A stretch of 64,000 nt of DNA from Deltaproteobacteria bacterium. GTDB taxonomy: Bacteria > Desulfobacterota > Deferrimicrobia > Deferrimicrobiales > Deferrimicrobiaceae. The translations under genes were made by a program, and so were the position numbers. Location: contig JACRIV010000025.1 in NCBI GenBank assembly GCA_016220005.1, positions 1,359 to 65,358 of the forward strand, in the 5' to 3' direction. The notes below the pieces were generated by a model, which saw only the letters and a program-made list of their open reading frames with translations, was not told where the DNA came from and made no database searches. This document shows, piece after piece, positions 1-64,000 of the stretch (position 1 is the stretch's first letter; each line of letters starts with the position of its first letter).

Positions 1-579
1 GTCGCCATCAACCAGAAAAACGTGAAGCGGCTCCTGGCCTACTCCTCCATCGCCCACGCCGGGTACATGCTGATGGGGTTCGTCCTCCTCACCCCGGTGG
101 GGCTCAGGGCGATCCTGTTCTACCTCGTGGTCTACCTGTTCATGAACCTGGGCGCCTTCTACGTGGTCATCCTGGTGGCCAATGGAACGAGGAGCGAGGA
201 GATCTCGGACTACTCCGGACTCGGGAGCCGGGCCCCCTTCGCCGCCGTCGCCCTGTCGGTCTTCCTCTTCGCCCTGACGGGGATCCCCCCGTTCTCCGGG
301 TTCATCGGGAAGGTCTACCTCTTCGCCGAGGTCATCAACCGGGGGGTCTACTGGCTGGCCGTGGTGGCGGCGCTCAACAGCGTCGTCTCCCTGTATTATT
401 ACGCTCGGATCGTCAAGGTCATGTTCCTGGAGGACCCCCGGGAGTCCGCCGTGCTTCCCGTCCCGGCGTTTCCCCGGGCGATGCTGTGCCTGCTGGTCCT
501 GCCGACGCTCGTTCTCGGGGTATACTGGGAGCCCGTGATCCGGGTAGCGGCAGACTCCGTCAAGCTTCTCGCTTTTTAG
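1..579 (+). CDS. NuoN-like proton-pumping antiporter subunit, C-terminal 192 codons; 5-prime end lies outside the window. A paralog of the nuoN at 12641-14116.
   Basis: Frame is open from nt 1 (VAINQKNVKRLLAYSSIAHAGYMLMGF...). It shares the LAYSSIAHAGY..., FYL(L)VY..FMN(I/L)GAFGVVIL and GIPP(T/F)..GF(V/I)GK(F/V)YLF motifs with the downstream NuoN. Confidence 0.75.
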   Translation, partial: VAINQKNVKRLLAYSSIAHAGYMLMGFVLLTPVGLRAILFYLVVYLFMNLGAFYVVILVANGTRSEEISDYSGLGSRAPFAAVALSVFLFALTGIPPFSGFIGKVYLFAEVINRGVYWLAVVAALNSVVSLYYYARIVKVMFLEDPRESAVLPVPAFPRAMLCLLVLPTLVLGVYWEPVIRVAADSVKLLAF

Positions 580-603
580 CACATCCGCAAGGGAAGGGGC
601 GCG

Positions 604-987
604 GTGGCGAACTTCGTTTCCTCCATCCGGTTCTCTGATCCGTACTTCTCGGTCCTTCTCATGCTGGGGATCGGCGTGGGGATGGCGGTGGCTTTCGTCT
701 TGCTCTCCCAGGCCCTCGGGCCCAAGCGGTACGACCGGGTCAAGTACAGCGTCTACGAATGCGGCGTCGACCCCTTCACCACCGCCTCGGTGCGCATCCC
801 GGTGAAGTTCTACCTGATCGCGCTGCTGTTCATCCTCTTCGACCTCGAGTCGGCGTTCATTTACCCGTGGGCGGTCCTGTTCCGGCAGCTCGGGTGGTTC
901 GGCTTCATCGAGATGGGGATCTTCATCCTGATTCTTTTGGCGGGCCTCATCTACGCGTGGAAAAAGGGAGCGCTGGAATGGCAATAG
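604..987 (+). CDS. nuoA: NADH-quinone oxidoreductase subunit A
   Basis: 127-aa protein with 3 TM helices carrying the conserved NuoA/ND3 motifs (KRYDRVKYSVYECG, FDLE..FIYPWA). First gene of an ordered nuoABCD... series. Confidence 0.9.
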   Translation: MANFVSSIRFSDPYFSVLLMLGIGVGMAVAFVLLSQALGPKRYDRVKYSVYECGVDPFTTASVRIPVKFYLIALLFILFDLESAFIYPWAVLFRQLGWFGFIEMGIFILILLAGLIYAWKKGALEWQ

Positions 988-1490
988 AGAAGCGTGTCGA
1001 AGGCGCCCCCCCTGGCGGCGGCTACGCCCTGACGACGCTCGAGGCGATGATCGCGTGGGGGCGCAAGTACTCGATCTACCCCTTCACCTTCGCGACCGCC
1101 TGTTGCGGGATCGAGGTGATGGGGGCGTTCGGCACGCACTACGACCTGTCCCGGTTCGGGGCGGAGGTCGTGCGGTTCTCCCCCCGGCAGGCGGACATGC
1201 TGCTCGTCGCCGGAACGATCAACTACAAGATGGCGCCGGTTCTGCTGCGGATCTACGAGCAGATGCTCGAGCCGAAGTGGGTCGTGGCGATGGGGGCCTG
1301 CGCGGCGTCGGGCGGCTTCTACAACAACTACAGCGTCCTCCAGGGGATCGACAAGATCATTCCGGTGGACGTGTACATCCCCGGGTGTCCGCCGAACCCC
1401 GAGGGGATCATCGACTCCGTCGTGGCCATCCAGAAGATACTGGAGACGGGCGCGCCCCGCGCCGCGGAGCGCTGGCCGATCAAGATCTGA
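978..1490 (+). CDS. nuoB: NADH-quinone oxidoreductase subunit B (N2 Fe-S cluster subunit)
   Basis: ATG at 978 overlaps the nuoA stop. Motifs FATACCGIEVM, CPPNPEG and GCPP are typical of NuoB/PSST. The track ORF 759-1490 has spurious N-terminal extension. Confidence 0.9.
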   Translation: MAIEKRVEGAPPGGGYALTTLEAMIAWGRKYSIYPFTFATACCGIEVMGAFGTHYDLSRFGAEVVRFSPRQADMLLVAGTINYKMAPVLLRIYEQMLEPKWVVAMGACAASGGFYNNYSVLQGIDKIIPVDVYIPGCPPNPEGIIDSVVAIQKILETGAPRAAERWPIKI

Positions 1491-1508
1491 AAGAACGGAC
1501 GAGGAGAG

Positions 1509-2000
1509 TTGGCCGGGCAAACCGACAGCATGGTGCTGAATAGACTTATCGAGAAGTTCGGCGACGCCGTGATCTCGACGCACTCCGGCTTCGGGGACGA
1601 AACCGCCCTGGTGCGCCGGGAGCGGATCGTGGAGATCTGCGCCTTCCTGCGGGACGACCCGGACCTGCTCTTCGATATGGCGATGGATCTCACGGGCGTG
1701 GACTACCTGGGCGAGACGCCCCGGTTCGAGGTGGTGTACCACCTCTATTCCCTTGCGAAGAAGCACCGGGTGCGGATCAAGGTTCGCCTCCACGAGGAGG
1801 ACCCGACGATCGATTCCGTGATCCCGGTCTGGGTCGGGATGGACTGGTTCGAGCGGGAGGCGTACGACATGTACGGCATCGTCTTCCGCAATCACCCGAA
1901 CCTGAAGCGAATCCTTTTGTACGAGGGGTTCGTCGGCCACCCGCTGCGCAAGGATTATCCGAAGGCCAAACGGCAGCCCACCGTGGGGCCGGAAGAGTGA
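1509..2000 (+). CDS. nuoC: NADH-quinone oxidoreductase subunit C (30 kDa)
   Basis: Carries the NuoC signature (VVYHLYS, WFEREAYDMYGIVF..HP). Start is uncertain: TTG at 1509 or ATG at 1530. Confidence 0.85.
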   Translation: MAGQTDSMVLNRLIEKFGDAVISTHSGFGDETALVRRERIVEICAFLRDDPDLLFDMAMDLTGVDYLGETPRFEVVYHLYSLAKKHRVRIKVRLHEEDPTIDSVIPVWVGMDWFEREAYDMYGIVFRNHPNLKRILLYEGFVGHPLRKDYPKAKRQPTVGPEE

Positions 2001-2001
2001 C

Positions 2002-3222
2002 ATGACGGAACTCGCCGGGACACGGAAATCGGGCGGAAAGCTCGACATGCAGAGCGAGCCGGTGATCCTGAACATCGGCCCCTCGCACCCCGCCACGCAC
2101 GCCACGCTCCGGTTCGTCGCCGAACTGGACGGGGAGACGATCCTCACGCTTACGCCGGAGTTCGGCTACCTGCACCGCTGCTTCGAGAAGGAGTCGGAGA
2201 ACGCCACCTGGACCCAGGTGATCCCGTACACCGACCGGCTGAACTACGTCTCCGCCCTGATGAACAACGTCGGGTACGTGATGGCGGTCGAGAAGCTGTG
2301 CGGGATCGAGGTCACGGAGCGCTGCAAGTACATCCGGGTGCTCATCTGCGAGCTGTCCCGGATCATCGACCACATGGTCTGCATCGGCACCAACATGGTC
2401 GACCTGGGGGCGCTGACCAACTTCTGGTACTTCTGGAAGCCCCGGGAAGAGGTCTACATGCACCTGATCGAGCCGCTGACGGGCACGCGGCTCACGAACC
2501 AGTACACCCGGATCGGCGGCCTGCAGTGGGACCTGCCGGAAGGCTGGGTCGAGAAGTGCCGGGACATTTGCCGTAACGTCGTCCTGCCGGCTATCGCGGA
2601 CGTCAACGCCCTCCTGACGAAGAACCGGATCTTCATCGAGCGGACCATGGGCGCCGGCCCCATCACCGCCAGGGAGGCGATCGCGCGCGGCTTCACGGGG
2701 CCGTGCCTGCGTGCCGCGGGGGTCCCCTTCGACCTGCGGAAGGACCAGACCTACCTCGTCTACGACCGGTTCGACTTCGACGTCCCCATAGGCGGGAACG
2801 GCGACACGTGCGACCGGTACATGGTCCGGATGGAGGAGATGCGCCAGTCGGTTCGGATCATCGAGCAGGCGCTCGACCGGCTCCCGGGCGGCCCGGTGAA
2901 CATCGACGACACCCGCTACATCCTTCCCGACAAGCAGCTCGTCTACACGAACATCGAAGCGCTGATGCAGCACTTCAAGTTCATCATGGAAGGGATCAAG
3001 GTCCCCGCCGGCGAGGTCTACTCGGCCACCGAGGCGGCCAACGGGGAGCTGGGCTACTACATCGTGAGCAAGGGGGGCGGCGGTCCTTACAAGATAAAGG
3101 TCAGGCCGCCGTGCTTCCCGCTGTTCCAGGGAATGCCGCACCTGTGCGAGGGGCAGATGATCGCGGACCTGGTCGCGGTGCTGGGCAGCGTCAACATCAT
3201 CGCCGGGGAGCTCGACCGGTGA
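2002..3222 (+). CDS. nuoD: NADH-quinone oxidoreductase subunit D (49 kDa)
   Basis: 406 aa with NuoD motifs (LNIGPSHPATHATLR, RIGG, the C-terminal loop). Starts 1 nt after the nuoC stop. Confidence 0.9.
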   Translation: MTELAGTRKSGGKLDMQSEPVILNIGPSHPATHATLRFVAELDGETILTLTPEFGYLHRCFEKESENATWTQVIPYTDRLNYVSALMNNVGYVMAVEKLCGIEVTERCKYIRVLICELSRIIDHMVCIGTNMVDLGALTNFWYFWKPREEVYMHLIEPLTGTRLTNQYTRIGGLQWDLPEGWVEKCRDICRNVVLPAIADVNALLTKNRIFIERTMGAGPITAREAIARGFTGPCLRAAGVPFDLRKDQTYLVYDRFDFDVPIGGNGDTCDRYMVRMEEMRQSVRIIEQALDRLPGGPVNIDDTRYILPDKQLVYTNIEALMQHFKFIMEGIKVPAGEVYSATEAANGELGYYIVSKGGGGPYKIKVRPPCFPLFQGMPHLCEGQMIADLVAVLGSVNIIAGELDR

Positions 3223-3692
3223 GCGTCGCCTTCTCCGACACGGCGCGGCGGGAGCTCGAGGAGATCCTGTCGCGCTACCCGAACAAGGAGGCGGCGATCC
3301 TGCCGGCCCTGCACCTGGCGCAGCGGGAGTTCGGATACGTCTCCGACGAGGCGATCGTGCACGTGGCGGAGCTTCTGGGGTTCACGCCGGCGCGGATCGA
3401 GGGGGTGGCGAGCTTTTACACGATGTACAACCGCAAGCCCGTGGGGAGGTACCACCTGCAGATCTGCCGCAACCTCTCCTGCTCCCTCCTGGGCGCCGAG
3501 CACCTGATCGAGCACGTTTCCAAGAAGCTCAGGATCAACCCGGGGGAGACCACGCCGGACGGGAAGTTCACCCTGTCGAAGGTGGAATGTCTGGGAAGCT
3601 GCGGCACCGCCCCGGTCATGCAGGTCAACGACGACTATCACGAGAACCTGACCGAGGAGAAGATCGACTCTCTCCTCGACAGGCTTCCCTAG
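3219..3692 (+). CDS. nuoE: NADH-quinone oxidoreductase subunit E (24 kDa, 2Fe-2S)
   Basis: GTG at 3219 overlaps the nuoD stop. Thioredoxin-like 2Fe-2S motifs C..C...C..C are present (ICRNLSC ... CLGSCGTAP). Confidence 0.85.
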   Translation: MSVAFSDTARRELEEILSRYPNKEAAILPALHLAQREFGYVSDEAIVHVAELLGFTPARIEGVASFYTMYNRKPVGRYHLQICRNLSCSLLGAEHLIEHVSKKLRINPGETTPDGKFTLSKVECLGSCGTAPVMQVNDDYHENLTEEKIDSLLDRLP

Positions 3693-3712
3693 CGGGACGG
3701 AACGGGACGACG

Positions 3713-4981
3713 ATGGAGACGGTCCTCACCACCCACTTCGCCGACGAGCGATACCGCCACGTCGACACGTACGTGCAGTACGGCGGGTACTCGGCGCTGC
3801 GCAAGGCGTTCTCTTGCCCCAAGGAGCGGATCGTCGAGGAGGTCAGGAAGGCGAACTTGCGCGGCCGCGGCGGCGCGGGATTCCCGGCGGGGGTCAAGTG
3901 GGGGTTTCTCCCGAAGGACCTCTCCCGGCCGCGGATCCTCGTGATCAACGCGGACGAGGGGGAGCCGGGGACGTTCAAGGACCGTCAGATCATGAGCAGG
4001 GGGCCCCACCTCCTGATCGAAGGGATCGCCATCGCCTCCTACGCCATGACGATTCATTCCACCTACATCTACATCCGGGGGGAGTTCGTCCGCGAGGCGA
4101 AGATCATGGAGGAGGCGGTCGCCGAGGCCTACGCGAAGGGGTTCTTGGGGAAAAACATCCTGGGATCCGGGTTCCACCTCGACGTTTACGTCCACCGCGG
4201 CGCGGGCGCCTACATCTGCGGCGAGGAGACCTCGCTCATCAACTCCCTCGAGGGGAAGCGGGGATGGCCCCGGATCAAGCCCCCCTTCCCGGCTTCGGTC
4301 GGCGCCTTTGGGCTGCCCACGATCGTGAACAACGTGGAGACGATCGCCGACGTGCCGTGGATCGTCAACAACGGCGGAGAGAAGTTCGCCTCCCTCGGGG
4401 TGGAGAAGAACGGCGGGACCCGCCTGATCGGCGTCAGCGGCCCGGTGAACCGGCCCGGCGTGTACGAGCTGTCGGCGGGGGTGCTCCTGCGGGAGGTCAT
4501 CTACACGCACGCCGGGGGCTTAAAGGACGGCAAGCAGCTCAAGGCGGTGATCCCCGGCGGGTCGTCCACCCCGGTCCTGCGTCCCGACGAGATCGACGTG
4601 ACCTTCGACATCGAGTCGATGGGGAAAATCGGGACGATGCCGGGGTCGGGCGGCGTCATCGTCATCCCGGAAGGCGCCTGCATGGTCCGGGCCCTCTCGG
4701 TGCTGATGAATTTCTACGCGCACGAGTCGTGCGGCCAGTGCACCCCGTGCCGCGAGGGCACCGGGTGGCTGGCCAAGATCGTGGGCCGCATCGAGAACGG
4801 GCAGGGGCGCGAGGGGGATATCGAGCTCATCCTGGACGTGTGCGACAACATGATGGGAAGGACGATCTGCCCGCTGGCCGACGCCGCGGTGATGCCCGCC
4901 CAGTCGTTCATCTGGAAGTTCCGCGAGGAGTTCGACCGGCACATCGCGGACAAAAAATGCCCGTTCGGGAATAAATTCTAG
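3713..4981 (+). CDS. nuoF: NADH-quinone oxidoreductase subunit F (51 kDa, FMN/NADH-binding, 4Fe-4S)
   Basis: Internal ATG at codon 43 of track ORF 3587-4981. Motifs GRGGAGFP, GAGAYICGEE and CGQCTPCREG are present. Confidence 0.9.
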   Translation: METVLTTHFADERYRHVDTYVQYGGYSALRKAFSCPKERIVEEVRKANLRGRGGAGFPAGVKWGFLPKDLSRPRILVINADEGEPGTFKDRQIMSRGPHLLIEGIAIASYAMTIHSTYIYIRGEFVREAKIMEEAVAEAYAKGFLGKNILGSGFHLDVYVHRGAGAYICGEETSLINSLEGKRGWPRIKPPFPASVGAFGLPTIVNNVETIADVPWIVNNGGEKFASLGVEKNGGTRLIGVSGPVNRPGVYELSAGVLLREVIYTHAGGLKDGKQLKAVIPGGSSTPVLRPDEIDVTFDIESMGKIGTMPGSGGVIVIPEGACMVRALSVLMNFYAHESCGQCTPCREGTGWLAKIVGRIENGQGREGDIELILDVCDNMMGRTICPLADAAVMPAQSFIWKFREEFDRHIADKKCPFGNKF

Positions 4982-4987
4982 GACCCT

Positions 4988-6586
4988 ATGCCGACCTTCA
5001 CCATCAACGGAATGACCGCATCGGTGCCCGATGGGACGATGATCCTCGAAGCCGCAAGGCAGATCGGCATCGAGATCCCCCACTACTGCTATCACCCGAA
5101 GCTCTCGATCGCCGGGAACTGCCGGATGTGCCTGGTGGAGGTGGAGAAGTTCCCCAAGCTGCAGATCTCCTGCAACACCGTCGTGACCGAGGGGATGGTG
5201 GTCCGCACCGACACGGAGAAGGTCAGGAAGGCGGTCACCGGGGTCCTGGAGCTGATGCTCATCCACCACCCGATCGACTGCCCCATCTGCGACCAGGCGG
5301 GCGAGTGCGGACTGCAGAACTACTACATGAAGTTCGGGCTCCACAAGAGCCGGTACGCCCTCGAGGAGAAGGTCCACAAGAAGAAGGTCCAGGACATCGG
5401 GGGGCAGATCGTCCTGGACGCCGAGCGGTGCATCCTCTGCTCCCGCTGCGTCCGCTTTCTCAGGGAGGTGACGGGAACGTGCGAGATGGAGTTCTTCAGC
5501 CGGAGCGACCACTCCGAGATCTCGATCTTCCCCGGCCGGCCGCTCAACAACAACTACACCGGGAACCTCGCGGACATCTGCCCGGTGGGGGCGCTGACGA
5601 ACAAGGACTTCCGGTTCAAGTGCCGCGTGTGGTTCCTCAAAAGCGCCGACTCGATCTGCCCGGGGTGCGCCAACGGGTGCAACGTCATGGCCGATTTCAA
5701 GGGGGACATCCTGTACCGGTTCCGGCCGCGGCGCAACGACGCCGTCAACCGGACCTGGCTGTGCGACGCAGGAAGGCTCGAGTACAAGAAGGCCAACGAT
5801 TACCGGCTGCTCACCCCCGTGATCCGGGAGGCGGGGCAGGCGATCGCCGCCGCATGGGACGCGGCCCTCTTCACGACCGCCCTGCGGTTGCGGGAAGCGA
5901 TCGAGGCGCACGGACCGGAATCGGTCGCCGTCATCGCCTCCCCCCAGTCATCCAACGAGGAGCTGTTCCTGGTCCGGAAGCTCGCGGCGGAGGTCGTCCG
6001 GACCCCCTACCTGGGATTTTCCTCCCTGACCCCCGGGAGGCGCCTCGAAGACGACTTCCTCATCAAGGCGGACAAGAACCCCAACTCGCAGGGGGCCAGG
6101 CTCCTGGGGATTACCGAGGAGGGGTTCGTCCGGACGGTCAAGGCGATCTCCGAAGGAAGGATACGGGCGCTGCTGGTCTTCGGAAGCGGGCTTGCCGATT
6201 TCTCCGACGGCGAGACGGTTGCGCTTCTGTCCCGCGTCCCGTTCGTGGCGCAGGTGGCGACGAACGAAGGGGCCCTCTCCCGGGCGGCCCACGCCGTCCT
6301 CCCCTCGGCGTCCTTCGCGGAGCGGGGGGGGACGTTCACCAACTTCGCGGGGCGTGTCCAGCGGTTCCAGCCCGGATTCCCGCCGCGCGGAAAGGCGAAG
6401 AACGACATCGAGGTGATCGCCGGCCTGGCCAACCAGTTGGGCGCCGGCTGGAAGTTCGCCGGCGAGGAGTCGGTGTTCCGCGCCCTGGCGGAGACGGCGC
6501 GGCCGTTCTCCGGGATGAGCTACGAATCGATCGGGGACCTGGGCCGGGAGGCCCGGGACGGCGGTCCCCCGTCAGGAGGGAGATGA
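4988..6586 (+). CDS. nuoG: NADH-quinone oxidoreductase subunit G, short form (532 aa)
   Basis: N-terminal 2Fe-2S ferredoxin and 4Fe-4S motifs (CRMCLVEV, HHPIDCPICDQAGEC, CILCSRCVRF) followed by a partial molybdopterin-like domain. The ORF is intact and sits between nuoF and nuoH. Confidence 0.85.
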   Translation: MPTFTINGMTASVPDGTMILEAARQIGIEIPHYCYHPKLSIAGNCRMCLVEVEKFPKLQISCNTVVTEGMVVRTDTEKVRKAVTGVLELMLIHHPIDCPICDQAGECGLQNYYMKFGLHKSRYALEEKVHKKKVQDIGGQIVLDAERCILCSRCVRFLREVTGTCEMEFFSRSDHSEISIFPGRPLNNNYTGNLADICPVGALTNKDFRFKCRVWFLKSADSICPGCANGCNVMADFKGDILYRFRPRRNDAVNRTWLCDAGRLEYKKANDYRLLTPVIREAGQAIAAAWDAALFTTALRLREAIEAHGPESVAVIASPQSSNEELFLVRKLAAEVVRTPYLGFSSLTPGRRLEDDFLIKADKNPNSQGARLLGITEEGFVRTVKAISEGRIRALLVFGSGLADFSDGETVALLSRVPFVAQVATNEGALSRAAHAVLPSASFAERGGTFTNFAGRVQRFQPGFPPRGKAKNDIEVIAGLANQLGAGWKFAGEESVFRALAETARPFSGMSYESIGDLGREARDGGPPSGGR

Positions 6587-6587
6587 C

Positions 6588-7688
6588 GTGAGCCCCCTCT
6601 TCGACCTTGCGGTGGCGGTGGCCCGGATCGCGGTGTTCATCTCCTTTTGCCTCGGCCTCGTGGTGATCCTCACGTGGGTGGAGCGCAAGGGCGCCGCCTA
6701 CATTCAGGACCGGAGGGGCCCCAACCGGGCGCGCATCCTGGGGCTTACCCTGGGGGGGATCTTCCACCCCCTGGCGGACGCGATCAAGTTCCTGTTCAAG
6801 GAGGACTTCATCCCCGACGGCGCCCACCGGCTCTTCTACCAGATGGCGCCGATGTTCGCGCTGGCCCCGGCGATCATGACGATGGCCGTCATCCCGTTCG
6901 GGCCGCCCGTAACGATCGCCGGCCACCAGATCCCTTTGCAGATCGCGGATCTCAACGTGGGGATCCTCTACCTGTTCGCCATCTCCGGGATGACGGTGTA
7001 CGGAGTAGTGCTCGCGGGATGGGCCTCCAACAGCAAGTATCCGCTCCTGGGGGGGTTGCGCTCCTCGGCGCAGATGCTCTCCTACGAGGTGTCGATGGGG
7101 CTCTCCGTCGTCGGGATCCTCATGGTGTTCCAGTCGGTCCAGCTCTCCGAGATCGCCCGGGGGCAGGGGGAGCTGCTCTTCGGAATCCTGCCGAAGTGGG
7201 GGGTCTTCGTCCAGCCGCTGGGGTTCATCCTGTTCCTCACGGCGCTGTACGCAGAGGCGAACCGGACCCCCTTCGATCTTCCCGAGGGGGAGTCCGAGCT
7301 CGTCGCCGGATACCACACCGAGTACGGCTCCTTCAAGTTCTCCATGTTCATGATGGCCGAGTACATCCACATGGTGGTGGGGTCGGCGGTCCTGGTCACG
7401 CTGTTCTTCGGCGGGTGGCAGTTCCCGTACCTGGCGGACGCGGGATTCGCGTTCCCCGGCGGCGTATCCTTCGCGGTTCCCGCCTGGGCCGTGCTCTCCT
7501 TGCGGATCGGGTCCTTCGTGGTCAAGACGGTCTTTTTCTGCTGGGTCTACGTCTGGGTCCGGTGGACGATCCCCCGGTTCCGGTACGACCAGGTCATGCG
7601 GCTGGGGTGGAAGGTGATGCTGCCCTTGGCGCTGATCAACATCTTCGTGACGGGGCTGGTCCTGCTCCTGATCGATAAAGGGATCTGA
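6588..7688 (+). CDS. nuoH: NADH-quinone oxidoreductase subunit H
   Basis: GTG start 1 nt after the nuoG stop. 8-TM protein carrying the NuoH/ND1 signature (RRGPNR, EYGSFKF, MAEY). Confidence 0.9.
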   Translation: MSPLFDLAVAVARIAVFISFCLGLVVILTWVERKGAAYIQDRRGPNRARILGLTLGGIFHPLADAIKFLFKEDFIPDGAHRLFYQMAPMFALAPAIMTMAVIPFGPPVTIAGHQIPLQIADLNVGILYLFAISGMTVYGVVLAGWASNSKYPLLGGLRSSAQMLSYEVSMGLSVVGILMVFQSVQLSEIARGQGELLFGILPKWGVFVQPLGFILFLTALYAEANRTPFDLPEGESELVAGYHTEYGSFKFSMFMMAEYIHMVVGSAVLVTLFFGGWQFPYLADAGFAFPGGVSFAVPAWAVLSLRIGSFVVKTVFFCWVYVWVRWTIPRFRYDQVMRLGWKVMLPLALINIFVTGLVLLLIDKGI

Positions 7689-7694
7689 AAAGCC

Positions 7695-8180
7695 ATGGCG
7701 ATCCGCGTGGTGAAAGTGGCGAGGCCCGAGAAGATGTCCTTCGGGGAGAGCGTCTATCTCCTCGAGATCGTGAAGGGGCTCGGCGTGACGATGCGGCACT
7801 TCCTGCGCAACATGGCCAGGCAGGAAAATATCCCGACGATCGAGTACCCCGAGGTGCGCCGGGTGATGCCGGCCCGGTTCCGGGGATGCCACCGGCTGAT
7901 GAAGCGGCCCGGCGGGGCCCCGCGCTGCGTGGCGTGCTACATGTGCGCCACCGCCTGCCCGGCCAAGTGCATCACCATCGTGGCGGGGGAGTCCCCCGAC
8001 CCGAAGATCGAGAAGTACCCCGTGCGGTTCGACATCGACATGCTTCGGTGCGTCTTCTGCGGGCAGTGCGTCGAGGCGTGCCCGGTCGACGCGATCCGGA
8101 TGGACACCGGCTGGTACACGATGCCGGAGAACACGCGCGAAAAGCTCATCTACACGATCGACATGCTGCTGGAGAAGTAG
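7695..8180 (+). CDS. nuoI: NADH-quinone oxidoreductase subunit I (2x4Fe-4S)
   Basis: Two CxxCxxCxxxCP ferredoxin motifs (CVACYMCATACP, CVFCGQCVEACP). Confidence 0.9.
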   Translation: MAIRVVKVARPEKMSFGESVYLLEIVKGLGVTMRHFLRNMARQENIPTIEYPEVRRVMPARFRGCHRLMKRPGGAPRCVACYMCATACPAKCITIVAGESPDPKIEKYPVRFDIDMLRCVFCGQCVEACPVDAIRMDTGWYTMPENTREKLIYTIDMLLEK

Positions 8181-8186
8181 GCGGAC

Positions 8187-8675
8187 ATGGAGCCGATCCT
8201 CTTCGTAATCTTCGGAGCGATCGCCGTGGGCGGGGCGATCATGGTGGTGACGCGGCGCCACCCGATGGCCTCCGCGCTCTACCTCATCCTGACGCTCTTC
8301 GCCGTGGCGGCGCTCTTCGTCCTGCGGCAGGCCCACTTCCTGGCGGCGATCCAGGTCATCGTCTACGCGGGGGCGGTCGTGGTCCTGTTCATCTTCGTCA
8401 TCATGCTGATCAACGTCCCCGTGCACAAGCTCCCCGTGGAGCGTGTGACGGGGCTGCGGTTCCTGGGGGTCCTCGCCGCGGGGCTGCTCATCCTCGAGTC
8501 CGCCGTGTTGACCCGGCGGTTCGCGATGCCCCGGGCGTCCGCCGTCGACGCGGGAAGCGTCCAGGCGGTAGGGAAAGCGCTGTTCACCGACTATCTGCTC
8601 GCCTTCGAGATCACCTCGGTGCTGCTGCTCGCGGCGGTGATCGGGGCGATCGCGCTGGCGAAAAAGAAGATCTGA
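8187..8675 (+). CDS. nuoJ: NADH-quinone oxidoreductase subunit J
   Basis: 162-aa hydrophobic protein at the nuoJ position, with a NuoJ-like TM pattern. Confidence 0.85.
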
Positions 8676-8688
8676 TGGAGATTGCGGG

Positions 8689-8991
8689 ATGATGGAACCG
8701 GCGGCCTATCTGTTGCTCTCCGGGATCCTGTTCGGAATCGGGGTGGTGGGCGTCGTGGCGCGCAAGAACGCCCTTATCATCCTGATGAGCGTGGAGATCA
8801 TGCTGAACGGCGTCAACGTGGCTTTCATCGCCGTGGGGTCCCACCTGGGCGACGTCACCGGCTCGGTGTTCGCCTTCATGGTGATGACCGTGGCCGCGGC
8901 CGAGGCGGCGGTAGGGCTGGCGATCCTCATCGCCATCTACCGGCTCAAGGAGACGATCGACATCACGGAACTGAACGTGCTCAAATGGTAG
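8689..8991 (+). CDS. nuoK: NADH-quinone oxidoreductase subunit K
   Basis: 100-aa, 3-TM protein with conserved Glu residues in TM2/3 ([25 protein letters not shown]). Confidence 0.9.
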
Positions 8992-11015
8992 GCGGGATCC
9001 TCGACTACCTCTGGCTCGTCCCGGCGCTGCCGCTCCTGGGGGTCGTCCTCAACGGGGCGATCGCCCTCTTCTCCGAGCGGCCGCTCCTGCTGGCGGAAGC
9101 GGGCCACGAAGAAGCGGGCCATGGCCATGGCGATGCGCGTGGCGGAGATGAAGCCCCGGCGCCCTACCGGAAGCTCGTCGCCCTCATCGGCCCGGGGGTT
9201 GTGGGCGCGGCGTTCGCCGTTTCGCTCCTGTGCGTGCTCCAGCTCGCCGCAAGGGCTCCCCAAGACCGGCTCTTCGTCCAGGTCCTCTTCCCGTGGATCC
9301 AGGCGGGCGGCTTCACCGGTTCCGCGGCGCTCCAGCTCGACCCGCTCTCCGCGGTGATGATCCTCGTCGTCACCGGCGTCGGCTTCCTCATCCACGTCTA
9401 TTCCGTCGGGTACATGTCCCACGAGAAGGCGTTCGCCCGGTACTTCGTCTACCTGAACCTCTTCACTTTCGCGATGCTCACCCTGGTCCTGGGCAGCAAC
9501 TATCTCGTGATGTTCGTGGGCTGGGAGGGCGTGGGGCTGTGCTCCTACCTCCTGATCGGGTACTGGTACGAGAAGCAGAGCGCCTCCGACGCGGGGAAAA
9601 AGGCGTTCATCGTCAACCGGATCGGCGACTTCGGGTTCATCCTCGGGGTGTTCCTCCTCTTCTGGACCTTCGGGTCGGTCGACTACACCGAGGTCTTCGC
9701 GCGGATCCCGGCCCTTTCGGGCAACGGGACCCTGACCACCGAAATCGCCACGGCGATCACGCTGCTGCTCTTCGTGGGCGCCGTCGGCAAGTCGGCCCAG
9801 ATCCCCCTCTATGTCTGGCTGCCGGACGCGATGGAAGGCCCCACGCCGGTCTCCGCCCTCATCCACGCGGCGACGATGGTCACGGCGGGGGTCTACATGG
9901 TCGCCCGCTCGAGCGCCCTCTACATGCTGGCCCCCGTCTCGATGGGCGCGGTGGCGGCGGTGGGGGCGGTGACGGCCATCTTCTCCGCGACGATCGGCAT
10001 CACCCAGAACGACATCAAGAGGGTGCTCGCCTACTCGACCGTCTCCCAGCTCGGTTACATGTTCCTGGCCTGCGGAGTCGGGGCGTTCACCGCCGGGATC
10101 TTCCACCTGATGACTCACGCCTTCTTCAAGGCGCTGCTCTTCCTGGCTTCCGGGTCGGTGATCCACGCCCTCTCCGGCCAGCAGGACATGCGGAAGATGG
10201 GGAGCCTCAAGAAACACCTCCCGATCACGTTTCCCACGATGTTCATCGCGACGCTGGCGATCGCGGGGATCCCGGGGCTGTCGGGGTTTTTCTCCAAGGA
10301 CGAGATCCTGTGGAAGTCGTTTTCCTCCGAGCACGGACACCTCGCGTTGTGGGCGATCGGCACGCTGGCCGCGGGGGTCACGGCGTTCTACATGTTCCGC
10401 CTGGTGTTCATGACGTTTTATGGGGAATCCCGGATGGAGCCCGCCGTAGAGAAGCACGTTCACGAGTCCCCCTGGTCGATGACCGTCCCGCTCATGCTCC
10501 TGGCGGTCTTCTCGGTCATCGGCGGCTGGGTCGGTGTCCCCGAGGTCCTGGGGGGGCACAACTATTTCGAGGAATGGATGGCGCCGGTCTTCGGCCACGG
10601 GGCGGCCCACGAGGCTGCCCATCACCCCGCGGCGCTGGAGCTAGCCCTGATGGCCGGCTCGGTCCTGGTCGCGCTGTGCGGGATCGCGCTTGCGTACTAC
10701 CTCTACCGCGTCCGGACGAAGAAGCCGGAAGAGATCGCGGAAAAGGTCCCCGGGCTCTACGACGTGGTTCTCAACAAATATTACGTCGACGAGATCTACG
10801 ACATCGTCATCGTCCGCAAGGTGGTCAACGGGTCGATCTGGCTGTGGAACGCCTTCGACGCGGCGTTCATCGACGGGATCGTCAACGGGATCGCGGCGGT
10901 GGTGCGGGGCGCGGGCGACGGCGTCCGGCGCCTGCAGACCGGCGTGGTGGGGAACTACGCGTTCTCCCTGCTGCTCGGCGCGGTGCTCGTCGTCGGCTAC
11001 ATTCTCTTGCGATAG
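8985..11015 (+). CDS. nuoL: NADH-quinone oxidoreductase subunit L
   Basis: ATG at 8985 overlaps the nuoK stop. ~676-aa antiporter-like subunit with a long C-terminal amphipathic helix region. The track ORF 8682-11015 carries a spurious N-terminus. Confidence 0.9.
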
Positions 11016-11055
11016 AACGGGAAAGGGAGCTCCTAGTGTACCGGAGCGTGCGAAC

Positions 11056-12630
<1,575 letters not shown>

Positions 12631-12640
12631 GGGACACCGG

Positions 12641-14116
12641 ATGTCGCCGATCCCCATAGATGCCGCCGCACTCCTGACCGGCCTGCGCTGCATCCTCCCC
12701 GAGATCCTCGTCGTGGCGACGGCGATCTTCGTCCTGTTCGTCGACCTTATGATTCCCGAGGAGAACAAGCGGATCCTGTGCGGGATCAGCCTTATCGGTG
12801 TCGTGATCTCCCTGTTCTCCGTCTTCCTCCTGGGGCCGGCCCGCATCAGCGGCTTCTCGGGCGCGGTCGTCCACGACGGGCTGGGAGCGTTCTTCGAGAT
12901 CGTCATCCTCGCCGCCTGCGCGCTGACCCTTCTGATGGCGACCGGCTACTCCGAGTGGGAGGGGACCCACAAGGGGGAGTTCTACTCCCTGCTGCTGCTC
13001 TCCACCTCCGGGATGATGTTCATGGCCAAGGGGACCGATCTCATGACGGTCTTCCTGGGGCTGGAGACGCTGTCCATCCCGATCTACGTCCTGGTCGGGT
13101 TCCACCGCCACCGGATGTCCTCGATCGAGGGGGCGCTGAAATATTTCCTCCTGGGGGCGTTCGCCTCGGGGTTCTTCCTGTACGGGGTCGCGCTGATGTA
13201 CGCCGCGACGGGGACCACCAAGATCCCGGCGCTGGCCGCCATGCTCCTCGACGCCCGACTGGCCGCCAACCCCGTCTTCCTCGCCGGAGTGGGCCTGCTC
13301 CTCGTGGGGCTCGCCTTCAAGGTGTCGCTGGTGCCGTTCCACATGTGGACGCCGGACGCCTACGAGGGCGCGCCCACGGTGGTGACCGCCTTCATGTCCG
13401 CCGCCGTCAAGGCCGCGGCCTTCGCCGCCCTCATCCGGGTCCTGCTCCTGACCTTCGGGGGGCTGCAGCCGGTGATGTGGAAGGTCCTGTGGGCCTTGTC
13501 GGTCCTCACGATGACCGTGGGGAACCTCTCGGCGCTCCTGCAGGACAACGTGAAGAGGATGCTCGCCTACTCCTCGATCGCCCACGCGGGGTACGTCCTC
13601 GTCGGGCTGGTCTCCGGCGACTTCCTCGGGGGCCAGGCGGCTCTCTTCTACCTGCTGGTCTACGCCTTCATGAACATCGGGGCGTTCGGCGTCGTGATCC
13701 TCATCGCCCAAAAGGAGGACGAGGGGTACGACATCCGGAACCTGGCGGGGATCGGGTTCAAGTACCCGGCGCTGGGAGCGTTCCTCACCCTCTTCCTCGT
13801 GTCGCTCGGGGGGATCCCGCCGACCGCGGGGTTCGTCGGGAAGTTCTATCTCTTCAGCGCGGCGGTGAAGAACGGCTACATCTGGCTGGCGGTCCTCGGC
13901 GTGCTGAACAGTGCCGCTTCCATCTATTACTATCTGCGACTCGTGGTCTACATGTACATGGTTCCCGCCGAGGGGGAGATGCCCGTCCCCCGGCCGTCGC
14001 GGCTCGCCTTCTCTGCGGCCCTGTTCGCTTCGGGAGCCGCGGTTCTCCTCCTCGGGATCTTCCCCGGCTCCGCGCTCGACCTCGCCGCCCGCTCCGTCCT
14101 CTCCTTGTTGATGTAG
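12641..14116 (+). CDS. nuoN: NADH-quinone oxidoreductase subunit N
   Basis: 491-aa antiporter-like subunit (MLAYSSIAHAGY, GIPPTAGFVGKFYLF). Last gene of the operon. Confidence 0.9.
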   Translation: MSPIPIDAAALLTGLRCILPEILVVATAIFVLFVDLMIPEENKRILCGISLIGVVISLFSVFLLGPARISGFSGAVVHDGLGAFFEIVILAACALTLLMATGYSEWEGTHKGEFYSLLLLSTSGMMFMAKGTDLMTVFLGLETLSIPIYVLVGFHRHRMSSIEGALKYFLLGAFASGFFLYGVALMYAATGTTKIPALAAMLLDARLAANPVFLAGVGLLLVGLAFKVSLVPFHMWTPDAYEGAPTVVTAFMSAAVKAAAFAALIRVLLLTFGGLQPVMWKVLWALSVLTMTVGNLSALLQDNVKRMLAYSSIAHAGYVLVGLVSGDFLGGQAALFYLLVYAFMNIGAFGVVILIAQKEDEGYDIRNLAGIGFKYPALGAFLTLFLVSLGGIPPTAGFVGKFYLFSAAVKNGYIWLAVLGVLNSAASIYYYLRLVVYMYMVPAEGEMPVPRPSRLAFSAALFASGAAVLLLGIFPGSALDLAARSVLSLLM

Positions 14117-14284
14117 CCGAAGCACCGGGACATTCCCTCCTCGACTCGGACGGTGTACCCGCGGGGGTCTCGGGGCATGAGCAAACCGATCCTCATTCGG
14201 TCTTTCAATTGGCCGGGATGGATAGTTTCGATCAGCCGAGACAATATCTTGCAATTAGCCGACACAAAAGGTTACGATCGGACG

Positions 14285-14747
14285 ATGATGGCTGAAGCGA
14301 CTCTCTACCCCCGCTATATCGAGCCACGCCTCTCCGAGGCGCTGGCGGACACACCGGTCGTGCTGATTCACGGCCCGCGCCAGTGCGGCAAAACGACCCT
14401 GGCGCGCATGGTTGGCGACGCTGGGGCAACTGTTGGAGACCTTTGTGTTCCAGGAGCTGCGCCGACAGGCAGGCTGGGACGAAGCGCCCGTGCTCTTTTT
14501 TCATTTCCGCGACAAGGATGGGGCGGAAGTGGATATAGTCCTCGAACGCGGCGCGCGCGAACTGGCCGGCGTCGAGGTCAAGGCGGCCGCCACCGTGACG
14601 GCGGCGGATTTCCGCGGGCTGCGCAAATTGCGCGAGGCGGCGGGCTCGCGATTCACCGCCGGTGTCGTGCTCTATGATGGGGAGAGGAGCCTGTCTTTCG
14701 GCGAGCGCCTGTATGCCGTCCCGATCCGAAGTCTGTGGGAATCCTGA
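14285..14747 (+). pseudogene. Remnant of a DUF4143-family AAA ATPase. The N-terminal P-loop part is joined by an internal deletion and frameshift to the C-terminal DUF4143 part.
   Basis: Frame A (ORF 14153-14677) encodes ...VVLIHGPRQCGKTTLARMVGDAG, a Walker A motif. About 25 nt later, frame C (ORF 14412-14747) encodes ...LLETFVFQELRRQ...EVDIVLERG..., the C-terminal domain of the same ~400-aa family. About 240 central codons are missing. Confidence 0.6.
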
Positions 14748-14924
14748 TGGTCGCCCATCCGCTCCATGGGCCGTAGCGCCTGCTCGGTGATCGCAGGGCG
14801 GCATACCATGTCGGGCATGGACAGGACGTGCTCCTGAAAATCGGGCGCGTTCCTCTCAAGGGTCGTTTTCGGCCATCGTACCAGACCCGCGCGAAATGTA
14901 AATCGGAGGGCCTTGGAGCCCCAT

Positions 14925-15572
14925 TCATCGCGATAGAGTTCGCCATCGCAGGGGGAGGAACCGGGGAACTTTCCGTTGGTAATCGCGGTAGGCCTCCCCG
15001 AATTTCCTCAGGAGCCGGCGCTCCTCGAAGAATGTTCCCACGTAAAAATAGAGCACGATCATGATCGTGGATACAAACGTGTTTACGCTTTGCGCCGGAC
15101 TGAAGGCGAGGAAGACCGAGATCCCGAGGTAGAGCGGATGGCGGACAATGGAATACGCCTTCTCAGTAAATAGCCGGTCGTTGCTCCCATCCGCCGCCGG
15201 CTCGCCTTTTCGATGTCGCTCCCATTGGCGCAGGCCGACGAACTCCTTGAGGTCCCACGGGGTCCACAAGAGAAAAAGGATCCCGCACCCCTGCGCGGCG
15301 TTGCACAGGATGCGCGGCCATCCCTCCACGCGATAGAGGGGGGCGTCCGGCAGGGACCGGAGATGGAGTACGAGGAGCAGGAACGCCGCGGCCGAATAGG
15401 TGGTGAAGACGAGCCGGTGCCAGCCGGCGAACGCCCGCTCGCCCATAAGGGCCCGCACCCGGCGCTCGTACCCTTCCGAGACGGTCAGGCTGTGGAAGAC
15501 CGCGAAGGCGGCCCAGGCGAGGACGACGCGCAGAACGTCCATCACAACCTCCAACACTCCCCATTTAGCCAT
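14925..15572 (-). CDS. Membrane-bound SAM-dependent methyltransferase, isoprenylcysteine carboxyl / phospholipid methyltransferase (ICMT/PEMT) family
   Basis: 215 aa with multiple TM helices. C-terminal motifs VRHPLYLG and EERRLLRKFGEAYRDYQRKVPRF are typical of this family. Confidence 0.65.
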   Translation of the reverse strand: MAKWGVLEVVMDVLRVVLAWAAFAVFHSLTVSEGYERRVRALMGERAFAGWHRLVFTTYSAAAFLLLVLHLRSLPDAPLYRVEGWPRILCNAAQGCGILFLLWTPWDLKEFVGLRQWERHRKGEPAADGSNDRLFTEKAYSIVRHPLYLGISVFLAFSPAQSVNTFVSTIMIVLYFYVGTFFEERRLLRKFGEAYRDYQRKVPRFLPLRWRTLSR

Positions 15573-15652
15573 CGCCGCCGGCTCCGTGGCAAGCGTTCCC
15601 GGCGGAGCCGTCCGGCTTTTCGCTTGCCGACGCGCTGGATATACTGGAGCGG

Positions 15653-16843
15653 ATGAAATGCCCGATCTGCAGAATCTCCTCCATGCGCCGGATCGTCTCG
15701 GGGGGACAGGAGATCGACTGCTGCACCGCCTGCGGCGCCCTCTGGTTCGACCCCGGGGAGGTACGGGAGCTGACGGAGGGGCGACTTGCGATCGGCGGCG
15801 AAGGGGAGACGTCGCCGGATCCGCCAGGCAACAGGGAGACTGGAGAAAAACGGGGAGCGCTCCTTTTCCGGGTGCGCCGCGAGGCTGGCTCCCTGGCGTG
15901 CCCCTGCTGCGAAGGGAGGCTCACGGCGGTCGATTTCCAGCTCACGGGGACCCCGGTAGTTCATTGCTCGAACTGCGAAGGGATCCTTGCCCCTCGTGCT
16001 TCCGCGGCGGCGATCGCCGCAAAGTTCCGCCTCTTCCGGGAGCATGGGGAGAAGTTCGCGGCCCTCGGCGAGATCCTTGCCCGGAGAGAGCAGGAGCGGA
16101 TCGAAGGGAAGTACGGGCCGGTGGGACAGGGCTCCGGCGTGACGGTCCCTCTGCCCGTGGTCGTGCCGCTGGCGGACGACGGACCGGACCTCCGGTCGCT
16201 TCCCCTTATCACCGGGGCCTTCATCGCTCTGTCGGTTGTTATCTACCTAATCGGCCAGTTCCGCGGGGCGCCTCTTCCCCTGCCCGGCGGCCTCGCCGGC
16301 CTGCCGTCGGGAACAGGCTTCGCCGGCGTCCCGAGATTGCCCCTCCTGTTCGCCCCCTTCTTCCACGCCGGGCTCCTGCCGCTTCTCGCCGGCTCCCTCT
16401 TTCTGCTCGTCCTCGGCGACAACGTGGAGGACCGGATGGGGGCCGTCCCGTACTTCCTGTTTTACCTTTTCTGCGCCGCCTGTGCGGGGGCGGCCCACGT
16501 CCTGTGGGGGAAGCCCGGGGGTCCGCCCGCGGTGGGCTCGGCCGGCGCCGTGGCCGGGATCCTCGGCGCCTACCTCGTCTTCTTCCCGAACGTTTCGATC
16601 CGGATGTACGGAATGGGGCGGATCCTTACCCTTCCGGCCTACCTCTTCGCCTCCGCCTGGATGGTCGCCGTGTTCTTCTTGGGTGCCGGGTCCGAGGGTC
16701 CCCTGCCGAGGTTACTCGACCCCGCGCCGCTTTCCCTTCCGGGGAACCTGGCGGGGTTCGGGGCCGGGGTCGCGGTGGCCCTTGCATGGCGCATCGGGGA
16801 ACAGGGGAAAGGGGATTCTCGCCCCGATACCGCATCCGGATGA
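15653..16843 (+). CDS. Rhomboid-family intramembrane protease homolog with an N-terminal double zinc-ribbon domain
   Basis: N-terminal CPIC...CTAC and CPCC...CSNC zinc ribbons, a soluble linker, then a 6-TM rhomboid core (HAGLLPL...GDNVEDRMG; GSAGAVAGILGAYLVFFP carrying GxSG). Confidence 0.7.
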   Translation: MKCPICRISSMRRIVSGGQEIDCCTACGALWFDPGEVRELTEGRLAIGGEGETSPDPPGNRETGEKRGALLFRVRREAGSLACPCCEGRLTAVDFQLTGTPVVHCSNCEGILAPRASAAAIAAKFRLFREHGEKFAALGEILARREQERIEGKYGPVGQGSGVTVPLPVVVPLADDGPDLRSLPLITGAFIALSVVIYLIGQFRGAPLPLPGGLAGLPSGTGFAGVPRLPLLFAPFFHAGLLPLLAGSLFLLVLGDNVEDRMGAVPYFLFYLFCAACAGAAHVLWGKPGGPPAVGSAGAVAGILGAYLVFFPNVSIRMYGMGRILTLPAYLFASAWMVAVFFLGAGSEGPLPRLLDPAPLSLPGNLAGFGAGVAVALAWRIGEQGKGDSRPDTASG

Positions 16844-16853
16844 ATCGTCCGCG

Positions 16854-18770
16854 CTACTTCCCTTTGCGCAGCACCCGCTTGTCCCCCACGCGCAGCGTCA
16901 CCTTGGTCAGGTCGAAATATTCGAGCAGGGGGATGATGTACTTGCGGGAGAGGCCGGCCAACTCCTTGAACTCCGGCACGGTGATCTCCCCTCGCTTTTC
17001 AAGGAAGGCAACGAGCTTCTCCTTGAGGGCGGCGACCTCTCCCGGGTCGAAGTAGAGGTCCTTGACCCGCACGACCGTTCCCGCCCGGACCATCCCGTCC
17101 ACCGTCTTGTCGAACGCCTTGGCGTCCCCGGACGGAAGGTTCTGCGCAAGCTCCGTCCGGGAAAGGGCGGAGAGGCGCGCCTGCCTCAGCCTCTCCGTGA
17201 CGGCGCGCGCCAAGGGCGAGGAGAGCTCCACGGACCGGGGCCGCCTCGCGGGGAGGAAATAGAGGTCGCCGTTCTTCCCTATGTCCGAGGCGCCGGAGAG
17301 GGAGAGGCCGACCAGGGCGGGGGCGGGCGCACCCGGCAGAAGGGCGGCGATCTCCTCGCGGGGGAACCCCTCCCGTTCCGGAAAACGGTCGTGCAGCCGG
17401 GAGAGTGCCTCGGCCCCTTGCCGGGCGATCCCCCTTAGGGCGGTCCTGTGCCAGTAGCGGGAACTCCCCTCCATTCCTCGGATCTCCCCGGCGGAAAGGT
17501 ATTGCCCGATCTCCCGCCTTGCAGCTTCCGGCCCGATCCCGGCGACGGCGGCCGCCTCCCCCCCCTCCATGCCTCCCCAGCCGGCGTCCTCCAGGGCCGC
17601 AAGGATCCGGGTCCGGGCCTCCGGCACATCGAGGCGAAGCAACGTCACGGGAACCGCCTTTCCCGCGCCCCTCCTCGGGGGGGGGCTGGGGTGCAGAACC
17701 CGGCCTCCGCCGATCGTGTACCCGAAGTTCTCCAGCGGGGAGAAGCCGCGCAGGATGAACCGGTCTCCCCCCAGGAGGATCGTCTCCTCCGCGAGGAGGA
17801 GCCGGGCATGGCCCGACCCGCCGGGGGGGATCTCGGCCGTTCCGTAGAGCAGGACCCGGGCGAGGCAGGACGAGGTGAAGGCGTGGAAGGAGACCTGCGC
17901 GCGGTTCTTCAAGGGGCGCGGGGCCAAGGGCAGGTAATCGAGGAACACTTCCGCCGCGCGGGTGGGGCGCAGCGTCCCGGGCCTGCACAGGACCGATCCG
18001 CGGGGGACGCTCTCCTTCTCCACGCCCTGCAGGTTCACGGCGGTGCGGGTCCCCGCCACGGATGTCTCCGCCTGGCCCCCATGGACCTGCAGCCCCCGGA
18101 CGCGGGCGACGATCCCTCGGGGCAGGATCTCGACCTCTTCGCCGACGCGCACCGTGCCCCCGACCAGGGTGCCGGTGACCACCGTGCCGAAGCCTTTCAT
18201 CGTGAAGGAGCGGTCGACGGGGAGGCGGAAGAAGACGGAGGGATCCTTTCCCGCGACGTCCGCGGCGATCCGGTCCAGGGCGGCCGTAAGCGCCGGAAGC
18301 CCCTCCCCGCTCGCTGCAGAGACCCGCACGATGGGCGCACCCTCGAGGAAGGTCCCTCGCACGAATTTGCGGACCTCTTCCTCTTGCAGGTCGATCCACT
18401 CCTCGTCGACCTTGTCACACTTGTTGAGGACCACCAGGCCGTGGCGGACCGCGAGGAGCCGGCAGATGTCGAGGTGCTCGCGGGTCTGCGGCATGACCCC
18501 TTCGTCCGCCGCGATCACGAGCATCACGATGTCGACCCCCGCCGCTCCGGCGACCATCGTCCGGACGAACTTCTCGTGGCCGGGAACGTCGACGATTCCC
18601 GCGAGGGCCCCCGAGGGGAGCCCCAGGTGCGCAAATCCCAGCTCGATCGTGATCCCCCGCTCCTTCTCCTCCTTGAGCCGGTCCGGGTCGATCCCTGTCA
18701 GGGCGCGGACCAGCGCGCTCTTCCCGTGATCGATATGGCCGGCGGTTCCGACGATCACTCGCTTGGACAT
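16854..18770 (-). CDS. selB: Selenocysteine-specific translation elongation factor
   Basis: 638 aa. GTPase G1-G4 motifs ([20 protein letters not shown]), EF-Tu-like domains 2 and 3, and C-terminal winged-helix SECIS-binding repeats. Confidence 0.9.
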
Positions 18771-18815
18771 GGAGGTATCTTACTGGATTTTCCCGCGTGC
18801 GGTAATATAGGGGGC

Positions 18816-19796
18816 ATGGCCACTCCGTCCGCGGAAGCGATATTCGGCCATTCCGGCCCCGCCGCGAAGGGGGCGGCGGTCTCCGTGCTTCTGACCGCCG
18901 TCACACTCTTCCTCTTCTCCGTGCCGGAGCAGTCCGACGTGTGGCACCAGTCCCGCGACCTGATCCAGAAGCTCTTCTTCTTCCCCCTCCTCCTCTCGGC
19001 AGCCTGGTTCGGGGGCCCCGGGGCCGCGGTGTCCACCGTGGTCATCACCGGGGTCTGCGGGTCGGCGCTCCTGTTCGGCAGGCCGGGCAACCTGGCGACC
19101 ATGGCCGGGTGGATGGGCGAGCTGGGCGTCTTCTGGATGGTGGGGGCACTCGCGGCAAGCTTTTTCGAGCAGCAGAAGAAGTATGTCCGGAACATGGAGG
19201 AGGCCAACGAGAACACCCTGATCGCCCTTGCTTCCGCCCTGGACGTCCGGGAGCACGGGACGGGTCTGCACTCCCAGCGCGTGGCCGAGTTCACCCTCCG
19301 GCTAGCGCAGGAGATGGACATCTCGGATATTTCGGAGCTCGCCGTAATCTGGAAAGGGGCGATGTTGCATGACATCGGGAAGATCGGCATCCCCGACCGG
19401 GTTCTTCTCAAGCCGGGGCCGTTGACCGAGGGCGAATGGCAGATCATGAGGAGGCACCCCGAGGTCGGTCACCGGATGCTCGAGAGGATCGAATTCCTCT
19501 GCGGGCCCGCGGAGATCGTCCTCTGCCATCACGAGAGGTTCGACGGGACGGGGTACCCCCGGGGCCTTTCCGGGGAGGAGATCCCCCTGGGCGCCCGCCT
19601 GTTTGCGGTGATCGACGTCTACGACGCTCTGACGACCGTGCGGTCGTACCACGACTCGGCGACGCATGCCGCGGCGCTTTCGGAGATCCGGGCGGGAGCC
19701 GGGAGTCATTTCGATCCTGCCGTCGTGGCCGCCTTCGAGAGGGTGCCGGCGGAAGGGTGGGCGGCGATCGCCGCGAGGAACCACCGGGGAGGATGA
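18816..19796 (+). CDS. Membrane-anchored HD-GYP domain phosphodiesterase (c-di-GMP)
   Basis: Internal ATG at codon 457 of track ORF 17448-19796. The upstream part of that ORF is antisense to selB. 4 predicted TM helices, then an HD domain (HDIGKIGIP ... HHERFDGTGYP). Confidence 0.8.
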   Translation: MATPSAEAIFGHSGPAAKGAAVSVLLTAVTLFLFSVPEQSDVWHQSRDLIQKLFFFPLLLSAAWFGGPGAAVSTVVITGVCGSALLFGRPGNLATMAGWMGELGVFWMVGALAASFFEQQKKYVRNMEEANENTLIALASALDVREHGTGLHSQRVAEFTLRLAQEMDISDISELAVIWKGAMLHDIGKIGIPDRVLLKPGPLTEGEWQIMRRHPEVGHRMLERIEFLCGPAEIVLCHHERFDGTGYPRGLSGEEIPLGARLFAVIDVYDALTTVRSYHDSATHAAALSEIRAGAGSHFDPAVVAAFERVPAEGWAAIAARNHRGG

Positions 19797-20083
19797 AGCG
19801 GAAGGGCGGATCGGACCGGCCGCACCGGGTCCCGATCGAGGACCATATCGACCTCCATACCTTCGCTCCGGAGGAGGTCACCGCCCTTCTTGAGGATTAC
19901 CTGGAGGCGGTGGCCCGCGCGGGGTTCCGGCAGGTGCGGATCATCCACGGCCGGGGGATCGGCGTGCAGCGGCGGATCGTCCGCTCCGTCCTTTCCCGCC
20001 ATCCCCTGGTGGAAGCCTTCGGCGATGCGCCTCCCGAAGCGGGCGGCTGGGGCGCGACGATGGTGCTGCTCCGCCGGGGATAA
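19793..20083 (+). CDS. Smr-domain protein (small MutS-related nuclease/RNA-binding domain)
   Basis: ATG overlaps the HD-GYP stop (ATGA). 96 aa with the Smr signature LHTF...ALLEDYLEAVARAGFRQVRIIHGRGIG. Confidence 0.75.
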   Translation: MKRKGGSDRPHRVPIEDHIDLHTFAPEEVTALLEDYLEAVARAGFRQVRIIHGRGIGVQRRIVRSVLSRHPLVEAFGDAPPEAGGWGATMVLLRRG

Positions 20084-20100
20084 GCCGCCCCCGCCGGGCG

Positions 20101-20448
20101 CTACTTCCTGCAGTTGATCTCGATCCGGTTCACGCCCGCGACGGCCGCCCGGTCCCTCTTCACCGTGGCGTCGGAGCGGAGCGACTTCAGCACGCAGGAC
20201 AGCGCGGCGGCGTGAAGGGCGCTCTCCGGTTTCTCCGTGAGCCGGTACGACATCCACAGCCCGTCTCTCTTCGAGTCCACCAGGCCCGCTTCATGGAGCG
20301 TCTTCAGGTGGTGGGAAACGTTAGGCTGAGATCCTTTCAGGACGTACTGGATTTCGCAGACGCAAAGCGGCCGCCTCTCCAGCATCTTGAGTATCCGTAA
20401 ACGCGTCTCGTTGGATAGCGCCTTGAACAATCTTGCGGTCGCCTTCAA
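20101..20448 (-). CDS. arsR: ArsR-family metalloregulatory transcriptional repressor
   Basis: 115 aa. HTH motif ALSNETRLRILKML and an As(III)-binding LCVCEI motif. Divergent from arsC. Confidence 0.8.
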   Translation of the reverse strand: MKATARLFKALSNETRLRILKMLERRPLCVCEIQYVLKGSQPNVSHHLKTLHEAGLVDSKRDGLWMSYRLTEKPESALHAAALSCVLKSLRSDATVKRDRAAVAGVNRIEINCRK

Positions 20449-20574
20449 CTGCCCCCCCCCGGGTTATTAGTATAAACTAACCCTTTGAACGGTGAAGGGG
20501 CAAGCCGTCGAGGCCGCTCCCGCACATCGGTGTGCTGCGCGGCACTCGGCCATCCTTGGTCTTGGGGAGATGCA

Positions 20575-21042
20575 ATGAGTAAAGGGGAAATCCCCGTCGC
20601 GGGGCGCCGGATCAAGGTGCTGTTCCTGTGCACGGGAAACGCTTGCCGCAGCCAGATGGCCGAGGGGTGGGCCCGGGCGCTCAAGTCCGAACGGATCGAG
20701 GCGTATTCGGCGGGCGTCATGCCCTGTTTCGTCCACCCGCTTGCGATCCGGGTGATGAAGGAGGCCGGCGTCGACATCGCCGGCCAGTATTCCAAGCATG
20801 TCGACGATCTGGACGGGATCGCCTTCGACTACATCGTGACCCTGTGCGACTATGCGGACCAGAAATGCCCCGTCTTCCCCGGCCAGGGGAAGCGGATCCA
20901 CCGGCCGTTCGAGGACCCGATCCGCGCCCGCGGCACCGAGGCCGAGGTCCTGGCCAAGTTCCGCTCGGTTCGGAACCGGCTCCGCCGGTTCGTCGAGAGG
21001 ATGCCGGAGAACCTCGAGGAGCCCGCCGGTCACAGGGATTGA
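20575..21042 (+). CDS. arsC: Arsenate reductase, LMW-PTPase / thioredoxin-coupled family
   Basis: Internal ATG of track ORF 20485-21042. The CTGNACRSQMAEGW P-loop and downstream Cys residues (YIVTLCDYADQKCP) are present. Confidence 0.85.
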   Translation: MSKGEIPVAGRRIKVLFLCTGNACRSQMAEGWARALKSERIEAYSAGVMPCFVHPLAIRVMKEAGVDIAGQYSKHVDDLDGIAFDYIVTLCDYADQKCPVFPGQGKRIHRPFEDPIRARGTEAEVLAKFRSVRNRLRRFVERMPENLEEPAGHRD

Positions 21043-21056
21043 TTATCCGTCCTTAG

Positions 21057-21072
21057 GTGTATTACCATACAC
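21057..21072 (+). promoter_or_regulatory. Inverted-repeat operator GTGTAT-TACC-ATACAC immediately upstream of the vapB SD (AGGAGG at 21076-21081)
   Basis: 6-bp perfect inverted arms with a 4-bp spacer, 13 nt before the start codon. This is the classic position of a VapB autoregulation site. Confidence 0.5.
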
Positions 21073-21085
21073 ATCAGGAGGCCAT

Positions 21086-21283
21086 ATGGGCAGAACCAAT
21101 GTGGTCCTGGACGATGATCTCGTGAGGGAAGCGAAAAAGATCTCCGGCGAGAAGACGGCGCGCGCGGCGATCGACCTCGCGCTCCGGGAATTCGTCGCCC
21201 GGCGCAAACGCGTCGGCATCCTGGCCTGGGAAGGGAAGTTCCGCTGGGAGGGTGATCTCGACCGCCTGCGCCGGGCACGATGA
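21086..21283 (+). CDS. vapB: Type II antitoxin VapB
   Basis: 65 aa (MGRTNVVLDDDLVREAKKI...). The stop overlaps the start of the downstream PIN gene. SD AGGAGG. Confidence 0.7.
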   Translation: MGRTNVVLDDDLVREAKKISGEKTARAAIDLALREFVARRKRVGILAWEGKFRWEGDLDRLRRAR

Positions 21284-21687
21284 TCCTGCTCGTCGACACG
21301 AGCGTCTGGATCGATTTCTTCGCGGGACGTAATACGCAGCAGGTTTCGATTTTCAAGAAGGCCGTCCGGGAGGGAGCGGACCTTGCCCTCACCCGGTTGA
21401 TCCTTGCCGAGATCCTCCAGGGGGTTCCGTCGGATCCCGAGTTCGCCCGCCTCCGTGGGGCTCTCTCGTCCTTCAGGGTCCTGCTTCCCGAATCCGAGGA
21501 AACCTTCGTCAAAGCGGCATCGCTTTACCGGACGGGTCGAAAACGGGGCGTCACGATCCGGAGCCTTATCGACTGCGTGATCGCCGCCATCGCCATGGAG
21601 CACGAGGCGGTCGTGCTGCACCGGGACCGGGATTACGACCGGATCGCCACGTTCGCTCCGTTGAAGGTCGTGACCGCGCTCGCCTGA
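21280..21687 (+). CDS. vapC: Type II toxin VapC (PIN-domain ribonuclease)
   Basis: 135 aa. PIN acidic residues are present (ILLVDTSVWIDFF..., ...LIDCVIAAIA...HRDRDYD). Confidence 0.85.
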   Translation: MILLVDTSVWIDFFAGRNTQQVSIFKKAVREGADLALTRLILAEILQGVPSDPEFARLRGALSSFRVLLPESEETFVKAASLYRTGRKRGVTIRSLIDCVIAAIAMEHEAVVLHRDRDYDRIATFAPLKVVTALA

Positions 21688-21916
21688 CCGGTCTGGCGCC
21701 CGGCCGCGTGTCGCTTGACCGGCACGGGATGGCCCAGTGCGTGGATCAACTTCTCTTTGAAATTGCCCTTTCTCGAATGTGTAACCCATCTGTTACCATC
21801 GCGGCGGGAGAATCACGCCACAGGGGGAACCACGCCCTGTCCCTTTCCTTGATATTTCCGTGGTCAGCGGTATCATATATACAGTGATTGGAAATGATAT
21901 ATATACGGAGGCGGTC

Positions 21917-22111
21917 ATGGGGACTGTGGTCAAGATGACGTCGATCCGGCTGGACACCCGCCTTGCGGACAAGGCGGTGAAGGCTCTCGGCGTGAAGAGC
22001 CGCACGGAGGCCGTCCACATCGCGTTGCGGGAGATCATCGCCCTGAACGACTTCAGGAAACTGATGGCCGACCGCGCCGGGAAACTCCGGTTCGAGGGCC
22101 ATGGGAAATAG
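21917..22111 (+). CDS. Type II antitoxin (VapB-like, ribbon-helix-helix)
   Basis: 64 aa (MGTVVKMTSIRLDTRLADKAVKALGVKSRTEAVHIALREII). It overlaps the downstream PIN gene by 11 nt. A TTGATA..TATCAT promoter-like element lies about 45-70 nt upstream. Confidence 0.65.
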   Translation: MGTVVKMTSIRLDTRLADKAVKALGVKSRTEAVHIALREIIALNDFRKLMADRAGKLRFEGHGK

Positions 22112-22511
22112 AATCATCCTCTTCGACACGTCGGTCTTCATCGACCACCTGCGGACCGGGCGGCATCAGGAGCGGATTGCCACGGTCACCGGGAGGATCC
22201 GCCATTCCACCGTCGTTCTCGCGGAGCTGTTGAGGGGGGCGAAAAAACCGGCCGAGCGGGATTTCGTGGAGGCGCTGGCCCGCAATTCGCTTCTCCTGAC
22301 GCCCTCTGAAGGCGCTTGGCTCGAATCGGGAAGATTGCTGACCCGGTTGTCCGCAGAAAAGGGTTTCTCCCCGGAAAAGTTGCGAGACTTGCATTTCGAC
22401 GTCTTGATCGTCCTCACCGCGCTGAGCCACGGCGCGACCGTGATCTCTTCCAACCGGACGGACTTCGAGATGATCCGCCGATACAAGCGGTTCGAACTCG
22501 AAATATGGTGA
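22101..22511 (+). CDS. vapC: Type II toxin VapC (PIN domain)
   Basis: 136 aa (MGNRIILFDTSVFIDHL ... VLIVLTALSHGATVISSNRTDFEMI), a PIN fold signature. Confidence 0.85.
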   Translation: MGNRIILFDTSVFIDHLRTGRHQERIATVTGRIRHSTVVLAELLRGAKKPAERDFVEALARNSLLLTPSEGAWLESGRLLTRLSAEKGFSPEKLRDLHFDVLIVLTALSHGATVISSNRTDFEMIRRYKRFELEIW

Positions 22512-22567
22512 CGCCGACTCCCTCCGCTCGTACATCGTGTACTTGCCAAGGAGAAAAGGAAGCAGGG

Positions 22568-22597
22568 TTGACCTCGCGCCGGACAAAGTGATATGTT
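22568..22597 (+). promoter_or_regulatory. Sigma70-like promoter: TTGACC, 18-nt spacer, extended -10 TGaTATGTT
   Basis: Read directly from sequence. It lies 60-90 nt upstream of an intrinsic terminator with no plausible ORF between them; the only ORF is a 4-codon ATG GAG TTC GCC TAA. Confidence 0.35.
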
Positions 22598-22659
22598 TTG
22601 TTTCGATCAAGGGGCGATGGAGTTCGCCTAAAAACCGCCTGTCTTACCGGACGGCTAAT

Positions 22660-22698
22660 GACTCCTGCGATGACGACACGTCGCAGGAGTTTTTTTTT
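22660..22698 (+). terminator. Rho-independent terminator
   Basis: 10-bp perfect stem ACTCCTGCGA / TCGCAGGAGT with a 10-nt loop, followed by a run of 9 T. Confidence 0.6.
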
Positions 22699-22757
22699 CG
22701 ACGGCCAAGGCGGGAGCCATGGACGACGGGAACGGCCGCGACGAGGGAGGAAAAAAG

Positions 22758-23474
22758 ATGAACGAAACAGCTTTAGCTCTGGGGATGGCGGCGCTGATCT
22801 TCGTGGAAGGGAATGTCTATACCATCGTCTTCGTTCTTGTCTCGGCGACGCTGATCTGGCTGGGTCCCCGGTTCATCCCGTCCCTTTTCAAGCGCTTCGG
22901 GAACAGGGTGATCGAGCCGGAGGTCAAGTTCCTGTTCCTCCTCCTGTTCGTCTTCATGTACATCGCGAAGCTGGGCAAGAGCCACGCCGTCCTTCCGGTG
23001 TTTGTCTTCGGCCTGGCTCTGTCCCGCTACTTCCGCGGAAATCGGGACCTGCAGCGCAAGATCCGGGTCATCGGGTTTGCGATGGTCACCCCTTTCTTCT
23101 TCATCAAGGGCGGGATGAACGTGAACCTCCACGACCTCGCCGCGAACATGGGGATTCTCGGGGCCCTTTTCGCGGTGAAGATGGTGGCCAAGATCGCCGG
23201 TGTCTATCCCCTGGCCCGGAAATATGCCCCGGAGGATGCCTCCTACACGACGCTCCTGATGAGCACGGGGCTGACGTTCGGCACGATCTCCTCGATGTAC
23301 GGCCTGTCGGCGGGATACATCAACCAGACCCAGTTCTCCCTGCTGGTGGCGACCGTGATTCTGACCGCGGTGGTGCCGACGTTCATCGCCCAGCGCTGGT
23401 TCGAGCCGGAACCACCCGACGCGACGTATATCCTCGAGGCGATCCCGGAGAGAGTGCATAAGGAGAAAAGATGA
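22758..23474 (+). CDS. Half-size cation/proton antiporter (CPA) family membrane protein
   Basis: 238 aa with 6-7 TM helices, resembling the C-terminal half of Na+/H+ or K+/H+ exchangers. Strong SD GGGAGGAAAAAAG. The stop overlaps the uspA start. Confidence 0.55.
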   Translation: MNETALALGMAALIFVEGNVYTIVFVLVSATLIWLGPRFIPSLFKRFGNRVIEPEVKFLFLLLFVFMYIAKLGKSHAVLPVFVFGLALSRYFRGNRDLQRKIRVIGFAMVTPFFFIKGGMNVNLHDLAANMGILGALFAVKMVAKIAGVYPLARKYAPEDASYTTLLMSTGLTFGTISSMYGLSAGYINQTQFSLLVATVILTAVVPTFIAQRWFEPEPPDATYILEAIPERVHKEKR

Positions 23475-23896
23475 TGTTCACGAAGATCCTGGTTGCCCAC
23501 GACGGTTCCGAGCACGGCTGGAAAGCGCTCTCCGTCGGGTTGTCCGTCGCCGCGAAATTTCGGGGGGCGGTCCACTGCGTATCGGTCAAGGAGAAGCTCC
23601 CGGTCTATGCGGCGACCGTCGGCGAGGTCATGGAAGCAAGCGGCGAGATGAAGGCGTTCTTCGACGAGCTCACGGCACGGGCCAACGCGGAAGCGGAGAA
23701 GGCCGGGGTGTCTCTCACCGTCAAGATCCTTTCGGGACACGAGGTCCAGACGATCATCGAGTACGCGAAATCCGGGAAATTCGACCTGATGATCATCGGT
23801 TTCATGGGTCTCTCCAGCCTTTACGACAGGATCTGGGGGAGCACCTCCCAGAACCTCACGAGGTTGTCTCCATGCACGGTGATGATCGTGAAGTAG
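23471..23896 (+). CDS. uspA: Universal stress protein (UspA family)
   Basis: 141 aa (KILVAHDGSEHGWKAL ... MIIGFMGLSSLYDRIWGSTSQNLTRLSPCTVMIVK), an Usp ATP-binding fold. Confidence 0.85.
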   Translation: MMFTKILVAHDGSEHGWKALSVGLSVAAKFRGAVHCVSVKEKLPVYAATVGEVMEASGEMKAFFDELTARANAEAEKAGVSLTVKILSGHEVQTIIEYAKSGKFDLMIIGFMGLSSLYDRIWGSTSQNLTRLSPCTVMIVK

Positions 23897-23909
23897 GAGG
23901 GCCGGCCGG

Positions 23910-25577
23910 ATGGATTCCGCGGATTTGAGGACGGATGCCACGGATTCCCGGCAGGCGGTCATCCTGCGCCTTGAACGGATCTGCCGGGAGTTCCACGTGG
24001 ATTCCCTTTTCCCCCAGCTCAAGGCCGGGGAGGAGGTTCTTCGGGAGCACGGCGTGGTGGACGTCGCCGTCCTCGGCCAGTTCAAGGCCGGCAAGAGTTC
24101 GTTCCTGAACGGCCTCATCGGGAGGGACGTGCTGCCCGTCAACGTCCTTCCCGCCACTGCGGTGATCACGCGGATCGGACATGGCCCGGCGGAGCGGGCG
24201 CTCGTACGGTACCTGTCGGGTCGCGTGGAAGAGATCCCGCTTGCCGACCTTCCCGAATTCGTGACGGAGCAGCGAAATCCCGGAAACGTCAAGGAAGTGT
24301 CGATCGTGGACGTGGAGCTCCCGGCCCTTGAGGGATTCCGGGGGATGCGGTTCGTGGACACCCCGGGACTGGGGAGCGTCTTCGCCCACAACACGAAGGT
24401 CTCCATGGATTGGCTCCCCAGAGTCGGGGGGGCGCTCGTCGCCGTGAGCGTCAACCATCCTCTCTCCGAACAGGACCTGAATCTGCTCGTGGAGGTGTTC
24501 CGGCACACCCCCGAGACGGCGATCCTGCTCACGAAGGCCGACCTCGTGTCTGCAGGCCAGCTCCAGGCGGTCGTGGAGTTCACGAAGCAGCAGGTCGTCC
24601 GGCACACGGAGAAGAACGTGCCGATCCTGGCGTTCTCCAACCGCCCCGGCTTCGATCCCCTGCGGGGCGCGGTCGGAGAACACCTGTCCCGACGGATCGT
24701 CCAGCGCCGCGAGGAGACGTTCGAGGAGATCGTCACCCACAAGATCCGGTTCCTCATCGGCGGTTGCCGGCAGTACCTGGCGCTGGCGCGGCATGCCGCC
24801 GAAGCCGCGGGGAAGGCGCGGGAGGAGCTTCGGGAGGTCCTGACACACGAAGACCGGGACTTGGGCTCCGTGAAAAGCGAAATCGGGCTGCAGGTCCGCG
24901 ACCTGGAATCGCGCGTCCGGACGGCCGCCGGCGAGCAGTTCCACTCCTACCATCGGGAAATCCGGGAACGGATGGATCGCCGGCTCCGGGAGGTCGGGGA
25001 GGAGTGGACGGGGAACCTGGCGAAAGTCACAGGGAAGTTCCGGGAATGGCTGCTTGAAGCCCTCGATGAGGAACTCGCGGAGGTCTCATTCCATGGGGAA
25101 ACGCACCTGGCTGGCTTTCTCGTCACGGCCCAGTCCAGCTTCCAGCGGACGGTCCGGGCATTCCAGGACCGGCTGGCCAAGGAGATCGAGCGCGCCCTCG
25201 GGATCTCGTTCACGGGGGCACAGTTCCACGCGGAGATCGAGGAGCCGGCGCGACCGGACGTCCGGGTGGGGAAGACCTTCGACACCCAGATCGATCTGCT
25301 CTGGTTCCTCATCCCGATGAGCGTCTTCCGTCCCCTCGTGTTCCGCCAGTTCCGGAAACAGATCGTCTGGGAGGTGGAGAAGAACCTCTCCCGGCTGGCC
25401 TCCCAATGGGCCGATGCCGTGAACCGGTCGATCGGCGACCTGGCGCGCCAGGCCCTTGCGTTCATGCAGAACGAGCTCGCCACGATCCATGGCCTTGTCG
25501 AAGGGGCGGGGGACCGGCGGGACAAGATCGGGAAAGCCCTGGCCGAGCTGGACCGCCTCGAGGCCGCCCTCTCCTAG
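23910..25577 (+). CDS. Bacterial dynamin-like GTPase
   Basis: 555 aa. G1 GQFKAGKSSFLNGLIG, G3 DTPGLGS, G4 TKADL, followed by a long helical stalk region. Confidence 0.8.
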   Translation: MDSADLRTDATDSRQAVILRLERICREFHVDSLFPQLKAGEEVLREHGVVDVAVLGQFKAGKSSFLNGLIGRDVLPVNVLPATAVITRIGHGPAERALVRYLSGRVEEIPLADLPEFVTEQRNPGNVKEVSIVDVELPALEGFRGMRFVDTPGLGSVFAHNTKVSMDWLPRVGGALVAVSVNHPLSEQDLNLLVEVFRHTPETAILLTKADLVSAGQLQAVVEFTKQQVVRHTEKNVPILAFSNRPGFDPLRGAVGEHLSRRIVQRREETFEEIVTHKIRFLIGGCRQYLALARHAAEAAGKAREELREVLTHEDRDLGSVKSEIGLQVRDLESRVRTAAGEQFHSYHREIRERMDRRLREVGEEWTGNLAKVTGKFREWLLEALDEELAEVSFHGETHLAGFLVTAQSSFQRTVRAFQDRLAKEIERALGISFTGAQFHAEIEEPARPDVRVGKTFDTQIDLLWFLIPMSVFRPLVFRQFRKQIVWEVEKNLSRLASQWADAVNRSIGDLARQALAFMQNELATIHGLVEGAGDRRDKIGKALAELDRLEAALS

Positions 25578-25736
25578 GTGCACTAGGTACGCGAACGAAT
25601 ATACACGGTCACGTGTCCTGTGCAGCAGGCGCTTCGCCTCCGGGGCTGCGCCGCGGGCTGTACCACGCCGGCCGGGCCGGACTTCCGTCTCCCTGTGGTA
25701 TGATTTCCCCATTCCATCTCCCCTGAAGGAGAAACG

Positions 25737-27179
25737 ATGGCGTTCCGGGACTTGCGGGAGTTTCTGTCCGCCCTTTCGGCCCGCGGGGAGCTCAAGCGGA
25801 TCACGGCCCCGGTATCGGCCGGACTGGAGGCGGCCGAGATCGCCGACCGGGCGGTGAAAGCGGGCGGCCCGGCCCTTCTTTTCGAGAACGTCCGGGGGAG
25901 CGAGGTGCCGCTCGCCATGAACCTCTTCGGTACGATGGGCCGGATGTGCCTGGCTCTCGGCGTTTCCTCCCTGGACGAGATCGGGGAGCGGGTGAGGGAG
26001 GTGATCGAGCCGGAGATCCCCACGAACCTCCTCGAGAAGCTCAAGATGCTCCCAAAGCTGGCGCGGCTGGCCGACTTCGTCCCGAAGACGGTGTCTTCCG
26101 CCCCGTGCCAGGAAATCGTGGAGGAGAATCGGCCGTCCCTTTCCTTCCTGCCGGTGGTTACGACCTGGCCGGGGGACGGCGGCCCGTTCATCACGCTTCC
26201 GCTCGTCTTCACGAAGGACCCCGAGACCGGCCGGCGGAACGTGGGGATGTACCGGATGCACGTCTACGACGAGACGACGACGGGGATGCACTGGCACCTC
26301 CACAAGGGCGGGGCGCAGCACTACCGGGGGTTCCGAAAGAAACGCGAGCGGATGCCGGTGGCGGTCGCGCTCGGCGGCGATCCGGCCACGATCTACGCGG
26401 CGACGGCGCCGGTTCCGGAGGACGTGGACGAGATGATGTTTGCGGGCTTTCTGCGCAAGGAACCGGTGGAGCTTGTCCGCTGCAGGACCTGCGACATAGA
26501 GGTGCCCGCCCACGCCGAGGTGATCCTGGAAGGGTACGTCGACCCCGACGAGCTGCGCACGGAGGGACCGTTCGGGGACCACACGGGGTATTACTCGCTG
26601 GCCGACAAGTACCCCGTCTTCCACCTCACCTGCGTCACCCGCCGGAAGAGCCCGATCTACCCGGCGACGATCGTGGGCAAGCCGCCGATGGAGGACGTCT
26701 ACCTCGGGAAGGCGACGGAGCGGATCTTCCTCCCGCTCCTGCAGAAGATCGTCCCGGAAGTGGTCGACATGAACCTGCCGATCGAGGGGATCTTCCACAA
26801 CTTCGCCTTCTTCGCGATCGACAAGCGCTATCCGGGCCACGCCCGGAAGGTCATGAGCGCGGTGTGGGGGCTGGGACTGCTCATGTTCTCGAAGTTCGTC
26901 GCCGTCTTCGACGCCGACGTCGACATCCAGGACCTCTCCGAGGTGCTCTGGCGGATCGGGAACAACGTGGACCCCCGGCGCGACGTCATGATCGTGGAGG
27001 GGCCGGTGGACGCCCTCGAGCATGCCTCGCCCATCCCCCACTACGGGTCGAAGATGGGGATCGACGCGACGCGGAAGTGGGCCTCCGAGGGGTTCGGGCG
27101 GGAGTGGCCCGAGGACATCCGGATGGCGGAAGAGGTCGTCGCGCTCGTCAATCGCCGCTGGAAGGAGTACGGGTTCTAG
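25737..27179 (+). CDS. ubiD: UbiD-family prenylated-FMN-dependent aromatic decarboxylase, quinone (menaquinone or ubiquinone) biosynthesis
   Basis: 480 aa with UbiD-family sequence features throughout. Adjacent to ubiA-like and ubiX genes. Confidence 0.85.
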   Translation: MAFRDLREFLSALSARGELKRITAPVSAGLEAAEIADRAVKAGGPALLFENVRGSEVPLAMNLFGTMGRMCLALGVSSLDEIGERVREVIEPEIPTNLLEKLKMLPKLARLADFVPKTVSSAPCQEIVEENRPSLSFLPVVTTWPGDGGPFITLPLVFTKDPETGRRNVGMYRMHVYDETTTGMHWHLHKGGAQHYRGFRKKRERMPVAVALGGDPATIYAATAPVPEDVDEMMFAGFLRKEPVELVRCRTCDIEVPAHAEVILEGYVDPDELRTEGPFGDHTGYYSLADKYPVFHLTCVTRRKSPIYPATIVGKPPMEDVYLGKATERIFLPLLQKIVPEVVDMNLPIEGIFHNFAFFAIDKRYPGHARKVMSAVWGLGLLMFSKFVAVFDADVDIQDLSEVLWRIGNNVDPRRDVMIVEGPVDALEHASPIPHYGSKMGIDATRKWASEGFGREWPEDIRMAEEVVALVNRRWKEYGF

Positions 27180-28031
27180 ATGTTGGGGCGGGTCGGGGTC
27201 TACCTCGAGATGATCAAGGTGGCGCACACCGTATTTGCGCTGCCGTTCGCCCTGATGGGGGCGTTCCTTGCCGCCGGGGGGATGCCGCAGGGCAAGACGC
27301 TCTTCTACATCGTTCTCGCGATGATCGGCGGCCGCAGCGCCGCGATGGGGTTCAACCGCGTGGCCGACGCCGAGATCGACGCGAGGAACCCCCGGACGAA
27401 GGGCCGGGCCATCCCGGCCGGGCAGGTGAGCAAGCCGATGGCGGCGGTGTTCATCTTCCTGTCGGTCGTGCTCCTCGTGCTCTCGGCCGCGAAGCTCAAC
27501 CCCCTGTGCCTCAAGCTCTCCCCGGTCCTGCTGGTTCTTCTGTTCTTCTACTCCTACACGAAACGCTTCACCTGGGCGTCCCACGTGGTCCTGGGGCTGT
27601 GCCTGGGGGCGGCGCCGATGGCCGCCTGGATCGCCGTCACCGGGTCGTTCGATCCGAGGATCCTCGCCGTATCCTTTGCCGTAGTGTCCTGGGTGGCCGG
27701 GTTCGACGTCCTCTACGCCCTCCAGGACATCGAGTTCGACCGGAGAGAGGCGCTGCATTCCATCCCCCGCTTCCTGGGCGTGAGGAAATCGCTGTGGGTG
27801 GCGCGGTCGTTCCACTTGGTCATGGCAGGGCTGCTCCTGCTGGGATATCATATTTTCAGGCTCGGGGGGTGGTACCTGGCCGGTTTGGGAGTGTGCGTCG
27901 CGGTGCTCGTCTACGAGCATGCGATCCTCTCGGAAGACGACCTGTCGAGGCTTTCCGTGGCGTTCTTCAACCTCAACGGGGTCGTGAGCATCGCGCTTTG
28001 CCTGTTCACCTACTTCGACCTGGCGCTATGA
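27180..28031 (+). CDS. ubiA: UbiA-family aromatic prenyltransferase (4-hydroxybenzoate polyprenyltransferase-like)
   Basis: 283 aa, 8-9 TM helices. Asp-rich motifs NRVADAEIDARNPRT and GFDVLYALQDIEFDR. Confidence 0.85.
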   Translation: MLGRVGVYLEMIKVAHTVFALPFALMGAFLAAGGMPQGKTLFYIVLAMIGGRSAAMGFNRVADAEIDARNPRTKGRAIPAGQVSKPMAAVFIFLSVVLLVLSAAKLNPLCLKLSPVLLVLLFFYSYTKRFTWASHVVLGLCLGAAPMAAWIAVTGSFDPRILAVSFAVVSWVAGFDVLYALQDIEFDRREALHSIPRFLGVRKSLWVARSFHLVMAGLLLLGYHIFRLGGWYLAGLGVCVAVLVYEHAILSEDDLSRLSVAFFNLNGVVSIALCLFTYFDLAL

Positions 28032-28063
28032 CCCGCCTTCGCCACAGGATGAAGGGGACTCGC

Positions 28064-28738
28064 ATGAAAATCCTCCTCGGCATATCGGGAGCCAGCGGCG
28101 CGATCTACGGGGTCCGCGCCGCCAGGGAGATCCTGTCCTCCGGGGCGGAGCTGCACCTCCTGGTGACGAAGACGGCGTGGGAGATCATGGCGGCGGAGCT
28201 GCCGGGGGCCCCGCCTCCGGCTTCTCTCCCGGCCAGGAAGCGGTGGATCGCGGCGCTCCTCTCGGCGCCGCCGGGAGCGTGCCGTCTTTACGCCGAAGAC
28301 GATTTCCGGATCCCTTTCGCCTCCGGGTCCAACTCCCCGGACGCGGTGGTCATCGCCCCCTGCTCGATGGGGATGCTCGGCCGGATCGCCCACGGCGTCT
28401 CCTCCTCGGTGCTCGAGCGGTGCGCCGACGTGGCGCTCAAGGAGCGCAGGCCGCTCCTGCTCGTCCCGCGCGAGACGCCGCTCTCCTCCATCCACCTGGA
28501 GAACATGCTGGCGCTGTCCCGCGCCGGGGCGGAGATCTTCCCCGCCTGCCCGGGGTTCTACCACCACCCCGGGTCGGTCGAGGAGATGGTCGATTTCGTG
28601 GTTTCCCGCGTACTCACCCGGGTGGGGATCGACACGGCTCTCCGCCCACGATGGGGCGAGGCCGCGGGAAGGGAAGAAAAGGGATCCAAAAGGGGAGAGC
28701 GGAGCCGGCAAGCCCGCATTTCTCGCCGGGATTCGTAG
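28064..28738 (+). CDS. ubiX: Flavin prenyltransferase UbiX (Pad1 family)
   Basis: Internal ATG of the spurious 930-aa track ORF 25946-28738; an alternative start is ATG 28028. MKILLGISGASGAIYG..., a flavoprotein fold. Confidence 0.85.
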   Translation: MKILLGISGASGAIYGVRAAREILSSGAELHLLVTKTAWEIMAAELPGAPPPASLPARKRWIAALLSAPPGACRLYAEDDFRIPFASGSNSPDAVVIAPCSMGMLGRIAHGVSSSVLERCADVALKERRPLLLVPRETPLSSIHLENMLALSRAGAEIFPACPGFYHHPGSVEEMVDFVVSRVLTRVGIDTALRPRWGEAAGREEKGSKRGERSRQARISRRDS

Positions 28739-28751
28739 CGAGGCGGTGGAG

Positions 28752-28849
28752 ACGGGCATGGATACAAGGCGCGCGACCGAGGGCCCCGGAGGCGTAGTTT
28801 AAACTACGTCGAGGAGCCCGACCGAGCGCAACGCAGTAGACATGCCCGT
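28752..28849. repeat. Symmetric element: 16-bp perfect palindrome CGTAGTTTAAACTACG (28793-28808) centred between 9-bp inverted repeats ACGGGCATG (28752-28760) and CATGCCCGT (28841-28849)
   Basis: Read directly from sequence. All three elements share the same centre of symmetry (28800/28801). The right arm overlaps the ATG of the spurious upstream ORF. It lies 68 nt upstream of the response-regulator gene start. Confidence 0.5.
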
Positions 28850-28916
28850 ATCCGCCGCCGTAGCAGAAGCCTGGCGAGAAATGCGGGCTAAGGCCGGCGA
28901 AGCGGGAGGTCATCCG

Positions 28917-29270
28917 ATGAAGAAGATCCTGATTGTGGACGACGAGGAGAATATCCGGGAGCTTTACCGCGACGAGCTGACCGAGCTGGGGTACAAGGTG
29001 GAGCTGGCCGAGGACGGCCTCCAGGCGCTGGAAAAGGTCGAGTCGTTCCGTCCCGACCTCGTGACGCTCGACGTGATGATGCCCGGGATGGACGGGATCG
29101 AGGTGCTGCGGCGGATCCGCCAGAAGCACCCGGCGATCCCCGTCCTGCTCCTTACGGCTTTCGGCGAGTTCAAGCAGGATTTCAACACCTGGGCTTCGGA
29201 AGCCTACATAGTGAAATCGGCCGACGTCAGGGAGCTCAAGGAAACGGTGCGTCGGCTTCTGGGGAAGTGA
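28917..29270 (+). CDS. Stand-alone response regulator receiver (CheY-like)
   Basis: 117 aa (MKKILIVDDEENIRELY...DLVTLDVMMPGMDG...). SD GGGAGG. Confidence 0.8.
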   Translation: MKKILIVDDEENIRELYRDELTELGYKVELAEDGLQALEKVESFRPDLVTLDVMMPGMDGIEVLRRIRQKHPAIPVLLLTAFGEFKQDFNTWASEAYIVKSADVRELKETVRRLLGK

Positions 29271-30352
29271 TGACGGTCCTCTCGGTTCTCTACGAGGCGC
29301 TGCGGGGGAAGCGGCACAGGATTTCCGCCCGGGAGATTTCCCTCGCCGGCGCGCTGACCTCGGGCCTCTACGAGGTTTCCCAGGCGATGAGTACCGCGGC
29401 GGGGGACGTCCAGCACAGCCTCGATCTCATCGTCTCCGCGTCGACATCCATCCTTCGCGTGGAGCGGTGCGTCCTGCTGCTTTCGATGCCCGGCCAAGAA
29501 TACCTCGTCCCCCGGTCGGCGGCGGGAATCCCCCGCACCAGGCAGTTCGAGAAGTACCACCAGGAGGTGCACGACTCGGTCTTTTCCCAGATCCTTTCCA
29601 GCGGGGAAGGGATGATCGTTTCGGAAGGGCGGATCGGATCGGACCGGAAGCTGTTGCGGCTGATGCGCCGCCTCAACGTCCGGGGGTTTCTCGCCGCCCC
29701 GGTCAAGAGGCCTTCCGGGATGGCCGGGGTGCTGGCGGCTGCCACTCCTCTGGACGGAAGGGATCTCTCCGAGGCCGACCTGAAGCTCCTTTCGGTGATG
29801 GCCAATTTCGCCGCGGTGGCGCTCGAGAACGCCCACCTGGTCGCCCGCCTCGAGCGGAAGGCGAAGAAGCTTGCGGCGATCCTGGAAGTCAGCCGGGCGC
29901 TCGCCGAGGAGCATCACCCCTCCGTCCTCTTCCAGCTCATCGTCGATCGGGCCACGGAGCTGATGGGGGCCTCCAGCGGCTCGGTGATCCTCATCGACAG
30001 CGAGTCCGGCGTCCTGCGCATCGAGGCGGAGCGGGGACTCGGGGAGGGGGTCAAGGCGAAGATGCGGCTCCGCCTCGGCGAGGGGATCACCGGGTGGGTG
30101 GCCATGGAGGGGAAGCCCGTCCTGGTCCCCGATGTCCGCCTGGACCCCCGCTACGTGGAGGCCAACCCGAAGGTGCAGTCCGAGATGGCGGTCCCGATCA
30201 AGTGGGGCAGCGACATCGTGGGGGTGCTGAACCTCGACCACTATGAGCTGCAAGCGTTCGCGGAGGAGGACCTGGAGCTGTTGGATGCCTTCGGGAACGC
30301 GGCCGCGGTGGCCCTCAAGAACGCCAACGTCCTGGGACGCGGCCCCTCCTGA
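29267..30352 (+). CDS. Tandem GAF-domain protein (no output domain)
   Basis: 361 aa with two GAF domains. The ATG overlaps the response-regulator stop. Confidence 0.75.
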   Translation: MMTVLSVLYEALRGKRHRISAREISLAGALTSGLYEVSQAMSTAAGDVQHSLDLIVSASTSILRVERCVLLLSMPGQEYLVPRSAAGIPRTRQFEKYHQEVHDSVFSQILSSGEGMIVSEGRIGSDRKLLRLMRRLNVRGFLAAPVKRPSGMAGVLAAATPLDGRDLSEADLKLLSVMANFAAVALENAHLVARLERKAKKLAAILEVSRALAEEHHPSVLFQLIVDRATELMGASSGSVILIDSESGVLRIEAERGLGEGVKAKMRLRLGEGITGWVAMEGKPVLVPDVRLDPRYVEANPKVQSEMAVPIKWGSDIVGVLNLDHYELQAFAEEDLELLDAFGNAAAVALKNANVLGRGPS

Positions 30353-30390
30353 CGCCGCGCCCTTTCCTCTGGTTTTCCTATCGACAATAA

Positions 30391-31404
30391 TTGATAATGA
30401 CCTGTTCAAAAAATATCCCCCTGGCAAGCGACGGGGATCCAAGGTTGCCGACTACCGTTCTGATCGCCCGGCCCCTGTGGCCCGTGCTGCGCCGCGTGGC
30501 TCCGTTCCTGACGGCGGCGGGATACTGCATCGAGGAGACCTCCTCGTGGTCGCGGCTCCTTGATCCGCAGCTCCCCTGCCTGAAGCTTTCCGGCGTGCTC
30601 CTCGGCGAACACGGCAACGCCGCCGAAGAGATGCACCTCATCCGCCGGTTCCGGGAGCGCGATGGCACCGTCGGCGTCCCCGTGGTCCTGGTGGGCGGTC
30701 TTTCCGCCCTCCTGCGGGCCGACAAGTTCCGCGCGGCGGGGGCGGACGAGGTCATCTCCGCGGACATCCATCCGGAATCGCTGATGGAGAAGATCGCCCC
30801 CCTCCTCCGCTATGGCTCCCTGTACCAGTCCCTGCTTTCCGCCAACCGGGCGCTGCGCGACCAGGCGATGCTGGACGACCTGACGGGCCTGCCCAACCGC
30901 CGGCGCTTCTCCATGGACCTGGCCCGTAACGTCGAGATGGCCCGCCGCATCGGCCGGCCGCTTTCCTGCATCATTGTAGACATCGACGATTTCAAGAAGG
31001 TGAACGACGCATACGGCCATCCCGCGGGGGACGACGTGATCCGCCAGTTCGGGACGATGCTTTCGAAGGCGAAGAGGGCTTACGACACGGTCGCGAGGCT
31101 CGGGGGCGACGAGTTCGCGTGGCTCCTGGTGGACGCCGACCGGCCGCAGGCGCTCCAGGCCGCGGGCAGGGCGCACGAGATCGTCAAGGAGAGCGTCTTC
31201 GTCCTCGATCCGGGGCCGGTCCGGGTGACCGCGACCTTCGGGGTCTCCTCGGTCTTCCCGGGGGTGGATCTTTCGGCCGAGTACCTTGTGGGCAACGCGG
31301 ACCGGGCGCTATACTGGGGCAAGGAGAGCGGAAAGAACGTCATCCGGTTCTATCCGGTGAACAAGGGAAATCCGAATGCTGCGGCCGATACTCACCTATC
31401 CTGA
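30391..31404 (+). CDS. Diguanylate cyclase (GGDEF) with a degenerate N-terminal receiver-like domain
   Basis: GGDEF motif RLGGDEFAWLL and an upstream RxxD-like region. The N-terminal ~120 aa are REC-like but lack a clear phospho-acceptor Asp. Start is uncertain (30391 or TTG about 30445). Confidence 0.75.
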   Translation: MIMTCSKNIPLASDGDPRLPTTVLIARPLWPVLRRVAPFLTAAGYCIEETSSWSRLLDPQLPCLKLSGVLLGEHGNAAEEMHLIRRFRERDGTVGVPVVLVGGLSALLRADKFRAAGADEVISADIHPESLMEKIAPLLRYGSLYQSLLSANRALRDQAMLDDLTGLPNRRRFSMDLARNVEMARRIGRPLSCIIVDIDDFKKVNDAYGHPAGDDVIRQFGTMLSKAKRAYDTVARLGGDEFAWLLVDADRPQALQAAGRAHEIVKESVFVLDPGPVRVTATFGVSSVFPGVDLSAEYLVGNADRALYWGKESGKNVIRFYPVNKGNPNAAADTHLS

Positions 31405-31846
31405 TCCTTTCCTGCTGAAAAAAGCTGCCCCCGTTTCCCGGGTGGACGACAAGGTCCGGGAGCTTATCCGAGACATGTTCGAGACGATGTATGCCGCCTC
31501 CGGCGTGGGCCTTGCGGCGCCCCAGATCGGCGTCGGGAAGCGGGTGATCGTCGTGGACGTTTCCCCCGCGGAGAAGGAGAGCGCCCCGCTGGCGCTGGTC
31601 AATCCCGAGATCGTCGACCGGAAGGGGCTGGCGGAGGGGACCGAAGGGTGCCTGAGCATTCCCGGGGTGGAAGGGGTTGTCCCCCGGGCGGAGTTCGTCC
31701 TCGTCCGGGCGCTCGATCAACAGGGCGCTCCGGTGCAGATCCCGGCGCGCGGTTTCCTTGCTCGGGCCCTGCAGCATGAGATCGACCATATCGACGGGAT
31801 CCTCTTCATCGACCGGATCCCCGCCTCCGCTACTCCCGCGAGGTGA
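31376..31846 (+). CDS. def: Peptide deformylase
   Basis: 156 aa. Motifs [18 protein letters not shown] and [11 protein letters not shown]. Confidence 0.85.
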
Positions 31847-32820
31847 GGCACCCCTTCCGCGCAGTCTTCATGGGGACTCCGGCTTTCGCCGTCCCCTCGC
31901 TCTTCGCACTGGCGAAATCCGAAAGCGTCACCCTCGTCGTGACCAACCCCGACCGCCCCTCCGGCAGGGGCCAGGCAGTCACACCCCCGCCGGTGAAGGC
32001 GGAGGCTTCGCTGCTGGGGCTGCCGGTGTTCCAGCCCGAGAAGGCGAGACATCCCGAGTCCGTGGCGCGGATCGCCGCCGAGAAGCCGGACCTTATCGTC
32101 GTGGTGGCCTACGGACAGATCCTGCCCCAATCGATCCTGGACATCCCGAGGCTTTGCTGCATCAACGTCCACGCCTCCCTCCTGCCGAAGTATCGGGGGG
32201 CCGCCCCGATCAACTGGGCGATCGCCCGGGGAGAGAAGGTGACCGGCGTCACCATCATGAAGATGGACGCAGGGATGGACACGGGGCCGATGCTGCACGT
32301 CCGGGAGATCCCGATCGGGGGGGAGGACACGGCCCAGACGATGTTCCCCAAGCTTTCTCACCTCGGCGCGGAGGCGCTCTCCGAGGCGCTCCGCAAGCTC
32401 CATGCAGGGACGCTCATCGAGACGCCCCAGGACCACGCGCAGGCGACCTACGCCCCGATGCTCAAGAAAGAACACGGGCGGATCGACTGGTCCCGCCCCG
32501 CCAGGGAGGTGCGGGACCTGATCCGGGGGATGACCCCGTGGCCGTCCGCCTACACGTCCCACGGGGAGAAGGCGCTCAAGGTTCTCTCCGCCGCGGTGTG
32601 CGAAAACCGGGGGGGAGAAAGCGACCCGGCCGCCGCCCCCGGCCAACAGGCCGGTGCCCCTGGCGAGATCCTCGACGTCGCACGAGACGGGATCGTGGTC
32701 GCCTGCGGCGAAAGGGCGCTCACACTCGGGATGGTGCAGCCCGAGGGGGGCAAGGCGATGTCTTCCTGGGAATACGCCCAGGGGCGCCGCGTGAAGAAGG
32801 GGGACCGGCTATCGCGGTGA
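31843..32820 (+). CDS. fmt: Methionyl-tRNA formyltransferase
   Basis: 325 aa. The N-terminal formyltransferase domain has [18 protein letters not shown]; a C-terminal domain is present. Confidence 0.9.
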
Positions 32821-34148
32821 GGGATGAGGCGCTGCGGATCCTGTCCCGCGTGGACCGGGGGGGAGCGTATGCCGACATCCTCCTCGACCAGGCGCTCCGG
32901 AAAGGGAGCCTGCCCGACCCGCGCGACCGGGCGCTCCTCACCGAGCTTGTGATGGGGACGCTGCGGCGTCGCGAAACCCTCGACCATACTCTTTCTCCCC
33001 ACCTCTCCCGGCCGCTCACGAAGACCGACGCCGTCGTACGCAACGCCTTGCGCCTCGGCGCCTACCAGATGCTTTACACGCGCATCCCCGAGCGGGTGGC
33101 CATCTTCGAAACCGTCGCCGCGGTCAAGGGGGTCCGGGGACCGAAGCCCGCAGGCCTGGTCAACGCGGTCCTGCGGGGAGTGGCCCGGTCGGGGAGCGCG
33201 CCGCTCCTTCCCGCCGGGGAAGGGCGGGAGCGGAAGTCGGCGGAGCTGTCGGCCCCGCTCCCCCTTCTCGATGCGCTGATCCGCTCCCTGGGAGAAGAGG
33301 AAGCGGCCTCCTTCCTCGCGGCCTCCCTGGCGAAGCCCCCCTTCACCGTGCGGGCCAACCCGTTCCGCACAACGCGGGACGCGCTCCTTTCGCGGCTGTC
33401 CGAAGCCGGGATGGAGCCGGCCTCCTGCCGGTTCGCCCCGGACGGAATCGTCCTGGAAAAGCCGGGCGCGGCCCACGCCGACGCCGGTATGCGTACAGGG
33501 GAATACCTGGTGATGGACGAGGGGGCGCAGCTTATCGCCCCGCTCCTCTTACCGGCCGCGGAGGACACGGTACTCGATGCATGCGCCGCCCCGGGCGGGA
33601 AGACGACCCACCTTTCGGCCCTCTCCGGGGGCAGGGCGCGCATCGTGGCCGCGGACCTCTCTCTGGGGCGCGTGAGGATGCTGCGGGAAACCCTCGCCCG
33701 CCTGGGGGTCCCGAAGGTGACGACCGCGGTGCACGATTTTTCGGCGGCGCCGCTGCCGGGGACGGCGGAGCGGTTCCACAGGGTCCTTGTGGACGCCCCC
33801 TGCACCGGCATGGGCGTCATCCGGCGCAACCCCGACGCGAAGTGGCGGTTCGCCCCCGATGACCCCGGAAGAATGGCGGTCCTGCAGCGCGCCATCCTGC
33901 GGAACGTCTGGCCGTCGCTTGCGCGCGGCGGGCTCCTCGTCTACAGCACCTGCTCGCCGCTACGTGAGGAGAACGAGGAGGTGGTGGAGGCGTTCCGGCG
34001 GGAAACCGGCGCTGTTCTCCTCGGGAAGGAAGCCGCGGGGAACTGGCCGGGGCCCACGGACGCCTGGACGGCCGAAGGGTGCGTGCGGCTTTCTCCCCAT
34101 CGGCACGGTACCGACTACTTCTTCGCCGCGCTGCTGAGGAAGGGATAA
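32817..34148 (+). CDS. rsmB: 16S rRNA (cytosine967-C5)-methyltransferase RsmB/Sun
   Basis: GTG overlaps the fmt stop. N-terminal NusB-like domain, SAM-binding DACAAPGGKT, catalytic PCTGMG...TCS. The real gene is embedded in the spurious 823-aa track ORF 31677-34148. Confidence 0.85.
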   Translation: MRDEALRILSRVDRGGAYADILLDQALRKGSLPDPRDRALLTELVMGTLRRRETLDHTLSPHLSRPLTKTDAVVRNALRLGAYQMLYTRIPERVAIFETVAAVKGVRGPKPAGLVNAVLRGVARSGSAPLLPAGEGRERKSAELSAPLPLLDALIRSLGEEEAASFLAASLAKPPFTVRANPFRTTRDALLSRLSEAGMEPASCRFAPDGIVLEKPGAAHADAGMRTGEYLVMDEGAQLIAPLLLPAAEDTVLDACAAPGGKTTHLSALSGGRARIVAADLSLGRVRMLRETLARLGVPKVTTAVHDFSAAPLPGTAERFHRVLVDAPCTGMGVIRRNPDAKWRFAPDDPGRMAVLQRAILRNVWPSLARGGLLVYSTCSPLREENEEVVEAFRRETGAVLLGKEAAGNWPGPTDAWTAEGCVRLSPHRHGTDYFFAALLRKG

Positions 34149-34154
34149 TGCGCT

Positions 34155-34268
34155 GGGGGGGGGCACTCTGGGGGGGACACTCATTCAACTTGGTACTCGA
34201 GTTAATGAGTGTCCCCCATGGGAGTTAATGAGTGTTCCCCGTGTGGAGTTAAGGAATGTCCCCCTCTG
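34155..34268. repeat. Palindromic repeat element, copy 1: G-run + ACACTCATT / AATGAGTGTCCCCC hairpin, followed by three tandem ~21-bp GGAGTTAATGAGTGTCCCCC-like units
   Basis: The 57 bp at 34164-34220 are identical to 35042-35098. Read directly from sequence. Confidence 0.6.
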
Positions 34269-34312
34269 GCCGTGGTAGAATCGTCCGCAACCGACCAGGA
34301 GACGAGGGTCCC

Positions 34313-34978
34313 ATGGATTACTACATTGCGCCGTCGCTGCTTTCCGCCGATTTCGGCAGGCTCGCCGAGGAGGTCCGGGCGGTGGAGAAGGCGGGCGCCG
34401 ACCTGCTCCACGTAGACGTCATGGACGGGCGGTTCGTCCCCAATATCACGATCGGGCCCCCGGTGGTCGCGGCGATAAAGGGGTGCGCCGCCGTCCCGGT
34501 GGATGTCCACCTGATGATCGTCGAGCCGGAGCGGTACCTCGACGCGTTCGCCGAGGCGGGTGCGGACGTCATCACGGTCCACGCGGAGGCGGCCCCTCAC
34601 CTGCAGCGCGCGGCGGCACGCATCCGCGAGCTGGGGAAGAAGGCCGGCGTCGCGCTCAACCCGTCCACATCCCTTTCGGCGGTCGAGTGGGTGCTTTCCG
34701 ACGTCGACATGGTCCTCCTCATGACCGTGAACCCCGGTTTCGGAGGGCAGGCGTACCTGCCGGCGATGACGGGCAAGATCGAGCTTCTGCGGTCGCAGCT
34801 CTCCCGCGCCGGGCTTGCGGTCGACATCCAGGTGGACGGCGGGATCAAGGCGGACAACGTCTCCGAGGTCGTCCGGGCCGGCGCCAACGTGATCGTGTCG
34901 GGGTCCGGCATCTTCGGGACGAAGGACTACGGGAAGACGATCGCGGAGATGCGGCAGAACATCCGGCGAGCATCCTGA
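34313..34978 (+). CDS. rpe: Ribulose-phosphate 3-epimerase
   Basis: Internal ATG of ORF 34256-34978. Motifs PSLLSADF, HVDVMDGRFVPN and VDGGIK. Confidence 0.9.
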   Translation: MDYYIAPSLLSADFGRLAEEVRAVEKAGADLLHVDVMDGRFVPNITIGPPVVAAIKGCAAVPVDVHLMIVEPERYLDAFAEAGADVITVHAEAAPHLQRAAARIRELGKKAGVALNPSTSLSAVEWVLSDVDMVLLMTVNPGFGGQAYLPAMTGKIELLRSQLSRAGLAVDIQVDGGIKADNVSEVVRAGANVIVSGSGIFGTKDYGKTIAEMRQNIRRAS

Positions 34979-35020
34979 CCGAATAACGGTCGATGACGGG
35001 AGGATGCAGGCACGACAGCG

Positions 35021-35100
35021 GCGGGGACATCCTGGGGGGGACACTCTGGGGGGGACACTCATTCAACTTGGTACTCGAGTTAATGAGTGTCCCCCATGAG
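35021..35100. repeat. Palindromic repeat element, copy 2, with a tandem GGGGGGGACACTC duplication
   Basis: 35042-35098 is identical to 34164-34220. It contains the ATG at 35083 and precedes the SD GAGGAGGAG of the LUD-domain gene. Confidence 0.6.
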
Positions 35101-35754
35101 GAGGAGAAACTGGTGAACCGCGTGGAGATCGGCCTGTGGCAGCTTGAACTGCGGGCGAAGAAGTGCGTCGAGGCGCTGAAAAAGAACGGCTTCGGCGCCG
35201 CGTACCTTCCCGGCGCGGCGGAGGTGCGGGAGCGCGTGCTCGCGGAATGCGAGAAGGCGGATTCGATCGGCTTCGGGGGATCTCTCTCGATCGCGGAAAT
35301 GAAGATCTACGAGGCGCTGGCCGGATCCGGCAAGACCCTCTTCGACCACGGGAAGGTCCCTCCGCAGGAGAAGCCTGCGGCGCGGCTCGGCCAGCTCACC
35401 TGCGACCTGTTCCTCACCGGCACCAACGCCGTGACGCTCGAGGGGGTCCTCGTCAACCTGGACATGAACGGCAACCGGACGAACGCGATGACCTTCGGCC
35501 CGAAGAAGACGCTCGTGGTGGCGGGCGGCCAGAAGGTGGTCGCCGACGTGGCGGACGCGATCCGGAGGATCAAGACGTCCGTCGCGCCCCGGAACACGAA
35601 ACGGCTGAACCTCAAGACCCCCTGCGCGACGAGCGGGTTCTGCGAGGATTGCAGCTCCCCCCAGCGGATCTGCCGCGTCTACTCGATCATCGAGCGGAAG
35701 CCGCCGCACTCGGACATCACCGTGCTCCTCTGCGGCGAGCCGCTGGGACTATAA
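35083..35754 (+). CDS. LUD-domain protein (lactate utilization LutC/YkgG-like)
   Basis: Start is ATG 35083 (inside the repeat), or more likely GTG 35113, which follows the SD GAGGAGGAG. LUD fold with a C-terminal Cys cluster. Confidence 0.7.
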   Translation: MSVPHEEEKLVNRVEIGLWQLELRAKKCVEALKKNGFGAAYLPGAAEVRERVLAECEKADSIGFGGSLSIAEMKIYEALAGSGKTLFDHGKVPPQEKPAARLGQLTCDLFLTGTNAVTLEGVLVNLDMNGNRTNAMTFGPKKTLVVAGGQKVVADVADAIRRIKTSVAPRNTKRLNLKTPCATSGFCEDCSSPQRICRVYSIIERKPPHSDITVLLCGEPLGL

Positions 35755-35769
35755 CGGAGGACGCGCCTC

Positions 35770-36138
35770 GTGTCACTTTCCTTTCTCGGGTTCCTGCTCG
35801 TCGGCGTGTTCACCGGCGCCGCGTCGGGCATGTTCGGGATCGGCGGGGGGGTGTTCGTCATCCCGGCGATGGTCTATCTCTTCGGGTTCAGCCAGAAGAT
35901 GGCCACGGGGACCTCGCTGGGGATGCTCCTCCCTCCGATCGGCATCCTCGCGTTCCTTCAATTCTACAAAGCGGGGCATGTCAGCATCCCCGCCGCGCTC
36001 CTCCTCGTCGTGGGGTTCCTCGCGGGCTCCTACCTTTCCGCGGGGTACGCGGTCTCCCTCCCGGACATCCTCCTCAAGCGCCTGTTCGGCGGGGTGCTGA
36101 TCGTGATGGGGGTCATCTACATATTGACGGCCCGTTAG
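35770..36138 (+). CDS. Half-size TSUP (TauE/SafE, DUF81) family membrane transporter
   Basis: 122 aa, 4 TM. GIGGGVFVIP and G-rich repeat motifs of the TSUP 4-TM repeat unit. GTG start. Confidence 0.6.
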   Translation: MSLSFLGFLLVGVFTGAASGMFGIGGGVFVIPAMVYLFGFSQKMATGTSLGMLLPPIGILAFLQFYKAGHVSIPAALLLVVGFLAGSYLSAGYAVSLPDILLKRLFGGVLIVMGVIYILTAR

Positions 36139-36165
36139 CGCCGTTGGTAGCATATCTCTTTCCGT

Positions 36166-36242
36166 CGGGATGTGGCTCAGCCTGGTAGAGCACCTGGTTC
36201 GGGACCAGGGGGTCGCTGGTTCAAATCCAGTCATCCCGACCA
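36166..36242 (+). tRNA. tRNA-Pro (anticodon CGG)
   Basis: Cloverleaf read from sequence: acceptor CGGGATG/CATCCCG, D-arm GCTC-AGCCTGGTA-GAGC, anticodon stem CCTGG/CCAGG with loop TTCGGGA, T-arm GCTGG-TTCAAAT-CCAGT, encoded CCA. Confidence 0.9.
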
Positions 36243-36251
36243 TGAAAATCA

Positions 36252-36288
36252 AAGGGGCTGCGGACCTCCGGTTCGCACCCCTTTTTTC
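36252..36288 (+). terminator. Probable rho-independent terminator downstream of tRNA-Pro
   Basis: Stem AAGGGG(C)TGC / GCACCCCTT with one bulge, 13-nt loop, then a TTTTTT run. Confidence 0.4.
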
Positions 36289-36382
36289 CTGTGTCCTCTT
36301 CCCCGAGAACCTCCGCAATCGCCGAGTAATCTAATAAGAACCAGGCGTGATGGCGCGCTCGCGTTTCATGGAGGGGTGGACC

Positions 36383-36958
36383 ATGAAGAAGATCCTCAAT
36401 GGCATCGACGTCAACCAGTTGAACGAAACGATCGAAAAGATCAAGGCGGATCCGGGGCTCGCCCGTTTCACGTTCCGGGCGGAGACAACGTGGGTCAACG
36501 GCGCGCAATGCCGGACGAAGATCCAGGGTTTTTCCGGGGCGGGGAGCGAGGACACGTCCCGGAGCCGACCTTTTCTTCTTGCGAGCGATGAACCGACTGT
36601 GCTACTGGGGAGCGACACGGGACCCAATGCGGTGGAAATGATCCTGACGGGCCTGGGCTCCTGCCTGGCGGTGGGGTTTGCGTACCACGCCGCCGCCGCG
36701 GGAATCCGGGTGGAGTCGCTGGACCTGGAGATGGAGGGCGATATCGACCTCCAGGGCTTCCTGGGGATTTCCGACAAAGTCCGTCCGGGGTACCAGGACA
36801 TCCGGCTCAGTTGCAGGGTGAAGAGCGATGCTCCGCGGGAGCGGGTCATGGAGCTATTGGAGCACGTCCGGCGGACCTCTCCCGTCATGGACATCGTTCG
36901 CAACGCCGTGCCCGTCACCGTGAAGATCGAAAGGAAGGAGTCCGAGAAGGCCGCGTAA
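36383..36958 (+). CDS. OsmC/Ohr-family peroxiredoxin
   Basis: Internal ATG of ORF 36347-36958. OsmC fold with conserved Cys residues (GLGSCLAV, LSCRVKS). Confidence 0.8.
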   Translation: MKKILNGIDVNQLNETIEKIKADPGLARFTFRAETTWVNGAQCRTKIQGFSGAGSEDTSRSRPFLLASDEPTVLLGSDTGPNAVEMILTGLGSCLAVGFAYHAAAAGIRVESLDLEMEGDIDLQGFLGISDKVRPGYQDIRLSCRVKSDAPRERVMELLEHVRRTSPVMDIVRNAVPVTVKIERKESEKAA

Positions 36959-37055
36959 ATCGTCCGGAACATGGGAATGGGCGCGCCAGACCGCCTGGTT
37001 TCGGGTTGCGCGATTTTTTGATTCAGAAGCGGTGCAAAACCTCCGCGATGCTGTT

Positions 37056-37568
37056 CTAAAGATATTTTTCGATGGACGGGGGGAGGGCGTTGTCCCGGTA
37101 GACGACCTTCCCTTCCCTGTCGATGAGGATGTATGTGGGGATCCCCACGATGCCGTAGATCCGCGAGATCCGCCCTTCCGTGTCCAGCAGTACGGTGTAC
37201 GGGATCTCCTTCGCCGCGGCGAAGGACGCCACTTTCCCCCTGCTCTCCTTCCAATCGACGGCCAGGATCTTGAGCCTCCCGGACAGGGGACCGGAATGGA
37301 GCGCCTTGAGATCGAGGATCGTCGCGTTGCAATGGGGGCACCAGGTCGCCCAGAAGGCGAGGAGAACGGCCTTCTTTCCGACGTACCGGTTCAGGGAAAC
37401 CTGTTCCCCGGCCGGCGTCTCCAGGGTGAAATCGGTCCATCCGCCGGGAGTGACTGCGACGGATGGCGCGCCCGAAGTGGAGATCGCTCGAGGCAACATG
37501 GCCAGGCCCGCCACCCCCGCCACCCCCACGATGAGAGCGGCCACCCCCGTTTTCGGCAAACGCTTCAT
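37056..37568 (-). CDS. TlpA/ResA-like periplasmic thiol:disulfide oxidoreductase (thioredoxin fold)
   Basis: 170 aa, signal peptide, WCPHC active site. Confidence 0.8.
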   Translation of the reverse strand: MKRLPKTGVAALIVGVAGVAGLAMLPRAISTSGAPSVAVTPGGWTDFTLETPAGEQVSLNRYVGKKAVLLAFWATWCPHCNATILDLKALHSGPLSGRLKILAVDWKESRGKVASFAAAKEIPYTVLLDTEGRISRIYGIVGIPTYILIDREGKVVYRDNALPPSIEKYL

Positions 37569-37581
37569 GAAAGGTCCCCCT

Positions 37582-38292
37582 TCAGGCCAGCAGTTTCCCC
37601 GCCTCGATGAACAGGTATTCGGCCACGAGCAGCAGGAGGAAACCGAATCCCTTCTTGACCCGATCGGCCCACTTGCCTGTTTTCGCCAGCCCGGCGACCA
37701 GTCCCGTGAACGTCCCGATCAGAAGGATGAGAAAGCCCAGCCCCAGGGCGAACACGAAGAGCAGGGACGTCCCGAAGAGGACGTTCTGCCTCGATCCGAC
37801 GTAGAGGAGGAGGGCGCCCAGCACGGGCGCCGTGCACGGCCCCACGATGAGCCCGGAAATCATGCCGACCGCGAAAGCGCCCAGGAACCCCGGCGGCTTC
37901 CGGACCGGCCCGCCGCCTGTCTGGAAGGACGGCAGCGGAAGCCGGACGAGGTCGAACAGCGAGAGCCCCAGGAGAAGGCATACATTCCCGGCGATGAAAT
38001 AGGAGGCGGGACTCGAACCGACCTCGCCGAAGATCTTGCCCGTCAGGGCGGCGACGCTACCCAGCGCAGCGTACATGACCGCCATTCCGAGGACGTACGA
38101 AAGGCTCAGGAAAAAACCCCGAGCCCGCGATCCCTGGCTCCTGCTCCCGATGAAGCCCACCGTCACGGGGATGACCGGGTAGACGCAAGGCGTGAAACTC
38201 GTCAGGATCCCCCCGAGGAACACGGCGAAGTAGGCGACAGCCGAGCCCGACTGCAGGTATCCCCCCAGCGAATTCAGCAGCTCATGGAACAA
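37582..38292 (-). CDS. ccdA: Cytochrome c biogenesis thiol-disulfide transporter CcdA (DsbD beta-domain family)
   Basis: 236 aa, 6 TM, with the two conserved Cys residues (TPCVYPVIP and GPCTAPVLG). Confidence 0.8.
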   Translation of the reverse strand: MFHELLNSLGGYLQSGSAVAYFAVFLGGILTSFTPCVYPVIPVTVGFIGSRSQGSRARGFFLSLSYVLGMAVMYAALGSVAALTGKIFGEVGSSPASYFIAGNVCLLLGLSLFDLVRLPLPSFQTGGGPVRKPPGFLGAFAVGMISGLIVGPCTAPVLGALLLYVGSRQNVLFGTSLLFVFALGLGFLILLIGTFTGLVAGLAKTGKWADRVKKGFGFLLLLVAEYLFIEAGKLLA

Positions 38293-38415
38293 CGGGCGGT
38301 TTCCCCCCCCTTTTTATTATTGATAATGGATTGTAGTAAACAAAATTATTCTAACGTGAATCAGTATCAAGGGGAATCGGTCGGCCATTTCCAGCCGCCG
38401 CCATCCCCAAAGGCC

Positions 38416-39219
38416 CTACTTGCCGGCCCCGGCGGCGCTTCCCTCCTCGAGGAGCTTCTGCAGGGCGTCCGCGCCCCGGTAGCCCCCTGATATCCTGCCG
38501 TCCGGGAGGACCATGGCCGGGGTCCCCCGGATGTTCAGCTTCTCCGCGAGCCGCATGGTTTCCTCGACCGCCGCGGACCGGCACGGCGCCGGCGGGAGGT
38601 CTCTCCTGGCGTAGGCGTCTTCCAGGAGCTTCAGGGACTTGGTGCAGATGACCGCCATCGCCCGCTCTACCGTGGCGGGATCGTTGTTCCTCGAGTACAG
38701 CTTGATGTAAAAAGCCACATCCGGCGTCCTCTCCACGACGGTCTTGATCGATTCGTGGAGCTTCGCGCAATAATGGCAGTCCGGATCGCTGAAGACGACC
38801 ACCTTTCGCCTCGCGGAGGGCGACCCGACCACGAGCGCGTCATCCAGCGGGATCTGCGAGACGTCGGTCTTGCTCGCGTTCAGGTTCATGTAGCGGGTGC
38901 CTGTGATGTCCTCTTTCGTGCTGAACCGGATGATCTGTCCGTTGACCAGGAACGCCTTGGAGAAGTCGATATAGACCGGGAATTTCTTTCCATCCTTCAG
39001 GACGTCCACGACCCACAGGCCCTTGACGGGGCTCATCTCGGCGGCCAGGACGTTGTCGACCCATCCCCGCAGGATCTTCGACGCCTCCTCGTGGGCGAGG
39101 CTGTGGCAGTCCCGGCAGTCGCCGCCCCCGCAGCCCCCTTTCTCGAAGGCGTGCGCGTCGGCCAGCCCGAGGAACAGGAGGGAAGCCCCGAACGCAAGCG
39201 AAACGAACGATGATTTCAT
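38416..39219 (-). CDS. DsbC/DsbG-like periplasmic disulfide isomerase with an extra N-terminal Cys cluster containing CXXCH
   Basis: Internal ATG (MKSSFVSLAF..., signal peptide) of ORF 38416-39261. Thioredoxin CHYC active site. The mature N-terminus carries GGCGGGDCRDCH. Confidence 0.7.
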   Translation of the reverse strand: MKSSFVSLAFGASLLFLGLADAHAFEKGGCGGGDCRDCHSLAHEEASKILRGWVDNVLAAEMSPVKGLWVVDVLKDGKKFPVYIDFSKAFLVNGQIIRFSTKEDITGTRYMNLNASKTDVSQIPLDDALVVGSPSARRKVVVFSDPDCHYCAKLHESIKTVVERTPDVAFYIKLYSRNNDPATVERAMAVICTKSLKLLEDAYARRDLPPAPCRSAAVEETMRLAEKLNIRGTPAMVLPDGRISGGYRGADALQKLLEEGSAAGAGK

Positions 39220-39414
39220 GATTCCCTCGTCAATAAAGTGGTAAATGTTTAATTCTGACATATTTCGGGGGCCCCCTTCCGGATTTATTGACCCGCTCTC
39301 CCGGCGTAAAAGCTGAGGATAGAACGTTATTCTACTGGTAAATCTTTCTGGTTGACCCCTGGGCGGAGAACCGGAGAGAATAAGTCATTCCAAGATGTGT
39401 ATTGGGGGAAAGCG

Positions 39415-40737
39415 ATGGGACCTTCGAAGGCGGGGGGATTCCCCTCGAAGCGGACGACTCTTTCATGCGCCACCGCATTGCTTCTTCTGACCTCACTCCT
39501 TCCTACCTCCTCCCGCGCCGCCGATATCAACATCTCTTCCCGGACGTACCTGCTCATCTTCGAGAGGGAAGTAACCCGAGCCGGGAGCCAGAACTTCGCC
39601 CCCCTCTACGAGTATCTCTCCGCCGATGCACGAGGCCTGGGCGGGACCCCCATCTCCTTCCATTTCTACGGATGGGGGAGGCTGGACCTCCAGGACGATA
39701 GCGGCACCGGGAACCGGTCGGGAGACCTTGCCAGCGCGTATCTCCAATACGTCCACCCGACGGGAAACGCGGAGGCGCGCCTGGGACGGTTCTTCTTCGC
39801 GGAGGGGACCGCCGCGGAGATGACGGACGGGATCTTCCTCAAGGCCAGGACCCCGCTGGGACTGGGCATGGCGGTCTACGGGGGGGTCCCGGTCGAGCAT
39901 TCCATTGCGGGGACGAAGACCGGCGACTCCCTTTACGGGGGTCGTCTCTTCTTCGCCAGGCCGGGGTTCGCCGAGATCGGGGCGAGCTATCTGAAGGAGA
40001 AAGGGGACTTCCAGGGAGATGACCGGGAAACGGTCGGCGGCGACCTGTGGGTGCGGCCGGGCGGATTCGTCGAACTGGTCGGGCGCGCCTCCTACAATAT
40101 CTCCACCTCGGCGCTCGCTTCGCAGCGCTACGTCCTCCGCCTGACGCCCGTTGCCGCTGTGGATCTCGCGCTCGGGTACGAAAGCTACAAGTACAAGGAT
40201 CTGTTCCAGAACGCCTTGAATCCCGTCTTCCTCTCCCCGACCGTCGACAACAACGACAAGGTGCGGGTCCTCTTCGTCATCCTCGACTGGGAAATGGTGA
40301 AGAACGTGACCCTTGAAGCGGTGCTCAAGAACATCAAGCACGACCTCACAGACCCCGGAAAGGCCAATCGCGGCGAGCTGGGGGTCCGGCACAGCTACAA
40401 CGACCGAAAGGACGTGGCCGGGCTCTCCGCGGCCCTCGTCTCCGCGGACAAGGACGAGAACGAGTACCAGGAATACCGGGCCTTCGCTTCCTATTCCCCC
40501 GCGAAGTGGCGCTTTGCGCTGGACGCCCTGACACAGCGCTTCAAGGCGGAGTTCAAGGACCAGCCGGGGGAGAAGAACGTTCACCACGTCGTGGCATCCG
40601 CGGGATACAAGGTACTCGACTTCCTCCAGCTCGCAGGAGACCTGACGTACACCCAGAGCCCCAGGTTCAAGGAAGACTATGCCGGACTCATCAGGGCATC
40701 GCTTTCATTCGGGTCCGCCACGGGAGGGAAGAAATGA
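39415..40737 (+). CDS. Predicted outer-membrane beta-barrel protein (porin-like)
   Basis: Signal peptide (LLLLTSLLPTSSRAA), ~440 aa of alternating amphipathic beta-strand pattern rich in Y/G/aromatics. The stop overlaps the start of the downstream cytochrome gene (ATGA). Confidence 0.6.
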   Translation: MGPSKAGGFPSKRTTLSCATALLLLTSLLPTSSRAADINISSRTYLLIFEREVTRAGSQNFAPLYEYLSADARGLGGTPISFHFYGWGRLDLQDDSGTGNRSGDLASAYLQYVHPTGNAEARLGRFFFAEGTAAEMTDGIFLKARTPLGLGMAVYGGVPVEHSIAGTKTGDSLYGGRLFFARPGFAEIGASYLKEKGDFQGDDRETVGGDLWVRPGGFVELVGRASYNISTSALASQRYVLRLTPVAAVDLALGYESYKYKDLFQNALNPVFLSPTVDNNDKVRVLFVILDWEMVKNVTLEAVLKNIKHDLTDPGKANRGELGVRHSYNDRKDVAGLSAALVSADKDENEYQEYRAFASYSPAKWRFALDALTQRFKAEFKDQPGEKNVHHVVASAGYKVLDFLQLAGDLTYTQSPRFKEDYAGLIRASLSFGSATGGKK

Positions 40738-41204
40738 TGCGACGCGTGCGCCAGGGGATCGTTTTCGGGGCGATCCTCGTTGCCCTGTTCTCGGGTTGTT
40801 CCGCCATTTCCCAAACGCCATCCGTCCCGGCGAAACACCCGGAGGAGCTTGCGGGATGGCGGGCAGACTGCCGTGAGTGCCACGAGGGCCTCTCGACGGG
40901 AGCGCTGAAGCCTTACGCCTCCTTCCGGCACTCAAATGTATTCATCCGCCAGCACGGTCTTTACGCCCGGCAGGGGCAGAACCTCTGCGCCTCGTGCCAC
41001 GGGCCCTCCTTCTGCCAAGGATGCCACGCCAGGAAGGAGGAGCTGAAGCCGAACACCCGGATGGGGGACCGCCCTGACATGATGCTCCCGCACCGGGGGG
41101 ATTACATCGTCCAGCACCGGATCGACGGGAAGCTGGACCCCGGGTCGTGCTTCCGCTGCCATGGAAACAAGAACAACGCCAAATGCCGGGCCTGCCACCG
41201 GTAA
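40734..41204 (+). CDS. Pentaheme c-type cytochrome, probable lipoprotein
   Basis: 156 aa. Signal with lipobox LFSGC. Five CXXCH motifs: CRECH, CASCH, CQGCH, CFRCH, CRACH. Confidence 0.75.
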   Translation: MMRRVRQGIVFGAILVALFSGCSAISQTPSVPAKHPEELAGWRADCRECHEGLSTGALKPYASFRHSNVFIRQHGLYARQGQNLCASCHGPSFCQGCHARKEELKPNTRMGDRPDMMLPHRGDYIVQHRIDGKLDPGSCFRCHGNKNNAKCRACHR

Positions 41205-41238
41205 ACCGGGCGGATCCTGCGGACCAGGAGGACCCACG

Positions 41239-43086
41239 ATGCCAAGACCCGCTGATGCCAGGCGCTTTGCGCCTTTTCCGATCCTGTTGCTCGTGGCGGC
41301 GGCCGTCGCCGGCTGCTCCACGGGGAACGAAAACGGGGCAGTGATCACCGATACGCAGGGAAACCACCCGGCGGGCTGGATTGCGGCCCATCCGGCCTTC
41401 GCCATCTCGGGAACCGACAAGTGTACCCCTTGCCACGGCGACACCTTGACGGGAGGGATCGCCAAGGTCTCCTGCTTCACCGCGGCATGCCATCACGGCA
41501 CCATCCCCACCTGGTCCCAGCCTGCGGTGCACGGGGCCGCGGCGAAGAAGGCCCCCGGCGGCTCGGGCTTTGTTTCGTGCCGGATCTGCCACGGGAGCAA
41601 TTTTTCCGGTGGGGGCGCGGGCGTCTCCTGTTTTACCTGCCACGGCGTGAACGCCCCGCACCCTCCCCGTCCATGGCGGGCCGCGGGGCCCGGAACGACC
41701 CACACGAACACCGATCCGGCGAACGCATCGGTCTGCGGACAATGCCATCAAAACGGCGCGAACTCCACCCGCCAGCCAGCCTCTCCGGCTCCCCCGGGGA
41801 CGCCGCCGGGATGCTTCAACAATACCCTGTGCCACGGGACGGAGGTCGCTCCCCACATCCTTGGCGCCGCCTGGCGCGATCCCGCCGTCGGCGGGTCGAG
41901 CTTCCACGGCCTGACCGCCAAGGCGAACCTCGCCTTCTGCCAGACCTGCCACGGGACCCCGGGGACGATCTCCTTCGACGGGGGCGTCGCCCCCACGAAG
42001 TGCTCTACCTGCCACACGGCGGCGAAGGCGCATCCGACCACCTGGTTCGCCGCTCCGAGCCCCTTCCCGAACTACGCGGCGTCCCACCGCGATTCGGGGA
42101 ACCGGAGCGTCGTCTGCGCCATCTGCCATAACGTCACGGGGCCTGGCGCCGGGCCCATGTCCGGGGCCCCGAGCTGTTTCTCCGCATCCTTCACCAACGC
42201 CGACGACGTCGTGGCCGCATGCCACGTCAACGGGCCGGGGGCGCCGAATCACGCCCTGCCGTTCTTCGACAACACCCACTTTCAGGCGACTCAGGCGGCC
42301 TTTACGAGCAACTGCTCGAACTGCCACGCGATCACGGGAACCTCGCCAGTCTCCGCGGCGCCCCTTTGCACCGTGTGCCACGCCGCGGGATCGCCCCTGA
42401 CCCTGACCAATTGTACCTCCTGTCACGGCAACCCGCCGAACGGCGGCGCGGGCGCGGCGTATGCGAACATCGCGGGGGGCCACGCGGGGCACATTGCCCT
42501 GAACACTGCCGGAACACCCATCTCCTGCAACACCTGTCACAACGGGCTGGGCTCGCAGACCCTCGCTCACTACAACCGGGCCAACGGGAGGCCCGGGGCG
42601 GGCGGACGGGTGCCCCCCGGAGACATGTCCTTCCAGTCTCCCTTCCCGTACAACGCGAAAGCGGGAGCTGCAGCCTTCGACAACACCCTCACCGTTCTCG
42701 CCTGCTCGAACGTAAGCTGCCACGGTGCGATCACGACCCCGAACTGGCAGACGGGGGCCATCAACGTGAACGCGGACGCGGGATGCAGGCAGTGCCACAA
42801 GGCCGGCACGGCGCTCGGCGTTCCGGAGAACAACAGCTACTTCTCCGGCCGCCACGCGCTGCACCTGGGTGGAGAGGTCGGCGCCCTGTGCACGGAGTGC
42901 CACAACATGACCCTCGCGACGACGGGGGCCCAGAACCACTTCAAGTCCCTCGGCACGCCGCAGATGGAAGGGCCGGCGAGCGACACCTTCCAGAACTCGA
43001 CGGGAACCGTCGTTTATACCCCCGCGACCAGGAGGTGCAATGGCACCTGCCACGGGGAAGGCCATGAAAACGAAGTTTGGCAATAG
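41239..43086 (+). CDS. Large multiheme c-type cytochrome lipoprotein
   Basis: 615 aa. Signal with lipobox VAGCS. 13 canonical CXXCH motifs, plus non-canonical CX3-5CH and CX15CH sites. Low-complexity Gly/Ala/Thr-rich linkers typical of extracellular or outer-membrane cytochromes. Confidence 0.8.
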   Translation: MPRPADARRFAPFPILLLVAAAVAGCSTGNENGAVITDTQGNHPAGWIAAHPAFAISGTDKCTPCHGDTLTGGIAKVSCFTAACHHGTIPTWSQPAVHGAAAKKAPGGSGFVSCRICHGSNFSGGGAGVSCFTCHGVNAPHPPRPWRAAGPGTTHTNTDPANASVCGQCHQNGANSTRQPASPAPPGTPPGCFNNTLCHGTEVAPHILGAAWRDPAVGGSSFHGLTAKANLAFCQTCHGTPGTISFDGGVAPTKCSTCHTAAKAHPTTWFAAPSPFPNYAASHRDSGNRSVVCAICHNVTGPGAGPMSGAPSCFSASFTNADDVVAACHVNGPGAPNHALPFFDNTHFQATQAAFTSNCSNCHAITGTSPVSAAPLCTVCHAAGSPLTLTNCTSCHGNPPNGGAGAAYANIAGGHAGHIALNTAGTPISCNTCHNGLGSQTLAHYNRANGRPGAGGRVPPGDMSFQSPFPYNAKAGAAAFDNTLTVLACSNVSCHGAITTPNWQTGAINVNADAGCRQCHKAGTALGVPENNSYFSGRHALHLGGEVGALCTECHNMTLATTGAQNHFKSLGTPQMEGPASDTFQNSTGTVVYTPATRRCNGTCHGEGHENEVWQ

Positions 43087-43300
43087 CCTTTACGGCGTTA
43101 TCACGGAGGATACGGGCTCCCCGGATACCCTCCCGCGGTAGCGGCTCTTCTCCTGACCGGGGAGAGCCCGGAGACCGTGCATCAGTCGTTCGATCCATTC
43201 CAGCGCGCGATCCCGAACGTCGCGCCCAGGAAGACGGGAAGCTGCACCTGTCTTGCCCGCGCGGAAGGGGCCAGCAGGTTTCGCATGCTGCGCCCCGCCG

Positions 43301-43729
43301 TCATTGTTTCATGTAAGTCCTGGCGTCGATGAAGGGGATGGCGGCCCCCGTGATGGAGGGGAGCTGGCCGTTCCATTTTTCGATGGCCTTGAGCGACGCC
43401 TCGATCTGCCGCAGCTGGATCAGCTCGTGGGTCACGTTTTGCTTCTGGAGCCGGAGCGCCTCGGCTTCGGCCTGCGCCTGCGCGATCTTCTGCGTCGCCT
43501 CCACCTTGATGCGGTCCAGGTCGCGCTGGGCCTTGAGCGCAAGCTGCTCCGCCGTCTGCTTTGCCTCGATGGCCATGGAGAACTGCTGGCTGAACTTGAA
43601 GTTCACGATGGAGAAGTCGTCCACGACGATTGTGATCAACAGGTATGCGTACTTCCCCGCTTTCGATACGGCCGTCGCCCCTTCCGACATGCCACGCCCG
43701 AGAATCTCCGGAACTTTCATCGCCTGCAA
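43301..43729 (-). pseudogene. C-terminal fragment of an SPFH/band-7 (HflC/prohibitin-like) protein
   Basis: 142 aa covering only the end of the SPFH domain and the coiled-coil tail (AIEAKQTAEQLALKAQRDLDRIKVEATQ...). No N-terminal TM or SPFH core is encoded upstream; the next gene ends at 43801. Confidence 0.45.
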
Positions 43730-43800
43730 CCCTCCTCGCCTGTCGTTGTTCGGGTGCGCACGCGAAGCCGTGGGACGGGAGTTGCATTCGTTCCTTGATG

Positions 43801-45354
43801 TTACCCGTTCGGCTTCCCGGCGGAATTATCTCCGTCACCGCCTGGATCGGGCGTATCGATCTGAGCCTTCTGGAGCTTGCCCGAATAGTCGATGTATACG
43901 GTCTTCCACTCGGTGAAGATGTCGATGACGGCCGTGCCTCCCTCGCGGTGGCCGTTGCCGGTCTCCTTGATCCCGCCGAAGGGCAGGTGGGCCTCGGCGC
44001 CGATCGTGGGGCCGTTGATGTAGGTGATGCCGGCCTCGATGTCGCAGATGGCCCGGAACGCCTGGTTGACGTCCCGCGTGTAGATCGAGGAGGAGAGGCC
44101 GTAGCGGGTCGCGTTGTGGACCGCGATCGCCTGGTCGAGATCGTCCACGGGAAGGATGAGCGTCACGGGGCCGAAGATCTCTTCCTGCGCGATCCGCATC
44201 TTCGGGTCCCCGTCGGTGAAGATCGTGGGCTTGTAAAAGAACCCCCGCGTGCACTCTCCCTCCTCATGGGATGCGCCTCCGCACAGAAGCTTCGCCCCCT
44301 CGTCGATCCCGATCCGCACGTACCGGTGGACCTTCTCTCTCGCCGCCTCGTTGATGAGCGGCCCCATCTGGGTCCTGGGGTCGAGCCCGTTGCCGATTCG
44401 CAAAGCCTGCGCGCGGGCGACGAGCGTCTCGGTGAACTCCTTCACGACCTTCTTGTGGACGATGATCCGGCTGGTGGCGGTGCACCGCTGGCCGGTCGTG
44501 CCGAAGGCGCCCCAAAGCGCCCCCTCCACGGCGAGCGAAAGGTCGGCGTCGTCCATCACGATCTGGCCGTTCTTGCCCCCCATCTCCAGCGAGACCTTCT
44601 TGTGGAGCCTGGCGCCGGTCTCGGCGATCGCGGAGCCCACCGCGCTGGACCCGGTGAAGGAGATGAGGTCAACGCCGGGTTCCGAGACCAGGGCCGCCCC
44701 CGCCTCCCCGCCCGTTCCGTACACGAGGTTGACCACGCCGGGAGGGACGCCCGCCTTCGCGAGGAGGGCGACCAGCCGGGCGGCGCAGGCCGGAGTATCG
44801 GATGCGGGCTTGAAGACCACGGTGTTCCCGCACAGAAGCGCGGGAAATATCTTCCACGACGGAATGGCGATGGGGAAGTTCCACGGCGTGATGAGCGCCG
44901 CCACGCCCACCGGCATCCGCACCGTCATGGCGAACTTGTCCCGAAGCTCGGAGGGGGTCGTGATGCCGAAGAGCCGCCTCCCCTCGGAGGCCTGGTAGAG
45001 CGCGGTGTCGATCCCCTCCTGCACGTCCCCGCGGGTCTCGACGAGCACCTTCCCCATCTCGCGGGTCATGAGCCGGGCGATCTCCTCCTTTTCCGCGCGC
45101 AGGAGCAGCGAAGCCCGGTGGAGGATCTCTCCGCGCACGGGGGCAGGGGTCCGGCTCCAGGAAGGAAACGCCTCCCGCGCGGCGGCAACCGCCCGGCGGA
45201 CCTCCTCGGGCCCCGACCGGGGAAAGACGCCGACGACCTCGCCGGTGGCGGGATCGATGTCCTCGAAGGCAGCGCCGGAGCGGGCGTCGACCCACTCTCC
45301 GCCGATGAAGTTGCGGTGGATTTCGGGGGCGCCGGCGACCGGCTGCGGCTGCAT
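43801..45354 (-). CDS. gabD: NAD(P)-dependent aldehyde dehydrogenase (succinate-semialdehyde dehydrogenase-like)
   Basis: Catalytic motifs LEMGGK and GQRCTA. Start is taken at MQPQPVAG (45354); the track ORF extends to 45387. Unusual Gly/Asp-rich C-terminal tail. Confidence 0.85.
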   Translation of the reverse strand: MQPQPVAGAPEIHRNFIGGEWVDARSGAAFEDIDPATGEVVGVFPRSGPEEVRRAVAAAREAFPSWSRTPAPVRGEILHRASLLLRAEKEEIARLMTREMGKVLVETRGDVQEGIDTALYQASEGRRLFGITTPSELRDKFAMTVRMPVGVAALITPWNFPIAIPSWKIFPALLCGNTVVFKPASDTPACAARLVALLAKAGVPPGVVNLVYGTGGEAGAALVSEPGVDLISFTGSSAVGSAIAETGARLHKKVSLEMGGKNGQIVMDDADLSLAVEGALWGAFGTTGQRCTATSRIIVHKKVVKEFTETLVARAQALRIGNGLDPRTQMGPLINEAAREKVHRYVRIGIDEGAKLLCGGASHEEGECTRGFFYKPTIFTDGDPKMRIAQEEIFGPVTLILPVDDLDQAIAVHNATRYGLSSSIYTRDVNQAFRAICDIEAGITYINGPTIGAEAHLPFGGIKETGNGHREGGTAVIDIFTEWKTVYIDYSGKLQKAQIDTPDPGGDGDNSAGKPNG

Positions 45355-45388
45355 GGTGTGTCTCCCCGTCGGCGTTCTTTCTTTCATT

Positions 45389-46729
45389 TTACCGCTTCCG
45401 GGCGGTGGAGATTTCCCGCAGGCCCTCGTCGAGGAGGGAAAGGGCGGTATCGATGTCGTCTCCGGTAACGACGAGCGGGGGGGACAAACGGATCGAGCAG
45501 GCCCCGGCCGGCAGGATGAGAAGCCCCTTCTCGAAGCACCGCCGCACCAGCCGGTTCCGCTCTTCGGCGGCCCGCTCCTTCGTCTGCCGGTCTTGCACCA
45601 GTTCCGCCCCGGCCATCAGCCCCAAGCCCCGGACGTCGCCGATCAGCTCGTGGGAGTCCATGAGCCGGCGCAGACCCGCGAGCAGGCGCGTTCCCATCTT
45701 TCTGGAGTTTTCAATCAGCCCGCTCGTAAGGAGTTCGAGCGTCGCCATCGCAGCGGCGCATGCGACCGGGTTCCCTCCGAAGGTGGATGCGTGGCTGCCC
45801 GGCGGCCAGGACATGATGCGGGCGGGCGCGATCGTGGCTGACAGCGGCAGGCCGGAAGCGATCGCCTTGGCAAGCGCGACGATGTCCGGGACGGTGCCGC
45901 CGTGCTCCACGGCAAGCATCCTCCCCGTGCGCCCCATCCCGGTCTGCACCTCGTCCGCGAACAGGAGGATCCCGTGCTTCCGGCAGATCCCCTCGAGGCG
46001 GGAGAGGAACTTCTCCGGCGGGACGATGTAGCCCCCTTCCCCAAGGACCGGCTCCACGGCAATGGCGGCGACTTCTTCGGGCGCGACCTCGTGGCGGAAG
46101 ATGATCTCTTCGATCCATCCGGCGCAGTCGGCGTCGCAGGTCTCGGGACTGCATTGCACCGGGCAGCGATAGCAGTAGGCGTAGGGGGCGTGGACCACTC
46201 CCGGCACGAGCGGGGAGAAGCGCCGCCGGTGGACCGTCTTCGAAGCGGTGAGCGACAGCGCCCCGTAGGTGCGGCCGTGGAACGCTCCGTGGAAGGCAAT
46301 CACGTACTGGCGGCCCGTGGCGTGGCGGGCAAGCTTGAGGGCGGCCTCGACGGCCTCCGCCCCGGAGTTGCCGAAGTACACCTTCTTCTCTTCGCCGCCG
46401 GGACACAGGGAGGCCAGCCGCTCGGCGAGCGCGGGCTGGGGGATGTTGTAGAAGTCGGTCCCCGACATGTGGATGAGACTCTTCGCCTGGGCTGCGATCG
46501 CATCGACAACCTTCGGGTGGCAGTGCCCCGTGGAGCAGACGGCCAGCCCGGCGGTGAAGTCCAGGAACAGGTTCCCGTCGACGTCCTCGATCGTCGTTCC
46601 GTATCCTCGCGCGGCGACCAGCGGGTAGGCCCGCGTATAGGAAGGGGAGACGAAGCGGGAATCCCGCGAAAGGATCTCCGCGGCCTTCGGGCCCGGCGGA
46701 GGGACGACGATTCTCGGGACGTCAAGCAT
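45389..46729 (-). CDS. gabT: Class III (PLP) aminotransferase, 4-aminobutyrate aminotransferase-like
   Basis: Internal ATG (MLDVPRIVVPP...) of ORF 45389-46987. Resembles GabT-family aminotransferases (AFHGRTYGALSLTASK, ADEVQTGMGRTG, STFGGNPVACAAA). Confidence 0.85.
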   Translation of the reverse strand: MLDVPRIVVPPPGPKAAEILSRDSRFVSPSYTRAYPLVAARGYGTTIEDVDGNLFLDFTAGLAVCSTGHCHPKVVDAIAAQAKSLIHMSGTDFYNIPQPALAERLASLCPGGEEKKVYFGNSGAEAVEAALKLARHATGRQYVIAFHGAFHGRTYGALSLTASKTVHRRRFSPLVPGVVHAPYAYCYRCPVQCSPETCDADCAGWIEEIIFRHEVAPEEVAAIAVEPVLGEGGYIVPPEKFLSRLEGICRKHGILLFADEVQTGMGRTGRMLAVEHGGTVPDIVALAKAIASGLPLSATIAPARIMSWPPGSHASTFGGNPVACAAAMATLELLTSGLIENSRKMGTRLLAGLRRLMDSHELIGDVRGLGLMAGAELVQDRQTKERAAEERNRLVRRCFEKGLLILPAGACSIRLSPPLVVTGDDIDTALSLLDEGLREISTARKR

Positions 46730-46932
46730 GGGGACTCCGGTCGTCGTGGTCTGAAAGGAATATACCACCATTTTCCGGGGCCGCGCCGGGAACGTAAATT
46801 GCCGGACATCGAGTCGAACCGTGCCGAAGCTGACGGCTCGCCTGCAGTAAAGGCGTGAGCGCCCGCAGCGGCGCTCGAATGCCAAGATATTTGCGAGACG
46901 GTGCACCAGGCTTGCACTTTTTTTCGAATCAC

Positions 46933-46961
46933 TTGACGGGATAAATGGTATCGTATATGAT
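46933..46961 (+). promoter_or_regulatory. Sigma70-type promoter TTGACG-17 bp-TATGAT, with an overlapping inverted repeat GGTATC-N6-GATACC (46947-46964)
   Basis: Near-consensus -35/-10 with an ideal spacer, 7 nt upstream of the PIN gene ATG (short or leaderless 5-prime UTR). Low-GC islet. Confidence 0.5.
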
Positions 46962-46967
46962 ACCGAA

Positions 46968-47393
46968 ATGAAGCGGCATATTGTCATCGATACGAACGTA
47001 TTTATTTCTGCTCTGCGCTCACGCCGGGGCGCGTCCTACAGACTGTTCATGCTACTCGATCACGGCGATTTTGAAATCAATATGTCTGTTCCGCTCATCG
47101 TCGAATACGAGGACGCCGCAAAGCGGATCGCGCGGGAAGTTGGACTGACCCACGCGGATGTTGACGACATTCTCGGCTATATTTGCAGCGTGGCTCGCAG
47201 GCGGAAAATCCATTTTCTATGGCGGCCGTTCCTGAAGGATCCACAAGACGATCATGTTCTGGAGCTGGCCGTAGAGTCCATGTGTGATTTCATCGTGACC
47301 CATAACGTTCGAGATTTTTCGGGGTCAGAGCAGTTTGGTGTTCGTGTCGTAACGCCCAAAGGGTTCCTGCGAGTGATAGGGGGTTTGCCATGA
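46968..47393 (+). CDS. PIN-domain toxin (type II TA, toxin-first arrangement)
   Basis: 141 aa (MKRHIVIDTNVFISAL ... DDHVLELAV ... FIVTHNVRDF). The stop overlaps the start of the downstream RHH gene. Confidence 0.75.
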   Translation: MKRHIVIDTNVFISALRSRRGASYRLFMLLDHGDFEINMSVPLIVEYEDAAKRIAREVGLTHADVDDILGYICSVARRRKIHFLWRPFLKDPQDDHVLELAVESMCDFIVTHNVRDFSGSEQFGVRVVTPKGFLRVIGGLP

Positions 47394-47626
47394 GCACGAT
47401 TAGCCTGCGCCTCCCTGCATCGCTTCACAAAAGCATCCGGGAGTTGGCCAAGAAGGAAGACGTTTCGATCAATCAACTTATCACCACTGCGCTGGCGGAG
47501 AAGTTGTCGGCGCTGATGACGGTGGAGTATCTGGAAGAGCGCGCCAAGCGTGGAAGTCGCAGGAAATTTGAGCGTGCCATGGCCAAGGTGAAAGATGTGA
47601 AGCCTGAAGAAAAAGACGACTTTTGA
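47390..47626 (+). CDS. Ribbon-helix-helix antitoxin (HicB/Arc/CopG-like)
   Basis: 78 aa (MSTISLRLPASLHKSIRELAKKEDVSINQLITTALAEKL). Confidence 0.65.
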   Translation: MSTISLRLPASLHKSIRELAKKEDVSINQLITTALAEKLSALMTVEYLEERAKRGSRRKFERAMAKVKDVKPEEKDDF

Positions 47627-47728
47627 AGCCTAACTACAGGTTGAAGCTGGCTTGGCGCACTCCTGTTCGTTTATGAGGTCGTAATCTCGCGCCAAGGAGC
47701 TTAACCTCGGCGTTAGCCTCGCATCCCG

Positions 47729-48532
47729 ATGAAAAAGGAATACGTGCACGGATATACGACAAGGGAAAACCGGAGGCTCGTAGACCAGGCCACGACTTTG
47801 GCGGAGTTGTTGCACTCCGACACGGTCTATCCGCCGGGAAGCACCGTCCTGGAGGCGGGATGCGGAGTCGGAGCGCAGACCGTGATCCTCGCGCGGAACA
47901 ACCCGGAGACCCTCTTCACCGCGATCGATATATCGAAGGATTCCCTGCGTACGGCAAGTGACCGGATCGCCTCCGAAGGGCTGGAGAACGTCTCATTCCG
48001 GCGCGGGGACATTTTCCATCTTCCGTTCCCGGACGAAAGCTTCGACCACGTGTTCGTCTGTTTCGTCCTGGAACATCTCCTCAACCCCAAGGAAGCTTTG
48101 CAGGCATTGAGAAGAGTGCTGAAAAGCGGAGGGACGATCACCATCATCGAAGGGGACCACGGGTCGACGTACTTCCATCCCGACAGCCCGCATGCCCGGA
48201 GGGCGATCCAGTGCCTGATCGACGTCCAGGCAAGCCTGGGCGGCAATGCGCTGATGGGGCGGCAGCTTTACCCCATCTTGGCCGGGGCGAAGTTCCGGGA
48301 CGTCCGGGTTTCGCCGAGGACGGTCTATGTCGATGCGTGCAGGCCGGGTCTCGTCGAGGGTTTTACGAAGAACACCTTCATTGCGATGATCGAGGGGGTT
48401 CGCGAGCAGGCCCTGCGCCTGGGGCTTCAAGACGAGGCGGCGTGGGAGAAAGGCGTTCGCGACCTGTACAGGACCGCCGACGGCGACGGCACGTTCATCT
48501 ATATGTTTTTCAAGGGCACGGCCGTCAAGTAA
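47729..48532 (+). CDS. Class I SAM-dependent methyltransferase
   Basis: Motif I VLEAGCGVGAQT and post-I/II motifs are present. 267 aa. Confidence 0.8.
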   Translation: MKKEYVHGYTTRENRRLVDQATTLAELLHSDTVYPPGSTVLEAGCGVGAQTVILARNNPETLFTAIDISKDSLRTASDRIASEGLENVSFRRGDIFHLPFPDESFDHVFVCFVLEHLLNPKEALQALRRVLKSGGTITIIEGDHGSTYFHPDSPHARRAIQCLIDVQASLGGNALMGRQLYPILAGAKFRDVRVSPRTVYVDACRPGLVEGFTKNTFIAMIEGVREQALRLGLQDEAAWEKGVRDLYRTADGDGTFIYMFFKGTAVK

Positions 48533-48561
48533 GGCTCCCATGGGGGGACGCCCTCACGCCC

Positions 48562-49404
48562 TCAATCCGCGGCGATGACCATCTGCTCGAACCGCATCGA
48601 CTCCAGGTCTCCCACGACCACCGTCAGCCCGGAAGAGGACTGTCCCGGCTGGATGCAGACGGTGCGGCCCACCTTGGCCAACCAGACGCCGCTCTCGTCC
48701 GGCGATTCATGGATATGCCCGTGGAGTGTGAGGAGCGGCTGGAGCGATTCGATGAACCGGAACGTGGAGAAGGACCCCACCTCCATCCCTCCCCGGCAGA
48801 CGTCCAGGCCCAGGCGGGCCGGCGGCCCGTGGATCACGTAGACGGCCCGGCCGGGGTCGCGCGGCGCCGGAAGGGAGAAGAGCTCCTCTTCGATCGTGGG
48901 GAGCGCCCTGGCGTAGGCCGGCCAGTCGGGGATCTCTTCCCATCCGCCCGGCAGAGAGAGGATCCCATCGCCGAACTGGGGAGGAAAGGTGAAGTCGCGG
49001 ACGTCCATCCTTGCGCGGTCCTTGAGGCGGAAAGGGAAATCGGTCACCAGGTTCATTCCGATGTAATCGTGCGGCCCGATTTCCACCCGCCGCTTTGCGA
49101 TATTCTCGACGAGCGGGTATTTCGCGCAGGCCGCCTCGAACAGCGGGTCGTGGACGCGCAGGTCGTCGTTCGCCGTCAGTCCGAGATGCCGGATCCCCGA
49201 GGCCTGGTACCCGGCGAAGTGTTCATCCAAAAATTCCCGGATGAACCGCGCTTGCTCCTCGTGCAGCCGCCCGTGAGGTAACATGTCTCCCCCGTTGATG
49301 ACCAGGGATGCACCGCGTTCCTTCGCCAGGGCGAGCGTCCGCTCGTACTTCCACCGGCTCCCGTGCAGGTCCGTGACGAACACGAAAGTCCCCATGGGTA
49401 GCAT
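48562..49404 (-). CDS. Metallophosphoesterase (calcineurin-like)
   Basis: Motifs FVTDLHGS, GGDM, GNHE-like and GHIHE. Start taken at Met11 of ORF 48562-49434. Confidence 0.75.
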   Translation of the reverse strand: MLPMGTFVFVTDLHGSRWKYERTLALAKERGASLVINGGDMLPHGRLHEEQARFIREFLDEHFAGYQASGIRHLGLTANDDLRVHDPLFEAACAKYPLVENIAKRRVEIGPHDYIGMNLVTDFPFRLKDRARMDVRDFTFPPQFGDGILSLPGGWEEIPDWPAYARALPTIEEELFSLPAPRDPGRAVYVIHGPPARLGLDVCRGGMEVGSFSTFRFIESLQPLLTLHGHIHESPDESGVWLAKVGRTVCIQPGQSSSGLTVVVGDLESMRFEQMVIAAD

Positions 49405-49466
49405 TATAATCGTCGGGCCGGTCCGAATCTTCAAGAGACGGGGAGAGGTTGTAGGATAATGAACCC

Positions 49467-50099
49467 ATGCGCCGGGTCCTCCTCGTCTCCGCCAACCGGG
49501 ACCATTTCCCGGAGCCGATCTTCCCGCTGGGGGCGGCGTACGTGGCCTCCGCCCTGAGTAAGGGCGGGGCGCAGGTCCGTATCGTCGAGGCGGGGTTCTC
49601 CCCCTTTCCCCTCCGCTTCCTGCGCCGGGAGGTAGCCGCGTTCCGGCCGGGCGCGGTCGGCCTCTCGCTGCGAAACCTCGACAACGCCGCCTATCCCCGC
49701 ACGCGGTGCTACCTGCCCTGGCATGTGACGGTAATGGGCGCGCTGCGGCGGGCCACGGATGCCCCGGTCTTCCTCGGCGGCCCTGCCTTCTCCATCGAGC
49801 CGGAAGGAGTCCTTGCGCTGCTCCGGGCCGACGGCGGCGTCGCCGGGGACGGGGAGGAGGGGATCGCCTCGAGCGAGGGCGTCATCGCGCCTGGAGAGTC
49901 CCTCCTGGGACCCCGGTTCTACTTCGCCGGCGGCGATCCCGCGTGGCTCCTGCGCCGGGTCTACGAGGCCGCATCGATGCGGCGGCACTGGTTCCTTCCC
50001 GGCGCGCGCGACTGGAGCTCCCACATCGGTCCCCCGCTCCTGCGCCTTTTCCACCGCACAGGCGGCCCCATGTGGCGCATCTTCCGCGCACCCCGGTAA
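49467..50099 (+). pseudogene. Truncated B12-binding-domain radical SAM protein (N-terminal domain only)
   Basis: VLLVSANRDHFPEPIFPLGAAYVASAL... matches the cobalamin-binding N-terminal domain of B12-rSAM enzymes. No CxxxCxxC radical SAM core follows. The ORF ends at the repeat element and a convergent gene. Confidence 0.5.
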
Positions 50100-50101
50100 T
50101 C

Positions 50102-50184
50102 GGGGACATCTCTGACATGGGGGACATTCCTATCTCAAGTGCCACGTTGAGGAGTGTCCCCCACCAGGGGAGAGGAGTGTCCCC
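50102..50184. repeat. Palindromic repeat element, copy 3 (GGGGACAT / GAGGAGTGTCCCCC units), between convergent genes
   Basis: Same core motifs as the copies at 34155-34268 and 35021-35100. It forms a hairpin, GGGGGACAT ... GAGTGTCCCCC. It overlaps the 3-prime end of the minus-strand gene 50135-51316. Confidence 0.5.
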
Positions 50185-51316
50185 GCCCGATTATATCGAT
50201 GATGGTGACCTCGGGCGGGGAAAGGAAACGCATCGGAGGCCCCCAGGTCCCCGTCCCCCGGCTGATGTAGAGGGCGCCCCCGTCGCCGGGAGTGTACAGC
50301 CCCGCAAGGAGCGGGTACCAGAACCGGACCAAGAGGCGGAACGGGAAGATCTGCCCGTTGTGGGTGTGCCCGGAGAGCTGCAGGTCGAACATCCGGTGGG
50401 TCACGTTCGACAGGAAGGGGCGGTGCTTGAGGAGGATCGTGAACAGGGGGGAGGGCGCTGCGCCCAAAAGCTCCTTCTCCCCGCGTTCGGAAGTCCGGCC
50501 GAACGCCCGGCCCACCGGGTCGTCCACGCCGGCGATGCGCAGGACGTTCCCGACCGTCACCGTTTCTCCCCGGAGGACGGTGAACCCCGCGCGGCGGGTG
50601 AAGTCGAGCGCCTGGCCGATCCCCGCGTAGAACTCGTGGTTCCCCGTCACCGCGTATTTTCCCAGGGGCGGCCGGATCTCCCGGAAGATCTCCGACAGGC
50701 CGTCGAGGTGGTTGATCCGCCCGTCCACCAGGTCCCCCGTGGAGACGAAGAGGTCCGGGTTCGCCTTCCGGACCGCCGACGCGATGGCGTTCGCCCGGTC
50801 GTGCCGGACGATCAGCCCCAGGTGGACGTCGGAGATCTGGGCGATGCGGAGGCGATTTGTTCCGGCCGGCAGCTTGTCCGTGCGGATCCGGATGTGCTCG
50901 ATCCGAGGGTGGGAGGCTTCGAAGAAGGAATAAGCCCCAAGGGCCACGGACAGTCCGGCCAGGGCCAGGAACGGCGCCTTCCCGTATGTGATCGCCGCGG
51001 AGGCCCCCCGGCTGGAGACCGCTCCGGCAAGGCGGACGAGCAGGTTGAGCGCGTCGATCGCGAGGTTCATCCAGGTGAAGAAGAAGAGGAGCCCCATCCA
51101 GGTGTAGCCTAGCCACGAAGCCGCCTTGGCCGCCGTCTCCAGCTTGTGCTCTCCGAGATAGTGGACGATAAGCGGTCCGCAGCAGAGCGCCGCCAGGACG
51201 AGGATTACCGCAGTCGACGTCCCCCACCCGAACCCCAGGGCGGTCCTTGCCTTCTGGAAAGCGTAGGCGTGGACGCCGCCGTAGACCAGGAAGAAAGTCA
51301 GAAGGAAAAGGGACAT
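50135..51316 (-). CDS. Membrane-anchored metallophosphoesterase (YkuE/MPP superfamily)
   Basis: N-terminal TM helices, then phosphoesterase motifs (ISDVHLG, GDLVD, GNHE, GHTHNG). Confidence 0.75.
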   Translation of the reverse strand: MSLFLLTFFLVYGGVHAYAFQKARTALGFGWGTSTAVILVLAALCCGPLIVHYLGEHKLETAAKAASWLGYTWMGLLFFFTWMNLAIDALNLLVRLAGAVSSRGASAAITYGKAPFLALAGLSVALGAYSFFEASHPRIEHIRIRTDKLPAGTNRLRIAQISDVHLGLIVRHDRANAIASAVRKANPDLFVSTGDLVDGRINHLDGLSEIFREIRPPLGKYAVTGNHEFYAGIGQALDFTRRAGFTVLRGETVTVGNVLRIAGVDDPVGRAFGRTSERGEKELLGAAPSPLFTILLKHRPFLSNVTHRMFDLQLSGHTHNGQIFPFRLLVRFWYPLLAGLYTPGDGGALYISRGTGTWGPPMRFLSPPEVTIIDIIGRGHSSPLVGDTPQRGT

Positions 51317-51423
51317 GTCTCCACCGGTTGGATTCTCGCTCCCGGTATTATCTCCGATTCTCCCGCGGCGGGCACGGATGGATTGTGAGATAATTCAGCC
51401 AGCAATCTTTTCGGAGGGACGGC

Positions 51424-51693
51424 GTGCCGACTTACGCGTACAATTGCGATCGATGCGGGGAGTTCGAGACGACCCAGAAGGTGACGGAGCAACCGCTCTC
51501 GAAATGCCCGCACTGCGGCGGGGGGATCAAGCGTCTTATCGCCGGGACGGGGGGATTCGTCCTGAAGGGCTCCAACTGGGTCTCCAAGATGCCCTCCACG
51601 GGGGAAAGCGCCAGGAAAAAGGCCGACCGCTTCATGAAGCAAACGGTGGGTGAGGTCGCCGAGGACATCGCGAAGCACTCGAAACCGCACTGA
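51424..51693 (+). CDS. FmdB-family zinc-ribbon protein
   Basis: MPTYAYNCDRCGEF...CPHCGG, the FmdB putative regulatory zinc ribbon. Confidence 0.7.
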   Translation: MPTYAYNCDRCGEFETTQKVTEQPLSKCPHCGGGIKRLIAGTGGFVLKGSNWVSKMPSTGESARKKADRFMKQTVGEVAEDIAKHSKPH

Positions 51694-51742
51694 GGACGAG
51701 GCGGGCGGCGCAGCGAACCCATGGATGGGTGAGCGCGAGCCG

Positions 51743-52783
51743 CTACCGCCTCATCACCTCCCGCAGCGCCCGGACCGCCCGGGCGATGTCCTTTTTCCCG
51801 ATCCCCAGATGCGTGACCGCCCGGAAGAGCGGGAAGGCCCGATCGTCCAGAAGGACCCCGCGGGACTTCAACGCTTCCTGGAAATCGGGCAACCCCATGG
51901 CGGGCGTCATCCAGCGGAACAGGACGATGTTCGTCTCCACCGGCGCGTTGACCACTTCCACACCGGGGATCTCTTCGAGCGCCTGGGCGAGAGCCCGGGC
52001 GTTCTCGTGGTCCTCGGCCAGCCGGTCGACGTGGTGCTTGAGCGCGTACAGCCCCCCCGCGGCCACGATCCCCGCCTGGCGCATCCCCCCGCCGACCCGG
52101 AAGCTAACGTTACGCGCCTCCCCCACGAAATCCTTCGAGCCCATTACCACCGATCCGACGGGGGCGCCGAGCCCCTTGGAGAGGCAGAACATCAGCGAGT
52201 GCGCCACTTTTCCGTAGGAGGCGGGCGACACCCCGGAGGCGACAGAGGCGTTGAAGATCCGCGAGCCGTCGATGTGGAACGGGATGGAGGCTTTGTTGCA
52301 CACCTGGCGGATCCGACGCAGGGCGGCCAGGGGATATACGGAACCCCCGCCGGCATTGTGGGTGTTCTCGGCGGTGACCAGACGGACCTTCGAACGGGTG
52401 CGCGACGGCGCCGCAGCGATTTCCCGGGCGACCTCTTCCGCCGAGAAGATCCCTCCCGGAGCGTCGATCCCCGCGATGGACACGGACGCAAGGTGGGAGA
52501 TGGCGGGGCTTTCCCGCCCCGCGATGTGGGAGGCGGAGGACGCCACGATGACGTCCCCGGGCCGCGTCCACGCCGAGACCGCGCACAGGTTTCCCATCGT
52601 CCCGGAGGGGACGAAAAGGGCCGCTTCCTTGCCGAACAGTTCGGCGGAGTATCCCTCGAGCGCCCGGACGGTGGGATCCTCCCCGCGTTGCGCGTCTCCC
52701 ACCTTCGCGCGGGCCATCGCCTGGCGCATCCCGGGCGTGGGGAGCGTGACCGTGTCGGAACGGAGATCGATCTCCCCGGGCAT
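51743..52783 (-). CDS. ltaE: Low-specificity L-threonine aldolase (PLP)
   Basis: 346 aa resembling beta-eliminating lyase / threonine aldolase family (DLRSDTVT, SGTMGN, FCLSKGLGAPVGS). Confidence 0.8.
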   Translation of the reverse strand: MPGEIDLRSDTVTLPTPGMRQAMARAKVGDAQRGEDPTVRALEGYSAELFGKEAALFVPSGTMGNLCAVSAWTRPGDVIVASSASHIAGRESPAISHLASVSIAGIDAPGGIFSAEEVAREIAAAPSRTRSKVRLVTAENTHNAGGGSVYPLAALRRIRQVCNKASIPFHIDGSRIFNASVASGVSPASYGKVAHSLMFCLSKGLGAPVGSVVMGSKDFVGEARNVSFRVGGGMRQAGIVAAGGLYALKHHVDRLAEDHENARALAQALEEIPGVEVVNAPVETNIVLFRWMTPAMGLPDFQEALKSRGVLLDDRAFPLFRAVTHLGIGKKDIARAVRALREVMRR

Positions 52784-52789
52784 GGCGGA

Positions 52790-53521
52790 CTAAACGGTTG
52801 CGGTGAGGAACACGGACTGCGGGACCCCCGGGCGAAGCTCCAGAAGCTCCCCATTGCCCAGAGGCCGCCAGTCGGAAGAGTCGTCGATCGGCTCGCTCGC
52901 CACTACAGCCTGTCCCGGCATCGCCCGCAGGTAGAGGGTATAGTAGTCCTCGTCCTTCCGGTAGTTACGCAGGACGAACAGCGATCCCCCGGAGAGGATC
53001 AGCAGGTTGGCGGCCGAATAGCCGCCCACAAGCGTACGATCGCAGAGCATCTGCGTCAGGACCTCGGAGAGGCGCGGGAGGGTTCGCTCCCGCCACAGGT
53101 CCGTGAGCCGCTCGAGGAAGACCAGCGTGTCGCTCACGTTGCGGCCGTCCGCCTCCTCGCCGATCTTCCCCTTGAACGTCCCGTTGTGGGCCAAGGCCAA
53201 CCCGGGGGCAAGGAACGGATGGGCGTTGCCGGCGTTCACCGTCGCGGTGTTCGAGGCGTACCGGACGTGCCCGATGAAACGGTCGGTCCGCACCCTGACG
53301 TCGGGAAGGAGGGGGTCGGCGCCGGCCGGTTTCCCGCTGCGCACGATCCTGGTTTCATCCCCGTGGCGATAGGCCATCCCCCACCCGTCCGGATGGTTTC
53401 CACCCGGGCGTCTTTCCCAGCGTTCCAGGAGATTTCCACACCGGGAGAGATCGGCCAGGCTCGCCAGGTAGGGCGCTACGTCCAGCGGTTCCTCGGAAGC
53501 GTAAGCGATCATGCGGCACAT
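52790..53521 (-). CDS. Class II glutamine amidotransferase (Ntn-hydrolase, YafJ-like)
   Basis: N-terminal MCR(M)IAY, i.e. Cys2 as the nucleophile after Met removal. GATase-2 fold. Confidence 0.7.
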   Translation of the reverse strand: MCRMIAYASEEPLDVAPYLASLADLSRCGNLLERWERRPGGNHPDGWGMAYRHGDETRIVRSGKPAGADPLLPDVRVRTDRFIGHVRYASNTATVNAGNAHPFLAPGLALAHNGTFKGKIGEEADGRNVSDTLVFLERLTDLWRERTLPRLSEVLTQMLCDRTLVGGYSAANLLILSGGSLFVLRNYRKDEDYYTLYLRAMPGQAVVASEPIDDSSDWRPLGNGELLELRPGVPQSVFLTATV

Positions 53522-53630
53522 TGCATAAACCTTTCTTGTAAACGATGTGGCAACCCGTCATTCCGTTTCGGAAACGGGGACTTTGCGTTCTTCGAGGATC
53601 ATCCCGATCCGGAGGGCCCCGGGGGGGTCT

Positions 53631-54944
53631 TCATGACCCCGGGCCGGTGTAGCTGACCGGCCGGTTGATGAGGGATTCGTAACTGACGGAACGGTTGCGC
53701 CCCCCGTTCTTGGCCGCGTACATCGCCAGGTCGGAGAACCGGATCATGTCGTCGATCGTGTAACCTTCGTAATATTCGACCATGCCGATGGAGACGGTCA
53801 TCGTGACCGGCGGGTTCCCGGGCAGCGGGCGGAACTCCTCCTCGGAGAAGAGGATGCGGAACCGCTCCGCGGCGACCATCGCCCCGGCGACGCAGGTCTC
53901 GGGCAGGAGGATCACGAACTCCTCCCCCCCGAACCGGAAGGAGGAATCCATCGTGCGGAAGTTCTTCCGGACCACCTTGCCCAGCGTCTTGAGGACCTTG
54001 TCTCCCTCGTTGTGCCCGTAGGTGTCGTTGTACTTCTTGAACCGATCCACGTCGATCATGATGATGGAGAACGGGACCTTGGTCCGCGCGGCCCGTTCGA
54101 GCTCCTTCTGGGCAAGGGAAGAGAAATGACGCCGGTTGTAGAGCTGCGTCAGGGTATCCGTGATCGAGAGGAGCCGGAGCTCCTCCTCCATGGCTTTGCG
54201 CGCGGAGATGTCCCGGATGATGGCGGTGACGACTTTCTTCCCCCGGATCTTCTTCTCCGCCATGGACATCTGGATCGGGAACTCCTTCCCTGTTTTTCCG
54301 AGGGCGGACAGCTCCACGTACTTCCGGAGGACGAGCGGGTCGCCGGAGGCCGCATAGCGCTCGATCTGCTCCCAGTTATCCCCGTACTTGGGCGGCATGA
54401 GCCGGCGGAAGTTCATCCCGACCATCTCATCCTTGGTGTACCCCAGCATCGCCTCCGCGGCGGTGTTGAGCATCACGATGTTCCGGTCCTCGTCGACGCT
54501 GATGATGGCGTCGCTCGCCGACTCCACGATGCCGCGGAACCGCTCCTCGGACTCCCGGTACTCCTGCTCGAGGGCCTTGCGCGCGGTGATGTCCGTGAAG
54601 AACCCGATGACTCCGATCTCCTTCTCACCCTCATGGAGCACGGCGCAGGAGAGGCGGATGGGGATCTTCCTCCCGTCCTTGTGGAGCGCCTCCGTCTCGT
54701 AGTCGATCAGCCGCCCTCTCCCGCCGTAATCCTCCGAGTAGAGGCATACTTTGACTTCCCGGGCTCCTCCCGTGGGGTAGAGGGAGGAAACGTTGACCTT
54801 CCCGACCACCTCGTCCCGGGTGTAGCCGAAGACCCGCTCGGCGCTGGCGTTGAAAAGAAGGATGTTTCCTTCCCTGTCGTTGCAGACGATCCCCTCCGGG
54901 CAGATGTACAGGAGCTTTTCGAATAGTCTCGGGGGGATATCCAT
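53631..54944 (-). CDS. Diguanylate cyclase with two PAS domains (PAS-PAS-GGDEF)
   Basis: GGEEF motif (RFGGEEFVILL). Two PAS domains precede it. Confidence 0.8.
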   Translation of the reverse strand: MDIPPRLFEKLLYICPEGIVCNDREGNILLFNASAERVFGYTRDEVVGKVNVSSLYPTGGAREVKVCLYSEDYGGRGRLIDYETEALHKDGRKIPIRLSCAVLHEGEKEIGVIGFFTDITARKALEQEYRESEERFRGIVESASDAIISVDEDRNIVMLNTAAEAMLGYTKDEMVGMNFRRLMPPKYGDNWEQIERYAASGDPLVLRKYVELSALGKTGKEFPIQMSMAEKKIRGKKVVTAIIRDISARKAMEEELRLLSITDTLTQLYNRRHFSSLAQKELERAARTKVPFSIIMIDVDRFKKYNDTYGHNEGDKVLKTLGKVVRKNFRTMDSSFRFGGEEFVILLPETCVAGAMVAAERFRILFSEEEFRPLPGNPPVTMTVSIGMVEYYEGYTIDDMIRFSDLAMYAAKNGGRNRSVSYESLINRPVSYTGPGS

Positions 54945-55048
54945 GACGCAAAAACCCCGTTTTAATGATTTTTCAGGATTCTATCACAGAGGCCGGACAT
55001 CCCGCCAGTGCCTGGAATGCGCCCATGTCCGACAGGGTTTCCTCGGGT

Positions 55049-56095
55049 TCAGGCATCAAGGGGCGTTCCCCCGGACTCCTTGTATACAACGCAAACAAAA
55101 AGGAAAAGAAGGCAGATCAAATCGACCGCCAGCGCACCGGGGTTCAACCGGACCGCGGGAGCCAGGAAGACGTAACGTTCGACCAGGATCCCCGACAGGA
55201 TGGAGAGGGAGACGGCGGTTACCACGTAGGGGTTCGATTTCGCCCGCGTGGACAGGAGAGCCGGGAAGGGGAGAAAGAAGAGGAGGAAGAGGACCGAGAC
55301 GGCGAGCTCGCGGAAAGGCGATACGGATGTCCTTTTCGCGATGAAGCTCACCTCCTCGGGGATGTTCCCGTACCAGATGGTGAGGTACTGGGCGAAGAAC
55401 AGCCCCGCCCACAGGAGGCTGAAGCCGAACATCAGGACGGAGATATCCGAAAGGGAGGACCGGGCATCCGGGTCGTCCGTGCGAGGAGGTCTTCCGTGGA
55501 CCAGGATGCACAGGATGGCCGAGACGGCAAAGCCGGCATAGAGCGCCTCGATGAAGAAAAAGCCCCCGAAGAGCGTGCTGTACCACGGATACTCGAGGGA
55601 CATGACCAGATCGAAGGCGGCAAGGGTCTGGGACGTGACGAAGACGAAGAGGTAGGTCGCGGCGCGGACCGTCTTCGTTTCGCCGTTCGCCTCGACGGCC
55701 GCCGCGAACCTCCCTGCCGTGACGTAGGCAAGCAGCAGGAAGGCGAGATTGCGGCCGATGAAAAAGTCCTTCCGAAGCCAGAGCCCCGGGCCGCCGGCCC
55801 AGGGGTAGGAATCCACGAAGGGAATCAGCAGGAGGAGGAGGAACGCCAGCAGGAGGAGGAGCGGGCGCACCGAGAGGAGTTCCCTCTTGACGGAGCCGAC
55901 CCACCGGGCGTTCACCATGGTGCCCGCCGCCGCCGCGGCGATGCATCCTTCCACGACCGTTCCCCAGAAGAGGAGCGCCAGGAGGAGCGATCCTCCTCTT
56001 CCCGCGAGAGGGCTCATGGCGACAAAGGCCAGGAGAGCCGCCGCGATGACGAGAAGCACGGCCAGGCTTCCTTTCTTTTCCAGTAACGCCTTCAT
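55049..56095 (-). CDS. actF: ActF-like NrfD-family membrane subunit of alternative complex III (short paralog of ActC)
   Basis: 348 aa, ~9 TM. DLVMSLEYPWYSTLFGGFFFIEALYAG aligns with the ActC segment DFAMSLLPGWHTTIFAPYFVAGAIFSG. The start overlaps the actD stop. Confidence 0.5.
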   Translation of the reverse strand: MKALLEKKGSLAVLLVIAAALLAFVAMSPLAGRGGSLLLALLFWGTVVEGCIAAAAAGTMVNARWVGSVKRELLSVRPLLLLLAFLLLLLIPFVDSYPWAGGPGLWLRKDFFIGRNLAFLLLAYVTAGRFAAAVEANGETKTVRAATYLFVFVTSQTLAAFDLVMSLEYPWYSTLFGGFFFIEALYAGFAVSAILCILVHGRPPRTDDPDARSSLSDISVLMFGFSLLWAGLFFAQYLTIWYGNIPEEVSFIAKRTSVSPFRELAVSVLFLLFFLPFPALLSTRAKSNPYVVTAVSLSILSGILVERYVFLAPAVRLNPGALAVDLICLLFLFVCVVYKESGGTPLDA

Positions 56096-56517
56096 CTCGT
56101 CGGTCCTTCCTCGACAAGGATCACGAAGCGATTTCCGTATTCCTCCTTCGACCGGATGTTCCGGATGCTCGGCAGGCGGGACAGCAGGAGAAAGCCCAGA
56201 AACGTGGATAGGGACCCGAAGAGGATCGTGAGGGCGAAGGCGATGATGATGAAAGGGGGAATGGAGACGATCGGCTTCCCCCCGACGATGAGGGGCCAGC
56301 TCAAGGTCGTCAGGATGGTGAGGGCAAACCCGGTAATCGTGCCTGTCCCCGCGCCGATGAGCGCGAAGAACCGGACGTTCGAGCGTTTCCGCGGCAGGAT
56401 CCTGTCCACTTCGGGGAGGGGGAACGGCGTGAGCACGCGGATCCTCTCCGGAGGCACCCCCTCGCCGACCAGCCGGCGCAGCGCCTCCACGAACTCCTCC
56501 TTCCCGTCGAAGATCAT
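56092..56517 (-). CDS. actD: Alternative complex III subunit ActD (DUF3341)
   Basis: Internal ATG (MIFDGKEEFVEALRRLVGEG...) of ORF 56092-56730. C-terminal 2 TM helices. Starts 11 nt after the actC stop. Confidence 0.55.
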   Translation of the reverse strand: MIFDGKEEFVEALRRLVGEGVPPERIRVLTPFPLPEVDRILPRKRSNVRFFALIGAGTGTITGFALTILTTLSWPLIVGGKPIVSIPPFIIIAFALTILFGSLSTFLGFLLLSRLPSIRNIRSKEEYGNRFVILVEEGPTR

Positions 56518-56528
56518 TGGCTTTGGAC

Positions 56529-57830
56529 TCACAGGTGTTCCTTGATCTCGGAAATGGAGAGCAGGGGCAGGGTCTTCACGAAGAGCAGGTAGAGCATGAA
56601 GAACATCCCGAAGGCCCCGAGGGTGATACCCACCTCGACATAGGTCGGGCGGTAGATGAGCGCGTTCCACGCGTAGGGGTCGTAGTCCCTGGACAGGGAA
56701 GAGACGATGATCACGAACCGCTCCAGCCACATCCCCACGTTCACGAGGAGGGAGACGATCAGGAGGTACGGGATGTTGCGCCGGAGCCTCATCGCGAAAA
56801 GCGTAAGCGGGATGATGGAGTTGCAGGCGACCATGATCCAGAAGAAGACCTTATAGTGCCCCAGGGCGCGGTACCGGAACAGTTCCGTCTCGAAGATGTT
56901 CCCGCTGTACCAGGCAAGCCCGAACTCGATGACGTAGGCGTAGGAGACGATGAGCGAGGTCAGGAGAAGAATTTTCGCGATGCTCTCGAAATGGTCGTCG
57001 GTGATGTACCGGTAGAGGTTGAAAGTCTTCCGCATGGGGACCACCAGGGTGATGACCATCGCCGTGCCGGAGAAGATCGCACCGGCCACGAAATACGGGG
57101 CGAAGATGGTGGTGTGCCAGCCCGGAAGGAGGCTCATGGCGAAATCCCACGAGACCACGGAATGGACCGAGGCGACAAGGGGGGTGGCGAAGGAGGCCAG
57201 GAAGAGGTAGAGCATGTTGTAGTGCCGCCACTGGCGCCCGGTTCCGCGCCACCCGAGGGAGAGCACGGCGTAGATCGTCTTCCGGATCCCCTCGCGGCGC
57301 CGCCTGGCGATGGCCAGGTCGGGGATCATCCCCACGTAGAAGAACACGGCGCTGACGGTGAAGTAGGTGCCCACCGCGAAGACGTCCCAGATCAGGGGCG
57401 ACCGGAAGTTGACCCAGAGCTGCCGCTCCGTCGGGTAGGGGATGAGGTAGTAGAAGACCCAGGAGCGACCCAGGTGGATGAGGGGGAAGAGCCCCGCCAC
57501 CATGAGCGCGAAGACGGTCATCGCCTCCGCCGGGCGGTTGAAGCTCGTCCGGTACCGGGCGTGGAAGAGGTAGAGCACCGCCGAGATGAGCGTTCCCGAG
57601 TGGGCGATCCCCACCCAGAACACGAAGTTCGTGATGTAGACGGCCCAGTTGACGGGATGGGTGTACCCCGCCACCCCGAGGCCGTTCCGGATCTGGTAAG
57701 CCCAAAGGAGTCCGCCGCCGACCGCCAGAGACGCCGTGACGCCCAGGCCCAGGAGATAGGCGCGGCCCGGCTTCTCCATCGCCTTCAGGATGTCCTCGTC
57801 CGCCCGCGCGTATTTTTCGGGGTCGGTCAT
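56529..57830 (-). CDS. actC: Alternative complex III quinol-interacting membrane subunit ActC (NrfD/PsrC family)
   Basis: 433 aa, 10 TM, NrfD-family motifs. Confidence 0.85.
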   Translation of the reverse strand: MTDPEKYARADEDILKAMEKPGRAYLLGLGVTASLAVGGGLLWAYQIRNGLGVAGYTHPVNWAVYITNFVFWVGIAHSGTLISAVLYLFHARYRTSFNRPAEAMTVFALMVAGLFPLIHLGRSWVFYYLIPYPTERQLWVNFRSPLIWDVFAVGTYFTVSAVFFYVGMIPDLAIARRRREGIRKTIYAVLSLGWRGTGRQWRHYNMLYLFLASFATPLVASVHSVVSWDFAMSLLPGWHTTIFAPYFVAGAIFSGTAMVITLVVPMRKTFNLYRYITDDHFESIAKILLLTSLIVSYAYVIEFGLAWYSGNIFETELFRYRALGHYKVFFWIMVACNSIIPLTLFAMRLRRNIPYLLIVSLLVNVGMWLERFVIIVSSLSRDYDPYAWNALIYRPTYVEVGITLGAFGMFFMLYLLFVKTLPLLSISEIKEHL

Positions 57831-57834
57831 CGCG

Positions 57835-60633
57835 CTACGTCTTCCGCCCGGGATGCTTCCCGCGCAAGTAATGGATGGACGGTTCGGTCCCGATGGATTC
57901 GAACACCCGGTAGGCCCGGCCGGAACGGGCCAGCCGGGACACCCTCGATTCCGCGTCGAGGAGGTTGCCGAAGACCAGCGCCCCGGTCGGGCAGCTCTGC
58001 GCGCAGGCGGTCGTGAACTCCCCGTCCCGGACCTTGCGCGACTCGTCCTTGGCCTTGTCCTTGGCCGCGCGGATCCGCTGGATGCAGAAGGTGCATTTTT
58101 CCATCACCCCCACTTCCCGGGCGTTCACGTCGGGGTTGAGCATGAGCCGCTGCGGCTCCGGCCACCCGTGCTGCCTCCAGTTGAACCGCCTCACCTTGTA
58201 CGGGCAGTTGTTGGAGCAGTACCGCGTCCCGACGCACCGGGCGTAAACCTGGACGTTCAGGCCTTCCGGGTTGTGATAGGCGGCGAACACCGGGCAGACC
58301 GTCTCGCAAGGCGCGTTGTCGCAGTGCTGGCAGAGCATCGGCAGGAATTCGACCTCGCCCTTCTCGTAAAACGGCTCGATCCGGAGCCACGACATCTCCC
58401 GTCCCTTAAGGTGGTCCGCCTTTCCCGCCGCGGGCACGTTGTTCTCCACGTGGCAGGCGGCCACGCAGGCGGAGCAGCCGTTGCAGAGATCCAGGTCGAT
58501 CGCCATCCCCCACCGGTAGTCCTTGTGCTCGTGCTCGGGATACAGGGTCCACCTCTTGTGGCGGCGGCTCTCGTCCAGGTGGGCCGGGTCGGGGATGATC
58601 CCTCGTCCCTGCTGGGAGAAGGAGCCCGACAGGATGGGGAGCGCGGCCTGCCTCCCCGTCTTTGCGAACGAGACTCCCTCGATGTATTCCACAGGCTCCC
58701 CTGTCCGCGCCTGCATCCGCACCGGGGGGGATTCCAGCGCATCGCGATGGACGACGAAGACCCCCTCAGGAAGGTACGGCTGGACCTTCACGGGGAGCAC
58801 GACCTTCCAGTCGGAGGACGCGATCGTCACCTCGTCCCCGTCCTCGAGCCCGGACCGCTTCGCCATATCCGGGGTAACGGAGATCCACGGACCGTAGGTG
58901 ATCGTGGTGAGCGGGTCCGGGATCTCGGACAGGAGGGGCAGGGACCGGCTCCGGCCGTCGAAGGTTCGCAGGGAGGAGGCAAGGACGAGGACGGGCTTTG
59001 CCACTTCTCCCGCCGGTCCCGTGTCTTTCAAGACGGAGGCGGCCTTCTTCCAGTTCGGAGGGATCGCTTTCCCCGGCGGGGTCGCCTCGACGTAGCCCTG
59101 CTCGAGGAGCTTGCTCCTTCCGGAATCTCCGAGACGCTTCCCCCACGCCTCGAAGAGATGGTTCTTGTAGCTTCCCGCCGGTCCCTCCCCGGAAGCCTTT
59201 CTGAGGAGACCCAGGAGCGCGTCCCCGTCGGACAGGGTATCGTGCAGGGGGGGGAGCATCGGCTGGAGGAGGGAGACGACCCCCCTTCTCGGTTCCGCGT
59301 CGCCCCACGACTCGAGGGAGTGGGAGAGGGGAAGCACCAGGTCCGCCTCCCGCAGGGTTTCGTCGAGGAAATCGCCCATCCCGACCGAGAGTTTCGCTTT
59401 CTTGAGGTTCTCCCGGAACGCGAAGCGCTGCGGCAGGGAAAAAACGGGGTTCGTCCGGAGGAGGAACACGACCCCCGCCTCCCCTCTTCCCATCCGGGCG
59501 GAGAGTTCCTCCACGTCCCGGAACGTGCCGACGGATCGGTAGTTCTCGCTCCTCGCGAAGTCGACCCGTTCCGGAATCGCCCCGGTGGCCCATTGCATCA
59601 GGGCGGCTGACACCGCCGCCTCCAGGCCACCCTGATGGGCCGCGGAGACCCCGCCGACGATCACGAGAGGGCGCTTCGCGGCGACGAGGCGGTCCCCGAT
59701 CTCCCGGAGAGCCTCGACCGGGATCCCCGCGCTCCGCGAAACCTCTTCCGCCGGCGAGGGAGGGAAGACGTCCATGAACTCCCGGGGCGGGCGACTTTTC
59801 GAAGCCCTCTTTTCCACGACCTCCCGGAGCAGGAAGGCCAGGAGATATCTTTCCCCACCCGGCGCGACGGCGAACCTCCTGTCGGCGTTGGCCCCGGTGA
59901 GCGAAAAGTGGGGCTCCACGTGGAACCACAGGAAATCGCCCCGGCTCTTGGCCCGGGAAATCTTCCGGGTGTAGGCCACGGGGGTGACGTGGGTTTCGAG
60001 AATATCCGCTCCGACCGTCAGGAGGAAATCGGCCTCTTCGATCCGGTAGTGGGGGACGTCCCGTTTGCCGAAGAGAAGGCCGTTCGCCTCCTTCACGGCG
60101 GAGTGGGCGTAGACTTCGAATTCGGGGAGCCGCAAGATCCCCAGCCTGCCGCAGAAGGTGTCGATGAGCGCGGAGAGGGTACCGGTGGTTCGTCCGGAAA
60201 GGAAGAAGTTCCTGTGCCCTCTCTCCCGGGACTCCTTGAGAGCTTCCGCCGCCAGCGAGAACGCCTTCTCCCAGGTCATCCGCTGATGCTTGCCGCCGTT
60301 TCGCACCATGGGACTTCGGAGCCTCTCCGGGTGATAGAGACGATACAGGGAGGACTGCCCCCGTACGCATAGGCCCCCGTCGCTCACCGGATGCCCCGGA
60401 ATCCCTTCGAGCTTGACCGGCCGCCCCTCCCGCAGTTTCGCCAGCCCCCCGCACCCGGCGGGGCATTCCGTGCAGGTCGTGGGGAGGTAACGGGCTTCCC
60501 CGGGGACGATCCCCTCCTCCGGCGGCAGGAGGTAGGAGGTCAGTTTCGGCCGGCTATCGCGCTTCCCGCAGGCGGTCATCACCGTGGAACCCGATATCCA
60601 CCCGAGGAACCGCAGGAAGCTTCTTCTGTTCAT
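57835..60633 (-). CDS. actB: Alternative complex III subunit ActB: fusion of a molybdopterin-oxidoreductase-like domain and a 4x[Fe-S] ferredoxin domain
   Basis: Tat signal NRRSFLRFL. N-terminal MopB-like domain with CTECPAGCG; C-terminal domain with CNGCSACVAACHVEN, CQHCDNAPCETVCP, CVGTRYCSNNCPY and CTFCIQR clusters. Confidence 0.85.
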   Translation of the reverse strand: MNRRSFLRFLGWISGSTVMTACGKRDSRPKLTSYLLPPEEGIVPGEARYLPTTCTECPAGCGGLAKLREGRPVKLEGIPGHPVSDGGLCVRGQSSLYRLYHPERLRSPMVRNGGKHQRMTWEKAFSLAAEALKESRERGHRNFFLSGRTTGTLSALIDTFCGRLGILRLPEFEVYAHSAVKEANGLLFGKRDVPHYRIEEADFLLTVGADILETHVTPVAYTRKISRAKSRGDFLWFHVEPHFSLTGANADRRFAVAPGGERYLLAFLLREVVEKRASKSRPPREFMDVFPPSPAEEVSRSAGIPVEALREIGDRLVAAKRPLVIVGGVSAAHQGGLEAAVSAALMQWATGAIPERVDFARSENYRSVGTFRDVEELSARMGRGEAGVVFLLRTNPVFSLPQRFAFRENLKKAKLSVGMGDFLDETLREADLVLPLSHSLESWGDAEPRRGVVSLLQPMLPPLHDTLSDGDALLGLLRKASGEGPAGSYKNHLFEAWGKRLGDSGRSKLLEQGYVEATPPGKAIPPNWKKAASVLKDTGPAGEVAKPVLVLASSLRTFDGRSRSLPLLSEIPDPLTTITYGPWISVTPDMAKRSGLEDGDEVTIASSDWKVVLPVKVQPYLPEGVFVVHRDALESPPVRMQARTGEPVEYIEGVSFAKTGRQAALPILSGSFSQQGRGIIPDPAHLDESRRHKRWTLYPEHEHKDYRWGMAIDLDLCNGCSACVAACHVENNVPAAGKADHLKGREMSWLRIEPFYEKGEVEFLPMLCQHCDNAPCETVCPVFAAYHNPEGLNVQVYARCVGTRYCSNNCPYKVRRFNWRQHGWPEPQRLMLNPDVNAREVGVMEKCTFCIQRIRAAKDKAKDESRKVRDGEFTTACAQSCPTGALVFGNLLDAESRVSRLARSGRAYRVFESIGTEPSIHYLRGKHPGRKT

Positions 60634-60654
60634 CCGTCCACCGTTCTCAACCCT

Positions 60655-61167
60655 TTATTTATGGCACGTGGGGCAGTCGAGGGGCGCCTTTCGGGCCCTG
60701 TGGCACGACACGCACCACCCCATCACGAGGTTGCTGACCCGGCGGACCCGTTTCATGCCGGCCACGTCCCCATGGCACGTGGAGCATTCCAGCCCCGCTC
60801 TCAGGTGCCTCTTGTGGGAGAAGTAGATAAAGTCCGGCACGGCATAGACCCGCTTCCACTCGATCGGCCTCTTTTCCTCGTAGTGGCGGGTGAGCTTCCT
60901 GATCTCTTCCCGGTCGGTCGCGATCGCCCGGTGGCAGTCCATGCATTTCTGCACGGGAGGGGCGCCGGCGTGCCGGGACAGCTCGGCGAAGACGTGGCAG
61001 AACGTGCAGGGCATGCGCAGGTTCCCGGCGTGGACCGTATGGGGGAAGGCGATCGGCTGTTCGGGAGCCGGGTCCGTGCGGTGCCAGAGGTATCCGAACC
61101 CCGCCACGAGCAGGAGGGAGGCCCCGAAATATCCCAGCGCCGCAAGGATGACGATCGTTCTCCGCAA
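60655..61167 (-). CDS. actA: Alternative complex III pentaheme cytochrome c subunit ActA
   Basis: N-terminal TM anchor. Five CXXCH motifs: CTFCH, CMDCH, CSTCH, CVSCH, CPTCH. Confidence 0.85.
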   Translation of the reverse strand: MRRTIVILAALGYFGASLLLVAGFGYLWHRTDPAPEQPIAFPHTVHAGNLRMPCTFCHVFAELSRHAGAPPVQKCMDCHRAIATDREEIRKLTRHYEEKRPIEWKRVYAVPDFIYFSHKRHLRAGLECSTCHGDVAGMKRVRRVSNLVMGWCVSCHRARKAPLDCPTCHK

Positions 61168-61170
61168 CGG

Positions 61171-62700
61171 TCAGCCGCCTCCCTTGACCTTCGCCATGAG
61201 GTAGTGTGCGACGGCGTCGATCTCTTCTTCCCTGAGCCCCAGCTTCGGCATCGACGGGTAGCCGGGGTCCACCTTGACCGGATTCCGTATGAAGCTTTTC
61301 AGTTCTTCGACGTCGCCCCTGTACTTCGGCACGACCAGGTTCAGCGGGGGGCCGACCACCCTGCTCTCGAACCGGTGGCACGCCGTGCAGGCGGTGTCGA
61401 ACACCGCCTTCCCCTTTTCCACACCCGGTGGTGCTGCCGCGACGGGCTCTTCCCGGGGCGTTCTTCCCGTGACCTTCGTCAGCAGATACCGGGCGACGGC
61501 GTCGATCTCCTCGTCCTTGAGCCCCAGTTGCGGCATCAGGGGATAGTCGGGGTTCACCCTGGCGGGGTCCTTGATGTAGCTTTTCAGTTTTTCGAGGTTC
61601 CCCTGATACTTCGACACGACCTCGTTCAGTGGAGGACCCACGATCCTGCTCTCGAACAGGTGACAGGCCCTGCATACGGTCTGGAACACGGTCCTCCCCT
61701 TTTCGACGGCCGTTTCCGCCGCCGCGGGAGGTTTTCCGGGAGCCACCCGTCCGAGGAAGACGTTGCCCACGACCGCCCGGTCGCCGGCGAGCACGGCGAC
61801 AAACATGAGGGCGAACAGGATCGATACGCGGGCGCCCGGCCTTGCTGTCTGATCTTCCGGAAAGAGATAGCAAACCAGGAAGACGGACAGCGCCAAGAGC
61901 AGGACGATCGCCGCCGCGGCGAACACCTCCGCCGAGAGCCCCGTGTCGGGGAGGCTGATCAGGGCGAGTACGACGAGCGCGGGAACGGCCAGCGCGGAAG
62001 CAAGGGCGAGGGCTGATCCGACGGATCGGACGTATTTGCGGTAATCGGGGTCCGGCTCTGCTTTTCCCGTAGGAGGCCGGACAAGGGATAGAAGAACGAT
62101 TCCGCCGGTCAGCCCGAAGGACAAGGCCAGGAATAAGAAAAAGCCCGTGAGAGATTTCCAGGAAAGGATAAATACCGGGTTGCTGCGGATCAGAGGCAGT
62201 TTGTCCGGGTTGAAAAGAGTGCCCAGCAGGAGGAATAACAGGAAGGAACCAACGACGATCGCGAGATCGCCCGCCGTGCCTGCCCGGAATCGCAGGACGG
62301 AGAGATCCGCTTTCTGCCGAAGGGCGGACCGGTACAGGGAGAGAAGCACGCAGCCCGAAAGGAGGGCTCCGAACGGGAGGGCCCAGGAGAGCCACGGAAA
62401 GGGGCTCTGTCCCGAGAGGATCCGCTCGCAAAGGTAGGCGATGAGGGGAAAAGGGAGGAGGCCCGCGACGAACAGTAATTTTTCATTTACCGTGATGGTT
62501 TCGATCAGCTCCTTGGAAAGCCGCAAGGATCTTTCTTCCCGGTTTTCCCTCCCGAAAAAGTTCAGGACGAGGGAGGCGGTCGACCCGCCGATGACGATCC
62601 CGAGGAAGGGAAGGTAGACGAGAAGGGTGGCCATAAGGCAATACAGGAAAAGAGGGAACGTTTCCGGCGACAAGTCCAAGGGGCTCCCCGGCGGACTCAT
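61171..62700 (-). CDS. Polytopic membrane protein with two C-terminal class-I monoheme cytochrome c domains (CRACH, CTACH)
   Basis: About 8 TM helices over residues 1-330, then two ~85-aa cytochrome c domains, each with CXXCH and a distal Met (PLMPQ / PSMPK). Ends 4 nt before the actA start. Confidence 0.7.
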   Translation of the reverse strand: MSPPGSPLDLSPETFPLFLYCLMATLLVYLPFLGIVIGGSTASLVLNFFGRENREERSLRLSKELIETITVNEKLLFVAGLLPFPLIAYLCERILSGQSPFPWLSWALPFGALLSGCVLLSLYRSALRQKADLSVLRFRAGTAGDLAIVVGSFLLFLLLGTLFNPDKLPLIRSNPVFILSWKSLTGFFLFLALSFGLTGGIVLLSLVRPPTGKAEPDPDYRKYVRSVGSALALASALAVPALVVLALISLPDTGLSAEVFAAAAIVLLLALSVFLVCYLFPEDQTARPGARVSILFALMFVAVLAGDRAVVGNVFLGRVAPGKPPAAAETAVEKGRTVFQTVCRACHLFESRIVGPPLNEVVSKYQGNLEKLKSYIKDPARVNPDYPLMPQLGLKDEEIDAVARYLLTKVTGRTPREEPVAAAPPGVEKGKAVFDTACTACHRFESRVVGPPLNLVVPKYRGDVEELKSFIRNPVKVDPGYPSMPKLGLREEEIDAVAHYLMAKVKGGG

Positions 62701-62951
62701 TCATTTCTCCTGGCGTGCTTCGGAACTGTCGGCGGGAAGAAGAAACAGGGCGGATCGACGACGATGGCGGCCTGCTGGCGCGGTCGGTGCATCGGTCCTC
62801 TTTAGCGTTAGTAGATTGACCGCATTCCGCTAATAGAAAAAATTTTATATCCAAATTGCTTCGATCTTTACGAAATATTCACGTTCCCTTCCGATCGGAC
62901 ATACCTGGGATGCGCGATCCCCGAAAGAGCTTCGTATTTTTTCAGGGGCTT

Positions 62952-63133
62952 AGGAGGTTAGCCAGAATAACTTGAACATCTTGCATCCCATCTTCGGGCC
63001 ATCTTTGCCCGCTCCTCATTCGCAAAATCCTCGACGTAGCGTTAGCTACGCCTGCGGTTTTGCTCAATCGGAGCAGGCAAATCTGACCCAAATCTGGGCG
63101 CAATCTTGTCCAACTTATTCTGGCTAACCTCCT
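62952..63133. repeat. 182-bp imperfect long palindrome (nested inverted repeats) in the ACIII upstream intergenic region
   Basis: Outer arms AGGAGGTTAGCCAGAATAACTTG (62952-62974) and CAACTTATTCTGGCTAACCTCCT (63111-63133), matching 22 of 23. Inner arms TTTGCCCGCTCC / GGAGCAGGCAAA. Central hairpin GTAGC-GTTA-GCTAC at 63036-63049. All share one symmetry centre. Locally lower GC. Confidence 0.55.
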
Positions 63134-63229
63134 TACGGCGCGGAGAGGAGGAAGCAGCCCCTCTCGGCGCGCGTGATCGTCCGGCGGGCGGACCGGCAGC
63201 TCGAGACGTGCATATGCCCTCCTCGAGCC

Positions 63230-63631
63230 CTATTTCCCCTGGGGGAGATACTTCCGGCACGCCTCTATGTTTACCACGTGGGCCTCCCGCATGTCGGCGA
63301 AAAACGTCTTCTCTTCGTCCGTCATCTCCGACTGGGGGATCTCGTCGATCTTCCGGACGACCCACACCTGCCCCTTGACGAGAAGAACGAGGCGCTCCTC
63401 TTCGCCCAGGAGCGCAAGGACCTTTTCCGCGAAGGCGCCCACCTTCTGGTTGGGTGAGGCCTCCCGCGCCTGGATCAGCCGGTACAGGCCGGCGCAGAAT
63501 CTTCCTTCGTCGTTCCGAAGGAAGGTCAGGAACTCCTTCTTCTCTCCCTCCGGCGCCTCTTCCGCCATCTTCGCCAGGCACCTTACTCCGGCGCGCTCGG
63601 CAGTAAGCAGCTCCTGCATCCGGTCGATCAT
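63230..63631 (-). CDS. Hypothetical protein (133 aa, helical, balanced composition)
   Basis: Protein-like composition, unlike the overlapping GC-artefact ORFs 63042-63647 (-) and 63267-63749 (+). No family was recognised confidently. Confidence 0.5.
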   Translation of the reverse strand: MIDRMQELLTAERAGVRCLAKMAEEAPEGEKKEFLTFLRNDEGRFCAGLYRLIQAREASPNQKVGAFAEKVLALLGEEERLVLLVKGQVWVVRKIDEIPQSEMTDEEKTFFADMREAHVVNIEACRKYLPQGK

Positions 63632-63699
63632 GACGCCCTCCCGTCAAGCGTTAAATACGGTTATGGAGCGGCTCGCGCTCGGCCATCCCTGGCCGTTGC

Positions 63700-64000
63700 C
63701 TAGAATCCCGCGGCGCGGTTCAGCTCCGCGAGGATCTGCTTCTCGCTGATGTTGTGCATCATCGCGCTCTGCTTGACGCTCTCGGTCGCCTGTCCCGGGC
63801 AGGAAAAACAGCCTTCCCCGTAATACTTCTTGAACACCTTCACCGTCTCGGGATACACGGTGAGAATGTCACCCAGGATGTTGTCCGGTCGTATAGGCTC
63901 CCCCTTGACGAGCCTCCCCGTGCGCGCCGTACCCGATGACGGCCCAACGGCCGCCCCCGCCGCGACGGATTCGCCTCCCGCCGCCGCGATCAGGCGGGCG
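63700..64000 (-). CDS. DUF1858-like small redox-associated protein, 3-prime portion; the 5-prime end lies beyond the window
   Basis: The reverse-strand translation ends ...YPETVKVFKKYYGEGCFSCPGQATESVKQSAMMHNISEKQILAELNRAAGF with stop at 63700-63702. The CFSCPG motif is typical of DUF1858 / hybrid-cluster-associated domain proteins. Confidence 0.5.
   Translation of the reverse strand, partial: ARLIAAAGGESVAAGAAVGPSSGTARTGRLVKGEPIRPDNILGDILTVYPETVKVFKKYYGEGCFSCPGQATESVKQSAMMHNISEKQILAELNRAAGF

Follow-up and report, generated by a model that had tools for sequence, protein, structure and literature searches.

The window, by which we mean the whole 64-kb stretch of DNA analysed here, contained a long palindrome in the spacer between two genes of the minus strand, on which all of the neighbouring genes were located. 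Upstream of the palindrome, at 63230-63631, lay a gene for a 133-aa DUF6306 protein (Pfam PF19825, E = 1e-24), 80-81% identical to its orthologues in two metagenomic loci (L012 and L013). Downstream, at 61171-62700, lay a gene whose 509-aa product is a membrane protein bearing two cytochrome c domains (Pfam Cytochrom_C, twice), and this gene preceded the ActA/ActB/ActC-like ACIII genes: the ORFs after it encoded Cytochrome_C7, Molybdopterin/4Fe-4S and NrfD domains and were ActA-, ActB- and ActC-like. The palindromic element began 97 nt past the stop codon of the DUF6306 gene, and the start of the cytochrome c gene was about 250 nt past the end of the element. A 5.3-kb Logan contig (SRR12113407) was identical to the locus and was the sole other record of the organism. 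Among named relatives, its proteins came closest, with 54-56% identity, to those of MAGs assigned to Candidatus Deferrimicrobiaceae or to Deltaproteobacteria; the closest unnamed relatives reached 68%.

A repeat finder placed the arms of the inverted repeat at 62952-63040 and 63045-63133 (89 nt each, 71% complementary without gaps, 4-nt loop). With a seed of 10 and a minimum length of 30, no other long inverted repeat was detected in the 64-kb window. A preliminary description of this DNA had reported a 182-bp palindrome with outer arms complementary at 22 of 23 positions, a central GTAGC-GTTA-GCTAC hairpin and a low local GC content, and these features were present as described. The outermost 19 bp of the arms, AGGAGGTTAGCCAGAATAA, were perfectly complementary (0 matches elsewhere in the window, 0 expected by chance), and the next 4 bases brought the count to 22 of 23; the central hairpin was found in the sequence; and the GC content was 0.44-0.52 at the palindrome vs 0.57-0.70 in 200-nt windows of the genes on both sides. 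The extent of 182 bp held for the palindrome and not for the element, since the outermost base on each side belonged to a flanking 3-bp direct repeat. An end-to-end comparison with 13 other copies, aligned over their full length, placed the element proper at 62953-63132 on the minus strand, 180 bp (GGAGG...CCTCC), and all 14 copies measured 179-181 bp from GG to CC in alignment A7. The perfect outer pairing thus defined spanned 18 bp within the 180-bp element, or 19 when one base of the duplication was counted at each end.

When 62940-63145 (206 nt) was folded, the free energy was -95.7 kcal/mol for the plus strand (z = -9.1) and -121.9 kcal/mol for the minus strand (z = -14.0), and no shuffled sequence was as stable in either case. 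The 180 nt folded alone gave -119.2 kcal/mol on the minus strand vs -87.8 on the plus strand. The gap of 26 kcal/mol between the strands was due to G.U pairs, of which there were 6 in the minus-strand fold and 1 in the plus-strand fold. The strand called forward below is the one set by the family; in the window this is the minus strand, on which both flanking genes also lie and on which nhmmer matched the element at E = 1e-57 vs 3e-11 on the plus strand. DNA energy parameters gave -61.4 for the forward strand and -45.7 for its complement. Because DNA and RNA parameters both favoured the forward strand, the energies do not discriminate between RNA and single-stranded DNA as the folded form. A palindrome arising by chance, or a bidirectional intrinsic terminator between transcription units, would agree with an intergenic site that is poorer in GC than its surroundings, but z-scores of -9 to -14 against shuffles, stems followed by no T-run on either strand, and homologues lying elsewhere inside operons leave this explanation next to no probability.

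Exact scans with the terminal arm retrieved no other copy of the window's own subfamily from species genomes (18-mer) or metagenomes (23-mer). Among 185,579 species genomes, the 18-mer gave 7 chance matches to single arms and 0 paired arms, with about 17 chance matches expected as estimated from the 596-Gb size of the collection; the 23-mer gave 0 matches in the JGI metagenomes, and the 18-mer gave 0 in IMG/VR. One core pattern had 9 matches in viral contigs, all of them chance 17-mers without the hairpin, and another had 0; these were discarded. No BLAST match was obtained when two copies were compared with plasmids, phages and E. coli genomes. In Rfam 15, nothing overlapped the window element at E <= 10, four other copies had no match at E <= 1, and the whole window had none at the gathering score. 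A literature search with strings of the core sequence returned no paper. The 64-kb window itself contained one full copy of the element and one core-only relative.

One minus-strand frame was open throughout the window element, and its 60-aa translation was used as a phmmer query against 1.84 billion representatives, yielding 32 matches at E <= 0.001. Three large matches were rejected as copies: P0126 was an unrelated low-complexity repeat protein, and P0121 and P0145, which were 30-32% identical and matched only the C-terminal part of the query, were assumed to be like it. The remaining matches were ORFs 56-321 aa long that showed 45-71% identity along most of the query; several had the 'peptide' in common but differed in their flanks, which were unrelated. 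With a profile as query, 83 matches were obtained, none with a Pfam domain; the three with a source name beyond 'hypothetical protein' came from MAGs of Pseudomonadota or Gammaproteobacteria, and a single MAG accounted for two of the three. The DNA of the matched contigs contained 14 unique full copies together with partial ones.

Databases annotate these relatives as hypothetical proteins, and a small protein-coding gene would account for the frame that is open across the window element and for a peptide-like translation (RPDLGQI...RWPEDGM) that retrieves dozens of database proteins. Against this, the 'conserved peptide' changed frame among copies through one-base length differences at the apex, and several copies had stops in every forward frame (L061a and L061b in all three). 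Neither a start codon nor a ribosome-binding site was conserved, and the substitutions tracked base pairing, not codons. We therefore regard a gene at this site as wildly improbable. The two ORFs that the preliminary description had dismissed as artefacts inside the palindrome both exist, and they are artefactual. At least 83 'hypothetical proteins' in the databases are translations of the repeat and could be masked.

The preliminary description had raised the matter of target-site duplications beside the arms, and a 3-bp direct repeat was found there, TAA on the minus strand and TTA on the plus strand, at 63133-63135 on the 5' side of the element and at 62950-62952 on its 3' side. Nine of the 14 copies had identical flanking trinucleotides (TAA/TAA in five, TTA/TTA in four), and the other five had imperfect repeats, four with one mismatch and one with two. 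Both flanks were TWA in ten copies, and the middle base was the same in nine of these (one-sided binomial p = 0.011). An extension of the hairpin predicts TAA opposite TTA; since the middle base matched instead, the repeats point to a 3-bp target-site duplication at TWA. A 2-bp TA duplication, as in IS630-like elements, did not fit the flanks, and a 4-bp TWAG duplication fitted 6 of 14 copies vs 9 of 14 for the 3-bp TWA. For the window element, the insertion site was probably a TWA trinucleotide (TAA on the minus strand) that lay between the DUF6306 and cytochrome c genes and was duplicated in the process.

Several contigs carried more than one copy. On a contig of 264 kb, two copies (L047 and L048) were separated by 190 kb; a second contig from this sample had two more, at a distance of 4 kb (L059); and the 20 kb of one locus (L061) held three full copies plus a truncated right end. 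Copy density in these other organisms was 2 to 3.5 per 20-kb locus or per contig. The genes beside the copies were unrelated: hopanoid, purE/purC, heme synthesis, acyl-CoA dehydrogenase/MFS, lpxC and Rieske/cytochrome b genes, a radical SAM gene next to one for an AMP-binding enzyme, and a cytochrome c gene, which the L046 copy directly preceded. Copies with same-strand neighbours were split between five sense and three antisense. Three copies (L059:5868, L061:3595 and L061:9613) had been ascertained without an ORF call, and for copies not ascertained by an ORF call the split was two sense and two antisense. No rule of orientation relative to genes emerged from either split. The carriers of the family included at least a Deferrimicrobiaceae-like genome and MAGs of Pseudomonadota.

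A profile search with the cytochrome c protein retrieved 34 metagenomic loci. In the five closest (L009-L013), the DUF6306 gene was still upstream of the cytochrome c gene, and neither a long inverted repeat nor similarity to the element was present at the junction in any of the five. In four of them (L010-L013), a cupin gene of 117 aa separated the two, and the fifth (L009) had a VKOR/thioredoxin gene there on the opposite strand. In the window, tblastn detected nothing of the coding sequence of the cupin gene. A probable remnant of the cupin gene was located at 63202-63222 on the minus strand, where the ribosome-binding site and the first four codons (GGAGGG...ATGCACGTCTCG) aligned to L012 and L013. 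The similarity to L012 picked up again at 62803, and about 400 bp around the palindrome were lineage-specific, the junction being a variable spot. Besides gaining the element, the junction has probably lost a cupin gene that is still present in relatives. Because the orthologous junction differed by more than the element, the cupin gene included, it provides no clean empty site.

The preliminary description had left the choice between a MITE-like insertion and a large structured RNA (attenuator, processing site or insulator) serving the ACIII operon. The unrelated contexts of the 14 full copies, the flanking 3-bp repeats and the absence from the junction of the five relatives argue for the first and against a leader RNA specific to ACIII, and the contigs with several copies and the truncated remnant agree with an insertion. 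The element was small (180 bp) and non-coding, with terminal inverted repeats and a target-site duplication, as in MITEs. We conclude, at a probability of roughly 80-90%, that the palindrome is a copy of a mobile, non-coding, non-autonomous 180-bp hairpin family of the MITE type. A cis-regulatory RNA that evolved in the ACIII leader would suit the sense-strand position between the DUF6306 and cytochrome c/ACIII genes, the very stable fold and the similar position of the L046 copy, but it would not lead one to expect copies beside hopanoid, purE/purC, heme, lpxC, Rieske/cytochrome b (bc1) and radical SAM genes, direct repeats around the element, or its absence from the same junction in five syntenic relatives. 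The element also had no U-tract and no attenuator architecture of alternative pairing. This operon-specific reading is largely refuted by the distribution, and we consider it very improbable. The element is a passenger of the ACIII operon, not a dedicated 182-nt leader structure.

On the minus strand, no promoter-like site was found between the DUF6306 and cytochrome c genes and no terminator-like site was found in the spacer; the only two terminator-like sites on that strand were both within the DUF6306 gene. In relatives, the orthologues of the two genes were closely spaced. The position on the sense strand, the lack of promoter-like and terminator-like sites and the close spacing of the orthologues suggest that the element is probably transcribed as part of the DUF6306-to-ACIII message. 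The hairpin was retained when the full 561-nt intergenic transcript was folded. Once transcribed, the element would place a hairpin of about -120 kcal/mol in this message, where it might be a target for a double-strand-specific RNase or a barrier to stability or translation. Transcripts of Correia and ERIC elements are processed by RNase III, and by analogy RNase III cutting or an altered stability of the message could occur here. A measurable effect on ACIII expression is possible, though we think it unlikely, and any such effect would be a by-product of the insertion and not the work of a purpose-built regulator. If the element is transcribed in this message, the locus would be a natural test of what a -120 kcal/mol hairpin does to the expression of a respiratory operon. 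A Shine-Dalgarno/anti-Shine-Dalgarno role for the AGGAGG...CCUCCU base of the stem was rejected, since it is a variant of the variable arm found only in the window; other copies had GGGCYC or GGGACG.

The consensus structure derived from the 14 copies in alignment A7 comprised 67 pairs in four helices. Across the consensus, 94.6% of the cells were paired and 33 of the 67 pairs showed compensatory double changes; none of 500 shuffles equalled any of these measures, and slid controls gave 31-47% pairing. In the outer helix, 91.7% of the cells were paired across the 14 copies, with compensatory double changes at 18 of 24 pairs. The outer arms, which form the terminal inverted repeats (5' arm 63108-63132, columns 14-38 of A7; 3' arm 62953-62977, columns 171-195; both on the minus strand and paired with each other), were the variable part of the family: mean pairwise identity was 55-60% in the outer 25-bp arms vs 78% in the 119-nt core. 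The terminal tips diverged among copies (GGAGGTTAGCC, GGGCTCGCGAA and GGGACGAGGCC, with GGCGTCGAGCA in L065). Arm position 7 was A, T or G in the L061 copies and was changed on both arms together, and two further matched changes on both arms separated L047 from L059.

The conserved core, rod-shaped and located at 62983-63101 on the minus strand, scored 138 bits on that strand and 52 bits on the plus strand with covariance model R1, which represents the core of the family. It contained 2x2 GA/GA internal loops spaced at 11 nt, one helical turn; 12 of 14 copies retained the second loop, and in one subfamily Watson-Crick pairs took the place of the first. The core further contained a 6x6 loop, GAUUGA/GAAUGA, with the form GA-NN-GA on each side, two invariant bulged A's and several G.U pairs that were near-invariant (12-13 of 14 copies). 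The most conserved module was the apical hairpin, GGCGUAG-loop-CUACGU with a GCA/GA loop beneath it (63034-63052 on the minus strand, GGCGTAGC-TAAC-GCTACGT). The pattern GGCGTAG-N3-9-CTACGT occurred twice in the window (0 expected), once in each of the six other full copies scanned, and in L001, a duplicate of the window locus. Two compensatory changes were present in the apical hairpin of the L061 copies. A likeness of the apex to ssoA CS-6 (TAGCGT) was not conserved among copies and was set aside.

In every one of the 14 copies, the forward strand gave the more stable fold, with a margin of 7.5-44 kcal/mol over its complement. The consensus pairs included 111 G.U cells at 30 positions vs 9 A.C cells at 9 positions, a count biased towards G.U by the prediction of the structure on the forward strand; the per-copy comparison of energies is free of this bias. 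The view that the fold matters, already part of the preliminary description, gained from the covariation of the stems across the family and from the constant preference for one strand. Matched changes in the stems and G.U pairs on the forward strand only suggest that propagation or retention of the element needs the forward-strand hairpin, on which it would depend either as RNA or as single-stranded DNA. Since copies lie in both orientations relative to genes, the strand-specific fold is not simply explained by a function in host mRNA. The question raised is why a transposon of fixed length would preserve its interior and a strand-specific fold, G.U pairs and phased G.A loops included, better than its ends.

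No autonomous IS with matching ends was found in the sequence searched. When the window and some 450 kb of other loci were compared by tblastn, neither an IS5-like nor a RAYT-like gene was detected, and the loci examined had no arm-like sequence outside the copies. The mover of the element would be an enzyme acting in trans and cutting with a 3-bp stagger. PIF/Harbinger elements prefer TWA targets and have ends starting with GG, and IS5 itself makes 4-bp duplications. PIF/Harbinger elements also make 3-bp duplications and are kin to the prokaryotic IS5 family (PMC2213677, PMC12730594). A DDE transposase of the IS5/PIF-Harbinger type is our best guess for the mover, at somewhat less than even odds: the 3-bp TWA duplication and terminal inverted repeats beginning with GG were present, and conserved tips of these repeats were absent. 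The element resembles Tourist-type MITEs (PIF/Harbinger, e.g. mPing) in being small and non-coding, in its terminal repeats starting with GG, in the TTA/TAA duplication and in a hairpin that spans the whole element. It differs from them and from IS5 in that the termini are the least and the interior the most conserved, and in that copies differ by matched changes in the arms. An ordinary transposase would be expected to bind the terminal 10-25 bp, and the combination of least conserved termini and most conserved core is atypical for a DDE-type MITE. The ends of E. coli IS5A (GGAAGGTGCGAATAAG) have the block GCGAATAA in common with the arm of the L059 subfamily, which is a weak lead only.

Correia and ERIC elements duplicate TA. 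Like Correia of Neisseria, ERIC of enterobacteria and Chunjie of Geobacter, the element is a palindromic repeat of a type (100-235 bp in those families) that lies between the genes of operons without disrupting them and forms stable RNA hairpins. It has no sequence similarity to any of the three, each of which is restricted to one genus or family; the present family is carried at least by a Deferrimicrobiaceae-like genome and by MAGs of Pseudomonadota. Chunjie is inserted in an operon, has 21-bp terminal inverted repeats and 9-bp direct repeats, and folds at -98 to -130 kcal/mol (PMC3184786), compared with -122 for the present element. With such repeats, Chunjie does not belong to the IS5-type MITEs that duplicate TWA and is a functional analogue only.

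The high conservation of the core raises a different reading, in which function resides in the 119-nt core itself, as a module of structured RNA or of single-stranded DNA, and the 180-bp form flanked by TWA is merely one vehicle for it. We hold this to be possible but tentative. Such a module might have a function of its own, be an RNA gene, or be mobilised by its own hairpin in the manner of REPIN/RAYT or other HUH-type systems, which together we rate as a minority possibility. In its favour are the identity of 78% vs 55% in the arms, the near-invariant G.U pairs, the two invariant bulged A's, the GA/GA loops at 11 nt and the greater stability of the forward strand in every copy. REPINs, too, keep their hairpin by compensatory changes and are thought to act as single-stranded DNA or mRNA (PMC3116915), and they share with the element a non-autonomous, extragenic hairpin repeat, tandem clusters and decayed remnants (PMC3116915). 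They differ from it in having invariant ends (the REP 16-mer) and a variable spacer, where the element has variable ends and a conserved core, and in having no target duplication, where the element has 3-bp direct repeats; the GTAG at the foot of the REPIN stem is missing here, and no RAYT was found nearby.

The 3-bp repeats with a matching middle base speak against the core as an independent unit, since they indicate a staggered-cut, DDE-like insertion that HUH/RAYT enzymes do not make, as do the lack of a RAYT-like gene in the sequence searched and of GTAG at the foot of the hairpin, the presence of copies in both orientations to genes, and the lack of a conserved promoter and of an Rfam match. 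Recognition of the core by some protein through its structure rather than its end sequence, with the core acting as RNA or single-stranded DNA, is conceivable, although we would not count on it. If the core were the functional unit, the family would be a new hairpin-dependent mobile element combining REPIN-like selection on the fold with a target-site duplication, or alternatively a mobile gene for a non-coding RNA that different phyla have in common.

Two relatives count in favour of the core as a module. The L065 copy kept subterminal arms like those of the window copy and had a different, GC-rich apical hairpin; because the apex differed while the arms were kept, the apex behaves as a module. 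The other relative was the divergent, core-only sequence at 28743-28858 on the plus strand, found when the window was scanned with R1 with filters off (R1 positions 1-119, 49.6 bits, E = 5e-11; 13.7 bits on the minus strand). With default filters, R1 gave no further match in 351 kb of other loci. The sequence at 28743-28858 had the loops and the apical module of the element (GGAGGCGTAG-TTTAAA-CTACGTCGAGGA) on entirely different stems, without outer arms or TWA flanks, and GTAGC was present on both sides. If the core is the functional unit, this core-only form and the 180-bp TWA-flanked form would be two carriers of one module. The core-only relative folded at -77.8 kcal/mol (z = -7.6) and lay in sense orientation between co-oriented genes for a flavoprotein-domain protein and a response regulator.

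Copies of the element, the 180-bp MITE-like hairpin at 62953-63132 (-), were also found outside the window. On a single scaffold (locus L061), three full copies (3595-3786, 9613-9806 and 10062-10248) and one truncated right end (about 100-143) were located inside 20 kb, with two of the copies separated by only 250 bp. The L061 copies were antisense to the adjoining genes in every case, and their arms were distinguished from one another by matched changes. A further copy was carried by a Gammaproteobacteria MAG, GCA_018822395.1 (L065:1-210); its subterminal arms matched the window's subfamily over 24 identical bases, GATGCAAGATGTTCAAGTTATTCT, while its terminal 11 bases were unlike those of that subfamily and a different GC-rich palindrome was present in place of the apical module. 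Judging by this copy, the apex and tips of the element look exchangeable.

The repeat family was also present in translated form in protein databases, where at least 83 clusters of domain-less "hypothetical proteins" (among matches P0122-P0224) were translations of it. Two matches were genuine proteins, a cytochrome c (P0132) and a presumed enzyme (P0150), in which the called start had been extended into a copy of the element; in P0136, half an element was duplicated internally.

Within the window, a core-only relative was detected at 28743-28858 (+), a 116-nt hairpin with a flavoprotein-domain gene on one side and a response-regulator gene on the other. The covariance model of the element's 119-nt core matched it end to end, on a single strand, with 49.6 bits and E = 5e-11. 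This hairpin has the loops and the apical GGCGTAG...CTACGTCGAGGA module of the element, differs from it in the stems, lacks the outer arms and TWA flanks, and is flanked on either side by GTAGC. An Rfam search of the window yielded only a fluoride riboswitch (22604-22674, +; 51.6 bits, exceeding the gathering score) and a tRNA gene (36166-36239, +).

In the gene directly preceding the ACIII genes (61171-62700, -), a pair of cytochrome c domains is fused to a multi-pass membrane domain. Among Deferrimicrobiaceae-like metagenomic relatives this family is represented by versions of about 430, 500 and 600-690 aa. The start assigned in the Logan gene call is 7 codons further downstream, which gives 502 aa. 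The junction between this gene and the DUF6306 gene is a variable spot, because a 117-aa cupin gene sits there in relatives L010-L013, a VKOR/thioredoxin gene occupies it on the opposite strand in L009, and the window has lost the cupin gene, keeping its putative ribosome-binding site and first four codons (63202-63222, -). The stretch separating the element from the DUF6306 stop codon holds two GC-rich short hairpins, both devoid of a U-tract, one at 63138-63170 (11-bp stem at 91%) and the other at 63199-63228 (15-bp palindrome at 80%); the latter overlaps the cupin start remnant.
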